In this document: positions 1 to 53,931 of the stretch, piece after piece
Numbering within the stretch: the stretch's first letter is position 1
How the letters are laid out: the number at the start of each line of letters is the position of its first letter
IMG/VR virus record: IMGVR_UViG_3300035667_000105
Coordinates: 1-53,931 of that record
Length of the DNA: 53,931 nt
Origin: a virus
Taxonomy: Duplodnaviria; Caudoviricetes
Strand: one strand, 5' to 3'
Translations under genes and position numbers: made by a program
Notes under the pieces: model-generated
What the model was told of the DNA's origin: nothing
The model's input: the letters and a program-made list of their open reading frames with translations, nothing else
The model's database searches: none

Positions 1-1281
1 TTACCCTGTTCCGCCATCGTTTTCGGCTGCGCGCCGGGCGCGCCGTTTATCGGCGATTGCATTGCCTTTGGCGCCGCGGGTCCGGATGTAGCGAATAGTC
101 GTCTCGGTGTTCGTGTGCGTGAGCCCGTCGCGGATCTCCTCGATCGTCGCGCCGGCCTCATCCGCCTCGCCAGCTCCGCCGGCGCGGGCGTCCATGTTCC
201 AGACGGCGTCGGGAATGCCGGCGGCGCGGGCAATGTCACGAAACCAGTTGCCGTAGCTGCGCGCGCGGATCGGCAGGCCGTGCTGGCCCTTTACGATCGC
301 GCCGGTGCGTTAATCGTACGGGACGCTCTCAAGCAGGGGATGCAAGAGCGAGTAACGCGTGAGATCGAAGTCGTTGCCGGCCTTATATTTCGACTTCGAG
401 GTCTTCATATGCCAACGCCAGCCGGCGAGCCGTTCCCAGGTAAAGAAACCCGCCCACTGTTCGGTCGGCTTCACCGCCGGCAGATCCAGCGTCACGATGC
501 CCGCAGGCAGCTTGCGCTTGGCGCCGATCGGTGCCCATTCGCCGATGATGTCCATCTGGCGCAGCATCATCTCGAATTGAGCAGCAACGCCGATCGACAT
601 CATCCGTGCGCGCTCAACAGGAATGACGCCTTTGCGGCTCAATTCGAACGCGTTCCGGATGAACGCGGTGGCGTGCTGATAGGTGAGTTCTTCTTGGCGC
701 GCGCCGCCCTTCTCGAACTTGATCTTGGAGATGCGTTCGGCGAGCTTCTCGCAATCCTTGTGACCCAACGCCGCCATGAAATAGATCACGGTGCGCACCA
801 TGCTGACGGTGTCATGGGCGCGATCAATGCGCTCGGGTCCCCCCTCGAAAGCTGGCTGGCGCCAGCTCTTGTACCATTTGTTTTTTATATCGAGCACGGT
901 GACGTTGCGGATTAGCCTGGCCCCGACAGTCAACTCGATTCGACGCAGGGACTTGAGATAGAAAACCTGCGTCGTGAATTTTACCGTGTGGAAATCCGAA
1001 AGCGGATGTTCCTGATAGATCTTGCTGGCGGTCAGCATGGTGCCATCGTAACGAGTTTTGGTGAGTTGAGGCTCGGCCGCGCCGTTCGCGATGTGCTCTC
1101 GCAGTTCGGCGGTATGATCCTGGCAAAGCCGCGCGAGTTCATCGTCGGTCGCGCCCGGAGGCAACGGCCGCAAGGGATCGGGGAAGTCCATTGGAACGTC
1201 CCGCCTTACCTGTTTCGCATACCAGTACGGCAGGTTGTTGCGGCCGACTTTGAAGCCCGGTTTTTTTCCGCGGGGCGGCAC
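1..1281 (-). pseudogene. int: Tyrosine integrase interrupted by an in-frame TAA at 310-312
   Basis: ORFs 310..1398 and 1..195 share a frame. Reading through gives ...ESVPYD*RTGAIVKGQHGLPIRARSYGNWFRDIARAAGIPDAVWNMDARAGG...THTN...RYIR, with catalytic-type R (MLRQ), K (KTSK), R (MDAR), H and Y. GTG start at 1281 follows a GGAG SD. Confidence 0.88.
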
Positions 1282-1552
1282 CGAAGTTCTCCAGTCCGTC
1301 CTGGACATCAGCGGGGACACCGTCATCTGCTCCAACCCTGTTGTCATTGTCCAGCCAGCGCCGGACGCTTGGCCAATAAAAGCCGTTCCATTCATCACGA
1401 AACGGTGGAAAACCGCTTCTGTCGATCTTGCCGCGGATCAGCGCGCGGAATCGATCGCGGCCGAGTTTGGGCGAGACGAGGTCGTTGAGCTCGTCCCATC
1501 CCACGTAGAGACCGCCCGATTCGCCGGTGGATTTGGAGAGTAGCTCGGTCAT
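1139..1552 (-). CDS. Excisionase-like DNA-binding protein
   Basis: Directly upstream of and overlapping int; GFPPFRDEWNGFYWPSVRRWLD resembles Xis/AlpA-like winged helix. Confidence 0.6.
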   Translation of the reverse strand: MTELLSKSTGESGGLYVGWDELNDLVSPKLGRDRFRALIRGKIDRSGFPPFRDEWNGFYWPSVRRWLDNDNRVGADDGVPADVQDGLENFGAAPRKKTGLQSRPQQPAVLVCETGKAGRSNGLPRSLAAVASGRDRR

Positions 1553-1815
1553 CGCCTCTCCGAAGCGCGAATCGCGGCGTTCGTCTCCGCCATCATTTCA
1601 ACGACCAGATCGTGGGCCGCGACGGTCGGGTTAGCAACACGCGGAACCGCCAAATGGCATAAGCCTCGTTTCCACAGCGCCTCAATCGTGGCGTGCCTAT
1701 GAATGCACGTTCCATCCCATCCAGCCTCAATCCGACAAAGACCATTGCGCGCAACGATGTCGATCAGCGCGCGCTGTTGAGGCTTTGAAAGATCGTCGAA
1801 GGTTGACGTCGTCAT
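1549..1815 (-). CDS. Hypothetical phage protein (possible wHTH)
   Basis: ATGA coupling to both neighbours. Confidence 0.6.
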   Translation of the reverse strand: MTTSTFDDLSKPQQRALIDIVARNGLCRIEAGWDGTCIHRHATIEALWKRGLCHLAVPRVANPTVAAHDLVVEMMAETNAAIRASERR

Positions 1816-2075
1816 GCGGCAAGACCCTCCGCCGACGCGATGACGTCGCGCAGGTGTCCGTCGATCGCGACGTCCTGATCCGCGATCTCGCTGACCTCAA
1901 CACGGCTGCGCCATCTGCAGGTGCAAGTGGCAATGCAGAATACGTCGCTGCCGGCGACGTCGCGGGTTGTGGCGATGACATGCCGCCCTGCTACCGCCGG
2001 GTGCAGCCGCGGGCTATCCGAACGATGCCGATACCGGATGCGTGCTGCCAGGGCATTGCCGATCGCGGACGTCAT
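1812..2075 (-). CDS. Hypothetical protein with H/CxC motif
   Basis: ATGA coupling; ATCTCRW...H motif. Confidence 0.55.
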   Translation of the reverse strand: MTSAIGNALAARIRYRHRSDSPRLHPAVAGRHVIATTRDVAGSDVFCIATCTCRWRSRVEVSEIADQDVAIDGHLRDVIASAEGLAA

Positions 2076-2281
2076 GCTGCTTTTCCTTGAGACTTCGCAA
2101 CTTCGAAGCCCCATTCAACCAGCAGCCGAACCTGTTCCGAAAAGCTGGTTTGCTCAGAAACGGCCTGCGCACGGATCTGCGCGAATGTTTTCCGGTCGAA
2201 GCGCACCACGGTCTGCGGCGAAAGACGGTTGACGTCATCCGGGCTACAACATCCTTTTGCTGGTTCGCGCCGCCGCGTCAT
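2072..2281 (-). CDS. Ribbon-helix-helix DNA-binding protein
   Basis: TVVRFDRKTFAQIRAQAVSEQTSFSEQVRLLVEWG has a strand-helix-helix pattern. Confidence 0.65.
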   Translation of the reverse strand: MTRRREPAKGCCSPDDVNRLSPQTVVRFDRKTFAQIRAQAVSEQTSFSEQVRLLVEWGFEVAKSQGKAA

Positions 2282-2699
2282 GCCGCGTCCTCGCTGCGAT
2301 CGCGCCAGCCGAGCCGGGCTTGCTGCAGTGTCAGTTCATCGAGCAGCAGCCTGCCGCTGCCGCTGCGGATCGCGGCGCTAAGCGAGCGCTCGCGATCGGA
2401 ATGCGGCTTTGAAGAATGCGCGGCATTGACGCAGCCGCGGGTGATCAGCGGCGTCAGCTTGGTCGCCGCGGTGACGCAGGCGGAGAGCGGGATGCGTTCG
2501 TCGCTCACGCGAAAAACCCCATTCTGCAGCGCGCGCAGTAGCCGGAAACGCCGTCGGTCCAAATCGGGGCGTGAAGTGCCGGCGTCGCTGACGCAGGGCA
2601 TCGCTCGGCGCCGAAGAACTCACTATCGATCGGAGCGGCGCCGGCGGGATCGTCGACCTCTTCGAAATCCTCGACCGGCTCGCAGCTCATCCCTCGCAT
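2278..2699 (-). other. Two small overlapping hypothetical ORFs (2278..2601 and 2505..2699); starts uncertain
   Basis: ORF track; position in leftward operon. Confidence 0.4.
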
Positions 2700-2905
2700 C
2701 GCATCCTCCTGCCGGTTCCGGTGATGATCAGCAGCCCTTCGTCACGCCGCGGCAGCCAGCTTGCGATGCGGCCGATGTTGTCATGCAGCAGCGACAGCAC
2801 GCCGCTCTCGACGCAGGCCGAGCATTTCGGCGGATTGACGCAAAGCCAGGAGCAGCCGCCGACGCAGGCGCGGTTCTCGGTGCAGCCACAGCCGATGCAA
2901 CGCAT
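2687..2905 (-). CDS. Small Cys-rich Zn-binding protein
   Basis: MRCIGCGCTENRACVGGCSW...CSAC. Confidence 0.65.
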   Translation of the reverse strand: MRCIGCGCTENRACVGGCSWLCVNPPKCSACVESGVLSLLHDNIGRIASWLPRRDEGLLIITGTGRRMRCEG

Positions 2906-2906
2906 G

Positions 2907-3194
2907 TCAGTTTCCCCGCCGTTGGCGCCGGGCCTGGTGAAAGCCGTTGAGGTAGGCGAGCGCCTCCTCGGGCTTGCCGACGATGTCATCCGCGGTGAGC
3001 CGAAACAGGTTGGCGTCGCCATCGGCGCGGCCGCGCGCCACGATCGCGGGATCCATCCGGAAGCCGCCCTTGGCCATCGCTTGTGCGCCTGACACGATGG
3101 AGCGGGGCCCCGGGCTCGATACCGGTATCTCCCGCCTGGAGGGCGGACGCTCTGCTTGAGCTATCCCCGCGAACTTTTTCATCGGCGGTCCCAT
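2907..3194 (-). CDS. Hypothetical protein
   Basis: Operon-coupled ORF. Confidence 0.5.
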   Translation of the reverse strand: MGPPMKKFAGIAQAERPPSRREIPVSSPGPRSIVSGAQAMAKGGFRMDPAIVARGRADGDANLFRLTADDIVGKPEEALAYLNGFHQARRQRRGN

Positions 3195-3436
3195 GGCGTG
3201 ATCGCGCCGCGGTCGTAATCGAGGCAGTACTGCGCGCGGCGCAGATAGACGTGGTGTTCGTGGACGAAGCCGAAATGCGGCTCGTCATTGTCCGGAATGG
3301 CAATGTCGCCAGGCCGGGCAGGGCGCACGAACCAGCGGTCGGCATCGAGGCTCCAGCCCGCCGGCGCGTTGTCGTTACCTGGCGGCGCATCGAGGTTCCT
3401 CGCCATCGCAGCGACGGGATCGGAATCGGTGCTCAT
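3179..3436 (-). CDS. Hypothetical protein
   Basis: ATGA-coupled start MSTDSD. Confidence 0.5.
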   Translation of the reverse strand: MSTDSDPVAAMARNLDAPPGNDNAPAGWSLDADRWFVRPARPGDIAIPDNDEPHFGFVHEHHVYLRRAQYCLDYDRGAITPWDRR

Positions 3437-3927
3437 GACGCCGCCGCTCCCGCTTCTGTGGGCGCCCAACCAAGTCCGCGCAACTCCGTCTCGACCGCCT
3501 GCAGCCGGTCGGGGGTTTGGCCGTCGCGGAACGCGCCGTTGCCAAAGCCGTTCAGCAATTCGTTGCGTTCGTTTTCGAGATTTTCGCGCCGCAGGTCCGC
3601 GCGCTTGGTGACAGCCTCGGCGATGACGAACAGGCCGGGCAAATGCGACAGTACGCAGGATTCGCAGACTAGCACCTGGTGCGGGCCGTAGACCGCCTTG
3701 GCGAGGTCAGCGTCGGGGCCCATCGCCCGGGCGAGCGCGGGCGAACCGAGCATGAGTTCGAACCCGTGCTGGCGCTGGACCGATGCAACGTCGATCGCGA
3801 AGCGCTGCATTCGAAGCCGCCAGAACAGCGGATAGTTGCCGTGCCCGACGCCATTGTCGCACAACGCGCACGGCTGCAGCTCGCGCTGCTTGATGCCGGG
3901 GAGCTTGTCGATATCGCCCCGGGTCAT
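3433..3927 (-). CDS. Hypothetical protein with two CxxC motifs
   Basis: PCALC ... VCESC; coupled. Confidence 0.65.
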   Translation of the reverse strand: MTRGDIDKLPGIKQRELQPCALCDNGVGHGNYPLFWRLRMQRFAIDVASVQRQHGFELMLGSPALARAMGPDADLAKAVYGPHQVLVCESCVLSHLPGLFVIAEAVTKRADLRRENLENERNELLNGFGNGAFRDGQTPDRLQAVETELRGLGWAPTEAGAAAS

Positions 3928-4193
3928 GATGGGCGCGCCGCGTTGATTGCGCTAACGTTGATGGCTATTTTTTTGCCCATCGCATCGTCTCGGACCCACA
4001 CCATGGTCCAGTACCACCACTCGCTTTTGGTTCCGTGTTCGACAATGCGGCCCGTGCGAACAACGCCGTCCCGCAGGTACTGCACCTCGCGCCCAATCGT
4101 CAGGATGTTGAAGGCAGTGTTTTGGAACGCGCGGTCTGCGGCCCGCGCAACATCGCGGGCAATATTCAGATCGCTGAGGGGCGCTTCGGTCAT
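3924..4193 (-). CDS. Hypothetical protein
   Basis: ATGA coupling on both sides. Confidence 0.55.
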   Translation of the reverse strand: MTEAPLSDLNIARDVARAADRAFQNTAFNILTIGREVQYLRDGVVRTGRIVEHGTKSEWWYWTMVWVRDDAMGKKIAINVSAINAARPS

Positions 4194-4528
4194 GGCCGCG
4201 CCTCATTTGCGACGGCGGCTTTCGGCTTCTTCGACCACACGTTGACGTCGGCCGGCGCGTGTTCAGATATCCATTTCAGCCACGCCAACAACGCGTCGAC
4301 AGCGGCGAGTTGGTCGGGAGCCTCGGGCACGCCCGGCACGAGCAGGCAATCAGACCCCGGGATTTTGGTGACCCGGCCGCGCACCTTGTGCGTCTTGTAG
4401 CCGTGGCGAGCCTTTGCATCGATAAAATCGCGAAGCTGGCTCGCGGGTCCGCTCGCGATCGGCAAAGCGCCGTCAGGCATCGACCGGCCGAACTCGATCA
4501 AGCCGGAGGCGTAGCAGAATGCGCGCAT
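4190..4528 (-). CDS. Protein of the family usually annotated 'host nuclease inhibitor'
   Basis: MRAFCYASGLIEFG..PDGALPIA..ARHGY..LLVPGVPEA signature; first gene of leftward operon with GAGG SD. Confidence 0.6.
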   Translation of the reverse strand: MRAFCYASGLIEFGRSMPDGALPIASGPASQLRDFIDAKARHGYKTHKVRGRVTKIPGSDCLLVPGVPEAPDQLAAVDALLAWLKWISEHAPADVNVWSKKPKAAVANEARP

Positions 4529-4540
4529 CGGTTCCTCATC

Positions 4541-4603
4541 AAAAAATCACGCGGGCCGGGTCCTAGATCGAAGCCAAGGCTGGTTTCAAAACCGGCCCGC
4601 GTG
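4541..4603 (-). terminator. Attenuator/terminator-like stem in pL leader
   Basis: 12-bp perfect stem CACGCGGGCCGG/CCGGCCCGCGTG followed by ATTTTTT on the minus strand. Confidence 0.5.
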
Positions 4604-4699
4604 GCCGCCGGACGCACACTGAAAACACACCGGCGGAAGGTTACGGGAGTGACCGGGCATCACCTTGCCGGCCGCGCGACTCACGCCGCGGTCCCCGAG

Positions 4700-4752
4700 T
4701 CGTATTCCTAAAAATTAGGATATTCAAGAAAAAATATCCTAAAAAATAGGAT
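4700..4752 (-). promoter_or_regulatory. pL-like promoter with two operators
   Basis: TCCTAAAAATTAGGA (4706-4720) and TCCTAAAAAATAGGA (4737-4751); TTGAAT -35-like box on the minus strand between them. Confidence 0.75.
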
Positions 4753-4847
4753 GCCCGTCTAGGTTGGTAGAGGAAAGCGAGTTTTAATGATGAGCTAGCG
4801 CGTTGCGTGAGTTTTCAACGACCAATAAAATTGCGTGGAGAAAACAA

Positions 4848-5099
4848 ATGACAGCGGCAGCTCGTGAAGCCCGGCATTGGAGCCTGGCGTTACAAATCGC
4901 AGCCCAAGTGCCGGTCGAGGAGCCGGATGCGTGGATTGTGCTAGCTTGCGTAAAAGATTTGATGGAGGAAGTTTTTAAAAACCGGGACGGGAGCGAACTC
5001 GCGCTTGGCGAGAATCAGCTCTTATTTTTTCCATCCGACGGCAAGAGCCCAAGGCGCCGAAGGACGTCGAGAGGCAGCCCTTCGGCCTTTCCGAAGTAG
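4848..5099 (+). CDS. Hypothetical immunity-region protein, convergent with and overlapping the repressor
   Basis: GGAG SD, ATG at 4848. Confidence 0.6.
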   Translation: MTAAAREARHWSLALQIAAQVPVEEPDAWIVLACVKDLMEEVFKNRDGSELALGENQLLFFPSDGKSPRRRRTSRGSPSAFPK

Positions 5100-5380
5100 A
5101 GCCAATCGAGGGTTACGCCGGGAAGTCGTTGCACGATCTTGAAGGCGGCCTGCCGGCTTAGCGCCCCGCCATTTTCGAACGTACTCAATGTGGTCACTGG
5201 AATGCCCAGGAAGACTGCAAACGCTGTCGTTGTGCCAAAATCATAGGCCACGCGAAGGCGTATCAAGCGATCGCCTTGACCCGGTATTTCCTCTATTCGT
5301 GTCGGCTTTTTTGCCGGTCGACCCTTCTTCGCCATGGGGTGGGAGGGTGCCGCGTCGGCAGATTCGGCACCATTGAACAT
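5015..5380 (-). CDS. CI-like XRE-family HTH repressor without a peptidase domain
   Basis: RLIRLRVAY..TTTAFAVFLGIPVTTLSTFENG..GVTLDWLYFG HTH; divergent from Cro-like gene. Confidence 0.85.
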   Translation of the reverse strand: MFNGAESADAAPSHPMAKKGRPAKKPTRIEEIPGQGDRLIRLRVAYDFGTTTAFAVFLGIPVTTLSTFENGGALSRQAAFKIVQRLPGVTLDWLYFGKAEGLPLDVLRRLGLLPSDGKNKS

Positions 5381-5390
5381 TTTCGGTACC

Positions 5391-5420
5391 TTGCACTTCC
5401 TAAAAATCAGGATATTGATT
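5391..5420 (+). promoter_or_regulatory. pR-like promoter with operator
   Basis: TTGCAC followed by TCCTAAAAATCAGGA (5398-5412) in the spacer. Confidence 0.7.
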
Positions 5421-5425
5421 CCAGC

Positions 5426-5677
5426 ATGGCCCGAAATGGCGAATCGCGAACGCTTGGTTCGACCGCGGAAGTGATGACCGCCCTCGACGGTATCACTGGC
5501 GTGATGAAGCTGACCGGCGCGCCGTATAAGCGCGTCTGGGAATGGGATAAGGACCGGACGTTTCCGTCAAAATATTTTGCGGTGATGGATTGGGCTTTGC
5601 GAAAAAAGCGGCTCCGCGCGCCGCCTTCACTTTGGGGGCAGGTGACGGTACCGGAAATGCAAAAGGTGGCGGCATGA
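5426..5677 (+). CDS. Cro-like small HTH protein
   Basis: AEVMTALDGITGVMKLTGAPYKRVWEW..FPSKY; divergent from CI. Confidence 0.8.
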   Translation: MARNGESRTLGSTAEVMTALDGITGVMKLTGAPYKRVWEWDKDRTFPSKYFAVMDWALRKKRLRAPPSLWGQVTVPEMQKVAA

Positions 5678-5881
5678 TCGTGACGAGCACTCAACGCTGG
5701 ATACACGCGAAAGCTTTGGGGCCGGCTGCCACAGAGTCGAGTCGCCGTCGAGCGGCTTTTCGCGCCTGTGGAAAACTGGCGATAGGACCGTTGTCCAATC
5801 GCGCCTGTGGATAACCGTTTTTACATTTTGGTCTGTTCTGTTGCGTTCGCGTCCCTATCCCCGCAAGTCCCTGAGGACGCG

Positions 5882-6100
5882 ATGACTTTGCTGCGCGATC
5901 GGCGCCTTCCACCATTTCAGACGAACGCGCCGCTGCAGGAACGCGCGGCGTTGATCGTCATCGCCGCCTTCGGGCTGGCCATCGTGCTGGTCTTTGTCGG
6001 CGTGGTGGCGTTGCTCAGCTCGCTGCTGCCGGCGCCGGCGCCGCCGCAGCGCTTCACCGCGCCGCCGTTCACACTCGATTTTGCGGCGGTGACCCGATGA
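5882..6100 (+). CDS. Small single-TM protein
   Basis: GAGG SD; hydrophobic stretch LIVIAAFGLAIVLVFVGVVALL. Confidence 0.55.
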   Translation: MTLLRDRRLPPFQTNAPLQERAALIVIAAFGLAIVLVFVGVVALLSSLLPAPAPPQRFTAPPFTLDFAAVTR

Positions 6101-6216
6101 CGCCGGCGGCGGAAAAAATCCGTGTCGCGCGGCAGTTGATCATCGTGCTGATCGTCTCCGCGATCTGCACGCTAGCCGCGGCCTACATCGCAACAATTAC
6201 AGCGACGCCGGTGTGA
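6097..6216 (+). CDS. 39-aa single-TM peptide (not in ORF track)
   Basis: ATGA-coupled; MTPAAEKIRVARQLIIVLIVSAICTLAAAYIATITATPV. Confidence 0.5.
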   Translation: MTPAAEKIRVARQLIIVLIVSAICTLAAAYIATITATPV

Positions 6217-6219
6217 ACG

Positions 6220-6606
6220 ATGGCGGTGCCGCGTAACAGCATCAGGAATTCCGCGCCGGCCGGACGCCCGGTACTCCAGACTAAGAAAGGCACTCATCGA
6301 AAGTTGGAAGGGAAAGCTGCCGCCGGGTGCTCAGACCCGGCGGTTCCTCTCATAATCGACCCATTCGGCATGAACCCGTTACGGCTTGGGGCGCGGTGCA
6401 CCATACGGCAGACCACCACCAAGCGCCTGTCCGTTCCGCGCACGCGCCGCCGCGATTACCGATACGTGGTCTCCTTCGCGGTTGAGTTGGACGGCCGCGC
6501 GCGATGGACCGGCGGTGTTGAGCCGACCGATCTAACCTTGGTCAACGTTCAACGAATGATCGATCGCCGATTCTGCAGCGAGCGCCATGCCGGAGCGCTG
6601 CGATGA
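6220..6606 (+). CDS. Hypothetical protein (start uncertain)
   Basis: Stop overlaps the replication gene start (ATGA). Confidence 0.45.
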   Translation: MAVPRNSIRNSAPAGRPVLQTKKGTHRKLEGKAAAGCSDPAVPLIIDPFGMNPLRLGARCTIRQTTTKRLSVPRTRRRDYRYVVSFAVELDGRARWTGGVEPTDLTLVNVQRMIDRRFCSERHAGALR

Positions 6607-7667
6607 CCCGCGAGGAGCGCGAGAAAAAATTCAATTACGACCGGCTCGCGTTGTCGGACCGCATCCGGCGCGACGACCGGCTCACCGGCTCATTCCGTAT
6701 CGTCGGCGCCGAGCTGGCGTCGCGGCTGTCGTTCAGTTCCGGAGTTGCGGAGGCGGACCAGCTCTTTCTCGAGAAAGAACTCGGGCTGTCGCTGCGAACG
6801 GTGAAGATGGCAGTCAAGGCGCTGCAGCTGACCGGGTACTTCGAGGTGGTGCGGCCCGGACGGCGCAGCAGCAATCGCTACCGGCCGATTTTCGACGCTC
6901 CAGAGGTGCAGAATTTGCACCTGCCGGAAAGCCGAGAGGTGCAGAATTTGCCCCTGCCAGAGGCTGGGAGGGGCAAAAAAGGGTCGCCAGAGGTGCAAAA
7001 AACGACCGCCGGGAGGGGCAAAATTTGCCCCACTAGTACTTTCTTTAAAGATTTCTTTCCCTCTCTTTCTGGCAGCGCCGCGGGCGCGGCCGCCAGCGCG
7101 CCTGACGGCGCTGGCGGCTCGCCGCGGCAAAACCTCGACCGCCTGAGTGCGCGGCTGCAGCAGCGGCTTGGCGATGGGGTATTCGCGGCCTGGTTCGGAG
7201 CAAAACTCACAGGGGCACATTTTGCACCTGACGCCGTGACGCTCAGTTTCCCGACCGAGTTTCACGCCAACCACGTCCGCACCCATTTCGAGGCTGCGAT
7301 CCTGGAATGCGGCCGCGCCGATCTTCCCGACCTGCAGCGCGTCGCGATCGCCGTCGCCAGGGCCGCACCGGCGCGGCCTGAAAATCCGGACGCGCGCTGG
7401 CTGCTCGACGAAGGCGCGCCGCTGGTCGGCGATGCGATGGGCTTTGCCCCCGACAAGGCGGCGGCGGCGGTGTGGGAATGGCTGAAGCGCTGCGGCGACG
7501 ATCCCGCAGGCCTGCGCCGCATCATCGCCGACGCCGCGGCGCGCGGGCTCACCGGCGATCAATTCCGCGACGTCCTGCAGCTGCGCACCAAGGAGCTGCT
7601 GTTCGCCGACCAGAAGAAGCTGCCGTTCAAACCCACGGCGGTGAACACCGAAAGGAAAGCGTCATGA
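6603..7667 (+). CDS. Phage replication initiator (N-terminal wHTH plus DnaA N-terminal-like domain)
   Basis: LEKELGLSLRTVKMAVKALQLTGYF wHTH; LGDGVFAAWF..VTLSFPTEFHANHVRTHF resembles DnaA_N; internal iterons. Confidence 0.8.
   Translation: MTREEREKKFNYDRLALSDRIRRDDRLTGSFRIVGAELASRLSFSSGVAEADQLFLEKELGLSLRTVKMAVKALQLTGYFEVVRPGRRSSNRYRPIFDAPEVQNLHLPESREVQNLPLPEAGRGKKGSPEVQKTTAGRGKICPTSTFFKDFFPSLSGSAAGAAASAPDGAGGSPRQNLDRLSARLQQRLGDGVFAAWFGAKLTGAHFAPDAVTLSFPTEFHANHVRTHFEAAILECGRADLPDLQRVAIAVARAAPARPENPDARWLLDEGAPLVGDAMGFAPDKAAAAVWEWLKRCGDDPAGLRRIIADAAARGLTGDQFRDVLQLRTKELLFADQKKLPFKPTAVNTERKAS
6904..7062. repeat. Iteron array plus AT-rich tract (probable origin)
   Basis: AGGTGCAGAATTTGCACCT, AGGTGCAGAATTTGCCCCT, two half-sites and AGGGGCAAAATTTGCCCC, then ACTAGTACTTTCTTTAAAGATTTCTTT. 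Confidence 0.75.
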
Positions 7668-7987
7668 CTGATACCGAAATTGATCAATCCGCAGCGGCCG
7701 CGTTGGTGGCGACTAGCGTGGCTTCGGGATTCCGGTCGGACGGCCAGATCCTGCTCGATCGCTATCTCGCCCAGTTCAATCGGTTGCTGGAGCTGCATCG
7801 CCGCCTGGTCACGCTGCGCGGCGCGATCGTGGCCACGCCTGCGCCGAGCACGGGCGCCGACAAGCCGGAACAACCGCAGCCAAAATCGACGCCGTTGTTT
7901 GCCGGCCTAAGCATGATCGCGGACGCCGACGAGACCGTCATCAAGGCGCTCGAAAATGACATCGACGATCTGACGAAGCTGTTCTGA
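7664..7987 (+). CDS. Hypothetical protein
   Basis: ATGA-coupled, AAAGGA SD. Confidence 0.6.
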
Positions 7988-8253
7988 TGCCCACCGCTGC
8001 AGCGAAAGAAGAGCCAGCGACCAAGTTCGCCAAGGATCAGCTGAAGGCGATCGTCGAGCGCATCGAGCGGCTCGAGGAGGAAAAGAAAACCATCTCCGAC
8101 GACATCCGCGACGTCTACGCCGAAGCCAAGGGCAACGGTTTTGACGTCAAGGCGCTGCGTAGCGTGGTGCGGCTGCGCAAGATGGACGCCAACGAGCGCC
8201 AGGAACACGAGACCATCCTGGAAACCTATCTGCAGGCGCTGGGAATGCTGTGA
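7987..8253 (+). CDS. gapR: GapR/DUF2312-family nucleoid-associated protein
   Basis: [41 protein letters not shown] signature. Confidence 0.92.
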
Positions 8254-8287
8254 TGAACGCTCATTCCCAAGACCGGAGAATCGGCCC

Positions 8288-8590
8288 ATGGCCAAGATAG
8301 AGCAGCGTGCACAAATCACGTGCGACGTCGTCGTGCGCCTTACGGAGGCTGAAATACGTTTTCTTGACGCCCTCGTCGGGTACGGCTGGAAGAGCTTCAT
8401 TAAAGTCTTCGAAGCGCAACTTGGATCCGCCTATAGCCAGGACCATCATGACGGCGGCAAGCTTTTCTTTGAAACGATCGGCTGCGCTACGGGGATATTG
8501 CGACGGGTTGATGAAGCTCGCGCTGTATTCTCGGACGAGAAAGAGGCGCGCAGGCCATCACCTAAACCGGAAGGCCAGGTCGCCTCATGA
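8288..8590 (+). CDS. Hypothetical protein
   Basis: GGAG SD; coupled to the next gene. Confidence 0.6.
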   Translation: MAKIEQRAQITCDVVVRLTEAEIRFLDALVGYGWKSFIKVFEAQLGSAYSQDHHDGGKLFFETIGCATGILRRVDEARAVFSDEKEARRPSPKPEGQVAS

Positions 8591-9102
8591 ACGCGCCGCA
8601 ACCCAGCGCCACCTTCATCCAGGCGATACGGTCCAATTTCGGCCCGCTGCCGATCGAGCAGTCGCTGCAGACACGGTTCGATCTATCGGCGACGCCATGG
8701 CGGCTGATCGTACTGAACTATCGAAACGACATTTGCTGCCTGGTCGACGCGATCGATTATGCCTGGCTTGTCGAACACACCTGGAACGAATGGTGGAGCG
8801 GGCGCGCGCGCTGGCAGCTCTATGCCAAGCGCAACATCGGCCCCGACCGCGCCACGCTGCGGATGCATCGCGAGATCCTGAAAATCGCCGATCCGCGCAC
8901 CGAGCGCGCGATGCTCGATCTGCATGGCGATCACCGCAACGGGCAGACGCTGGACAACCGGCGCGCCAATCTGCGCTGGCTGACGCCGGCGGATAACCGC
9001 GCCAACACTCACGCGCGTGAGCGCATTCCAACGCTCGAGCTGATCATCGGCCGGTTGCTGGCGGGGCTGCCGGCGGACGGTGCCCATGACATTCCGTTCT
9101 AA
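8587..9102 (+). CDS. HNH endonuclease
   Basis: MHREIL..DHRNGQTLDNRRANLR. Confidence 0.85.
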   Translation: MNAPQPSATFIQAIRSNFGPLPIEQSLQTRFDLSATPWRLIVLNYRNDICCLVDAIDYAWLVEHTWNEWWSGRARWQLYAKRNIGPDRATLRMHREILKIADPRTERAMLDLHGDHRNGQTLDNRRANLRWLTPADNRANTHARERIPTLELIIGRLLAGLPADGAHDIPF

Positions 9103-9120
9103 GGAGGGATATACCCGTTC

Positions 9121-9522
9121 TTATCGGCGGGGAGGGAGGTCAAGAGGATTGCCCGGCCCCAGTCGCCCGATCAGCTCGTCAATCTGCGGTTTCGAAAAAC
9201 CGACATCCTGTAAAAACCGACGGGTGAGTCCAGCCTCGTCCCTTACCGGCAATTCCTGCTTAACAAGTGCAGCTCGTTGCGCCGGTGTGAACTTCCGACC
9301 CGAGCTATTCTCGATCGTATCGATCGCCCAGGAACGGATCAGGGCGATGTCGTCATTCGGCGGTGCGCGCAGGATGCTGACACCGATTTCTACCATCTTG
9401 ATGTCCATCTGCCGCTCATTGGTCCAGTAGTTCACGAGCGGGGCCGCCGTGCCGCCCAAAATCGTACCGGCGAGGGCGGCGATGCTGAGCCACAGAGCAT
9501 TCGGGGGCGACTTGTCGGCCAT
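9121..9522 (-). CDS. Membrane-anchored hypothetical protein (moron)
   Basis: N-terminal TM; antisense to neighbours. Confidence 0.6.
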   Translation of the reverse strand: MADKSPPNALWLSIAALAGTILGGTAAPLVNYWTNERQMDIKMVEIGVSILRAPPNDDIALIRSWAIDTIENSSGRKFTPAQRAALVKQELPVRDEAGLTRRFLQDVGFSKPQIDELIGRLGPGNPLDLPPRR

Positions 9523-9665
9523 CTAGCGACTGTAAAATGGGACAGCTGAATTTCAAAGCCGCAGGTTCGATTCGTCCACATCGCAAAAGCAGGGGTGACC
9601 ACCGGTTCCGTCCCCTACATCTAGCCGGATTCGACAATGCTCCGCGGCGGCGCTTTGATGCGCCG

Positions 9666-10145
9666 ATGTCCCCGCGGGTGATCCAGCTTCCGATGTCCGG
9701 CCGGGACCGCCGGCACTATGTCCGCGAGCTCGCCCGCGTCGAGCAGTTGCACGTCTCGCTGCTGCGCAAAGTCGAGGACGCCTTCGCCGCGGCCGACGCT
9801 CAGTTGCGCCAGGCGCATTTTCTGGCGTGCGAGGAGTGGAACGCGCGCCAGTTTATCGGTGGCCCGGCCGAACCGTCGCCGACGATATCGGACGCCATCC
9901 ACGGCGGCGTCGAAATGCTCGAGGTGCGCTGCAAGCGCTGCGGTCATGCCGATCTGGTCGACCTGGTGCTTGTGATCTGGCCGCGCGATCGCCAAGTGCA
10001 TACGCTTGCGCGCGCGCTTGGTTGCCTGCCCTGCAGGGCGGCGGGCCGGCCCAAACAGCGGCCAGAGTTGGTCGCGCTGCGCACCCGCCATCCGATCGAG
10101 CCGGATCCGGCGCCGGCGGCTGCACGGCGCCGAAAAACCGGATAG
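9666..10145 (+). CDS. Hypothetical Zn-ribbon protein
   Basis: PSPTISDAI..LEVRCKRCGH..CLPC. Confidence 0.7.
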   Translation: MSPRVIQLPMSGRDRRHYVRELARVEQLHVSLLRKVEDAFAAADAQLRQAHFLACEEWNARQFIGGPAEPSPTISDAIHGGVEMLEVRCKRCGHADLVDLVLVIWPRDRQVHTLARALGCLPCRAAGRPKQRPELVALRTRHPIEPDPAPAAARRRKTG

Positions 10146-10155
10146 AACCCGTCCC

Positions 10156-10419
10156 ATGACGAAGTTCGTCGAACCCCATCCGCTGTCCGATCCCGCCGCC
10201 GCGGCGCGCCAGCTGCTCGAGCTCGCCAATGCAATCGAGGCCGATCAGATGGGTCGGATTTCCGTGGCCTCTCTCAATGCGCAATTCATCGCCGCCGGCG
10301 CCGGCGCCGCGCAATACCGCGCCGCGGTGGCGGCCGCGATCGCCGGCGGCTGGCTCGTGTCGCATCCGTCCGGCGCCTATCTCAGCTTCACCCAGGCCGG
10401 CGCGGACCTGTTCGCGTGA
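10156..10419 (+). CDS. Hypothetical protein
   Basis: MTKFVEPHPLSDPAAAAR..HPSGAYLSFTQAGADLFA; coding-like codon use. Confidence 0.7.
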   Translation: MTKFVEPHPLSDPAAAARQLLELANAIEADQMGRISVASLNAQFIAAGAGAAQYRAAVAAAIAGGWLVSHPSGAYLSFTQAGADLFA

Positions 10420-10429
10420 AGGATGCACA

Positions 10430-10627
10430 ATGAAATATCGCGGCAAACACTACATCGTGGTGCAGGGCATCGAGCCCAACAGCTGGAAATGGTCGGTCGA
10501 CGTCGACGAGCGCACCGTGAAGACGGGCGCTGCAAAAAGCAGGCTCGCTGCCGTGAAGGCCGTTGAACGTGTGGTTGATCGATCGCAGATGCCGAAAAAA
10601 CGCCGGTTGGCGAAGCCCGATCGCTGA
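10430..10627 (+). CDS. Small basic hypothetical protein
   Basis: AAGGA SD; MKYRGKHYIVVQGIEPNSWKWSV. Confidence 0.65.
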   Translation: MKYRGKHYIVVQGIEPNSWKWSVDVDERTVKTGAAKSRLAAVKAVERVVDRSQMPKKRRLAKPDR

Positions 10628-10813
10628 TCAGGATTTTTCTTGCCGCACGCCCTTGAATTTCTTCTTGCTCTTCTTCACTGCCATGAACTCGCCGGAGCTC
10701 TTGTCGCGCTTGGTCCAGGCCGGCTCGCCCATCACCGCAGTCTTGCGTTGCGTCCGCTTCTTCACTGCACCCTTGCGCGCATTGTCGCCGACCGGCTTGT
10801 TTACCGCCATCAT
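10628..10813 (-). CDS. Small Lys-rich protein
   Basis: GGGAG SD; MMAVNKPVGDNARKGAVKKRTQ..KFKGVRQEKS. Confidence 0.75.
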   Translation of the reverse strand: MMAVNKPVGDNARKGAVKKRTQRKTAVMGEPAWTKRDKSSGEFMAVKKSKKKFKGVRQEKS

Positions 10814-10854
10814 GATCTCCCGTTGCCTCGCCGCGCCGTCGCGGCCTGGCATTC

Positions 10855-10913
10855 GGAACGGAGCAGCCGCGCCAAAGGTTCCAGGCCGGAACGATTCAGC
10901 CCGGTCGCGCTTT
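10855..10913. promoter_or_regulatory. Divergent EcfG (general stress sigma)-type promoter motifs
   Basis: Minus: GGAAC-N17-CGTT (10882-10857). Plus: GGAAC-N17-GGTT (10855-10880) and GGAAC-N17-CTTT (10888-10913). Confidence 0.6.
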
Positions 10914-10952
10914 TGAAGTTGCAGTTTGCGCGGCGTTGAGTGGAGTTGTGTG

Positions 10953-11315
10953 ATGCGTAAGTCCGGCTGGACCCCGTCGATCGTTCCGCGAGACGACGAT
11001 CAGAATGTTTACCTGGTGCTGGACGATTTAGACCGCGGCGGCCGGGTCTGGTGCGAAGCCGGCGCGGAGACCGCGGATCTCGAAACCGTCATCGTCGACC
11101 TGCTCGATGGCCGGTACAAAAATCCGGCTCGGGTGGTTTGCTTCAATACCGCGGAAGCGTGGTCGCAGGATGTGTCTGGTGACGTCGCCCAGGAGTTGCG
11201 CCGGCGCTGTGATCTGCAGCTGCGCGACGTACCGTTCTTCCTGCAAGATTTTGTCGATCGCTACGAAGGGCGCTGGGGCGACTACCAGCTGCCGCTGCCG
11301 ATCCGGCTGGTGTGA
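10953..11315 (+). CDS. Hypothetical protein coupled to ligD
   Basis: GGAG SD; VYLVLDDL..ADLETVIVDLLDG.YKNP.RVVCFNTAE. Confidence 0.75.
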   Translation: MRKSGWTPSIVPRDDDQNVYLVLDDLDRGGRVWCEAGAETADLETVIVDLLDGRYKNPARVVCFNTAEAWSQDVSGDVAQELRRRCDLQLRDVPFFLQDFVDRYEGRWGDYQLPLPIRLV

Positions 11316-12235
11316 TGGCTTTCCCTCGAACCAGGTCTGCGCCCTTAGGCGTCAAGGCGCCGTTTCCCGGCTTCGTCCCGCCGGCGCTGGCGAGCAAGAT
11401 CGGCAAGGTGCCGTCGGGCGAGCGCTGGATCCATGAAATCAAGTTCGACGGCTACCGGGTCCAGCTGCACATCGCCAACGAGGCGGCCAAGGTGTTCACC
11501 CGTCGCGGCATCGACTGGACCGGGCGATTCCGCAAAGTCGCCGCCGACGCCTTCCTGATCAGCGCCCGCTCGGCGATCATCGATGGCGAGGTGGTGGTGC
11601 CGGCGGCGGACGGCACTACCGATTTCTCAGTGCTGCAGAACGAGCTCAAGGGCGCTTCCGGCAAGATCGTGATGGTGGCGTTCGATCTGCTTTATCTCAA
11701 CGGTTATGACCTGCGCAAAATCCCGCTGCTCGAGCGCAAGGCCGCGCTGCGCAAGCTGATCGCAAATTCCGCGATCCAGTTCAGCGAAAGCTTTGAGCTC
11801 GATGGCCCGACGATGTTCAAGCACGCCTGCAAGACCGGCCTCGAGGGCGTGGTTTCCAAGGTGCGCGACAGCCGCTACCCGGTCGACCGCACCAATGACT
11901 GGGTCAAGGTCACCTGCGCGCAGCGCGAGACACTGCCGATCGCCGGCTTCGCGCTGGACGGCAACAAATTCGACGGCATCTATCTCGGCCGCCGCAAGGG
12001 CAGGGACCTCGTCTATGCCGGCAAGGTCGATCACGGCTTCACGCCGGATTCGGCAAAAGAGTTGCGGGCACGGCTGACGCCGCTGCAGCGCAAGACGCAA
12101 CCTTACGCCAAAAAAATCGCGCACCGCGCCTTTTGGGTCGAGCCGTCGTTGCTGGCCGAGATCGAGTACCGGGCGAAGTCGACCGAGGGCAAGCTGCGAC
12201 ATCCGTTTTTCAAGGGACTGCGGGAGGATTTATGA
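11312..12235 (+). CDS. ligD: ATP-dependent DNA ligase, LigD ligase domain only
   Basis: EIKFDGYR (motif I), DGEVV, FDLLYL, EGVVSK, C-terminal OB fold ending LRHPFFKGLRED. Confidence 0.93.
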   Translation: MMAFPRTRSAPLGVKAPFPGFVPPALASKIGKVPSGERWIHEIKFDGYRVQLHIANEAAKVFTRRGIDWTGRFRKVAADAFLISARSAIIDGEVVVPAADGTTDFSVLQNELKGASGKIVMVAFDLLYLNGYDLRKIPLLERKAALRKLIANSAIQFSESFELDGPTMFKHACKTGLEGVVSKVRDSRYPVDRTNDWVKVTCAQRETLPIAGFALDGNKFDGIYLGRRKGRDLVYAGKVDHGFTPDSAKELRARLTPLQRKTQPYAKKIAHRAFWVEPSLLAEIEYRAKSTEGKLRHPFFKGLREDL

Positions 12236-12236
12236 A

Positions 12237-12461
12237 ATGAAGGCGATCATCGAATACGAGTCGTTCCCGCGAAACAAGCGCTTGCGGGATGACGGCCAGG
12301 ACGCAAAGGGGTGGAAGTTTGAGACCCTTGAACACGATGAAATGACGTTTCCGCACCTCATCCGAGCCACCGACGCCGGAGGACGGTCCTGCTACTACAT
12401 TGCAGTTGGTCCTGAAGGCTATGCCGTCGACATCAAAAAGGTGGAGGTCGAACAGCCATGA
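12237..12461 (+). CDS. Hypothetical protein
   Basis: Follows ligD directly. Confidence 0.55.
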   Translation: MKAIIEYESFPRNKRLRDDGQDAKGWKFETLEHDEMTFPHLIRATDAGGRSCYYIAVGPEGYAVDIKKVEVEQP

Positions 12462-12685
12462 GGAGGATGATGCCACAGATTCCGCACGGCCAGGTAATCG
12501 GCCGGCCGGAAGGTTGGACGCCTGAAACAGAGGAGGATCATTTCACGGTCTGCCCGGTCTGCAAACAAAGGCTGGACATGCGCGATCTCGGCCAGGTGCT
12601 CGATCATTGGCATGGCGGGCCGCGGTGGCTAACCATCAACGGGAGGACTACTTATATGCCCATCAAGGGCAAATTGCACTGGTGA
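12458..12685 (+). CDS. Small Zn-finger protein
   Basis: HFTVCPVCKQRLDMRDLGQVLDH. Confidence 0.6.
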   Translation: MRRMMPQIPHGQVIGRPEGWTPETEEDHFTVCPVCKQRLDMRDLGQVLDHWHGGPRWLTINGRTTYMPIKGKLHW

Positions 12686-12779
12686 AGGCCTGCGAGGATG
12701 CCCCAACTCACCGCCGCAGATCGCAGCGATTAGAGCGGCTTGAAACCGTCCGTTAACCCGGAAGTGGAAGGTTTCGGGG

Positions 12780-13133
12780 ATGGCCCCGCCGAAATTCCAT
12801 AACGAACGCCGCGCGCAGGCGCACGAGCTGCTCGGTCTGTATCTTAAGATAGGGCCCGACGTCGCCAAGATGGAAGACATCAAGCGGGCGCTGCGCGAGA
12901 GCGCGACCGAGGGCGGCGAGAACTTCAAGGAAGAGTTCGCCGGTGAAGGCGTCGTCAAGGTCGCCGGCAAAAAGGACGGTGCGTTCAAGGGCATCGTGCC
13001 GACGGTGGATCCCGATATCTTCTTGTCATTGAGTGAACGCCGCCGCCAAACCCTGGTCGAGCAGGGCATCATCAAGATGACCAACACCTACGGCAAGCCG
13101 TTCTACGGCAGCGTCACCATCGAGGGCTTCTGA
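12780..13133 (+). CDS. Hypothetical protein
   Basis: Clean 117-aa ORF with coding-like composition. Confidence 0.65.
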   Translation: MAPPKFHNERRAQAHELLGLYLKIGPDVAKMEDIKRALRESATEGGENFKEEFAGEGVVKVAGKKDGAFKGIVPTVDPDIFLSLSERRRQTLVEQGIIKMTNTYGKPFYGSVTIEGF

Positions 13134-13320
13134 GAACCGCCGTCATCGTCAGCCGCGGCCGCTGGCGCGGCCGGCGCGGCTGGATCGCAGGCGCCCTCGA
13201 CGATCTTCACCCGCTTGCCACGCGCACTGCCGTGTTTTCCGGCACCGGTGTCCAGGTGCTCGACATCGCCAACCTCGATCGTGCCAATCGCCAGCTCGAG
13301 CTCGCACTGTCCGATGCAGA

Positions 13321-13354
13321 AACAAAAACGCCGCCGGCACGGGTGCCGACGGCG
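13321..13354 (-). terminator. Intrinsic terminator of the late/lysis operon
   Basis: CGCCGTCGGCAC..GTGCCGGCGGCG then TTTTTGTTT. Confidence 0.75.
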
Positions 13355-13384
13355 CTCTGATGCAAAATGATGAATGATGGTGAG

Positions 13385-13630
13385 CTAGTGGCCGATCAGG
13401 AGCCGCTGGATCCCGGTGATGACTGTCAGCACCACAGCGCAAAATCCGACGACGCCACCAATGTACGCTGCGACCTTGACCAGGAACCAGTTGATATTCT
13501 TCAGCCTGATATAGGCTTCATGCATCTCCCCGACCTGGCCAGCCATTGCATCGTGCGCGTCCGCACGTCTTTCGAGCGCGGCGATGCGGTCGCGGTCAGA
13601 TGAAACGAGGCGCGCTGCAGCTGTTCGCAT
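13385..13630 (-). CDS. Coiled-coil plus C-terminal TM protein (holin/XhlA-like candidate)
   Basis: RIAALERR coiled coil, one TM, last gene of lysis cassette. Confidence 0.55.
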   Translation of the reverse strand: MRTAAARLVSSDRDRIAALERRADAHDAMAGQVGEMHEAYIRLKNINWFLVKVAAYIGGVVGFCAVVLTVITGIQRLLIGH

Positions 13631-13944
13631 TAGTTGCTTCCCTTGCCGGCATAGTCCTGCCGCTGGTCGCGCACGCAATTGCGGCCGGCTATAATTGTGG
13701 CCACGGCGACTTTTGCCGTATCTCGATTCTCACGGTAAGCGGCGATGGCGTCGCCGTCCGTTCCGCGCGCCGGCGGGATCTCCGGCTCCGTCAAGACTTC
13801 CTCGCACACGGTCGATAGATCAACTGCGAGTGGTGCAGGGAGATTGTCAGCCGGGCGCCACGTACTACAGGAGGCCAGCGGCCCCGAGCTTGCAAGTAAC
13901 AGGAGCTTTAGCCCCAGCAGCAGTCGGTTTTTGTGGTTTCGCAT
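13630..13944 (-). CDS. Rz1-like outer-membrane spanin lipoprotein
   Basis: Lipobox LASC, Pro-rich, overlaps the upstream Rz-like gene. Confidence 0.65.
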   Translation of the reverse strand: MRNHKNRLLLGLKLLLLASSGPLASCSTWRPADNLPAPLAVDLSTVCEEVLTEPEIPPARGTDGDAIAAYRENRDTAKVAVATIIAGRNCVRDQRQDYAGKGSN

Positions 13945-14293
13945 TTGTCTTCACCTTCACTTGAAGCACTGAGTTCTCTTTGCTGAGCCTGTCGATCTCT
14001 GGCTGATATTTTTTGCGGAGGTCAGCGCCGATGCCCTTGTCGCGATCGATCCGCGCGGCCTCGGCCTTTTCGTGATCGTCCTCGATGCGCGCGGTGCAGC
14101 CGGCGACGTCGGCGCGGTGAATGTGGATCGCGGTCCAGGCGCAGAGAGCGGCGGTCCCGATCGCGTAAAGGCACGGCTTGCAACGGAGAATGGCACCGCC
14201 GACCCGCGCGGCGATGGCCCAGACCGAGCCGAAGCCTGGAATGAGCGCGGCCCCGTTGGCGAGCAGCGCCAGGAGTGCACCTGCTGACAGCAT
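13865..14293 (-). CDS. Rz-like inner-membrane spanin
   Basis: N-terminal TM(s) plus coiled coil, right after the endolysin. Confidence 0.6.
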   Translation of the reverse strand: MLSAGALLALLANGAALIPGFGSVWAIAARVGGAILRCKPCLYAIGTAALCAWTAIHIHRADVAGCTARIEDDHEKAEAARIDRDKGIGADLRKKYQPEIDRLSKENSVLQVKVKTNAKPQKPTAAGAKAPVTCKLGAAGLL

Positions 14294-14295
14294 GA

Positions 14296-15549
14296 TCAGC
14301 GCCCCATATTCGCGGCGGAGCGGTGATCGTCGAGCCGGGCCTTGCCGATCTTGCGCGCCTCGATCAGCACCAGGACGCCGATAGCCGCCAGCGCGGCCCC
14401 GATCGGCAACGCGAAGGGATTGGTGAAAATCGCGTGCAGCACCGGCTTGACCTGGTCGAACATGCCGGCAGCCTGTTGTGCCTTGTCGATTCCGGACTGC
14501 ACCTTGTCGATATCGAACGCGCCGGCGCTGCCGGCCATCGCGCCGCCGGCGGTGCCGAGGCCGAGCATCGTTTTCAGCCTGGCCAGGACACCGAGGCGGT
14601 CGGTGCCGGCAATGGTGCGGGATCCAGCCTCGCGCAGGTCCTGCACGGTGGCGGTGGCGCGGGACTCGCCGATCGGCATGCCCGGGGAGCGCGCCAAGGC
14701 ATCCTTGGTGGCCTGGTCGACCACGCCGGTGGACGGCAGCCCATGGTCGAGCTGGAAGCCGGCAACCGCGCGGCGGGTGGCTTCGTGGAATTCGCCGTTA
14801 TCGATGCCGACGGCGTAGCCTTTGTCGGCCAGGTCCTGCTGCAGCCCCTTGACCTCGAAGCCGGTGTCGCCGAACCGCAATTCGCCGGGCGCCCGCGGCA
14901 CCACAGGAGGCGACACGGCGTCCGCGCCGTGCTCGGGGGCAAGTGCCACCTCCCAGCGCTTGAGCCACTGCTCGACCTCCGCAAGCCCGATCAGGCCGCC
15001 ATTGAGGGCATGGCGCTCGCCGCGGATATCGCCTTTCTCGGCGAACGGGACGCAGCCGCATAGGATGAAATCGACCACCGCGCATTCCAGGAAACATTTT
15101 GGGTCGTTGACGAGGTCCGGGTTGCTGAGCAGATCCAGCGCCGTTTTCTTGGCGAGCGCGTAATAGCCGTCATGGCCGGTGGTGTTGGTGCCGCCGCGGC
15201 CGCGGAACAGAAAGCCGTCGCCAGGCCGCGTATTGCCCATGCGGCGGCCGTAGACATTGTTGAACAGCTTCTCCGCGTTGTGGGCATAGGGAATCGCCTC
15301 CGAGAGCGAGTGGAAGCGCGACGGCCAGGTCTTGACGATACCCTCGGGCGAGTAATTGCCGTTCTCGACCAGCTCGTGGCCGGCACCGCATTCGTGGCTG
15401 ATCTCTGCCATGACGTGGCAGATCACCCGCGGCGATAAACCGTATTTGGCGAACACCGCCGGCGCCTGCTCGGTGATGCCGGCGAGCAGATGCGGGCTTG
15501 CGGTGTGCCACAGGCGCGACAACGCTGCGCCGAAAGACGGTTCGGTCAT
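14296..15549 (-). CDS. Endolysin: GH19 domain, peptidoglycan-binding domain, C-terminal TM segments
   Basis: HVMAEISHEC..LVENGNYS..DGFLFRGRG..LNGGLIGL; GDTGFEVKGLQQDL..FQLDHGL..TGVVD. Confidence 0.88.
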   Translation of the reverse strand: MTEPSFGAALSRLWHTASPHLLAGITEQAPAVFAKYGLSPRVICHVMAEISHECGAGHELVENGNYSPEGIVKTWPSRFHSLSEAIPYAHNAEKLFNNVYGRRMGNTRPGDGFLFRGRGGTNTTGHDGYYALAKKTALDLLSNPDLVNDPKCFLECAVVDFILCGCVPFAEKGDIRGERHALNGGLIGLAEVEQWLKRWEVALAPEHGADAVSPPVVPRAPGELRFGDTGFEVKGLQQDLADKGYAVGIDNGEFHEATRRAVAGFQLDHGLPSTGVVDQATKDALARSPGMPIGESRATATVQDLREAGSRTIAGTDRLGVLARLKTMLGLGTAGGAMAGSAGAFDIDKVQSGIDKAQQAAGMFDQVKPVLHAIFTNPFALPIGAALAAIGVLVLIEARKIGKARLDDHRSAANMGR

Positions 15550-15642
15550 GTCTCGGTTTCCTTCGCGGGGGAGAGATTGGTCGCGGGGTCTATGCCCGGC
15601 ACGGTTGTGGTGGTAATTCTGTGTCCGGGGGATATACCGGGT

Positions 15643-16092
15643 ATGCGTCACTTAACGGCAGTTGCGCTCTGCTTCGCGCTCGGCGGCTGCGCGACCATCA
15701 CCGAAGGCACGACGCAGAACATCCGGGTTGAAGTGGTGCCGGACACCGGCACCTGCCTGTTGAGCCGCAAGGGCGAACCGCTCGGCGCCTCGACGCCGGA
15801 TCATCGCATCGTCAACGTTTCGAAGTCGATGAATGACATCGAGTTCAAATGTTCGGCGCCGGGCTACCAGGACAAAGACGACCTCCTCACCTCCAGCCTG
15901 TCGCCGGCGACGGTGGCGAGCTTCCTGTTGCTGGATCTCGGCATCGTCGATGCCGCCACCGGCGCCTGGAAGAAATATCCGGAGCGGCTCACGGTGGTGA
16001 TGCAGCCGATCGCCGGGCCGCCGAAGGCGCTGCCGGCACCGCCGCCACGTAGTTCAAAGCGGCCGACGCCGATCGTGGTGCCATCCCAGTAA
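15643..16092 (+). CDS. Lipoprotein moron, antisense within the late region
   Basis: Lipobox LGGC; IVDAATGAWKKYP. Confidence 0.7.
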   Translation: MRHLTAVALCFALGGCATITEGTTQNIRVEVVPDTGTCLLSRKGEPLGASTPDHRIVNVSKSMNDIEFKCSAPGYQDKDDLLTSSLSPATVASFLLLDLGIVDAATGAWKKYPERLTVVMQPIAGPPKALPAPPPRSSKRPTPIVVPSQ

Positions 16093-16095
16093 GCC

Positions 16096-17352
16096 TCAGT
16101 TCTTGTCGGCCGCGCCGGCGCAATCGCGAATCCGGGTCGAGGTATCGGTGTCGACGAAAGCGCCGCCGCCATCCAGGATGCAGTCGAGCAGTTTATTGAC
16201 GCCGTTGGTGCTCACTACGTGGAGCGAATCGATGCGGCTGGTTTCGAGGCGATTATGCGTCCCGGTGATCCGCGAACCGGCGGCCGTGTTGGCGCCGACG
16301 CTGCCGACCATGTTGTTGTAGCTGCCCTCGATCCAGTAATCCCAACCGGCGCCGCCCGACTCGGCATCGAACAGATCGATCTTGTTGCGCAGGCAATTCA
16401 CATCGAGATGAAGATTGCCGCCGTAGCAGGCCTCGGCAGTGCCGGTGATGAGGTTGGTGGCGCTGTTCTTGAACGTGACGGCATGGTGGGCCGGGTCGCC
16501 GACGCCTTCGATGATCATGTCCCATTTGCACGAAAACTGAAACTCGGCATCGATTCCTACGACGGGGATCGTCGTAAAGTCGGCGGCGGTGTCTTCATTT
16601 GAGGAACAGATCACCTCGTACTTGTTGAGGACACTGGAGACCGCCCGAAAGGCGCAGGCACAGTTGAGCGCCTTGACCCGAAAATCGGTGTGGTTTGAGA
16701 ACTTGGTGTATAAAGCGTCGGTGGTGTCCGGATTGCCATCGATGATGAAATGGTTCGGGCCACCGAAGGTCTGATAGGTGTGACCGGCCGGATTGGCCGA
16801 AGGCACGCCCTCGCCGTCAAAGCTCACGGCACGGCCGGCGCCGACATGCAAAAAGCGGCAGGCGCCGCCGAGCGCCAGAACATGCAGCCCGGAGTGAATC
16901 AGCTTCAATTCGTCTTCGATGGTGTAGTCGCCGTTGGTAAAGGCGAGCGACTTGCCATAGGCCTTGGCGTCGTCGAGCGCGGCGTTGACCGCCGCATCGT
17001 CGAAACCGTATTTGGCGGGATGAACGAAGCCATAGGTAAGATCCAGCTCCCACCAGGAACCGCCCGCATCTTCTATCGCATTCGGGCCGGCCGAAGTTCC
17101 AACGACGTAAGGAACTCCCCTGACGTAGACGTGCTCGATGCCGGCGGCGACGATCGACAGCGACAAATGGGTTCGCGAGATGAAATATCGCGCCGAGCCG
17201 ACCGGCCCGTCGTTGCCGAGCGTGTTGAGCCAAGCCCCATAGCTGCCGTCCGGCACCTGGAAGCGGATCCGCGGGCCGTCGACCTGATGGTTGGGAATCG
17301 GGCCGCGCAAGCCTTGCGGCCCGCGCGCCAGGGCGGCGACGAGTTGATCCAT
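16096..17352 (-). CDS. Tailspike-like beta-helix receptor-binding protein / depolymerase
   Basis: DDAAVNAALD..LAFTNGDY pectate-lyase-like cap, then N/G-rich coils. Confidence 0.65.
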   Translation of the reverse strand: MDQLVAALARGPQGLRGPIPNHQVDGPRIRFQVPDGSYGAWLNTLGNDGPVGSARYFISRTHLSLSIVAAGIEHVYVRGVPYVVGTSAGPNAIEDAGGSWWELDLTYGFVHPAKYGFDDAAVNAALDDAKAYGKSLAFTNGDYTIEDELKLIHSGLHVLALGGACRFLHVGAGRAVSFDGEGVPSANPAGHTYQTFGGPNHFIIDGNPDTTDALYTKFSNHTDFRVKALNCACAFRAVSSVLNKYEVICSSNEDTAADFTTIPVVGIDAEFQFSCKWDMIIEGVGDPAHHAVTFKNSATNLITGTAEACYGGNLHLDVNCLRNKIDLFDAESGGAGWDYWIEGSYNNMVGSVGANTAAGSRITGTHNRLETSRIDSLHVVSTNGVNKLLDCILDGGGAFVDTDTSTRIRDCAGAADKN

Positions 17353-17370
17353 CTGTTATGACTCCCCGCT

Positions 17371-17910
17371 TTACGCGGTGGCCGGTGTCGCCAGCGCCAG
17401 CGCGGCAGCGGCGTTGCGCGCGATCACGTCCTGATGCGCGGAAGTAAGCGCCAGGATTTGAGCGTCGCGATTGGCTAGCTCCGCGGCATTCGCGGCAGTG
17501 AGCGTTGCGATTTGCCCCTTAAAACCCTCGATGTCGGCGTCCCGTGCAGCGATCTCCTTCGAGGCGGTTTCGGCCGCGGCCCTGATGGCGTCGGTTACGG
17601 CGGCCAGGTCTGATGCGGCGTCGGATTTTGTCTTTGCCAGCTCGGCCTGAACGGCCGCGAGCTGTGCGGCGAACGTGGCGAATTCTTCCCCCAGCACGCC
17701 TGCGACCTTGGCCGGGTCCAGCTTTTGCGCCGCGCCGTTGAGTGGATTGGAGGTTTGCCCCAACACTTTGCCGGTAGCTTCATCGATAAAATATTCCACC
17801 TCGCTGAAGTGCGCGCCTTCAAGCTGGCCGAGTGCGGCCGCCTGATGCTCGCCGCCATAGGAGAATTGCAGCGTGATGTGATCGAGAAGAGTTTTGGCAA
17901 TGATAGGCAT
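17371..17910 (-). CDS. Tail-associated coiled-coil protein
   Basis: AAGGAG SD; Ala-rich heptads. Confidence 0.6.
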   Translation of the reverse strand: MPIIAKTLLDHITLQFSYGGEHQAAALGQLEGAHFSEVEYFIDEATGKVLGQTSNPLNGAAQKLDPAKVAGVLGEEFATFAAQLAAVQAELAKTKSDAASDLAAVTDAIRAAAETASKEIAARDADIEGFKGQIATLTAANAAELANRDAQILALTSAHQDVIARNAAAALALATPATA

Positions 17911-17920
17911 GGAAGCTCCT

Positions 17921-20149
17921 TTAAGCGGCTGCGGTGATGTTGGTGCCGGCGATCTTCCACGCCGCGCTGTTGTAGATGACGAGACACCCGGTGCCGACGC
18001 CCGCGCCTTCCTGCACGCCAGCGCCGTTGAAGGCGCGGCAGTTGCTGCACCACACGGTTTTGCCGGTGGCGCCGGCCGGCAGAGTCGCCACGGTGAACGA
18101 CCCGGGAATGAGCCCGCCGGCGACAATCAGGTTGCCGCTGCCGGGATCCGACGTGGTGCCCACTGAAAAACCGCCGGCAATACGGGCCGACTCGGCATTG
18201 TTCATCCCGAGCACGATCGGCATTGCCGGACCGTTGGTGTAGATTTCCAGGCCGTTGCCGCCCTGGCTGATGATCTGCTGGATGAATGAAGCGCCGCCGA
18301 TGCCGTTGCCGCTGTTTTTGATACGGACATAGAGGCCTTCGGCCGGCGTTGCTGCATCGGTTATCGCAAGTGCTGATCCGGTCTGCGTGTTGTTCGCGGC
18401 GGACGAGGCTCCCACAACATGCAGCGCGAAGAGCGGCGCGGCAGTGCCAATGCCGAGGCGGTGATTGCTCGCATCCCAGAACAGGTTGGCGTTGTCCTGG
18501 CTGTAGACGCCGCTGACGCCCGCGAATGTCACGGAGCCTTGCGTGAACGCGGTGCCGGTACCGGTGCCGCCGCGCGCCACGGCCGCGGTGCCGGCGGAAA
18601 GATCGCTGGCGCTGGCGCTGGTGGCGATTGTCGCGAACGCGACGCCGCCGGTCTTGGTCACACTGATGGCGGGACCGGACATCGTCGCATCGCCGCTCAT
18701 GGTCTGAAATGCGACCGCGGTGCCGGCCGAGTTGACACCGAGGAACTGGCTGGCCGTGCCCTGGATGTCGGCGACGTTGGCGGTGGCGTTGCCGGCGACA
18801 CCGATCACCGATCGTGCCACGCCCTGCGCCTGCATCGCGCGGGCAACGACGTTGGCCCCGATCGCTGTCGTGATCGCTCCAGTGCCGGATCCGGACACGT
18901 CGCCGGACATCGTAATGGTCTGGTCGCCGGTGTTGGTGCCGGAATGCGTCCCGCCGTTGATCGTTGGGTTGCCGCCGAGCGTGAGGCTGCGGTCGGCGTT
19001 GCCGAGATTGACCGACAATGTGTGGTTGGCGGTCAGCACTTCGCTGCTGGCGATCTTCAGATCGAACGCCGCGCCGGTCGATCGGACACCCAGGCTGGTC
19101 AGCGCATCGTGCGTGCCGCCGGTGATTGCAGGGGATGTGAGCGCCTTGTTCGTCAGCGTGACAGCCGCGCTGTTCTTGGTCGCGTCCGAAGTGTTGTCGA
19201 CATTGCCAAGGCCAACATCAGCCTTTGCCAGCGAAAGCAGCGTCTTCATTGCTGCGTAACTGGCCGCCGTGATCAACGAGCGGCCGTTTGACGAGGCGTC
19301 GGTGATGTCGGCCGCCGTGATCGCGAGCAACGTTTTCATCGCCGCGTAGTCGGCGGCGGTGAGCAGCGATCGGCCGTTGGCGGATGCGTTCGTAATATCG
19401 GCGGCGGTGATGGCAAGGAGCGTCTTCATCGCCGCGTAGCTGACAGCGGTGATGAGTGACCGGCCATTCGCCGATGCATCGGAGATATCGGCGGCTGCAA
19501 ACGCAATCGCTGCCTTGAGCGCCGCAGCGGTTATGGTGCCGGTGAGTCCAGCGACGCTGTTGACACGATCGGTGTTGTCGATCTTGTCCCACGCCGCGCC
19601 ATCGGAAACCAGCCAGTCACCCACCAGCCAGTCGGTGAAGCCGCCGACGTTGGTGGCGCCGGCGGTGCCGACGATATAGTACCAGCCCTGATTTGCGAGT
19701 GCCGCGGCCGGAATGGCCGGCGTGTTGGTGTTGGCGTTCCAGGTGGCTTGAAACTTCACGGCCCCAAGCACGGATGCCGGAAGTTGCGACGTCGGCAGCT
19801 TGCCGGCGCCGTCGAGACTGGCGATGCCATTGGCCGCGCCCTTGGTGATCAGGACGTCGGCGATTGCGTTGACGATCTCCTGGTGCGTGAACGCCGTGGT
19901 GGCGATGCTGGTGGAATTGTTGCCGGCGCTTTGCGTCGTGGCGGTGGCGTGGGTCAGGTCGGCGCCGTCCAGCGTGGCGCGCAGCAGGATCAGCGCATAG
20001 AGCTCTGCGAGCGTATCGCCGGCAGGATCGACGCCGCTTTTCAGCGCCGCGATCGCGGCGTTGAGTTGGGCGGTCGAGACATCGCCAGGGTCGCCCTTGG
20101 GCCCGCGGACTTGGGCGATCACGGTGTCGGCGGCATTGGTCTGGAACAT
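17921..20149 (-). CDS. Tail fibre protein
   Basis: GAANGIASLDGAGKLP, NRLGIGTAAP..LHV fibre motifs; internal repeats. Confidence 0.8.
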   Translation of the reverse strand: MFQTNAADTVIAQVRGPKGDPGDVSTAQLNAAIAALKSGVDPAGDTLAELYALILLRATLDGADLTHATATTQSAGNNSTSIATTAFTHQEIVNAIADVLITKGAANGIASLDGAGKLPTSQLPASVLGAVKFQATWNANTNTPAIPAAALANQGWYYIVGTAGATNVGGFTDWLVGDWLVSDGAAWDKIDNTDRVNSVAGLTGTITAAALKAAIAFAAADISDASANGRSLITAVSYAAMKTLLAITAADITNASANGRSLLTAADYAAMKTLLAITAADITDASSNGRSLITAASYAAMKTLLSLAKADVGLGNVDNTSDATKNSAAVTLTNKALTSPAITGGTHDALTSLGVRSTGAAFDLKIASSEVLTANHTLSVNLGNADRSLTLGGNPTINGGTHSGTNTGDQTITMSGDVSGSGTGAITTAIGANVVARAMQAQGVARSVIGVAGNATANVADIQGTASQFLGVNSAGTAVAFQTMSGDATMSGPAISVTKTGGVAFATIATSASASDLSAGTAAVARGGTGTGTAFTQGSVTFAGVSGVYSQDNANLFWDASNHRLGIGTAAPLFALHVVGASSAANNTQTGSALAITDAATPAEGLYVRIKNSGNGIGGASFIQQIISQGGNGLEIYTNGPAMPIVLGMNNAESARIAGGFSVGTTSDPGSGNLIVAGGLIPGSFTVATLPAGATGKTVWCSNCRAFNGAGVQEGAGVGTGCLVIYNSAAWKIAGTNITAAA
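19226..19495 (-). repeat. Three tandem 90-bp (30-aa) repeats in the tail fibre
   Basis: AADI(S/T)(D/N)AS(A/S)NGRSL(I/L)TAxxYAAMKTLL x3. Confidence 0.9.
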
Positions 20150-20496
20150 CAGTTCGTCACTCCGAGCCGGACATCGATGACGCCCTCGACGATGCGATCG
20201 ACCTGGCCGCCGGTGGCGGTGCCGACGATGTCGTAGTCGTAGATCCCGAACATGGTCTGCAGCGTCGCTAGCGGAACGGTGCCTGAGATGGTACCGGCGC
20301 CGGCATCGATGGTGAGGCCGTCGGCATCGGTGAGCTCGATCTCGGCCACGGGATGCAGCCTTGAGGCCTTCACCTGCATCCGGAACGCTGTATAGCCGGC
20401 GAACGGAAACGGGCTGCCGTCGCCCATCGTCAGGGCAATCACAAAACCGCCGTCCTCGTTGTTGCCGGTGGCAAAATCGACGCGCGCGGGTTTCAT
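20149..20496 (-). CDS. Fibre adaptor (BppU-N-like) protein
   Basis: FRMQVK..YDYDI..RIVEGVIDV pattern; directly before the fibre. Confidence 0.55.
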   Translation of the reverse strand: MKPARVDFATGNNEDGGFVIALTMGDGSPFPFAGYTAFRMQVKASRLHPVAEIELTDADGLTIDAGAGTISGTVPLATLQTMFGIYDYDIVGTATGGQVDRIVEGVIDVRLGVTN

Positions 20497-20885
20497 GAGG
20501 TGCGGGCCTCGCGGACGATCAGCGGCCGGCGCCAGATCTGGACCTTGTCGCCGCTGCCGTAGACCGCGCGCAAGAACTGCGACCAGCCGGTATTAGGCGA
20601 AGCCGGGATCAGGCTTGCGACGTCGGCCTGCGCCATGGCGATGTGCGCGGCAGCCTTCGCCGCGTCATCGATGAAGAGCTCGGGGGTGCCGGCCGCCGAT
20701 GTCAGCTTGTGGATCAGCGTGGCGTGCCCAAAACTCGGCCGAATCCACAGTTCCAGCGTGGCATCGGTGAGATCCAGCGGCCGCACGCCTTCAAGCGCGC
20801 AAAACGCAAAATTCCAGTCCTCATCGCGGAAGATTTCCTGCTCGCCGAGCGGAATGCCGCGATGGATCAAAACGCGATTGGTCAT
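20493..20885 (-). CDS. Second fibre adaptor-like protein
   Basis: EDW..PLDLTDATLELWIR pattern. Confidence 0.5.
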   Translation of the reverse strand: MTNRVLIHRGIPLGEQEIFRDEDWNFAFCALEGVRPLDLTDATLELWIRPSFGHATLIHKLTSAAGTPELFIDDAAKAAAHIAMAQADVASLIPASPNTGWSQFLRAVYGSGDKVQIWRRPLIVREARTS

Positions 20886-21571
20886 GCCGGCGATGCCTCG
20901 TCGAAATTCAGTGTCAGCGAACCGAACCGGAGCTGATCGAGCGATTTGAGCGCGTCGGCACCTTCGCTGTCGGTAGCGAAGCGCATCTCGCAGACAGGCG
21001 AGGTGAAGTTGACGGATTGGCCGCTACTCGCTGCGACGCGAAGCCATGGCCAAATTTCCAACGTGTAGGGACCTGCGCCCGTCACGGACTGAACGGCGTA
21101 GCCGCGCGTTCCAAGACTGAAGAAATGGCCTGGCCGCGGTGCCGAGCCGGCCGCGACCGCGACCGAAAGCTGGATTGCATTCAGCGCAGCCAGGCTGGTT
21201 ATCGAGGCTCTGATCAGCCCATCCCGGAGATTTGCGGCGTCGGCGAACGGCGTTCCGTCCAGTGAGGGTGTGCGGACGGCGCCTGGCGTCTGTTTGATCC
21301 CCTGCGCATTTACAGCCCAGGGTGCCCTTGCGAGGTCGAACATCGGCAATGCGACGGTGCTGGCGCGGCCGCGCATGGACATGACGAAGGCGCGCAGCGC
21401 GAGGACGTCGTCATCGGTCCTGACGGGAAACCGGTAGCTCGCCTGCCAGCGATCGTTCATGGTCGAGGCAACCTGCTCGATCCCGGAAAGCGACTGGCCG
21501 CCGCCAAGCGTTTTTGCATAATTGATAAAGCCGCCGGCGATCGGCCGGAGCCCTGAGGGGAACGTCAGCAT
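20882..21571 (-). CDS. Distal tail/baseplate protein
   Basis: SLSGIEQV..RWQASY..IWPWLR..NFTSPVCEMR; position. Confidence 0.6.
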   Translation of the reverse strand: MLTFPSGLRPIAGGFINYAKTLGGGQSLSGIEQVASTMNDRWQASYRFPVRTDDDVLALRAFVMSMRGRASTVALPMFDLARAPWAVNAQGIKQTPGAVRTPSLDGTPFADAANLRDGLIRASITSLAALNAIQLSVAVAAGSAPRPGHFFSLGTRGYAVQSVTGAGPYTLEIWPWLRVAASSGQSVNFTSPVCEMRFATDSEGADALKSLDQLRFGSLTLNFDEASPA

Positions 21572-21584
21572 TGCGGCCTCGCGG

Positions 21585-23351
21585 TCAGCTTACGGTGATC
21601 CCGAACACCGGGACCCAATCGCTGCGCTGCGAGCCGGAGCGGAAACGCACCTGGACGTCGTAATCGTCGGGCGGAAGCGCCGGCGTTACCGCAGAATCCT
21701 GGGTTTCGGCGACCGAGGCGTCGAACCAGTTGTGCGCGCCGCTCACGCTGTATTGCGCCTGGGCAGTAATGAAGCCTGGAACGGGCGCGGTCCAGGTGAT
21801 GGTGATGACGCCGGCATCCGAAGAAGCGACGACGTTAACCGGGGCGGTAATTCCGCCGCTGCTATCATCCACCGGCGGCGGCTCCGGCTCGCTGCCTTCC
21901 TCTGTGTCGGCATCCCAGTCGAAGGCCGACTGGTCTAGCGCGGAAATGCCAATGCTGCATTTCAGCGATGCGGTGTTGAAGTTGAACGACGTGACCTCAA
22001 AGGTGTGGTCGATCTCGAGTTCCGAAATCCTGACGCGGATATAGCGCTCGCCCCATGCACGCAGGCCGCCAATCTCGGTGACGATCGTTCCCGACCATTC
22101 CGGAGTGAAGCGGGCCAACGCCAGCTTCATCAGCCGTCGCGCCTGCGGATGGAAATAGACCCACCTCAGGTCGACATCGCGGCTTTCTTCTTTGGCGGCC
22201 TCGTCGATCGCGGCTTCATCGCGCCAGGCCTGGGCGTCGTTCTCCTGAAAGTCTAAGTTGGCCGCGGTATATTTGGCGGTGACCTGGTTGACCGGGATCA
22301 GCGAGTTCGAAGGACCGCGCCGCAGCGAATCGTATCCGATGATGTCGTCGTCATCCAGCGTCACCGTTGGCGCGATGGTCTTGCCGACGCGGATGCCGAT
22401 CGCACCGTCCGCGCGCTGATAGGTCTGGCCGTCGCAGGTGGAATGGATCGAAGCCAGCACGGTTTTCGGCGGCGACGGCAGGTCATAGCCGCCGGCGCAG
22501 GCATAGCGCGGCGCAGTTCCGCCACCCCTCAGCGCCATCGACTCGTCGCAAATGTCGGCGGCGGGTATCCAGTCCTCATTGATGGCGGCATCGGTAAAAA
22601 GGATGTCGTCGAAGACCGCGAGGCCCATGCCCTTCTTGACGCGGTGATAATCGAGCGAATGCAGAACGCCGTTGACGCTGTACTTCCACGTGCTCTTGTC
22701 GTCGCGATGCTGGGAAACGTCGCGCGGATCCCAGACCTTGGCGGATCGCAGCACGGCACGATAAACCGGCGGAACGCCGCCCGGGTAGACGGTGGTGAAA
22801 TCCTCGGCCTTGGGCTGCTCGAAGATGGCGAGCACCTTGGCGATGCCGTTGCCCCGATGCGCTGATGTCCACAGCGCAGGAAAGGCCGTAACCAAAGGTT
22901 CGAACGCCACGTCGCTGTCGGTGCCCAGGGTTTTGAAGATCTGGGCATAATGGTGGTCGCCGAGCCGGAAGCCGGAGGTGACCGTACCAGAGCCGTCGAC
23001 GTCGCCGCCGTTCTGGTCGAAGAAATGATCCTGAAAGCTGTCGATTTCGTCGGCGTTGAGGGCAATCACTTGATAGCGGCGGCCGTCCTTGACCTCCGAC
23101 AGCAAAATCGGGCCGGCCACCTTGACCAGGCCGTAGTTGCGCCGGCGCGCCTGCGCAGACTGGCGCACCGTCAGCTGGCCGTCCTGCGGCTTCGGCGCGT
23201 CGGGACGGTTGAGCAGGAGGCTGCCGCCGATCGCCGCGCTCGCCAGCGCCACGTTGCCGACGACGGCGGCGCTCTCGGCGGTTATGGCGAACCCCGCGAT
23301 TTCCGCGATGCCGGCCGCATTAAGGATCAAAAAGCCGACTGCCGTGGGCAT
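21585..23351 (-). CDS. Tail tip/central fibre (J-like) protein with C-terminal FN3
   Basis: RRRNYGLVKVAG, KVWDPR..STWKYS, RYACAG; start MPTAVG. Confidence 0.75.
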   Translation of the reverse strand: MPTAVGFLILNAAGIAEIAGFAITAESAAVVGNVALASAAIGGSLLLNRPDAPKPQDGQLTVRQSAQARRRNYGLVKVAGPILLSEVKDGRRYQVIALNADEIDSFQDHFFDQNGGDVDGSGTVTSGFRLGDHHYAQIFKTLGTDSDVAFEPLVTAFPALWTSAHRGNGIAKVLAIFEQPKAEDFTTVYPGGVPPVYRAVLRSAKVWDPRDVSQHRDDKSTWKYSVNGVLHSLDYHRVKKGMGLAVFDDILFTDAAINEDWIPAADICDESMALRGGGTAPRYACAGGYDLPSPPKTVLASIHSTCDGQTYQRADGAIGIRVGKTIAPTVTLDDDDIIGYDSLRRGPSNSLIPVNQVTAKYTAANLDFQENDAQAWRDEAAIDEAAKEESRDVDLRWVYFHPQARRLMKLALARFTPEWSGTIVTEIGGLRAWGERYIRVRISELEIDHTFEVTSFNFNTASLKCSIGISALDQSAFDWDADTEEGSEPEPPPVDDSSGGITAPVNVVASSDAGVITITWTAPVPGFITAQAQYSVSGAHNWFDASVAETQDSAVTPALPPDDYDVQVRFRSGSQRSDWVPVFGITVS

Positions 23352-23761
23352 TAAACCGACCAGGCCGCAACGAGGCGCGCTATCCCGATATCCACGCGCG
23401 ACAGGCCGTTTTCGCCGAGAAGGACATAACCTGCGCCGGCCATGATCGATCCGCGTGCAACCCCATCTGCCAACGCTATTAAGGCAACGTCGCCGGGTTC
23501 CGGCGACCGCGTCCGGCGTAAGCCCGAAGCGCCGAGGACACGATGAAAACCGACCGGCAAGCTGCGCGCACCGGCAAGCGCGAGGCCTTCGGATAGATCG
23601 TCGTAACGGCCCCGGATGTGCGACGCAGGATCGACCCCCCGCATCTCCGCGCACCAGTCCGCGACGAACAGAAAACAATCGAACGAGCCATATTTGAAAC
23701 GTCTCGCGGCTGCCCGCCGCAGATATGCGGGAAGTGCTTCAGTAATTCGGGAACGCTTCAC
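23351..23761 (-). CDS. NlpC/P60-like tail protein
   Basis: FKYGSFDCFLFVADW..GVDPA..RGRY..PGDVAL; GTG start inferred. Confidence 0.75.
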   Translation of the reverse strand: MKRSRITEALPAYLRRAAARRFKYGSFDCFLFVADWCAEMRGVDPASHIRGRYDDLSEGLALAGARSLPVGFHRVLGASGLRRTRSPEPGDVALIALADGVARGSIMAGAGYVLLGENGLSRVDIGIARLVAAWSV

Positions 23762-24299
23762 GTTTGAAGACGAGGTACGGCGTGCGCTCACAGGCGCGAT
23801 CGCCGGGAAATTCGCGCTGCTGGTCCTGGTCGGTGTAGTAACCATTGGCGCCGTTGTTCCGTCCGATGTAGGGCGATTCGTGGATGATCGCGATCGACCG
23901 TGTGTCGCCATCGCGGCTGACCTCCATGCCTGTCATGATGCGCAGCGCCAGCGCGCAGGGATTGCTGACCAGCCGGCGGTCTTTGAAGCCTTGCAGAAAG
24001 ATCGAGACCGGGCGCTGCAGATATTCCGGCTCTTCGCCGATCGCTGTTGCGAGCAGACTTGGCGACACCCCGGAAACCGTGAGCCGGCCGGCGGTGGCCG
24101 CGGTCGACGACAACTGCGCCAGGCCCTCGATCGAAACCACCTCGCCGAGACCGCCCCAGAGATTGCCGTCGAGCGTCTTGAGCGGGCCGAAGCCGGTCCA
24201 GACGCGTTTGGTCGCGGAAACGAAGTTGAACTTGATCAGGAACGCTACCGCGGGATCGCGGGACGCGATGACGTCGTTGACCGCAGTGGGGAATGCCAT
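23739..24299 (-). CDS. Minor tail (hub) protein
   Basis: RVWTGFG..WGGLG..YTDQDQQREFPGDR. Confidence 0.7.
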   Translation of the reverse strand: MAFPTAVNDVIASRDPAVAFLIKFNFVSATKRVWTGFGPLKTLDGNLWGGLGEVVSIEGLAQLSSTAATAGRLTVSGVSPSLLATAIGEEPEYLQRPVSIFLQGFKDRRLVSNPCALALRIMTGMEVSRDGDTRSIAIIHESPYIGRNNGANGYYTDQDQQREFPGDRACERTPYLVFKREAFPNY

Positions 24300-26380
24300 C
24301 AGGCGACGCGCTGCAGATGTTCATTGACGGCTTTCAAGGCGAGGCCGGGCACCTGGCTGAGAACGGCGCGCGCACCCTGGGCTGTGCCCTGCGCGACCAT
24401 CTGACGGATGGCGGCGTCGCCATTGGCGCCGGCAAGACTGACGGTGAGTGCGAAACTGTTGCCGCCGCCGGACCGGGTCGCGACATTGTTTGGAATGATC
24501 TGCGCGCCCTTGGGCACGTTGAGGATCTCCGGGCCCTTTTCGCCCACCCAGGTGGGTCCGCCGCCCCAGTTATCGGTGCCCTCGGCATTGCGGCCGATAC
24601 CTCCGAGCCCGAGGGCAGCCGTGAACGGACTGAGCCCGCCGGAAGCCGGCGCGTTGAAGAAGGATGCAAAAAGAGAATTAATGCCGGCCCGCCCCATCGT
24701 TTTGAGCAGGCTCTGCAGGACGTCGTTGAGCTTTTTTGACTCCAGCACGGCATCGCCAAAGGCCGTCGACAGTCCGGAGCCGAACTGCTGGCTGGCGCTG
24801 TTGATCTTGTCGAGCGATTCCTTGGCCTGGTCGTATTTGGCTGTCGCAGTAGCGACGTTCTGCGACACCGTCAGAAACGAATTGGCGTGGTCCTTGTTGA
24901 GCGTGATGCCGGCGCCGGCGAGCGCCTGCTGCGCCGACATCGACTGCCGCAACCGCTCATAGGTGTCGATCTGCTTCTGATCGACCTCGCCCTTGTCGCG
25001 CATGATGGCGGTGAGTAATTGAAACTCGGCGCGGAATTGGGCCTGGGCGGCGTTGTTCTGAAACACCGCCGCGGTGTCGGCATTGATCGTCGCGGTGCGC
25101 TTGGTGATGGAGTCGACGCCTTTGTCGAATTGATCGCGCGCCTCCGCTGCCACCTTCTGTCCCGGATTGACGCTCGGGTTGCCTTTGTCAGGCTTTCCCG
25201 CGACCGTGCCGTCGAGCTTCTTCTGGGCCTCCTCGAGCCGCTTGATCGTATCGTTGACGGCGTCGAGTGCGGATTGACCGGCATCCTTACGGTAAACATT
25301 GGCCTTCAAAGCATCACTCGGATTAAGAGCTTCGCCGGCACGTTCGACCGGCTCGCTCCTGGTGCCCGTGACCAGGTCCGCATAGCGATTGAACTTACTC
25401 TGTCCGCTCTCGGCTGGGGCAGCCTTTTGAAGTTCGTCGCGGATACGACGATACTCGGCGAGCTCGTTTTCAATTTTCCCCTTGCTCAGCGATGCGATGT
25501 CAGGCGGACGATAAAAATCCTGGATATTCTTGATGAAGCTGTAAGCCGACTGTACCGCGCTGATGACCTTCACCGCGCCGTTGACGGCTTCATTCAGCAG
25601 CGGCAACACGCCGGCGACGGCCGACTTCATCTGCGCGCCCCAAACCGAGGATGCCTTGTTCCACTCGGTATCGAACTCCTTGGCCTTTTTGATCGTGGCG
25701 TCGTCGATGACGGCACCGGCCTTGTTGGCCTCCGATGCCAGCTGCAGGAACCGGCCGCTGCTCTCGAAAATCCGCTGCGAAAAGTCCCGCGTCAGGCCGA
25801 TCATCTGGCCCATTTGCAGGGCGTCCTGCAGGCTCGGCGCCCGCTGGATGACGTCAACAGAGGCCCTGAGCAACTTGTCCATGTCGACAAGCTTGCCGTT
25901 TGTATCCTTCAACGGCACACCGTTTGCCGCCATCACCCGGTTAAGGTCATTGGCCTCGAATTTTGCGCGCTGCAGGTTTTCCGCCACACGGTCGATCGAA
26001 CTCGAGAAGTCGGTGTCCGAGACGCCGATCGCGCCGGCGCCGAACTTGTATTCCTGAAACCGGCGCAGCGAGAGACCGGCGCGGTTTGCGGCCGAATCCA
26101 TATCGGCCAGATATTTGTTGGCCTGCACAACCCCGGCAATGACGGCCGCGAATGCGAGGCCGGCGATTCCGGCGATGCCACCGAATGTGCTGGCCGCTCC
26201 GACCACCATGCCGGTGAGCGATGCATTGTAGTTTTGCGTCGAAAACGACGGGTTGAAGGCCGCGAACTTGCCCTCGATCGCCGACACGGCCTGGTCTGCC
26301 TTGCCGCCCAGCTGGTTCATTTTTCCATTGAACTTGTCGAGCTTCGCATCGACGTCGACGGAAAGGGCGGGCAATCCCAT
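24299..26380 (-). CDS. Tape measure protein
   Basis: 693 aa, helical and Ala-rich; C-terminal WVGEKGPEIL. Confidence 0.88.
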   Translation of the reverse strand: MGLPALSVDVDAKLDKFNGKMNQLGGKADQAVSAIEGKFAAFNPSFSTQNYNASLTGMVVGAASTFGGIAGIAGLAFAAVIAGVVQANKYLADMDSAANRAGLSLRRFQEYKFGAGAIGVSDTDFSSSIDRVAENLQRAKFEANDLNRVMAANGVPLKDTNGKLVDMDKLLRASVDVIQRAPSLQDALQMGQMIGLTRDFSQRIFESSGRFLQLASEANKAGAVIDDATIKKAKEFDTEWNKASSVWGAQMKSAVAGVLPLLNEAVNGAVKVISAVQSAYSFIKNIQDFYRPPDIASLSKGKIENELAEYRRIRDELQKAAPAESGQSKFNRYADLVTGTRSEPVERAGEALNPSDALKANVYRKDAGQSALDAVNDTIKRLEEAQKKLDGTVAGKPDKGNPSVNPGQKVAAEARDQFDKGVDSITKRTATINADTAAVFQNNAAQAQFRAEFQLLTAIMRDKGEVDQKQIDTYERLRQSMSAQQALAGAGITLNKDHANSFLTVSQNVATATAKYDQAKESLDKINSASQQFGSGLSTAFGDAVLESKKLNDVLQSLLKTMGRAGINSLFASFFNAPASGGLSPFTAALGLGGIGRNAEGTDNWGGGPTWVGEKGPEILNVPKGAQIIPNNVATRSGGGNSFALTVSLAGANGDAAIRQMVAQGTAQGARAVLSQVPGLALKAVNEHLQRVA

Positions 26381-26443
26381 CTTAAGTACCTCAACTCAAC
26401 AGATGGGCGTATTTATCGACCAGCTCGCGCTCGCGCGCTTCGC

Positions 26444-27007
26444 TCATCGGCTCCGGCGCCGAGGTTTCCGAACCGTGGCACGCGTTCCAGCCTTCGACCG
26501 CGGCTGCGAGCTCCCACGGCGTGATTTGATCGATCTCGCGGGGACCGAGGCCGATGGCGGCTCCGGATCCATAGGCTGCGGAGCGGGTGAAGTAGAATCT
26601 GCCTCTACCTCGCTCTTGACCCCCTCCGCCGTCGTTTTTCCCAATTCGTCTCCGGGCGGGCCCACCAGGGCGGCCGCCAGGATGCGCCAGGCGAGCTCTA
26701 CGTTCTCCACCTGCGGCCGGGCGTCGACATAGCGCTGCACCAGCACCAGGGCCTCAGTGGGCTTGGCGCCGCCGCCGATCAAGCCGAGCCGGATGGTTTC
26801 GCGGATGTCGGCAAGGCGCCAGGAGCCGAGCCGGAGCCGGTCGTAGGTTTCCTTCGGACCGGACGGGATCAGGATGCGGCTGTCATCAGCGCCGACCGCG
26901 GTGATGCCGCATTTATCCTGGTGTTCGAAGATCTGGGCATATTGCGACAGGCAGAAATTGTAGACGCCGTCGCCGAACGGCAGCTCGATGGTGCCGAAGG
27001 CGCTCAC
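26444..27007 (-). CDS. Tail assembly chaperone (GTA gp10-like); -1 frameshift form ends at 26391
   Basis: DIRETIRLGLIGGG; GGGAAAA slippery site at 26636-26642. Confidence 0.85.
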   Translation of the reverse strand: MSAFGTIELPFGDGVYNFCLSQYAQIFEHQDKCGITAVGADDSRILIPSGPKETYDRLRLGSWRLADIRETIRLGLIGGGAKPTEALVLVQRYVDARPQVENVELAWRILAAALVGPPGDELGKTTAEGVKSEVEADSTSPAPQPMDPEPPSASVPARSIKSRRGSSQPRSKAGTRATVRKPRRRSR

Positions 27008-27423
27008 GAAACCCTCGTAATCTTGCCATCCGAGGTCAGCTTGCCCTGGAACGTGACCTTCTTGCCCTTCTCAGCTGAGGCCGTCAGCGAGATCTTGAAC
27101 GCGCCGTCAAGGCGTCGGTTCTTGATAATCAGCCGGGCATTGCGGGAATCGCCGGACAGCGCCCAATCGAGCAGCGCATCGAAATCGTCGTCATCGAGGG
27201 TGCCGGCAATGTTGCCGGACGCCGACATGGAGACGGTGTCTCGATCGAGCCAGGCCGGTAAGTCCTCGTCGCTGCAGTCAGGGAGCGCAGTATCCGATGT
27301 GTTGGGTTCGATCGCAAAATCACGCGAAGTCACGCCGCAGGGCCTGGAGAACGTTTCCGGCGCAGCCCCGTCACCGAACTGAAAGACGAATTCCGAGTAT
27401 TTTAGCGAATTGGCAGCGGCCAT
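27004..27423 (-). CDS. Major tail tube protein
   Basis: GDGAAPETFSRPCGVTS..PDCSDEDLPAW. Confidence 0.88.
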   Translation of the reverse strand: MAAANSLKYSEFVFQFGDGAAPETFSRPCGVTSRDFAIEPNTSDTALPDCSDEDLPAWLDRDTVSMSASGNIAGTLDDDDFDALLDWALSGDSRNARLIIKNRRLDGAFKISLTASAEKGKKVTFQGKLTSDGKITRVS

Positions 27424-27436
27424 GGCTGTTGGCTCC

Positions 27437-27847
27437 TCAGTCGGTCAGGATGGAAAAAACGAGGACGCCGTGGCTGGTCTTGCCATCGGGGTCGGCGAGA
27501 TAGTTCAGGGTTTCGAGCAGGCAGGAATTGACGCGGACGTCCGGCGTGGTCAGGTCCGCGTCATCGAGCGCCGCGACTATCGCGCGGCCCAATTTCTTGT
27601 TTTCGGTCGAGCCGACCTTTTCTTCCGGCCGCGACCAGGTGTGCAGCGTCATAAAAACCTGAGCGCCCTGCAGGCAATCGCCGCTCTCTGGGATCACCTG
27701 AAAGTCGCCGAAGCTTGTGCAAGGAAAGATCGCGTTCGGCGGCACCTCGTCGTAAACCCGCTTCGATATCATCCCCGACACTGCGGCGTCGGCGATCAAC
27801 GTTGCATAGACCGATCGTTGCAGCGCTTCGGAGGGATCGTTGATCAA
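27437..27847 (-). CDS. Tail terminator (DUF3168)
   Basis: ALQRSVYATL..RVYDEVP..DPDGKTSHGV. Confidence 0.85.
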   Translation of the reverse strand: MINDPSEALQRSVYATLIADAAVSGMISKRVYDEVPPNAIFPCTSFGDFQVIPESGDCLQGAQVFMTLHTWSRPEEKVGSTENKKLGRAIVAALDDADLTTPDVRVNSCLLETLNYLADPDGKTSHGVLVFSILTD

Positions 27848-28242
27848 GATGTGATGTCCGACGCGATGCCGTCCGCGATGCGCTTCTTCATTTCAGCTTT
27901 GCGCGCCCGGTAAGTGGTGAAGAAAAATGGGATTGCCGGCATCGTGACCGTGCTGAATTCCTCGCCTCGGACATAGTCGAATGTCTTGCCGGAGCCCTTG
28001 CGGACTTCCTTGGTTGTGAGGTCGCCGCCGGCGGTGACACGAAACCGACTCGCCTTGCTGGTCTTGGCGACCTGGATTGATTCGACGGTGTTGCCGGAGC
28101 GGCGGTGCGCGCCGGCGGCATCCTTCATTGCCGCGGCAAGACCGTTCGCCTCGTTTTCGACGCGCGCCGGCAGCCTGGCTTTCGCTCGAGCGGAGATGTC
28201 GCGAAGCGCGGCCTTGAATGCCTGGACCGACGCGTTCGCCAT
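27844..28242 (-). CDS. HK97 gp10-like neck protein
   Basis: SGNTVESI..YVRGEEF..MPAIPFF. Confidence 0.75.
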   Translation of the reverse strand: MANASVQAFKAALRDISARAKARLPARVENEANGLAAAMKDAAGAHRRSGNTVESIQVAKTSKASRFRVTAGGDLTTKEVRKGSGKTFDYVRGEEFSTVTMPAIPFFFTTYRARKAEMKKRIADGIASDITS

Positions 28243-28604
28243 CAGGTCGCAACTCCGCTATCGCAGAGAAAATCGATATATTCGCGCTTCTCGTCCGTGT
28301 TCATGAAGGACCGGATGTTGTAGGCGGTCGGATCGCCCTTCACATCGCGCAGCCTGGCGTTGAGAATACGCCAGTCAGTGGTCACCTCGCGGCATTGCGC
28401 CGAGGAGCGAACCTTGATGATTAAGGGCTGATTTCCGGCAAGCCGCGAGGCGATGACGGTTTCCGATCCCTTCAAGGGCGTTAGCCGCGCAGCGCAGCGA
28501 AACCGCTCCTGCCACGCACCTTCGAAGTTGCCGGCGCCATCGCCATCTTCCGCAGGGGTGCGGCTTTGGAAGATGACGCGCTCGCGCAGTTCGCCGGCGG
28601 ACAT
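28242..28604 (-). CDS. Head closure/stopper protein
   Basis: MSAGELRERVIFQ..DGAGN..W..GSE. Confidence 0.85.
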   Translation of the reverse strand: MSAGELRERVIFQSRTPAEDGDGAGNFEGAWQERFRCAARLTPLKGSETVIASRLAGNQPLIIKVRSSAQCREVTTDWRILNARLRDVKGDPTAYNIRSFMNTDEKREYIDFLCDSGVAT

Positions 28605-28614
28605 CGGGCGGAGA

Positions 28615-29022
28615 TCAGTTCGCGACGTTCGGGAATTGGATGTTCAGATCCAGCACGGTGGTGGATTCGGCGAGCCCAAGCTGGCAGATATATTCGCCCG
28701 AACCGACGTCGGCCAATACGCAGATGCCGCCAGGTGTATCACTGACAAAATAGGCTATGCCGGCGGTCAGCACCGCGCCGAGCGTGATCTTGCCGCCAGT
28801 CTGGACATGCAGCGGCTGATTGAGCGCGGCGCCGTTCAAGGCGACGCCCACTGCATGGCGCGCGGCGGCCGTCGCCGAATTGTTGTCCGCAAGCAGGTAT
28901 TTCTTGCTGGTCGCATCGAGATAGACCAGCTTGCCCGCCGCGATCGCTTCGCCGGCGAGACCCTGCTTGGTTGCGGCGTCTTCGCCAGCGACGACATTGG
29001 CGGCGGTGATGGAAAGGTCCAT
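28615..29022 (-). CDS. Capsid decoration/cement-like protein
   Basis: AGEAIAAGKLVY..AVGVALNGA; AGGAG SD. Confidence 0.55.
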   Translation of the reverse strand: MDLSITAANVVAGEDAATKQGLAGEAIAAGKLVYLDATSKKYLLADNNSATAAARHAVGVALNGAALNQPLHVQTGGKITLGAVLTAGIAYFVSDTPGGICVLADVGSGEYICQLGLAESTTVLDLNIQFPNVAN

Positions 29023-29060
29023 TTTTAAGATGCTCCTGGTTGTAAAAAATTTATAGGAAG

Positions 29061-29708
29061 TCAGACCAGCGGGATCACACGATACGGCCTGACGTGGTCC
29101 GCGTAGCCGAACGGCAGCGAGAAGCTCTGGCCGCGAGCGTCGGCATAGATGCCTTGGCGGTTCTCATAGAGGTGACCGATATGCAGCAGCATCGCCTCGA
29201 CCAGGCTGGCCGGGATATCCCCAGCCGTAGACCCATAGCCACAGACATAGGTGACCTTGAACGCGTCCTCGCGGACATCGTGTTGCGGAAACGATGACCC
29301 GGACACCGGCGCGATGAAGGCGCTGCCGTCGCGAAAGCCGAGACGATAGTTCGCTGGATCCCAAGTTGTGTAGACGCCGGCGCTCATCACCTCGACACTA
29401 GTCACGCTCCGCACCAGGCCATACTCGATCGCGATGCGACCGCGCTCCGGACGTTCGGCCTCGAGCACCCAGGTCTGGTTAATCAGCGCGCGGCCGAGGT
29501 GGCCATCACGTTCGCGGCCGGAGCCGTCGAGATGGGAAATCGCAGCATTGATGAAGCGCTGGATGTCGGCGTCGTCATCGTCGTGATCGACCCGCAGAAA
29601 GCTCTTGGCGGCCTGCAGCGTGATCGGTGCGGCCGTGGGCGCGTCCAAACGATAATAGCGCCGTGCCGGCGGCGGTAATCGGGTGGCAAAGATGTCGAGC
29701 GTGTGCAT
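29061..29708 (-). CDS. Head-tail connector (gp6-like)
   Basis: PITLQAAKSFLRVDHDDDD..LGRALINQTW..HLYENR. Confidence 0.88.
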   Translation of the reverse strand: MHTLDIFATRLPPPARRYYRLDAPTAAPITLQAAKSFLRVDHDDDDADIQRFINAAISHLDGSGRERDGHLGRALINQTWVLEAERPERGRIAIEYGLVRSVTSVEVMSAGVYTTWDPANYRLGFRDGSAFIAPVSGSSFPQHDVREDAFKVTYVCGYGSTAGDIPASLVEAMLLHIGHLYENRQGIYADARGQSFSLPFGYADHVRPYRVIPLV

Positions 29709-29715
29709 CGGGTGA

Positions 29716-30027
29716 TCAAGCAACGGTCTGGATGCTGGGCCGGCCGGCGACGCGGATATCCGAGACCCGGACAATGCGCTGCCACCCGGAGGCCTCCGCG
29801 GTAAATACCGGCTGGATAATGCGCCAGCCTTCGGAACATTCGGTCGGCAGGGCATCGCCTTGTACAATCAGGCGAACGAATCCCGGGGGCGCCGAAACGC
29901 TGCCGACGACGCTGAGGCCGTAGACTTGCATGGCATCGATGATGCGGCCCAAGCCGTCGCGAAAGCAGCTGTCGGGTCGCGGCGTAAACCACAACTCGGC
30001 GTCGATGTCGATCAGCGCCTGGCGCAT
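29716..30027 (-). CDS. Hypothetical protein
   Basis: Coupled to the upstream gene. Confidence 0.5.
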   Translation of the reverse strand: MRQALIDIDAELWFTPRPDSCFRDGLGRIIDAMQVYGLSVVGSVSAPPGFVRLIVQGDALPTECSEGWRIIQPVFTAEASGWQRIVRVSDIRVAGRPSIQTVA

Positions 30028-30287
30028 CAGTACAGCGCCGAAAGCTTGGTCGCCGTGCTGCCGGTCGACCACACCAGCGAGACGCGGATCGGCAGGATGG
30101 TGCCGGCCGGGATCGACTGGATGACGTCGACCGAGCCGTCCTGGTAGGTGACCTTGAGGTCGCCGGTGCCGCCGACATAAATCGCGCGCGTGATCTCGAT
30201 CGCGACGGTGTCGCTTTTGACGATCGCGGCGCCGCCGATATAAGGCGACGACAGCGATGGCGACATTCCCTGGTAACGGTCGACCAT
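30027..30287 (-). CDS. Head-spike base protein (RcGTA rcc01079-like)
   Basis: TRAIYVGGTGDL..PAGTILPIRV..TGSTA. Confidence 0.75.
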   Translation of the reverse strand: MVDRYQGMSPSLSSPYIGGAAIVKSDTVAIEITRAIYVGGTGDLKVTYQDGSVDVIQSIPAGTILPIRVSLVWSTGSTATKLSALY

Positions 30288-30307
30288 GAGTAGCTTCCCT
30301 CAGGGAT

Positions 30308-30529
30308 TTATTTCTTCTTGATGGTCAGGACCGGCTTCTTCGCCGGCGGCTCGATCGGTTTGGTCGAGGGCGGCTGATAGCCGGCCTCGTGGGCGTGAGG
30401 ATTGTCTGGAAACGCGTAAGGCTCGGCCTCTTTGGAGGCGAATAGGGTGTTGGCGGCGCCATCCGGCAGCAGGGCGGTGTCGCCGGCGCCGAACGGCGCC
30501 ATCGGTGTGGTGAATCTGACGCCCTTCAT
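30308..30529 (-). CDS. Small head-module protein
   Basis: VRFT..PFGAGDTA; coupled. Confidence 0.55.
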   Translation of the reverse strand: MKGVRFTTPMAPFGAGDTALLPDGAANTLFASKEAEPYAFPDNPHAHEAGYQPPSTKPIEPPAKKPVLTIKKK

Positions 30530-30840
30530 GCCGGCACCTGCGGGGCGCTGGCGGGCTCGGCTGTCTGACCACCCTCCGGCGCCGCGGCGGGCGCATCAGT
30601 CGTGTCCGGGGCTGCGGCGGGTGCCGGGAGCGCCGCGGGTACGTCGGCCGCCACAGGCGCCGCTGGGCTGGTTTGCGGAGCCGGGGCGGGCCGGAGCAGG
30701 GCTGCGATCGCCGCATCCTTCTCCCGGGCGATTTCGGCCACCAGGTCCGACGCGGCCGCATGCACATGGACAACGGCGACCGGCACACCATCGTGCAGCG
30801 CGCGCTCGAGCGCCCAGGCCTCGATCAATGCTCGTATCAT
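30526..30840 (-). CDS. Ala/Pro-rich hypothetical protein
   Basis: ATGA-coupled on both sides. Confidence 0.5.
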   Translation of the reverse strand: MIRALIEAWALERALHDGVPVAVVHVHAAASDLVAEIAREKDAAIAALLRPAPAPQTSPAAPVAADVPAALPAPAAAPDTTDAPAAAPEGGQTAEPASAPQVPA

Positions 30841-31616
30841 GCAGCTTTCTCCGCGGTTTCGGCCGGCACTAGGACGGCGTCCTCGATGCTGCCCTGATAG
30901 GTCCAGGAGCCGACATGGCCAAGCTGGATGGTGGGATCGACCCAGACCGATTGGCCGTGGCGGCGCCAGCGATCGCAGAAAACGTAGTCCTCGCTGGTCT
31001 CGCCCTCGTCGCCTTCGTGGTTCTGGCGGAAGAATTCGAAATAGTGGTCGCGCAGATCCTGCGGCCAATCGTTGGCGCCGGGGCGCTTCCAGTCCGGATG
31101 TGCGGTCGCGAGCTCGTGCAGCACGCGGCGGTTAATCAGCATGAAGGCGGCGCCGAAGCCCAACGCCTCGATCGCACCCATGTCATCCTGACGCAGCTGG
31201 CCGCCGGCATCGTGCAGCGGCCGCCAGCACCACACGGCGGGGTCGCTGTTCGGCTTTTGCACCCGCATCCGGCCGACACCGCCGATCAGCGGCTTATCCG
31301 AGGCCAGCAGGCGCAGCACCGCGTTCGGGCTCCACTGCATGTCGTCATCGATGAACAATAGATCGGTAAAGTCCGACATCAGGAAGTGCGCGCAGAGTTC
31401 GTTGCGAGCTTTCGAGATAACAGATGATCCGACCACGAATTGATAGCTGCAGCGCATGCCCTGCTCGGGGAGGAACAGCAGCGTCGAGGCGAGCGACGAC
31501 GTGTATTGCCAGGCCGGATTGCGCGCGATCGGCGTGCAGATCATGACTGATCGCTGCCGCGCGCGCGCAAGCCTGTCCGCAGGCGCGACGGAAACCGCCG
31601 CGCCATTTTTATTCAT
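30837..31616 (-). CDS. GT-A fold glycosyltransferase-like protein
   Basis: VMICTP, ISKARN, LLFIDDDM (DxD), GAAFMLINR, SEDYVFC, LGHVG. Confidence 0.8.
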   Translation of the reverse strand: MNKNGAAVSVAPADRLARARQRSVMICTPIARNPAWQYTSSLASTLLFLPEQGMRCSYQFVVGSSVISKARNELCAHFLMSDFTDLLFIDDDMQWSPNAVLRLLASDKPLIGGVGRMRVQKPNSDPAVWCWRPLHDAGGQLRQDDMGAIEALGFGAAFMLINRRVLHELATAHPDWKRPGANDWPQDLRDHYFEFFRQNHEGDEGETSEDYVFCDRWRRHGQSVWVDPTIQLGHVGSWTYQGSIEDAVLVPAETAEKAA

Positions 31617-31622
31617 TGTCGA

Positions 31623-32090
31623 TCACGCCGGCAGGCGGTCGAAGCCGGCGAAGAAGCCGACGGCGCGGGATGCCGCGGTGTCGGTTTGGGTTGCCGACAG
31701 ATCCAGCGCATGGTTTGCGCGGACATAGCGGCGTGCCGAGGTCAGGTTGACGCTGACCTCCAGCTGCCCGGCCGCGGCCGAAGCTGCGGTCGAACCAGTC
31801 GCCATGACGGCATAGGTCGCGGTCTGATAGTCCGACCAGTTGGAGTTGTCGGCGCTGTCCTGGACGGCATAGCCGATCGAGAGCGTCTTGGCGGTCGCCA
31901 GCACCGCTTCCCAGGGGAAGGCCAGCGCCAGACTGTTCGGCATCGAGCCGTTCGGAAAGCCCATGCGGTCGATGGTGACGCCCGTGACAGTGGTGGAATC
32001 GCCGGCGCCGGCGGCGACGGCAGACGCGGCCGCCGAAAGGCGCTTGAGCGCACCCAGGCTGCCGACGTCGCGCTGAAGAACGATGTTCAT
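31623..32090 (-). CDS. Capsid decoration-like protein
   Basis: Beta-rich, VQDSADNSNWSD..RRYVR; directly after the capsid gene. Confidence 0.6.
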   Translation of the reverse strand: MNIVLQRDVGSLGALKRLSAAASAVAAGAGDSTTVTGVTIDRMGFPNGSMPNSLALAFPWEAVLATAKTLSIGYAVQDSADNSNWSDYQTATYAVMATGSTAASAAAGQLEVSVNLTSARRYVRANHALDLSATQTDTAASRAVGFFAGFDRLPA

Positions 32091-32202
32091 GGTTGAATTT
32101 CCTTCAGATGATGGGAATGGCCCGGCTGATGCCGCGCCGCGTATGGTTGAAATGCCCGTGCCGGGCCCGGCCGGAGCCGGACCCGCTGATCAGCTTGGGT
32201 GG

Positions 32203-33579
32203 TTAGGAGATCGCCGGCGCCCAGCGGACGAACTGGATGATCGCCACCGCGGAGTCGTGACGCATCTGGAAATCGTGTTCGGCGATGGCGCGGATCACGG
32301 TTTCGTCCTTGGCGAAGGCGGAAACGAGATTGCCGTTCTCGTCGTAATAGGTGCCTTCGCGGGAGACGGCGAGTTCGAGCTGCATCGAATCGAGGATGAT
32401 CGCTTCGGTCATCTCGGCCAACATCACGAACGAGCAATCCTGGTTGGCGCCGGTCGTATCGTACAGGTTGATCGGGAACTGCGTCGACTTCTTGAAGGGA
32501 TAGCTGAGCAGCGTTCCCTTGTTGAGTTCGTCGCGATAGACGTAAACGCCGAGCGAATTCTGCACGTTGTAAAGATAGTTGAACGACCTCGGGTGCATGA
32601 ACCAGCAGCGCTTGTCATCCGGCACGTCGGCGGTATCAAGCTTGTTGACGGCACCGCCGAGTTCGGCGGCCACCGTCGCCAGGGTGTAGGCCAGCGTGGA
32701 CGTGATCCAGTTGCCGCCGGCGGCAGCCGTGCTGTTGGCGCTGTTGAAATAGACGCCGGCCGTGGTGCCGTAGGCATTGGCAAAGGACAGGAAGCCCCGC
32801 GGGGTGTCCTGGGTGCCGTCATCGAGCAGGAAGGCTTTGTCCTCGCGCAACGCCACGACCTTAACCAGGTCGTCGCGGACGAAGGCGTCGACCGCGGGAT
32901 TGGCGTAGCGCATCATGTCGTTCGACACCGGCACCAGCGCGGTCATCTTCTTGAAGCTGGCAACGATGCCCTTCAGCGTCTGCTGGCTCTTGCTGATCTT
33001 GCTGCCTTCGGCGCCGTAACCGGCGGTCGCGGCGCTGCCCTGGCCGGGCAATGTCATGGTGCCGCGAGGCATCGGAAGCAATCGTGGACCGGCCGCGCGA
33101 ACAACGGCCCTGGGGCGCAGCAGCTCGATGATCTCAGCTGAGACGTCGGGCGGCACGATCAGGCCGCCGGAGGCGCCGACCGACGTCACCAGGGCTTTGG
33201 TCACGGGATGGTTCTCGCCGTAGAGGTCAGCCGCGGCCTGGCGAGCACCGTAGATATTGCCGCCGCCCATGCCGAGCATCTTGCAGACGCCGCCGATGAT
33301 CAGCGACTTCTCCTTGACGTATTTGTCGGTTTCGGCTGCAGCGGGACCGGTCTGAGTTTCCTGGCCAGCGACAGGCACGGCAGACTTTGCCGCCAGTTCC
33401 TGGGTTTCCTTGGCGCGGGTGATTTCGCCGTCGAGGCGGATCACGTCGGCCTTGAGGCGATCGTATTCCGGCTGGTCGGCCGGGGCGAAATCCTTCTTGG
33501 TGCCGTGCGCCTGCAAGGCATCGAACGCCTTGCCGCGAGCGGCCATCAGTTTGGCAATGGTCATGGTAATAGGCTCCAT
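32203..33579 (-). CDS. Major capsid protein (HK97 fold)
   Basis: GGLIVP..IIELLR..AEG..EDKAFL.DDG..PRG..WFMHP..IRAIAEHD. Confidence 0.95.
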   Translation of the reverse strand: MEPITMTIAKLMAARGKAFDALQAHGTKKDFAPADQPEYDRLKADVIRLDGEITRAKETQELAAKSAVPVAGQETQTGPAAAETDKYVKEKSLIIGGVCKMLGMGGGNIYGARQAAADLYGENHPVTKALVTSVGASGGLIVPPDVSAEIIELLRPRAVVRAAGPRLLPMPRGTMTLPGQGSAATAGYGAEGSKISKSQQTLKGIVASFKKMTALVPVSNDMMRYANPAVDAFVRDDLVKVVALREDKAFLLDDGTQDTPRGFLSFANAYGTTAGVYFNSANSTAAAGGNWITSTLAYTLATVAAELGGAVNKLDTADVPDDKRCWFMHPRSFNYLYNVQNSLGVYVYRDELNKGTLLSYPFKKSTQFPINLYDTTGANQDCSFVMLAEMTEAIILDSMQLELAVSREGTYYDENGNLVSAFAKDETVIRAIAEHDFQMRHDSAVAIIQFVRWAPAIS

Positions 33580-33667
33580 CTAAGGGGTGCGGCGTCATCA
33601 CGACGCTGCGGACAGCTTGCCCAAGGCTCCGGAAAGGGGGCGGGGGAGGCGCGCCGTGTCGGCGCGT

Positions 33668-35029
33668 TCAGCAGCTCTGCAGCCGCAGCAGTTCGAGATC
33701 CCGTTCGCGCTCTGACAGCACGCCGGTTGGCAGCGCCTTCTCCGTGTCGGTTTCGGCATCCGGCTCATCGCCGGAGTCGGTGTCATCGAACATCGCCTTG
33801 ATGGCGTCATGCCCGGCGAGAATGCTCTTGCAGGCATCCTCCATGGATTTCTGGTTGGCGGCGGAAAACTTGCGGCCGGCCTTGGTGCTGGCGGCCGCGA
33901 GCCGCAGCGCCTTAACCGCCGGGCTCTTGCCGGCTTCGATGAAGGACTTCTGTTCGGTTGGGAGGTTCGACAGCCGCGCGATTAGCTCGGCGACTTCCTC
34001 AGCGGTCATCGCCACCAGGGCGGCGCCGGCGTCGCGCGCGATCGCGGCGAGCATCTCGGGCAGCTTGCTGTCGTCGCCCTCGCTCTCGCGTTCCCAGTCC
34101 GCCCAGTTCGCGAGCGAGACCAGCGTCTGCACCACGCTGGCGAGGCTCGATGCGTCGTAGAGGTCCTTGCTGGCAAAGAAACGCTGTTGCTTGGTGGCGA
34201 TGTCGCCGGCGTCCTTGGTCTTGCTCATCTCACCCTCGTAATGGCTCAAGACGGCGCGCGCCTTGTCGGCGACGTCGTCGGGAAGATTGATGGATTTCAA
34301 TTTCTCTGCGGCGCCCGCGATGCTTTCCCGTGTCACCATCAGGCGGCCGTCGAAAAGTTTGGCGAAGGGGACCTGGTAGGAGGCAACGTCATCGGCGTGG
34401 CCGGCGTCGTAGACCAGGAAGCCCTTGCGCGCGAAGCCGGTGTCGGCGTCGTCGCCGTCAAAGTCAGCCTTTTCGAAAATGCCCTTGGCGGCCGCGGTGC
34501 CGTCCCAGGCGGAATCTGTCGCGATCGGCAGGTTGCGTGAGGCGCCCACCTTCCAGTTGGTGTTGGCAGCCTCAAGCGAGCGAGCGGTAACGATCGCGTC
34601 CGGCTGCGCCGGCACGGCGACGCCCGACAATTCGAGCAGCTCCCAGCGCTTGATGTGCGAGCCGCCGCCGGGCAAGGGCGCAACCTCAAGCTCGCGAAAG
34701 CCCGGGCTGACCGTGTTCAGTACGCCGGCCTTGTAGAGGCCGCAATATTCGTCCGCCTTTACCGAGATCCCTGCCGGCGCGAAGGTAATCACTGCCTCAA
34801 CGCGGTCCGATTTGATCTCCACCGCGGCCGTGCCGACCGGCGCCTTGGTGTTGTGGTCGGCCAGCACGATCGGATTGCGCTTATAGTTCGACAGGTCGCA
34901 GCCCGAGGGCTCCATGACGTCCTTGACGCGGTCCGGCGCCGGCGTCGACACCACAACGCGGATCTGACGATCGGTGAGCGTGTCATCCTTGATGACCGCG
35001 CCGGTGAGATATTTGTGCTTCAACTCCAT
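33668..35029 (-). CDS. Prohead protease (HK97 family) with long C-terminal extension
   Basis: DRVKDV..NPIVLADH..PVG..SPGF..ELLELSGVAVPAQP. Confidence 0.9.
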   Translation of the reverse strand: MELKHKYLTGAVIKDDTLTDRQIRVVVSTPAPDRVKDVMEPSGCDLSNYKRNPIVLADHNTKAPVGTAAVEIKSDRVEAVITFAPAGISVKADEYCGLYKAGVLNTVSPGFRELEVAPLPGGGSHIKRWELLELSGVAVPAQPDAIVTARSLEAANTNWKVGASRNLPIATDSAWDGTAAAKGIFEKADFDGDDADTGFARKGFLVYDAGHADDVASYQVPFAKLFDGRLMVTRESIAGAAEKLKSINLPDDVADKARAVLSHYEGEMSKTKDAGDIATKQQRFFASKDLYDASSLASVVQTLVSLANWADWERESEGDDSKLPEMLAAIARDAGAALVAMTAEEVAELIARLSNLPTEQKSFIEAGKSPAVKALRLAAASTKAGRKFSAANQKSMEDACKSILAGHDAIKAMFDDTDSGDEPDAETDTEKALPTGVLSERERDLELLRLQSC

Positions 35030-35043
35030 CGGGCGATGGTCCT

Positions 35044-36444
35044 CTAGCTTTCGGAAAGTTCGGTACGCGCGGGCGGGTGCGGATCCTGCACGAATGCGCT
35101 CTGGTCTTTCATCACGTAAGGCGCGATCGCGGACTTCTCGGCATTTGCAGCACCAGGATCGGGCGGCGCGCCGCCGGCGGGCCGGCCGGCACCGTCAGGC
35201 GCGGTGCCGCTCATGTCGGAGCCGGAGGAGGCGAGGTTGACCGGGGTCAGCAGCACGTCGCCGCCAGCCAGCGGCGGGTCGCCGTTTTCGGCGCGGCATT
35301 CATTCTGGGTCGATATCCCGGACATGATCTTGAGCCGCTGGTTATTTATGCGCGCGGCCTCGGAGGGATGCAGCAGCTCGCGCTCGTTGAGATCGGTAGT
35401 CAGGCCGTCGGCTTCGAGATTAAAGGTCTGGTTGAATTTCTGCTGGATGGCTTCCAGATCAGGCTTCACCGTGGTGTTGACGTAGTCGACCTGGGCGTCA
35501 TCCATCTTGATGCGGGCGAGTTCGGCGGTGACCGCCAGTTTCCACAGCGGCACGCCCATCCAGCGTGCGCATTCCTCGACCGACAATTTGCGCTGCTCGA
35601 TGAACTGCATGTCCACCGACGTCAGCTGCAGCGCTTCCCACTCCAGGCCTTCCTCGAGCAGGATAGTGCGGCCGACGTTTTCGACGCCGGCACGGATTTC
35701 TTCCCACTGCGCCTTGAGCCGTTTCGCGGCGTCTTCCGATATAAGTCCTTTGTGTTTAAGTACGCCGCCAGGACGGGCGCCATTGCCGATCAGGCGGGCA
35801 GTCTGCTGCTCGAGCCCCAGCGCCACGCCGATCGAATCCTGGGCGAGCCCGATCGTGGGCATGCCGAACAGCATGTTGAAAGACAATCCGCGCAGGTGCA
35901 GCATGTCCTCGGCCGGGATCGCCATGGGCAGATCCTTCAGCGCGAACATCTGGAACAGGCCGATGCGGCTGGTCTGGTAGAAGATCATCCCGTTCGATGC
36001 TTCCAGCACCGTAACGCCGTCCGGGTTGATCGGGATCAGGTTGATCGGGTTGCCGCGGCGATCGCGCAGGATCGCCGCATAGGCGTTCTGGCGCAGGATA
36101 TGGGCCGCCTCCATCTGGCCGGCGAATTCAAACCAGGTCTGCATCCAGTTCGGCCGCTTGAACAGCTTTGCCACCGGGTGGCTAGTGTTAGGTTTGCCGC
36201 TGCGCGGCGCACCGATCGGCATCACCCGCGGCGTGCAGCGCGCCACGTCGTTGGACCGGATCATGGTGCAGCGATAGATTACCGACGACGCCAACGCACT
36301 GGCTTGGTTGATGACGAGGCCGCTGGCGGACCTGCTAGCGCCGAGCAGGGGGAGGAAACCGCCTCCGCCTTGCGCAGCAATGCCGGTATCGGATTTGATG
36401 TGCGGCGCGGACATGCTGCGCGACATCGTCGTCAGGAGAGACAT
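35044..36444 (-). CDS. Portal protein (HK97 family)
   Basis: RPNWMQT..NAYA..LHLRG..NGARPGGVL..NECRA. Confidence 0.95.
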   Translation of the reverse strand: MSLLTTMSRSMSAPHIKSDTGIAAQGGGGFLPLLGASRSASGLVINQASALASSVIYRCTMIRSNDVARCTPRVMPIGAPRSGKPNTSHPVAKLFKRPNWMQTWFEFAGQMEAAHILRQNAYAAILRDRRGNPINLIPINPDGVTVLEASNGMIFYQTSRIGLFQMFALKDLPMAIPAEDMLHLRGLSFNMLFGMPTIGLAQDSIGVALGLEQQTARLIGNGARPGGVLKHKGLISEDAAKRLKAQWEEIRAGVENVGRTILLEEGLEWEALQLTSVDMQFIEQRKLSVEECARWMGVPLWKLAVTAELARIKMDDAQVDYVNTTVKPDLEAIQQKFNQTFNLEADGLTTDLNERELLHPSEAARINNQRLKIMSGISTQNECRAENGDPPLAGGDVLLTPVNLASSGSDMSGTAPDGAGRPAGGAPPDPGAANAEKSAIAPYVMKDQSAFVQDPHPPARTELSES

Positions 36445-36449
36445 TGCGG

Positions 36450-36698
36450 TCAGGCCCTGACGTTGAAGATCGCGACATAGACGAAGATTGCGCCAGGCAC
36501 GATGAAGGCTGCGGGAAGCCAGACGGGCGCAAGGCCGTAACCGACCAAGCCCGAGCCGCCGAGCAGCAGAAGATCCCGGAACCCGATCGGGGCTAGAAGC
36601 CGGGTAGAGAGAAATGCAATCGCGTTGACGACGGGGCGCGTGACCGCACGGCCGGCATAGCGGACCAGAAGCCAGAGTTGGGCAAGTTTCTGGCGCAT
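36450..36698 (-). CDS. Small membrane protein between terL and portal
   Basis: Two hydrophobic segments. Confidence 0.6.
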   Translation of the reverse strand: MRQKLAQLWLLVRYAGRAVTRPVVNAIAFLSTRLLAPIGFRDLLLLGGSGLVGYGLAPVWLPAAFIVPGAIFVYVAIFNVRA

Positions 36699-36716
36699 TT
36701 CAGCGGTCGTCCTTTG

Positions 36717-38627
36717 CTACAGTACCAGCAGGCCGCGACGTTCGTAGACCGACTTGCCGCTGTGGTGTTTGAAGGTGGCGGCGCCGACACCCATGCAGAT
36801 GGTCACCAGGCCGTCGATCGGTCCGCGCGAGCGGTTCTTTTCAAAGCAACGGTTGTTCTGGCCGTCGGCGAGCACATAGGCATTGCCGGCGCAGAAATAG
36901 GTGACCGGCGAATGCTCGATGGTGATGCCGCCGTTGAGGACGCGGTCCTCGAGCCGCTCGATCGAGCGCGGCATGCACAGCCGCTCGATCGGCTTCTTGT
37001 CGGCATCCAGTTCCTTGTAGAACAGGACCTTGTTGCCTTGTCCGTGCGAAGCCATCATCAGGCCGGAACCAGGCTGAGTGTCCGGACCTTCCCAGAGCCA
37101 CACCGGAAAACCGATGTCGCCGCAGGCTTGCATGAAGTCGCCGATCTTTGCGGGATCGAAGACCAGGAACTGGACGTCGAACTCCTGATCCAGCTTCTGC
37201 ACCTGGGCGGCGACGAAGGTGTAATCGATCACCGGGCCGTCGACGTCGATAAGATGCTTTTCCTCCACCCACTTTTCATAGGGCGCGTTGGCCTTCTTGG
37301 CGCGATCGGCAAGGCCCGACTTCGTGGTCCAGTACCAGGTCTTGGCCCAGAGGTGCCCTTTTTCGTCAATCCATACCGCGGTCAGCGCCGTGAGGTCGTT
37401 CTTCTTCGACAGATCCAGCGAAAGCCAGCAGCGGCATTTCTTCAGGGCAGGGAGGTCGACCTTGCCCTGGACCGCCGCCCAGGCTTCTTCGGCAATCCAG
37501 AAATCGACCGAGCCGAGCGGAATCCCGAAATATAGCCGCTTCACCGACATCGCGGTGGAGATCAGCTCTTTAGCGCTTCTGACCCGGCCGCGGATGTTCT
37601 CGATAGGGAAGGTGATGCCTAGCGCTGGCAGCGCTTTGATCCAGCAGGCCTCGTTGTCAAAAACTGTCTCGCGATCCTTCTTGTCGACGCGGGCAATATA
37701 AGCAAAAGCCTCGTCGTCCTCGACATCGCCCTTCGCTACCTTTTGGTAAAACTCCGAGAGCTCGGTGCCGACGATTTGCGTCGAGGCAGGCGTGTTCGTA
37801 CCCAGCAACATCAGCGCATCGCCCGGTTGCTTGACGACCGCTTCCTCCCAGGTCTTGATCGGGGCAACGTCCTTGAACTCGTGGATTTCGTCGGCCGCCA
37901 CCACGATCGGCCGAGGCCCAGATTTGGCGGGGCCGTTGGCCAGTGCCTTGAACTTTGATTGCGTGGCCGGGCGTTCAATCTGCCAAGCGAGATCTCCCTC
38001 ACCGCGAATCACCACCTCGCCGCGGCCTTCTAGGGTATCGGTGTCATCCTCCAACGTACCCGGAATGTTGGCCCGGCACATGCCGACTGCGTCCTTGAAC
38101 AGCACGTTCGATGTGGCCTTGTCCTGGCCGATCGAATAGGCCTCAGCGCGCTTCACGCCGTACCAGCCCATCAGGTAGAGACAGATGCCACCCATCAGCG
38201 GCGACTTGGCCTGGCCTTTGCCGGTCTCGATATAGCCGCAGCGGAAGCGCAGACGGCCCGAGGCGAGCAGCCAGCCAAAGAGAGAGCCGACCGTGAACAT
38301 ATGCCAGGGCAGCAGCTCGAACGGCTGGCCGGCCTTGGCGCCGGCAGTGATGGAGAGCACAGCCGGAAAGAATTCGAGTGCGCGGAAGGCCTTCATCTCG
38401 GGGCGCCAGAACAGGCCGCGCTTCTCGCCGTCGATGATGTCCTTTAGATGCCGTTCGCCGGCAGCGATCGCGAGCTCGCCGGCGACGATCCGGGCGTGCA
38501 GCATGTCCAGCGCATAGCGGGTGACCGGATCGTCAGGATACCGATCGGAGGTGATCCGGTTTAGGTTTGGAGAGGAAAGCGTCGGCCCGGCTGGTGCGGG
38601 TTTGTTTGCGCTCGACCTTTCCGCCAT
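36717..38627 (-). CDS. terL: Terminase large subunit
   Basis: Walker A-like GKGQAKS, Walker B VAADEIHE, LDLSKKNDLTA, IDGLV. Confidence 0.95.
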   Translation of the reverse strand: MAERSSANKPAPAGPTLSSPNLNRITSDRYPDDPVTRYALDMLHARIVAGELAIAAGERHLKDIIDGEKRGLFWRPEMKAFRALEFFPAVLSITAGAKAGQPFELLPWHMFTVGSLFGWLLASGRLRFRCGYIETGKGQAKSPLMGGICLYLMGWYGVKRAEAYSIGQDKATSNVLFKDAVGMCRANIPGTLEDDTDTLEGRGEVVIRGEGDLAWQIERPATQSKFKALANGPAKSGPRPIVVAADEIHEFKDVAPIKTWEEAVVKQPGDALMLLGTNTPASTQIVGTELSEFYQKVAKGDVEDDEAFAYIARVDKKDRETVFDNEACWIKALPALGITFPIENIRGRVRSAKELISTAMSVKRLYFGIPLGSVDFWIAEEAWAAVQGKVDLPALKKCRCWLSLDLSKKNDLTALTAVWIDEKGHLWAKTWYWTTKSGLADRAKKANAPYEKWVEEKHLIDVDGPVIDYTFVAAQVQKLDQEFDVQFLVFDPAKIGDFMQACGDIGFPVWLWEGPDTQPGSGLMMASHGQGNKVLFYKELDADKKPIERLCMPRSIERLEDRVLNGGITIEHSPVTYFCAGNAYVLADGQNNRCFEKNRSRGPIDGLVTICMGVGAATFKHHSGKSVYERRGLLVL

Positions 38628-38982
38628 TGTTACGCCGCCGCGGACTGATGGCGAGCTCGGCCTCGAGCGTCGCCGCGGCCTCGGCCGCCTGCTTCAGAAT
38701 GCTCCATGCCGGGTGAACCATCGGCACTTTGGTTTTCTTGGCTTTACGGATCACGCCACTCATGCCGATGGTGCGGGACTGCCGCTCGCATTCGACCTGG
38801 AAGATCACATAGCGCTTGATCGCCGGACCGTTGACGATCGACAGCGTGTTCGCCGCGGTCATCTCGGCGACGACGTCGCTCCACAGCTGATGCGCGAATT
38901 CGCGATCGACCTTGGTCCGGTAGAGCTTGGCCCAGTCCGGCTCGGCCGGTGCTGCGCTGCTGCCAGGATTGATTTCAGCCAT
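38533..38982 (-). CDS. terS: Terminase small subunit (P27 family)
   Basis: HPAWSI..ELAISPRRR. Confidence 0.85.
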   Translation of the reverse strand: MAEINPGSSAAPAEPDWAKLYRTKVDREFAHQLWSDVVAEMTAANTLSIVNGPAIKRYVIFQVECERQSRTIGMSGVIRKAKKTKVPMVHPAWSILKQAAEAAATLEAELAISPRRRNNGGKVERKQTRTSRADAFLSKPKPDHLRSVS

Positions 38983-39083
38983 TTGGAGCCGAAACCCCCC
39001 TTCATATTTTTGCTCCCCGCGCGCAGGCAGCTTGGGGGCCGGTCAGCGGGGCGGGGGGCTCGTACTGCGAAACCCCCCACCCC

Positions 39084-39434
39084 TTATGCGCGTTTGTTTG
39101 CATTCCACGGATGATCGCTGGCGATCGGCCGTCCGTTATCGTCACAACCAACCTCGAAGCCTCGCACCTCGATGGCTTGCTCGATGATGTCGTGGCATGG
39201 CTTGCAGTCGGATAGGAGTCTGCCGTACCAGAACAACTTCGGGTTGCCGTTATGTTTCTTGACGTGATGGACGACAGTTGCTGGTACCGTCAGGCCGCGC
39301 TCTTTGCAGCGCTGGCAGTTCGGTTCGGCCTCGAGCTGGGCTGTGCGCCGGCGCTTCCATCTGGCTAACGAGTACCACTTACGCCACGGCTTCTCGGCTC
39401 GGCGATGGGCGTCGTATGCCCGGTCCCCCGTCAC
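39084..39434 (-). CDS. Packaging-associated HNH endonuclease
   Basis: EPNCQRC..VVHHVKKH..CKPCHD..DHPW; directly upstream of terS. Confidence 0.85.
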   Translation of the reverse strand: MTGDRAYDAHRRAEKPWRKWYSLARWKRRRTAQLEAEPNCQRCKERGLTVPATVVHHVKKHNGNPKLFWYGRLLSDCKPCHDIIEQAIEVRGFEVGCDDNGRPIASDHPWNANKRA

Positions 39435-39637
39435 GGCGTGTGCAGAATGGCGTCGACGTAGCCGTTGAGAACCACAGCCCTGACGATCGTGGCTGTTAGT
39501 CTGTCCGGATGCTGGCCCAGACGATCTGCCTCGAGCAGAAGCTGTTGATATTCGGGCGACGTCAACCACGCATGCGCGACGCTGTTGCGCGGCGGCGAAA
39601 GCTTCGGTGCAGCAGCTGCAGGCTGGGCTTGCGTCAT
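39431..39637 (-). CDS. Hypothetical protein
   Basis: GAGGAG SD; coupled to the HNH gene. Confidence 0.55.
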   Translation of the reverse strand: MTQAQPAAAAPKLSPPRNSVAHAWLTSPEYQQLLLEADRLGQHPDRLTATIVRAVVLNGYVDAILHTP

Positions 39638-39654
39638 GCGCTCCTCGCAATGAG

Positions 39655-39680
39655 AGAGGCCGCCGATCGCGGCGGCCTCT
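39655..39680. terminator. Perfect 11-bp hairpin
   Basis: AGAGGCCGCCG-ATCG-CGGCGGCCTCT; no clear U-tract. Confidence 0.45.
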
Positions 39681-39706
39681 TCAACTGAAGCGCGGCGCGT
39701 AGAACG

Positions 39707-39820
39707 TCAGCGCTTGGTGGTGCGCTTGGTTGCTGACGACCTTCGCGCCGTGGACTTTGCCGGACGTTTCGCCATCTTCATCTTGGCGGCCGGCTTGCGT
39801 TTCGTTGTGCTCGTGGCCAT
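39707..39820 (-). CDS. 37-aa very basic histone-tail-like peptide (copy 1)
   Basis: MATSTTKRKPAAKMKMAKRPAKSTARRSSATKRTTKR; AGGAG SD. Confidence 0.6.
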   Translation of the reverse strand: MATSTTKRKPAAKMKMAKRPAKSTARRSSATKRTTKR

Positions 39821-39878
39821 GCTGGCTCCTGTGTCAACGCAGGCAAATCACCTGCAGCACAGAGAGAATCACGGTCGA
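39745..39878. repeat. Direct repeat copy 1 (53-bp identical core 39826-39878)
   Basis: CTCCTGTGTCAACGCAGGCAAATCACCTGCAGCACAGAGAGAATCACGGTCGA, also at 40251-40303. Confidence 0.95.
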
Positions 39879-39908
39879 CTCGGTCGATCAAGAGTCGGGA
39901 GCGCACGA

Positions 39909-40163
39909 ATGGTAGACGTTGAAGCAATCCGCAGAATACACGAAGCGCGGCTAACGATAGCCAAAGCCTCCCAGATTGATTACGCGGATGGCATCCAATG
40001 CATGGTGGACTGCACCGAGCTACTGCAAGAGATCGCTCGGCTCAATAACGAGGTGGCCGATCTGAACGGGTTGATCGCTGCATACCGCAAATGGGCGCGC
40101 GAGTGTCCGATCTTGGAGATGCCGGGCGTGATTACCTTGGGAAATACCGAACAGGCCTGCTGA
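39909..40163 (+). CDS. Hypothetical coiled-coil protein (cargo 1)
   Basis: GGGAG SD; MVDVEAIRRIHEAR. Confidence 0.55.
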   Translation: MVDVEAIRRIHEARLTIAKASQIDYADGIQCMVDCTELLQEIARLNNEVADLNGLIAAYRKWARECPILEMPGVITLGNTEQAC

Positions 40164-40245
40164 CGTCCTGCGCGCCGTGGAACTTGGCCGGACGTTTCGC
40201 CTTCATGTTGGCGACCGGCTTGCGTTTGGTAGTGCTCGTGGCCAT
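40132..40245 (-). CDS. 37-aa basic peptide (copy 2, diverged C-terminus)
   Basis: MATSTTKRKPVANMKAKRPAKFHGAQDVSRPVRYFPR; AGGAG SD. Confidence 0.45.
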   Translation of the reverse strand: MATSTTKRKPVANMKAKRPAKFHGAQDVSRPVRYFPR

Positions 40246-40303
40246 GGTCTCTCCTGTGTCAACGCAGGCAAATCACCTGCAGCACAGAGAGAATCACGGT
40301 CGA
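40171..40303. repeat. Direct repeat copy 2
   Basis: See copy 1. Confidence 0.95.
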
Positions 40304-40330
40304 TTCGGCGACGCAAGATGGAGATGCTCG

Positions 40331-40666
40331 ATGCCGTTGGTGAACTTGAGTGACGACGATATTTTTACGCTGCGGGCGGCGGTTGAAAATCTTCGTTCTC
40401 CGGACAAGGCGCAAGAGCGAACCATCGAAGCCGCATGGCGCATTGCCTCCAAGCTTGAAGCGATAACGGCCCGGACATCGGCAGCGGGGCCGGCATTGAA
40501 AGACAGACTGCTAGGAGTTGCGCTTTTGTCGCTGATAGCCGGCGCAATCTTCGGTCTCGTAGCAGCGCACATAGGGACTGCGATGTCTCTCGCAAGCACA
40601 ATCGGCGCTTTCCTTGCCATTGCCCTGGTGTGGCGGGTCTTGTTTACAAAGGCTGGTGTCCGATAA
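40331..40666 (+). CDS. Two-TM hypothetical protein (cargo 2)
   Basis: GGAG SD; two C-terminal TMs; stop codon lies inside the lox-like arm. Confidence 0.55.
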   Translation: MPLVNLSDDDIFTLRAAVENLRSPDKAQERTIEAAWRIASKLEAITARTSAAGPALKDRLLGVALLSLIAGAIFGLVAAHIGTAMSLASTIGAFLAIALVWRVLFTKAGVR

Positions 40667-40686
40667 CGGCGGTTATCGGACACCAG
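40653..40686. other. 34-bp lox-like recombination site
   Basis: CTGGTGTCCGATA-ACGGCGGT-TATCGGACACCAG; perfect 13-bp arms; about 250 bp from a Cre-like recombinase. Confidence 0.75.
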
Positions 40687-40774
40687 ACCTATGCCAAGGC
40701 CGTCCCGATCATGGCGTTGCCAAGCTCGCCAAGAGGTTTAGGGTGGTGGCCCTACCACTTAAGGGAGAGACAAA

Positions 40775-40933
40775 ATGGCTGTCGGACCGAACAATCCAGC
40801 TGAAGGCGACAAAAGAGTGAACCAAGGCAACGACCAGAAAGATAACAAGAGAGCGCACGGAGGCGGCGAATCCGATGCGGACAAGATCGGAAAGGGTATC
40901 GACGCGGTCGATAAGATAAACAAGGGCAAGTAG
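40775..40933 (+). CDS. 52-aa hydrophilic peptide (not in ORF track)
   Basis: AAGGGAGA SD; MAVGPNNPAEGDKRVNQGNDQKDNK..DKINKGK. Confidence 0.5.
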   Translation: MAVGPNNPAEGDKRVNQGNDQKDNKRAHGGGESDADKIGKGIDAVDKINKGK

Positions 40934-40939
40934 ACCCGG

Positions 40940-41866
40940 TCAAAGAAAATCCCCGCCGGCGTGGGTGTCGAAGTCGTTCTCGCGCCGGTCGTATTCCTTC
41001 AACGTGTCGACCTTCACGTGGCAGGTGATCGGCATGATCTTGAGCGGGTCGACGCCGGCATCGAGCGCCGAGGTGACGAAGCCGGCACGCAGCGAGTGTC
41101 CTGAGAAAACCTTCGCATCGATGCCGGCGGCCGCCACGGCGCGTTTGACGATGCGGGCGACGTCGCGATCGGAAAGCCGCTGCTCGAGCAGCGCGCCGGA
41201 TCGGTGCACCGATCGGAAAATCGGGCCTTCAGTGATCCCGGAGGCGTTCAGCCAGGCTTCGAGCGCGTCGACCGGCCGCAGCGCATTGCCGCGCGGCACG
41301 GGAATAAACGCGCCCTTGCCCTCCTGGTCCGTCTTGGACCGACGTTTATGCAATACCACGCCCTTGCGGCGCCATTCGATGTCCGGAACATCCAGGGCGA
41401 CCAGCTCGGAGCGGCGGAGCGCCGCGGCGAACCCCATCAGTACGATGGCGCGATCGCGGTGGCCTGCGAGCGTGTTCGGAAACACCGCCTGCAGCTTGGT
41501 GATGATCTCGGCCGTCGCCGGCGCCTTCTTGGTCGGTCTGGTGCCAAGCGTGCGCCGGATCCCGCGCATCGTCGCCTTGACGCCTTCGGCGTTGGTTGGC
41601 GGCTCTTTGTTGGCGGCCAGGTGAGCCGCCCGGATTGACGCCACGTGTCGCTGAATGGTTGCGGCCTTCAGCCCGCGATCGGCGAGCTGGGCCAGATAGC
41701 GGGCCACCGCGATGGGCTCCGCCGGCATACTGTTCAGACTTACAGTATCGCACCAGGCGCAGAAGTCGGCCCAATCCGATTTGTAGGCGCGCCGGGTGCC
41801 GACAGCTTTTTCGGCCTCGATATAGGCGCGGACCGATGCTCGCGGGTCGACGAGTTCGGTGGGCAT
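40940..41866 (-). CDS. Cre-like tyrosine recombinase (intact)
   Basis: TRRAYKSDW..F.AWC N-terminus; RDRA..GFAAALRRSEL, RSKTDQ, SGHSLRAGF, H(TCH), Y(KEY). Confidence 0.9.
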   Translation of the reverse strand: MPTELVDPRASVRAYIEAEKAVGTRRAYKSDWADFCAWCDTVSLNSMPAEPIAVARYLAQLADRGLKAATIQRHVASIRAAHLAANKEPPTNAEGVKATMRGIRRTLGTRPTKKAPATAEIITKLQAVFPNTLAGHRDRAIVLMGFAAALRRSELVALDVPDIEWRRKGVVLHKRRSKTDQEGKGAFIPVPRGNALRPVDALEAWLNASGITEGPIFRSVHRSGALLEQRLSDRDVARIVKRAVAAAGIDAKVFSGHSLRAGFVTSALDAGVDPLKIMPITCHVKVDTLKEYDRRENDFDTHAGGDFL

Positions 41867-41915
41867 CGGGCACCCTCAGACGAGGGAGAAAAAATAAGTT
41901 TTGTTAGAAGGTTAC

Positions 41916-41943
41916 TTGCGTTTGTACACTTTTAGTGTACACT
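41916..41943 (+). promoter_or_regulatory. Sigma70-like promoter containing a palindromic operator
   Basis: TTGCGT-N16-TACACT overlapping TGTACAC-TTTTA-GTGTACA. Confidence 0.6.
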
Positions 41944-41993
41944 GTTTTGAGCGTTGGGAATTACCCCGACGCGAAAGGGAAAGGACCCCTAAG

Positions 41994-42284
41994 ATGTTTA
42001 ACTTCTTCTCCAAATCGAACCCGCTCAAAGAAGTGCAGTTGCTTCGCGACAAGGCCGAACGGATCGGGCTTGCCTATCTCGAGGAACTGGCAGTGAACGG
42101 GAAAATCACCCGCCCGCTGATCATTCAGATGGCTCGCACGATGAACGAGCATCCGGATGAAATCATTGAGCGGATTCCGGATCGTCGTCGCCCCTCGCGT
42201 TATGAGAAGGCGATGGCGGGTCTGCGGGCAGCCAATCTGGTTGGCGAACGTCAGACGTTCCACGAGCAATTCGATAATAACTAA
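41994..42284 (+). CDS. Hypothetical 96-aa protein
   Basis: AAAGGA SD. Confidence 0.65.
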   Translation: MFNFFSKSNPLKEVQLLRDKAERIGLAYLEELAVNGKITRPLIIQMARTMNEHPDEIIERIPDRRRPSRYEKAMAGLRAANLVGERQTFHEQFDNN

Positions 42285-42294
42285 AACGAGAAAC

Positions 42295-42318
42295 GCGGTC
42301 CCCGGAAACGGGGACCGC
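42295..42318 (+). terminator. GAAA-tetraloop hairpin between the two moron genes
   Basis: GCGGTCCCCG-GAAA-CGGGGACCGC then ACGTTTT. Confidence 0.6.
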
Positions 42319-42349
42319 ACGTTTTCAACTGGCAAAAAGGAGAGCAGCC

Positions 42350-42847
42350 TTGGCGAGTGTCTATGATGTATTGCGCAGGCGGTGCGGCCTCTCGCAACAG
42401 GAGGCTGCTGATCTTCGCGGCGTGCGGCTCGATTCGGTGAAATCGTGGTGCAGCGATCGGCGGCCTGCGCCGGCTGAAGCGATCGAGGAGCTGCGTGACC
42501 TCGAGGCGAAAATAGCCGCGGCCGGCGCGCGCTACGCGAAGGAAGTAACAGCAAAGTCAAAATTCGACGGCGATCCCGGCGAGCGCGTCTTTTCGGTTGC
42601 CGAGCCGATGGATGAACTGCAGGCCGTGGCATTCGGCTGGCCGACATCGAGCGTTTGCCTGGCCGCGGTGGCCGCCGCGATCGCGGCGCTTCCCGCCGGC
42701 GCGACGATCAGGATGGTCAACCAGGACCTAGGTGTAGGGATCCCGCGAGCGCCTGCGGCGCCACGCGCCCGTGATGATGTTCCGAACCCTGCACCCGGTG
42801 GTTTTCAGTCGAACGTCAATCCTGAAATGCGCCGTCCGCGGCGTTAG
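42350..42847 (+). CDS. HTH protein (Aca2/YdiL-like architecture)
   Basis: LRRRCGLSQQEAADLRGVRLDSVKSWCSDRRPAP HTH; AAGGAG SD, TTG start. Confidence 0.7.
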   Translation: MASVYDVLRRRCGLSQQEAADLRGVRLDSVKSWCSDRRPAPAEAIEELRDLEAKIAAAGARYAKEVTAKSKFDGDPGERVFSVAEPMDELQAVAFGWPTSSVCLAAVAAAIAALPAGATIRMVNQDLGVGIPRAPAAPRARDDVPNPAPGGFQSNVNPEMRRPRR

Positions 42848-43107
42848 TCCGGAATGCCCGGTCTAACTTCTGCGGCCGGCGCCTCCTCGTTGGCTGCTGG
42901 CGCGCTTACGCTTCGGCGGCTTCGCAGCTGGACAAGTTCTTGTTCGTGCCGGGCCAACCGGCGTTCAAACAAGCTGCCGCCTGCCGTGCCAGCCTTCGCG
43001 TCTGTGACGTTGTCGGTCATTCGAGAGAGCCCCATCCGTTCCGTTACATCCACGGCCGCAGCGCCCACGCCTATCGCTGCCCTCAGCGCTTTCGCGCCTC
43101 TCGAGTT

Positions 43108-43464
43108 TCAAAGTCGCTTGGCGTGGCCCGTCAGCTGCTCCCACCGCGCGATCGCCAGCCCGCAATATTCCGGACTGAGCTCGATGGCGTAGCAGCGGCG
43201 GCGGGTCATTTCGGCCGCGATGATGGTGGTCCCGCCAAGCTTGGTTCGCCATTCCGGCTCATAGCCGACACCGTATGGAGGATCGGTGGCCATCAACCGC
43301 GGCCGGGCATGGCCTAACAGCTGATGGACAATGGCGGGATCGGTGGCGTCTCCGCAGGCGAGCCGGTGTTTGCCGAGCTGCCAGATGTCGCCGTTAACGA
43401 CGTGGACGAATTTGTCCGGCCGAATGAACGCCGGGGACTCCAGTGAAGGCATGATCTGAGACAC
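43108..43464 (-). pseudogene. Internally deleted N6/N4 DNA methyltransferase
   Basis: GDIWQLGKHRLACGDAT..TDPPYGV joined almost directly to GTTIIAAE..IELSPEYC; central region missing. Confidence 0.8.
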
Positions 43465-43469
43465 GATTG

Positions 43470-43568
43470 ATCCCGCCGTGTGCGCGGTGGCGGGATGGCC
43501 GGATGCCGGCCGGGTCAGGTCATGCGAGTGAGTAGCTCGCGGCTTGGGTGACGCACCCTGGCCCCCGT
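43470..43568 (-). promoter_or_regulatory. Four-hairpin structured leader of the MTase remnant
   Basis: Stems GGGTG/CACCC, GCGAG/CTCGC, GGCCGG/CCGGCC, ATCCCGCC/GGCGGGAT in series. Confidence 0.5.
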
Positions 43569-43588
43569 CTTTTCAGAGGGAGCAAATT

Positions 43589-43843
43589 CTATTCTCTCGG
43601 TGGCCAAGTCCAATAGCGGTTCGGATTGCTTTCCGAGCCCCGCGTAACAGACCCTTCGTCCCACGCATCGACGCCCCAACCAATCACCTTCAGGTTGGCG
43701 TACTGATCGCCGCTGGTTTGAATGACGGTCGCGACATATGGGCCTGCGCCCTGTCCATTGAGGCCATAGCCGGGTTTTGCGGGATCGCGGTCGGCGATTG
43801 CCTTACTGAAAAAATGGACCGTGCGGCCAACAGTGGCTTTCAA
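43589..43843 (-). CDS. Phage hypothetical protein
   Basis: MKATVGRTVHF..NLKV..WTWPPR; GAGG SD. Confidence 0.7.
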   Translation of the reverse strand: MKATVGRTVHFFSKAIADRDPAKPGYGLNGQGAGPYVATVIQTSGDQYANLKVIGWGVDAWDEGSVTRGSESNPNRYWTWPPRE

Positions 43844-44038
43844 ATCATAATCCTCGACGCCTCGCGACTAGCTAACCTCCGTAGAGGCCGCTGCTGTGGC
43901 AGCGCTTGCGCGCCGCGCCGTGACACTCCCCTTGTGATCGGTCGATGCCGCGGCCCGCGCCGCCTGAGAACGGCGCGTTCACGTGTACGCGACGATCATG
44001 GATCGGCCGGAAGACAATGTGGTTCACATCGCAGCTTT

Positions 44039-44635
44039 TTATTCGGCCGCGGGCAGGATGTGATCCAGGTCCACTTCAATGACGTCGCGGCCGAACAGTG
44101 TCGTCCCCGCGAGCCGCACCTTGACATGCCCGCGCGCGTCTATGGTGTGGACCTTGGCGCGCATGCGAACGAACCCCACGGTGACGTCGACCTCTTCGCC
44201 GATCATGAACCGGCTGTCGCCGCATCCGCCGAGCCGTTGCCGACGCAGCTGCTCGATGCGGCGCTCTTCGGCCGCCACCCGCTGGATTTCGCTGTCGGGA
44301 AGGATGGCCAGTCGGTCGTTGAGCCAAAGGAAATCCATGACGCCGGGTGTGGACCGCACCGCCTGGAACTGTTCGTCACTCAGCACGGCCGGCACGAAGA
44401 AGTAGGGCCGCAGCATGGGCTCCTCGACGTCGCGCACGCGATTGCGCCCGGCGCGGCGCTGCCGCGTGACGATCGGGATGTAGGGATCGATCTGCAGTTC
44501 GAGATCGCCGAATCGCTGGCAGGTGGCGCATTCGCGCTGGGCCTTCGCGATCACGATCAGCCAGTGGCTCGGCCGCGGCGCTGGCGGCGACGCATCGGAA
44601 ACGGCCAAGCCCTCAGCTTTTATTTCCTGCAGCAT
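44039..44635 (-). CDS. nusG: NusG-family antiterminator
   Basis: NGN domain (PMLRPYFFV..TPGVMDFL) plus KOW-like GEEVDVTVG. Confidence 0.85.
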   Translation of the reverse strand: MLQEIKAEGLAVSDASPPAPRPSHWLIVIAKAQRECATCQRFGDLELQIDPYIPIVTRQRRAGRNRVRDVEEPMLRPYFFVPAVLSDEQFQAVRSTPGVMDFLWLNDRLAILPDSEIQRVAAEERRIEQLRRQRLGGCGDSRFMIGEEVDVTVGFVRMRAKVHTIDARGHVKVRLAGTTLFGRDVIEVDLDHILPAAE

Positions 44636-44849
44636 GCGACCGGGCCTTTTCTTGTTTTTCGGTTTCGAGGCCGAGTTCGACCAACTCGCGCACCCGCTCA
44701 GCGAAACTGATTCCGGCGCGGCCGGCGCCAGCGTCGATCTGCGCGAACGTCTCCTCGTCGAAGCCGATCGGCAGGCGCCGCATTGCGGCACCGCCGGCGC
44801 AGTGGCCGCGCGCGCGGCGTGATTGGCAGTTCGTTTGCGCCGCCGTCAT
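44613..44849 (-). CDS. Ribbon-helix-helix protein, paralogue of 2072..2281
   Basis: IGFDEETFAQI..ISFAERVRELVELG. Confidence 0.65.
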   Translation of the reverse strand: MTAAQTNCQSRRARGHCAGGAAMRRLPIGFDEETFAQIDAGAGRAGISFAERVRELVELGLETEKQEKARSHAAGNKS

Positions 44850-45070
44850 CACGCCGCGCGCTGCGCGCCTCCCAATAGCCAGGCAATCCGCGCGTCGATG
44901 AAATCGGGGGTCCGCTCTTTCTCGTCCGGCACCAGTTCCTGCAGCCGCAGCTTCAGCCACTGCGCGCGCCGCTCGGTGTCGTCGTCAATTGCCGGCGTGG
45001 ACAACAAAAGGTTAAGCACGCCGATGTGGGCGCGCGCCTGGTCGCGGTCGATGCCGGTGGGCGGGGACAT
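44849..45070 (-). CDS. Hypothetical protein
   Basis: Coupled ORF. Confidence 0.5.
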   Translation of the reverse strand: MSPPTGIDRDQARAHIGVLNLLLSTPAIDDDTERRAQWLKLRLQELVPDEKERTPDFIDARIAWLLGGAQRAA

Positions 45071-45333
45071 GGCCGGATTAAGGGGCGGAGCAGGGCGGCG
45101 ATCAAACGGATGTTCCTCGGTCAGTTAATTCGCGGTACTTCGGAAACGGGTCGTGCGCCTTGAGGCGGCCGCGAAAGTCCTTGGCCGAGCCACGCACGCG
45201 CAGGACCAGCAGCTTGGCGCTGACCTCGCGCGCGCTGTGCCCGGGGAATTCCGCGCGGTAGCGCAGCAACGCCGCCCGATCGTTGGGCGGGATCCCCGCC
45301 AGCGCTTTCAGCTCGGCATCGGACCAGGAACGG

Positions 45334-45678
45334 CTAGGCAATGGCGCGCTCCGGAAACTGCACGCCGAGCGCGGTCGGCGCAAAGGCAATGTCGGCGCCG
45401 ACGATAATGGTCCAGCCGTCGCGGCCGGCCACCGGCGGCGGCGATTCCAGCAGCGCGTCGATCGACAGATCGCGGCAGCCAAGGCAGATCACGCGCACCA
45501 CGCGCGCGGCCTGTTCGATCACGGCATCCTTCGACGGGCCGGTGATGACGGCGCGGACGCGATCGATCTCGACCGCGCAGCCTGGCACCCAATTGTCATA
45601 GGCGCCGGGCGCCGCGGTGGAGCCCGCCGGCAGCAGAAACGATAATCGGAATGATCCGGGGAATGAACGCATTACCAT
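45334..45678 (-). CDS. Hypothetical protein
   Basis: AAGGGG SD. Confidence 0.5.
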   Translation of the reverse strand: MVMRSFPGSFRLSFLLPAGSTAAPGAYDNWVPGCAVEIDRVRAVITGPSKDAVIEQAARVVRVICLGCRDLSIDALLESPPPVAGRDGWTIIVGADIAFAPTALGVQFPERAIA

Positions 45679-45698
45679 AACCCCTTGGAGGGTCAGGT

Positions 45699-46028
45699 TT
45701 AGGCGAGAGTGGTTGCCGGGCTGTTAACGACGCGGGCCAGCGCCGGGTCGAGTGCGCGGACTTCGTCCTCGTGGAGCTTCAACACCTCGAAAATCCGCTC
45801 TGCCTGCAGCAACAGCCTTGACCGGCGCACCCATTCGCCGATCTCGATGCTGCCGGGGTCCCGGGCGTTGCCGGTGCCGATCAAATGCTCGGTGACGGCG
45901 ATGCGATGCCGCTCCCACGTCGTGATGTTGCTCACCGCCCATGCGATGTCGGTAAAGCTGTCATTGAGCCCCAACATCTGCTGCTGATCGATGGTCACAA
46001 CCCCCTCCGGCAAGCGGATGGGTAGCAC
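45699..46028 (-). CDS. Hypothetical protein
   Basis: Coding-like ORF after an AT-rich divergent intergenic region. Confidence 0.5.
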   Translation of the reverse strand: MLPIRLPEGVVTIDQQQMLGLNDSFTDIAWAVSNITTWERHRIAVTEHLIGTGNARDPGSIEIGEWVRRSRLLLQAERIFEVLKLHEDEVRALDPALARVVNSPATTLA

Positions 46029-46122
46029 AAAGTTGGTGCAAACAAAAGCAATTGCAAGAGGTTAATCCCTGCTCTTCGAGCGATGCTTTGCGAATCTGCG
46101 GACAACGCATCCAAATCTGGCA

Positions 46123-46151
46123 TTGACTTCCAAAAATGTATGCAACAGACT
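46123..46151 (+). promoter_or_regulatory. Sigma70-like promoter of the moron
   Basis: TTGACT-N17-CAGACT. Confidence 0.5.
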
Positions 46152-46232
46152 TTGGTGGCCTAGGGCTGCCTGGGCGCCCAACAGCCGAGCTCTCGTAAGA
46201 GGAATGCCCGGCTCAAAAGCGAAGGATCAATC

Positions 46233-46709
46233 ATGAAGACTTACGTCGACATAATTAACCGCGACGATCATCGTTGCATTGTAAAACTTGTTGCCGGTTT
46301 CGTTGACAAATTCCTTGCTCAACGCGACGCCGCAATCAGTATGTGCATGGAGACGATTGCTGCCAATTCGCCGGAGGGCTTTGATTGGCTTTCGGCACCG
46401 TCTGCGCGCACACTTGGCGCAGGCCTTTACAAGCAGATCTCCGATGAAGCTGACACCTTCGACGGCTCGGACGTCCTGATCTTGACCCGCCGATTCGCTG
46501 GCGAAGCGATGCCGCTGAATACGGTGTATCGAGCCTTGGAGGAGTTGACTGGACAAGGCCTGGTCGAAAGCCGCGGTCTTGGCATCAACGCCAACAAGCG
46601 TCCGTCACAGCAGTACGCAGTCAACACGAATGGGCAGCGAGCCTTGGGGCTCGCGATCATGCTTTCCAATCATCTGCATCACTGCCGGACGTCAGACCGG
46701 GCGGCCTGA
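46233..46709 (+). CDS. Protein with C-terminal PadR-like wHTH
   Basis: LNTVYRALEELTGQGLVES..QYAVNTNGQRAL. Confidence 0.7.
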   Translation: MKTYVDIINRDDHRCIVKLVAGFVDKFLAQRDAAISMCMETIAANSPEGFDWLSAPSARTLGAGLYKQISDEADTFDGSDVLILTRRFAGEAMPLNTVYRALEELTGQGLVESRGLGINANKRPSQQYAVNTNGQRALGLAIMLSNHLHHCRTSDRAA

Positions 46710-46746
46710 CGACTGTACGATCCATGCCCGCCATAAGGAGACGCAT

Positions 46747-47055
46747 GTGACAATACGAGGACTCACGGAGCTGCCTTTGCCGCCGTCGTTTCGGCGGCAT
46801 GGACAGCAGGCCCATCCTGACCCAAATAAGTGGCTAAGGACGCTGCAGGACACCGAAAACTATCTCGACTATCTTGCGGCGGCTGGGCGAATTGCGGAAG
46901 GTGAAGCGTTTCTTCGGGAAACAGAAGGCGGCTTCATCGCAGAAATCGCAGCGAACAGGCGCAGGACGCGCTTTCGGGTCGTGACCGTCGTCGTCGGCCT
47001 CCTTACGACCGTGGCTGGGTGCGCTACGAAGGTGTGGACCTCTTTGTTTAGTTAG
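46747..47055 (+). CDS. Small protein with C-terminal TM
   Basis: AAGGAG SD, GTG start. Confidence 0.6.
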   Translation: MTIRGLTELPLPPSFRRHGQQAHPDPNKWLRTLQDTENYLDYLAAAGRIAEGEAFLRETEGGFIAEIAANRRRTRFRVVTVVVGLLTTVAGCATKVWTSLFS

Positions 47056-47080
47056 GCCGGCTCTCCGTGGCTCTGAACAA

Positions 47081-47106
47081 GCGCGTCGGGTTCAAGCCCG
47101 ACGCGC
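47081..47106. terminator. Hairpin between convergent genes
   Basis: GCGCGTCGGG-TTCAAG-CCCGACGCGC. Confidence 0.6.
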
Positions 47107-47120
47107 ATTGATTTCCCTCA

Positions 47121-48596
47121 TCACGGTATGCTCCCGGCACTCGCCATGTCGGAAAACCGGGTCAACGCGGCCTCGAACTGCAATTCCACGCTGCCGGTCG
47201 GGCCGTGACGCTGCTTGGCGATGATGATCTCGGCCTTGCCGTGGACGGCGGCCATGTCCAGCTGCCATTTTTCATATTCCGGCGTGCCGACGCGGGGCTC
47301 TTTGTTGGCGAGATAGTACTCCTCGCGGAACACGAACAGCACGACGTCGGCGTCCTGTTCGATCGAGCCGGATTCGCGCAGGTCCGCCAGCTGCGGCTGG
47401 TGATCGTCGCGCTCCTCGACCTTTCGCGACAGTTGCGACAGCGCGACGATCGGGATGTTGAGCTCCTTGGCGAGCGCCTTCAGCCCGGTGGTGATCTCGG
47501 TCACCTCCTGGACGCGGTTGTCGGTGCGCCGGTTGCCCGAGCCCTGCAGCAGCTGGATATAATCGACCACCAGCACGTCGAGGCCCTTCTGCCGCTTCAG
47601 CCGACGCGCCCGCGCGGTCAGCTGCGAAATCGACAGCCCGCCGGTTTCGTCGACATAGAGCGGCAGCGATTGCAGCTCGATCGAATAATCCCGGATCTTC
47701 TCGAAGTCGGCCTCGGTGATGCCGCCGCGGCGGATGGTCGACGATGCGATCCCGGTCTGCTCGGCCAGGATCCGCGTCGCCAGCTGCTCGGCCGACATTT
47801 CGCAGGAGAAAAAACCGACAATGCCGCCGTTGACCGATTTCAGGCTGCCATCGGCCTGCACTTCGCTGCGATGGGCGCGTGCGATGTTGTAGGCGATGTT
47901 GGTCGCCAGCGCGGTCTTGCCCATGCCCGGACGGCCGGCAATGATGATCAGGTCGGACGCCTGCAGCCCGCCCATCTTGAAGTCGAGATCGCGCAGGCCG
48001 GTGGCGACCCCCGATAGCCGGCCGTCGCGCTGGAACGCCTGCGCCGCCATGTCGACCGCCACCGTCAGCGCCTGGGCAAAGCGCATGAAGCCGCCGTCAT
48101 AGCGGCCGGATTCGGCGATCTCGTAGAGCCGGCGTTCGGCGTCCTCGATCTGCGCCTTCGGCGCAAAGTCCACCGGCGCATCGAACGCGACGTTGACCAT
48201 GTCCTCGCCGATCCGGATCAGGTCCCGCCGCTGCGCCAGGTCGTAGACGGTGCGGCCATAATCGTGGGCGTTGATGATGGTGGTCGCTTCCGCCGCCAGC
48301 CGGGCCAGATATTGCCCGACCGTCATGCCGCCGAGTTCGGTCTCCGCCGGCAGGAAGGTTTTCAGCGTGATCGGGGTGGCCACCTTGCCGGCGCGGACCA
48401 GGCTTGCGGCGGTTTCGAAGATCAGCTGATGCACCGGCTCGTAGAAGTGCTCGGGCTTGAGGAAGTCCGACACCCGGTAGAACGCGTCGTTATTGACCAG
48501 GATGGCGCCGAGCAGGCTTTGCTCGGCCTCGATGTTATGAGGCGGCGCGCGAAACGCCGGCTTCGTGGGGTCGCGGGAAAGGGCGAGAACAGTCAT
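47121..48596 (-). CDS. dnaB: Replicative DNA helicase
   Basis: PPHNIEAEQ, AGRPGMGKT, VDYIQL, LSQLSR, DLRESGSIEQDAD, KQRHGPTG. Confidence 0.97.
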   Translation of the reverse strand: MTVLALSRDPTKPAFRAPPHNIEAEQSLLGAILVNNDAFYRVSDFLKPEHFYEPVHQLIFETAASLVRAGKVATPITLKTFLPAETELGGMTVGQYLARLAAEATTIINAHDYGRTVYDLAQRRDLIRIGEDMVNVAFDAPVDFAPKAQIEDAERRLYEIAESGRYDGGFMRFAQALTVAVDMAAQAFQRDGRLSGVATGLRDLDFKMGGLQASDLIIIAGRPGMGKTALATNIAYNIARAHRSEVQADGSLKSVNGGIVGFFSCEMSAEQLATRILAEQTGIASSTIRRGGITEADFEKIRDYSIELQSLPLYVDETGGLSISQLTARARRLKRQKGLDVLVVDYIQLLQGSGNRRTDNRVQEVTEITTGLKALAKELNIPIVALSQLSRKVEERDDHQPQLADLRESGSIEQDADVVLFVFREEYYLANKEPRVGTPEYEKWQLDMAAVHGKAEIIIAKQRHGPTGSVELQFEAALTRFSDMASAGSIP

Positions 48597-49207
48597 TGGG
48601 GCAGTTCCGCTGGAACGCGCTGCGCGGCCCGCCTGGAGGCGTCCAATTCGCGCCAGGCGCGATTGGCGGCGTGCATCGTGCTTTCGTCCCCAGCCGCCTG
48701 CGCGGCCGTGGAAAGCCGGGAGAGTGCCATCATGGCGACGTCGCGCATTTCCGGCAGATCCACCGGCGCAACCACCAGGCGGCGCTGGCGCGCCTTCGCC
48801 TCGGCCTTGGCGCGCTCGGCGACCAGCTCGGCCTTGTAGAGCTTGCAGGCGCCGATCGCGGCGCGCTTGTCCCGGATGGCTTCGAACCGGTCGCGGCGGA
48901 CGCCCTTGGCCGTGGCGGTTTCCCGGAACACCAGGAATCGGCCGGCGGCGTTGCGGTTGACGGTCCAGCAGAAGCGGATGGCCGGCCGGCCCTTGGCCTT
49001 CACCGCGACATAGCGATAGCGGGCGTCGACGCCGGGATCGAAAACCCGCACGCCGCGATTGGCTTTCGGATCGCGCTTCGCCAGGATCACATCGTGTTCG
49101 CGCGCGGACCGCTCCAGTTCCTCGAACGCCAGCTGCAGCGATGGCGCTGCCTCGATCGCCTGAAACGGAAAACCTTGCGGATTAGGCGCATGCACGGTGC
49201 GAATCAT
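48593..49207 (-). CDS. Hypothetical basic protein
   Basis: ATGA-coupled on both sides. Confidence 0.6.
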   Translation of the reverse strand: MIRTVHAPNPQGFPFQAIEAAPSLQLAFEELERSAREHDVILAKRDPKANRGVRVFDPGVDARYRYVAVKAKGRPAIRFCWTVNRNAAGRFLVFRETATAKGVRRDRFEAIRDKRAAIGACKLYKAELVAERAKAEAKARQRRLVVAPVDLPEMRDVAMMALSRLSTAAQAAGDESTMHAANRAWRELDASRRAAQRVPAELPQ

Positions 49208-49434
49208 CCCAGCCACTCCTTGACGTCGTCCGCATCCTCTAGCGAGACGCACAGCGTGTCCGCGCCCTTCGGGATCTCGAAGATGTTGCCGAGCGCAGCG
49301 ACGTCGGCATAGCCCAGGATCTTCCGGCCGCGGCAGAACATGACGCGGCCAGGCGTTACGGTGCCGGTGCGCTGCAGCTCGAGCTCCTTGAACACGGTGC
49401 GATCGCCGGCGAGCTTGAAGGGCGGTGGTTTCAC
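49204..49434 (-). CDS. Hypothetical protein
   Basis: GGAG SD, GTG start. Confidence 0.55.
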   Translation of the reverse strand: MKPPPFKLAGDRTVFKELELQRTGTVTPGRVMFCRGRKILGYADVAALGNIFEIPKGADTLCVSLEDADDVKEWLG

Positions 49435-49819
49435 GGCTTTATCTCCAGGTCCCAATTTAGGACGTCGCGCGGATCCGTGTCGTGCGGGATGAAGGGCTCG
49501 AAGTCTCCGCGGCGAATCCCCATCGGCCGCACCCGAGCGGCAATGCTTGGTACTTAACGGCGGCGCGGCAGCGCTCAAGGACCTGCCGCGCAATCGCCGC
49601 ATAGAGGCCGGTTGCGGTGTTGTCCTCGACGTCGATCCGTTTAAGAAGATCCTCGACCTCGGCCGGCTTCACCGGCCGGGCGCCGGCGTGAATGATGATG
49701 CGCTCACCGATCGCCGGCGCGTTGATGTAGCGCAGATAGCTTTTTGGCCGGAACTCGAACGGCTTGGCGCCGACCATGATCAGCGAAGCCCAGGGCTGCC
49801 AGATGGTGAGGGCCTTCAC
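49431..49819 (-). pseudogene. ASCH-domain gene, probably truncated by a deletion
   Basis: MKALTIWQPWASLI..GAKPFEFR..IHAG; coding-like sequence changes frame after LPLGCG. Confidence 0.65.
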
Positions 49820-50052
49820 GACTGGTGCCTTTCGAGAAAGTTTAACAGAGCTCCGGCGGTGAACTTGCCATCGCGAATCCCCTTCCGACAGAAGCTGGCT
49901 ATCATCAGCTTGACGGTACTCTCCTCATCCGAGTTGAGAGGTCCATGCGCTGCCGTCCACACTGCAGCCAGATCGATCTTGGCTTTGAAAGCATAGACGT
50001 CATCAATCAGCATCCAGCCGGCGACGACGTCACGGAACCCGTCTCGCATCAT
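49816..50052 (-). CDS. Hypothetical protein
   Basis: Coupled. Confidence 0.5.
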   Translation of the reverse strand: MMRDGFRDVVAGWMLIDDVYAFKAKIDLAAVWTAAHGPLNSDEESTVKLMIASFCRKGIRDGKFTAGALLNFLERHQS

Positions 50053-50312
50053 CTGCCTTTGTCCTCGTCCCCGTAGAGCGTGGCGCCCATTTCGGAAGTC
50101 AGGTCAGCGTAGAGATAAAGCCGCCGGCGCAGCTGGTCGACCTCGTACATCTCGCGAAGGCTGCAACCGAGCCAGCTGACAAACTTTTCGCCCTCGCCGG
50201 CGGCTTCCTTTGCGCGGTCGATCACTTGCATGAAGAACGTCGCAAGCGGGTGATCCCAGCCGACGATGATTTTGTGCGCCGGATCCCGCGCGGGGATTTC
50301 GTGACGGCTCAT
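50049..50312 (-). CDS. Hypothetical protein
   Basis: MSRHEI..VGWDHPLATFFMQV. Confidence 0.65.
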   Translation of the reverse strand: MSRHEIPARDPAHKIIVGWDHPLATFFMQVIDRAKEAAGEGEKFVSWLGCSLREMYEVDQLRRRLYLYADLTSEMGATLYGDEDKGR

Positions 50313-50530
50313 GGCTTCACTACCGCCGGCTTGTCGATCGACATCGTGGCGCTGCAGCACTTCGGCCATCCGGAGCGCAGGCATTGCGTGGAATCGACTT
50401 TGCGAGGCTTGCCGCAGCGGCCGCACCACACGAGGCCGGCGAGCAGGGAAGGGTGCGACGCCGCGATGGTGTCGTAGAGCGCCTGGTGGCGGCGGTGCGC
50501 GGTGGCCAGGTAGTCCAGAAAATCGCTCAC
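50309..50530 (-). CDS. Small Zn-finger protein
   Basis: WCGRCG..WPKCC. Confidence 0.6.
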   Translation of the reverse strand: MSDFLDYLATAHRRHQALYDTIAASHPSLLAGLVWCGRCGKPRKVDSTQCLRSGWPKCCSATMSIDKPAVVKP

Positions 50531-50778
50531 GGGATATCTCCGGCTTGCGCCCTCAAAGCATCACCGAGCGCGCTGCGGACCCCTCGCTCGCCCGGCGTCA
50601 CCGTCAGGATATTGTGAAAGTTGTTGACCAGCCAAACCAGCCCTTCGGCAAACTCGCGCGCGCCGACGCATTCGATCGTAATGGTTTCTTCCTCGTGGCC
50701 GTTGATCAGGATCACGGCTTCGTCGAAGTCGGGAACGGCGTCGGCGAGCTCGAGATAGGGGAAGGTGGCGGCGGTCAT
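50527..50778 (-). CDS. Hypothetical acidic protein
   Basis: ATGA-coupled MTAATFPYLEL. Confidence 0.55.
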   Translation of the reverse strand: MTAATFPYLELADAVPDFDEAVILINGHEEETITIECVGAREFAEGLVWLVNNFHNILTVTPGERGVRSALGDALRAQAGDIP

Positions 50779-51923
50779 GCGGCAGCTCCCACGCGCACGA
50801 GCGGCGGCATGCCGCTGTATTCGACGCCGTCGAGCCGCCGGCCAGCCTTTTTCTTTCCTATCGCAAACATCTGCATCGCCCCAGATCCAGCGGCGAAGGC
50901 GTTTGGCGCGGTAACGTCCGTGAAAGAGGTCCCGTCGGCATGCATCACCATCTGCGGCACGAGGCACTGCCTCGTTGCGTCCGGATCGCGCACCGGCGCA
51001 GGCTTGTAGAGCTTGTCGATTGCTTGATCGTTCAGCGCGCAGACTGGCGCCCACCGACCCCATTGCTTGAAGAAAAACTTCACGCCAGCTGCATTGCATT
51101 GCTGCTGCAGCGACCGCGCCCAGCCGGGGTGCATCGGCCGCGCCTTTGGACCGCTCTCGCCGCCGCAAATGACCCAATCCAATCCCTCGATCAAAGTCAT
51201 CGCTCCGATATCTGTCAGCGTGTGACCAACCTTGGGAGTATCGGGCCCGTGAAACTGATTGAGATCGATCGGCCCGAGCAACGGCTCGGCGCTGACGAAC
51301 CGCACCGCGGCCGGCGTCTGCAGGAGCAGCGGGATTCTTTCGTCGGCTTCCTGCTGCCGCTCGGTGGAAACGCCAAGCCAGACGTTGGGGAGCGGCTCCC
51401 AACCGTGCCCTCTCGCGCCTGATACCCGAGTGATGGCGCGGCAACGCTCGATGGTGTCTTCTGCGACGATCGTCCTGATCTGATCGCGAATCTCCGACTG
51501 ATGTCCAAGCTTGGCGCCGCAGGCGAGCAAGTAGTCTCGCATCCGCGATGCGCGTTTCGTCAAAGGCTGATAGGTGTGGTGCGGCGTCAATGCCACCACC
51601 GCGAAAATCCGGTGCAGCCATTCATCCCGCACGAAATCGGCGAACAGGTCGGTCATCGAGCCCGGGAAGATCACCCGCGGCCTTTTCCAGCGCAGCGGCT
51701 GCAGCAGTGTTTCCTCACAGAGGAAAATCTCGATATCCTTGCGATGCCCCGGCTTGAACGCCAGACCGGTACCGAGCCGCTTGTTGAAACCCTCCGCGTA
51801 GCAGAACTCGCAGCCGGTAGTGGTGTGCTCGCAATGCCAGCCTAACTTGCCGGTTTTCAGGTTGCGCGCGCGGATGGGATTCCAGGTCGCGTCGGTCCAC
51901 TCGATCGCGGAGTTGTCGCTCAT
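50775..51923 (-). CDS. DUF5131 / phage Gp37Gp68-family protein
   Basis: SAIEWTDATWNP, CEHTTTGCEFCYA, SMTDLF, LTKR, SAEPLL, WVICGGESG, FFFKQWG. Confidence 0.92.
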   Translation of the reverse strand: MSDNSAIEWTDATWNPIRARNLKTGKLGWHCEHTTTGCEFCYAEGFNKRLGTGLAFKPGHRKDIEIFLCEETLLQPLRWKRPRVIFPGSMTDLFADFVRDEWLHRIFAVVALTPHHTYQPLTKRASRMRDYLLACGAKLGHQSEIRDQIRTIVAEDTIERCRAITRVSGARGHGWEPLPNVWLGVSTERQQEADERIPLLLQTPAAVRFVSAEPLLGPIDLNQFHGPDTPKVGHTLTDIGAMTLIEGLDWVICGGESGPKARPMHPGWARSLQQQCNAAGVKFFFKQWGRWAPVCALNDQAIDKLYKPAPVRDPDATRQCLVPQMVMHADGTSFTDVTAPNAFAAGSGAMQMFAIGKKKAGRRLDGVEYSGMPPLVRVGAAA

Positions 51924-52558
51924 GGCCGCCTCGCTGCGTTGATGCTGTCGATTGCGAGCCGCCCGATCGGCGGCTCGCCCATCAGCTCTGCGGCAGCGCT
52001 GGCATGCTCCGGATAGCCGTCCCGGCGCGGATCGAATGCGGCATTGCGCGGATCAGGCCCGCGCGCTTGGGAGCCGCTGCCGTTGTTTCGCGCGGCGCCG
52101 CGCAAGATCCGGCGCGGGTGCAGATACTCGTACAAAATTCCGACGCGGCTTGCTGCGACGTCCCGTTTTGGCCCCGTCCGCGCGTTTTCGCGGCCGGCCC
52201 GCTTGCCACTGCGCCAGCGTCTCATGTCGGCGAAAACCGACAGCAGCTTCAGGTCCGCGAGGCACTCGATCGAAACCACCCGCGCCTGCGGATGTTCGGC
52301 GCCGTACAGCGCGAAAGCCGTGGCCTCGAGCTCGAAGCCGACTTCCTCGCGGATCGCGGCCACGGCGAACGCCACTTCGCGCGCGTTCATGCGGCGGCCG
52401 TTGCTCTCTTGGAATGCCGTCAGCTGCGTAGCGATATCGCCGAACGCCAGGTCATAGGGCGCCTCGGCAAAGGCGCGCCGGATCTCCGCCGGCAACGCAT
52501 CGAACGCCGCAAAGTCCGCGTCCTCGCGCCACCCGGCCCAACCGCCATTGTTGCTCAT
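51920..52558 (-). CDS. Hypothetical protein
   Basis: FAAFDALPAEIRRAFAEAPY; coupled. Confidence 0.6.
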   Translation of the reverse strand: MSNNGGWAGWREDADFAAFDALPAEIRRAFAEAPYDLAFGDIATQLTAFQESNGRRMNAREVAFAVAAIREEVGFELEATAFALYGAEHPQARVVSIECLADLKLLSVFADMRRWRSGKRAGRENARTGPKRDVAASRVGILYEYLHPRRILRGAARNNGSGSQARGPDPRNAAFDPRRDGYPEHASAAAELMGEPPIGRLAIDSINAARRP

Positions 52559-53931
52559 GGCAGCACCACGGCCGCAGGAATCGCCACGCCGAAGTCATAG
52601 GCCGCGCCGTCGACCAGGCGCACGAGGCAACCCCGCCCGTTCTTCGCGATTCTGGCCTTTGCCATTTTCGCGTATTTCCGGTTTTTCTCGATCAGGATGG
52701 AGTTGCGGCCTTTGAGAGCCGCCACCAGGCCGGTCGTGCCGGCGCCGGCGAAAGGATCGAGCACGATTCCGCCGGCGGGACAGCCGGCCAGGATGCACGG
52801 TTCGATCAGCGCCGGCGGGAACGTCGCGAAGTGGGCTTCCTTGAAGGGTTGGCTCGCGATCGACCAAACGCTGCGCTTGTTGCGCCTGGCTACCAGGCCG
52901 CCGGTTCCGATCGCTGCGTCGAACTTTTCGTTTTGCTTTGAAACGGTACCGGTACCGTTGCCATAATCACTCAGCTTGCGCCGGCCTAGGCGATGGACCG
53001 AGCCATGATGACCAGCGCCATCGTCCCAGCCTGTGGGCGCCAGAATCGGCGCGGCGGCCACACGCGCGTGGCTGTTCGGCGATGACGGCTCCATGATGGC
53101 TTCGAAGTCGTAATAGTAATCGAACCCGCTCCACAGATTAAACCGAAACCAATCTTTACCTACTTGCGGTTTTGCCGAGAGCTCGCGCGTAATCCGGTGG
53201 CGCCAGCGCCATTCGGGGGCTGGCTTATCCTCAACCCATATTCCGGTTTCGTCATGCCGCCAGAGCAATGTGTTTCCTGATTTTGTCAGCAGGAAAACGT
53301 ACTCGTGCGCGGTGGTTGGCCGGTCGTAAACCGTTTCCGGCATCGGGTTCTTTTTGTGCCACACGATGTCTCGGCGCAGATACCAGCCGGCTTCCTGCAG
53401 CGCGAGCGCGGCCCGCCATGGCATGCCCATGAGGTCCTTTTCCTTGAACCCGAGTGCAGCGGCGTCGAATGGGTTGTCGACGAAACGATGGTCGTAGCCA
53501 TCATCCTTGTATCGGGCGGCCGACCAGCCGCTGCGACGTGTCGCATATCTGTCGCCCATATTCAGCCAAAGGGTGCCATCATCGCGCAGTACCCTGCTGA
53601 CTTCGCGGAAAATCTCGACCATATGCGCGATGTAAAGTTGGTAGGTCGGCTCAAGGCCGAGGCATCCGCGCCAGGCAATGCAGCGGCGGCAGAAGCTCGA
53701 AGGGGACCGCGCTGGCTTACTACTTTTTTCCCACCTGTGCCGGCATCCGGGAGATCCGCCCCAGATCGAAGCCGCGACGCCGAAGTCCTGAGCGCCGTAG
53801 TAGGGCGGGCTGGTAGCGACGGTCTGCACAGATCCCGCCGGCATCCTGCGCAGCACGTCGAGGCAATCGCCGACGACGATCTCGACGGACGAAACAGACT
53901 TAAGATCGTTGGCTGAAAGCTGGAGGTTCAT
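52555..53931 (-). CDS. Orphan beta-class amino-DNA methyltransferase (N4-C/N6-A)
   Basis: TSPPY catalytic motif before DPFAGAGTT SAM motif; HFATFP. Confidence 0.92.
   Translation of the reverse strand: MNLQLSANDLKSVSSVEIVVGDCLDVLRRMPAGSVQTVATSPPYYGAQDFGVAASIWGGSPGCRHRWEKSSKPARSPSSFCRRCIAWRGCLGLEPTYQLYIAHMVEIFREVSRVLRDDGTLWLNMGDRYATRRSGWSAARYKDDGYDHRFVDNPFDAAALGFKEKDLMGMPWRAALALQEAGWYLRRDIVWHKKNPMPETVYDRPTTAHEYVFLLTKSGNTLLWRHDETGIWVEDKPAPEWRWRHRITRELSAKPQVGKDWFRFNLWSGFDYYYDFEAIMEPSSPNSHARVAAAPILAPTGWDDGAGHHGSVHRLGRRKLSDYGNGTGTVSKQNEKFDAAIGTGGLVARRNKRSVWSIASQPFKEAHFATFPPALIEPCILAGCPAGGIVLDPFAGAGTTGLVAALKGRNSILIEKNRKYAKMAKARIAKNGRGCLVRLVDGAAYDFGVAIPAAVVLP

Follow-up and report, generated by a model that had tools for sequence, protein, structure and literature searches.

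Does this temperate phage carry a Cre/lox-like recombination system of its own, and what would such a system do in a prophage that also has a separate integrase gene? The window, the whole 53,931-nucleotide stretch of viral DNA analysed here (IMG/VR record IMGVR_UViG_3300035667_000105), encodes a tyrosine recombinase, hereafter REC, with a perfect inverted repeat of 13-8-13 geometry downstream of its gene. Based on its sequence, we regard the window as a prophage of a soil-type alphaproteobacterium that carries an intact Cre-like recombinase and what appears to be its own, genuine 34-bp target site. We put the probability that REC and the site are a genuine recombinase/target pair, with a role in resolution or cyclisation like that of P1 Cre/lox, at about three in four.

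REC is an intact Cre-like recombinase

The REC gene (40940..41866, minus strand) is a single open frame of 308 aa. Its translation contains the motifs RSKTDQ and GHSLRAG and the tyrosine Y292, confirming the initial annotation of an intact 308-aa tyrosine recombinase with RSKTDQ, HSLR and Y. Matches to PF02899 (residues 15-82) and PF00589 (residues 131-294) left no arm-binding domain in the protein, as had been claimed, and the Cre-like fold matches described below agree with this. The catalytic set comprises R151, K178, H257, R260, H283, and Y292 (R-K-H-R-H-Y). R151, K178, H257, R260, and Y292 align with Cre R173, K201, H289, R292, and Y324, and do not vary among 38 homologues with identities as low as 25%. 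H283 occupies the position of Cre W315 and is invariant in 16 close relatives.

In a sequence search of solved structures, the best match to REC was Cre (E 3e-14), with XerD at 1e-7. For the fold search we used a model built from 38 sequences (pLDDT 91), a first model from 16 close sequences (pLDDT 66) having been discarded as poor. The best 22 matches listed (ranks 1-32) were all Cre or Cre-derived Tre chains, with TM values of 0.73-0.82 over ~300 columns, and the next was an integron integrase (TM 0.66). REC is thus Cre-like in sequence and in its predicted fold, a two-domain clamp without an arm-binding domain.

A quick IQ-TREE tree with 41 rows and E. coli XerD as the root placed REC in a 17-row clade (SH-aLRT 96), and Cre, SCre, and the locus L046 in another (99), both inside a 35-row clade (99); the join between Cre and SCre connects long branches, as the tool warned. 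Of the comparison initially proposed (Cre, SCre, VCre, Vika, and Dre), the tree covers Cre and SCre. The description of REC as a Cre-type enzyme holds for sequence and fold but not in the strict sense, given the His at the W315 position and the placement outside the Cre/SCre clade. For the same two reasons, the cofactor freedom of Cre is not transferable to REC.

The closest proteins in deposited phages are the small 'tyrosine integrases' of Gordonia phages, and no close relative was found there, the best reaching ~31% identity. More than 120 protein clusters were listed at ~62-86% identity, the named ones mostly as 'XerD' or 'integrase'. REC shares with XerC and XerD a similar length, a SAM-like N-terminal domain, and the His at the W315 position. 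Despite the database name 'XerD' of its relatives, it scores below the cut-offs of both the XerD and XerC equivalog models (67.1 bits against 329.6, and 61.8 bits against 335.15, respectively). Moreover, REC is a single, prophage-encoded enzyme with a symmetric 13-8-13 site, whereas the Xer proteins act as a heterodimer on dif, which has an 11-6-11 geometry.

A perfect 34-bp lox-like site lies downstream of the recombinase gene

The site at 40653..40686, to which no strand was assigned, reads CTGGTGTCCGATA-ACGGCGGT-TATCGGACACCAG, with two perfect 13-bp inverted arms and an asymmetric 8-bp spacer (ACCGCCGT in the recombinase orientation). This is the 34-bp element initially described, although strictly the repeat extends to 15-4-15; both readings are legitimate. 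The distance from the REC stop codon to the site, estimated earlier at about 250 bp, is 253 nt, and the left arm overlaps the final codons and TAA stop (40664-40666) of a plus-strand ORF at 40331-40666.

A search for perfect 13-8-13 inverted repeats gave one in the window and none in 30 block shuffles. The earlier observation of a single full copy stands and extends to degenerate ones: no second copy was found in the 53.9-kb window at up to 9 mismatches of 26 arm positions, a threshold that gave ~1 match per shuffle in 100 shuffles. The site shows both hallmarks of Cre-type active sites, a T at arm position 7 and G(T)-A-T(G)-A (GATA) adjoining the spacer. A T at position 7 and GATA beside the spacer are reported as features of active Cre-type sites by Jelicic et al. 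2023 (PMC10250229), who describe ~500 computationally mined Cre-type pairs. Their search logic is the one by which the present pair was recognised: a Cre homologue of 300-400 aa with, no more than 1 kb away, a palindrome of 13-15-bp arms around an 8-bp spacer. Their catalytic filter, as set out in section 14, includes W315, which REC lacks.

The site belongs to the SloxP sequence class

SloxM1 is printed as CTCGTGTCCGATA ACTGTAAT TATCGGACACGAG in Suzuki and Nakayama 2011 (PMC3082901), and we located the natural SloxP in the plasmid 1 of Shewanella sp. ANA-3 (NC_008573) at about 260248-260281. The SloxP left arm given in the initial annotation was correct against both that print and the plasmid. 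The window site agrees with natural SloxP at 12/13 positions of the left arm (the sole difference being arm position 3), 4/8 of the spacer (positions 1, 2, 4, and 8), and 10/13 of the right arm. By its sequence, the window site is of the SloxP class.

The two systems share the 13-8-13 site class with a GTGTCCGATA core, and both enzymes are two-domain Cre-like tyrosine recombinases. In contrast, the proteins are only 28% identical (E 2.7e-14), SCre has 371 aa to the 308 aa of REC, and the position of W315 is Trp in SCre and His in REC. SCre, whose identity was fixed by the accession ABK50591, falls in a different clade and is not orthologous to REC. The arrangement also differs: on its conjugative plasmid, SloxP is separated by 4.2 kb from SCre and precedes it, whereas the window site lies downstream of its gene in a prophage.

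A second recombinase on the ANA-3 plasmid, ABK50581, is closer to REC (39% identity) than SCre is. We considered ABK50581 as the natural partner of SloxP and rejected it, because SCre has been shown experimentally to recombine SloxP (PMC3082901), and because ABK50581 has a lox-like repeat of its own that differs from SloxP and lies 78 bp upstream of the ABK50581 start.

The site travels with close relatives of the recombinase

A protein search yielded 24 homologue loci in IMG/VR. The expectation that homologues would have a similar palindrome nearby was borne out among the close ones: in all five at 55% identity or more, the gene has a ...TCCGATA-N8-TA[TA]CGGA... 13-8-13 repeat no more than 1.4 kb away. 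Over all 24 loci, the SloxP-class site type was present in six (at up to 3 arm mismatches); one further locus has a variant site, two have sites with 4 mismatches, and two have other lox-like repeats. No recognisable site was found near the gene in 13/24, which are the more distant ones.

Scanning IMG/VR with the site core gave 12 loci, in seven of which a REC-family gene lies no more than 0.5 kb from the site, versus 0 loci for a control scan with the same core pattern backwards. In species genomes, a REC-family gene was present at 6/19 site loci, five within ~1.1 kb of the site. Within the stretches examined, no recombinase was found near the 10-bp core in 12/19 genome loci and 5/12 viral loci; a thirteenth genome locus without one, L048, is cut close to the site. 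The core is part of a longer hairpin in at least three of the genome loci without a recombinase (L041, L042, and L049). The 10-bp core alone is not diagnostic.

Among six phages with REC proteins 63-85% identical, the 34 bp form an island of conservation between unalignable flanks, with 26 of the 27 invariant columns of their alignment (A1) inside the site. One relative, L005, has a compensatory double change in both arms, from GTGT/ACAC to GCTT/AAGC. The spacer follows AC[CA]GC[CT][CG]T with one polarity relative to the gene, and its length is constant at 8. Two sites flank the gene in L002, with spacers that differ at positions 2 and 7. These patterns mark the palindrome as an element with a specific, conserved sequence that accompanies the REC family.

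Plasmid homologues at 45-50% identity carry other arms: pGXY050 has a perfect 13-8-13 repeat of which only the outer half (CTGGCTTCC...) is common to the window arm, and the lox-like repeat on pD of Methylobacterium FF17 is a different one. It follows that the exact site characterises the close clade, with just the core being shared beyond it. The suggested search for further copies in host genomes returned a single site per genome in all three relatives' hosts checked (at up to 3 mismatches).

REC precedes the packaging genes and coexists with a larger integrase

The REC/site module stands directly before the packaging genes. Going downstream from REC on the same strand, the terminase small subunit gene (38533..38982, minus strand; PF05119, E 1.8e-11) is the first of the packaging genes to be recognised, followed by the large subunit (36717..38627, minus strand; PF03354 and PF20441) and the portal gene (35044-36444; PF04860). 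Upstream of REC and on the same strand lies a NusG-like gene (44039..44791, minus strand; PF02357), a neighbour kept in four relatives (L002, L003, L055, and L052) by tblastn. REC is followed by same-strand terminase genes in 8/8 close phages (the window and seven relatives), which have three different packaging sets. This rule covers the eight close phages together with L008 and L063, not the whole family; tblastn with terminase proteins, an insensitive set of queries, found a terminase beside REC in 6/29 loci. The more than 120 related protein clusters show that a putative Cre/lox-like accessory module is common in integrated Bradyrhizobiaceae prophages, and it has a fixed place before the packaging genes. 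In the literature, we found nothing on the role of a module in this place beyond the SloxP paper. If packaging runs along the late operon, the site, being upstream of the packaging genes here, is misplaced for first-headful terminal redundancy.

A large integrase gene at the left end of the prophage (1..1398, minus strand; 465 codons, PF00589 fragment) is broken by one TAA inside the frame. The initial annotation had suggested that REC may stand in for this integrase. This suggestion does not hold, because two relatives, G004 and G005, carry REC together with an uninterrupted integrase-matching frame of ~465 aa at the record end. A third relative probably also has REC and a separate integrase; G006 has a weak integrase candidate ~2.5 kb outside the record boundary. 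No other recombinase was found inside the records of G006 and G008, both at least 90% complete.

Proposed role and alternative explanations

Cyclisation and dimer resolution are the roles of Cre/loxP in P1. Cre is the best structure and sequence match for REC, and in both phages one 34-bp 13-8-13 site per phage genome lies near the gene, the system being accessory to the integration route of lysogeny rather than part of it. The two also differ, as REC is ~23% identical to Cre with His in place of W315, the window arm agrees with the commonly quoted loxP arm at 6/13 bases, and loxP lies upstream of cre whereas the window site is downstream of REC. Furthermore, P1 is a plasmid prophage, whereas the window phage is integrated and has its own integrase.

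By analogy with P1, resolution or cyclisation is the most likely role of REC. A REC dimer would bind the two 13-bp arms of its own site, and strand exchange would occur across the asymmetric 8-bp spacer when two copies of the site meet, integration being left to the different, larger integrase at the prophage end. Since there is one site per phage genome and a separate integrase, two copies would come together only where phage DNA is replicated, dimeric, or terminally redundant, or where two different phage genomes are present. Multimers or redundant linear molecules could then be converted into unit-length circles, as by Cre/loxP for P1. The single copy per phage and host genome fits such resolution or cyclisation, the role initially suggested, and not the inversion or excision of a segment. 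We infer the binding, the catalysis, any independence of host factors, and the biological role of REC.

The palindrome could instead act only as an RNA hairpin, terminating or stabilising the transcript of ORF 40331-40666 or that of REC, with the target of REC elsewhere. Its perfect 15-4-15 repeat would form a very stable stem (-45.6 kcal/mol, z -5.1; 0/200 shuffles fold as well) at the 3' end of the plus-strand ORF and 253 nt past the REC stop, and the same-core palindromes without recombinases, some of them clearly long hairpins, are in keeping with this idea. However, no U-tract follows the stem on either strand, the terminator scan made no call at the repeat, and an Rfam search of the site gave no family over threshold. 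A terminator needs only a stem, yet the arm sequence is kept across phages with unalignable flanks and matches an experimentally proven recombinase site, SloxP. In addition, an A/T asymmetry at arm position 11, retained in 4/6 relatives, would weaken the stem, and the spacing is fixed at 8 despite differing neighbouring genes. We consider a purely RNA-level function very unlikely, although a hairpin of this stability over the stop codon of the plus-strand ORF may have some role in RNA.

It is also improbable, though slightly less so, that REC is an arm-less phage integrase and the palindrome a simple attP for integration at a similar chromosomal site. The integrase names of the Gordonia phage proteins would suit this explanation, as would the lack of another recombinase inside G006 and G008, and L004 and L011 have in common a site of which one arm is good and the other degraded, like a hybrid junction. 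Against it, the window site is whole, perfect, and internal in the integrated state, the prophage is not flanked by another copy, whether full or degenerate, the hosts of the relatives hold one copy each, and a separate end integrase of ~465 aa is found in the window, G004, and G005, with the weak candidate beside G006. The premature TAA in the end integrase of the window might alternatively mean that the prophage is locked and the REC/site pair now idle, but the REC frame is intact with all family-invariant catalytic residues, the site is perfect, and the genes scanned for packaging, portal, and replication functions remain open and match protein families. An inert remnant would thus be the most surprising outcome, with only a slim chance of being correct. 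Taken together, the evidence favours a recombinase/target pair with a role in resolution or cyclisation.

Implications of the REC/site pair

This kind of recombination system is already known; the REC/site pair is new within it, and unsurprising. Judged from sequence, it would extend the Cre-type toolbox by an enzyme/site pair that is natural and intact. The near-identity of the arms casts doubt on the initial proposal of an orthogonal engineering tool as far as SCre/SloxP is concerned, and orthogonality to that system cannot be assumed. On the other side of the same likeness, two enzymes only 28% identical apparently read a near-identical 13-bp arm, and the REC and SCre pair, along with graded relatives, may be useful for learning how Cre-like enzymes read DNA.

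A broader reading, which we regard as speculative and rather unlikely, would join two ideas: that the SloxP-class site is an ancient target of recombinases that have diverged to 25-30% identity, and that it serves as a crossover point at the seam between early and packaging genes among temperate phages of the Bradyrhizobiaceae. If so, entire packaging and structural modules would be exchanged when co-resident genomes recombine at their lox sites. Such swapping would explain how the same recombinase (55-85% identity) came to be joined to three unrelated terminase sets, as well as the two gene-flanking sites of L002 with their differing spacers. Spacer positions 2 and 7 are those that make the engineered lox2272 and Slox2272 heterospecific.

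A Cre-Like Recombinase and Its Surroundings

The tyrosine recombinase encoded at 40940–41866 on the minus strand (REC) is intact, and its ORF confirmed the 308-aa length and the RSKTDQ, HSLR (in GHSLRAG) and Y (Y292) motifs reported in the initial annotation. Pfam detected a catalytic and a SAM-like N-terminal domain, which leave no space for an arm-binding domain, in agreement with its reported absence. Among solved structures, the 17 best matches to the REC sequence were Cre or Cre-derived chains (best E 3e-14), followed by E. coli XerD (E 1e-7). A structure model from 38 homologues (pLDDT 91, pTM 0.80) was used for a fold search, in which the 22 best rows listed (ranks 1–32) were all Cre or Cre-derived Tre chains, with TM 0.73–0.82 over about 300 columns; an integron integrase came next (TM 0.66). 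Scores against the XerC and XerD models were far under the cut-offs. R151, K178, H257, R260, and Y292 do not vary in homologues of as little as 25% identity, and the close relatives all share His283, which takes the place of Cre W315. At an E value of 1e-20 or better, REC matched more than 7,900 proteins; the 120 listed were 62–86% identical, and those named among them came from Bradyrhizobium species and one Rubrivivax, under the labels 'XerD' or 'site-specific integrase'.

The divergent intergenic region between the REC start and ORF 41994–42284 contains a palindrome, TGTACAC-TTTTA-GTGTACA (41923–41941), which looks like an operator. Palindromes of the TTTGTACA type also lie near REC homologues in two other loci (L020, L023).

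A Single lox-Like Site Associated with the Recombinase Family

The site, CTGGTGTCCGATA-ACGGCGGT-TATCGGACACCAG, occupies 40653–40686, 253 nt past the REC stop codon. The arms are perfect, and it is equally readable as 15-4-15, since the spacer starts with AC and ends with GT. A repeat scan showed it to be the window's sole perfect 13-8-13 repeat, with none in 30 shuffles, and no second copy within 9 mismatches of both arms was present in the window, a 53,931-bp provirus record with a completeness estimate of about 90%. The perfect 34-bp site in one full copy was thus confirmed. Between the packaging genes and the site lies a direct repeat of ~150 nt (39731–39883 and 40158–40308; 86–93% identical, spacing 425–428 nt), with a small plus-strand ORF after each copy; it could be a duplicated promoter, a leader, or a portion of a packaging-site region.

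The core pattern of the site was found at 12 loci in IMG/VR, seven of which encode a REC-family member within 0.5 kb, and a reversed control pattern at none. Species genomes gave 19 loci, six with a family member (five within about 1.1 kb); a seventh, L048, ends close to the site and is apparently identical with L055, a 22,115-bp contig that includes the gene. The other 12, from unrelated phyla, have the core without a recombinase, and at least three of these are portions of far longer hairpins. Because the core also occurs without a recombinase, it proves nothing by itself, and it is the association that counts. The recombinase-less palindromes include L041/L042 (two Streptomyces species), L049, L037–L039, and L051; in Streptomyces and Pseudoalteromonas the stem is at least 20 bp long. 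Two Actinomycetota and two Bacteroidaceae MAG contigs share the arm TTGGTGTCCGATA.

We also surveyed 24 IMG/VR loci encoding REC homologues. A similar palindrome co-occurs with the homologue, within 1.4 kb, at all five loci at least 55% identical to REC, and at 6/24 overall when up to 3 arm mismatches are allowed. One further locus has a variant, two have sites with 4 mismatches, and two have other lox-like repeats; no site was recognisable in the remaining 13.

In L002, which encodes the closest relative (85% identity), two sites (2370–2403 and 5275–5308) in direct polarity flank the recombinase gene, at a distance of 2.9 kb from each other. One has the spacer AGCGCCCT and the other ACCGCCGT, with differences at positions 2 and 7. 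PMC3082901 describes the heterospecific Slox2272 as made by altering these two spacer positions, changes analogous to lox2272.

Relationship to SCre/SloxP

The SloxP left arm given in the initial annotation proved correct, both against PMC3082901, which prints SloxM1 as CTCGTGTCCGATA ACTGTAAT TATCGGACACGAG, and against the natural SloxP, which we located in NC_008573 (Shewanella sp. ANA-3 plasmid 1). The window site shares 12/13 bases with natural SloxP in the left arm, 10/13 in the right arm, and 4/8 in the spacer (positions 1, 2, 4, and 8). In contrast, SCre (ABK50591, fixed by accession; 371 aa) is only 28% identical to REC, and ABK50581, a second recombinase of the same plasmid, is closer (39%). 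ABK50581 has its own, different lox-like repeat, an imperfect 13-8-13 (ATAACCCACGATA ACATTCAT TATCGAAGGTTAC; L029, NC_008573, 2448–2481), 78 bp upstream of its annotated start.

In a tree of 41 rows, rooted on XerD and built by a quick search with SH-aLRT support only, REC grouped with homologues from phages and alphaproteobacterial plasmids in a clade of 17 rows (support 96). A separate clade (support 99) united Cre and SCre with one MAG protein; a tool warning indicated that Cre and SCre are long branches. The core TGTCCGATA-N8-TATCGGACA adjoins members of at least four clades: that of the window enzyme, the L056/L063 clade, L046 (in the Cre/SCre clade), and SCre. Since the core adjoins several clades, and arms are alike at 28% protein identity, site likeness does not track protein likeness, which suggests that the target core is old and shared, whereas the outer bases vary. 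The proposed use as an orthogonal tool is doubtful: with an arm this close to SloxP, the pair is not obviously orthogonal to SCre/SloxP.

Position before the Terminase Genes

The window is the prophage of a tailed phage. Its minus-strand genes for the small terminase, large terminase, and portal come directly after REC; a NusG-like protein, DnaB, and methylases are encoded upstream, and an ATP-dependent ligase elsewhere. The order of recombinase then terminase genes, on the same strand, holds in the window and in all seven distinct close relatives (8/8), with three kinds of packaging genes: PF05119 with PF03354/PF20441 in the window, the lambda gpA type in L026, and PF03592 with a T4-like large subunit in L003, L005, L055, and L062. 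L004 and L011 have a PF03592 small subunit and a large subunit without a Pfam match, whose tblastn link to that of L062 is weak. In 6/8 phages, the recombinase and terminase genes have the site between them, and in the other two it is about 200 bp upstream of the recombinase. Between the window site and the small terminase, ORF 39084–39650 (minus strand) has no Pfam match at E 0.001; by eye, its Cys/His motifs resemble those of an HNH endonuclease.

Conservation and Probable Role of the Site

The site and 60 bp of flank to its left and right were aligned for six phages with enzymes of 63–85% identity. Of 27 invariant columns, 26 belong to the 34-bp site, and the flanking DNA is practically impossible to align. 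In L005, both arms are altered together, keeping the symmetry. The spacer polarity relative to the recombinase gene is constant, and the A/T asymmetry at arm position 11 is kept in 4/6 phages. Judged from sequence, this pattern is that of a protein-recognised recombination site, not what a terminator would need. As RNA, the site would fold at −45.6 kcal/mol (z-score −5.1), and its left arm overlaps the final codons and stop of the plus-strand ORF 40331–40666, which has no Pfam or PHROG match. A pure terminator is nevertheless unlikely, given that the site has no U-tract, a terminator scan made no call there, and the sequence is conserved beyond the stem alone; it may serve both recombination and termination. 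We conclude that REC and the site are most probably a real Cre-like recombinase/site pair.

The initial annotation had proposed REC as a possible stand-in for the broken integrase. This second, larger tyrosine recombinase is encoded at the prophage left end (1–1398, minus strand; 465 codons), and a single premature TAA after codon 362 cuts off its catalytic C-terminal part. The proposal is contradicted by two relatives (G004, G005) that carry uninterrupted ~465-aa frames at a record end alongside the Cre-like gene; REC is neither the integrase nor compensating for a broken one. For the wider family, an arm-less integrase acting on a simple attP has to be taken seriously as an alternative; among proteins of deposited phages, the nearest are small integrases of Gordonia phages (about 31% identity). 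In the window phage, however, the site is intact and internal and the end integrase is a separate gene, which contradicts this alternative. Afipia massiliensis has a weak second-recombinase candidate about 2.5 kb outside the predicted provirus boundary, and a search of five relatives for serine recombinases gave none. The site is present exactly once in each of three host genomes of relatives. Because a separate end integrase exists and the site is single per host genome, resolution or cyclisation is the best reading: by analogy with P1 Cre/lox, REC would resolve multimers or cyclise incoming DNA. With a single-copy site, it could act only if two copies come together, either on two phage genomes or on one molecule. 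Cofactor independence would be expected.

Pairs of a Cre-type enzyme and a lox-like site are familiar. PMC10250229 describes about 500 mined candidate pairs, and a close relative of REC and its site may already be catalogued among them. Three points go beyond the routine: an arm nearly identical to that of SloxP in a pair whose protein is only 28% identical to SCre, a constant place ahead of three terminase kinds, and the two L002 sites with spacers differing at positions 2 and 7. These leave room for a bolder reading, in which phages would trade packaging modules at their lox sites, but we consider it improbable.

Lox-like repeats also accompany more distant homologues on plasmids. The 4.6-kb Komagataeibacter plasmid pGXY050 (L065) encodes a 47%-identical recombinase and has three perfect 13-8-13 repeats (3418–3451, 3815–3848, and 3861–3894), one of which, CTGGCTTCCGGGA ATGAACAT TCCCGGAAGCCAG, has the same outer nine bases as the L005 phage site. 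The 34-kb plasmid pD of Methylobacterium sp. FF17 (L068), with mostly hypothetical genes, encodes a 50%-identical recombinase beside a ParA/ribbon-helix-helix pair, with the lox-like repeat GTAACTTGGGATA AACGGTAT TCTCCCAAGTTTC 1 kb upstream; the plasmid may be a plasmid prophage using the REC family for dimer resolution.
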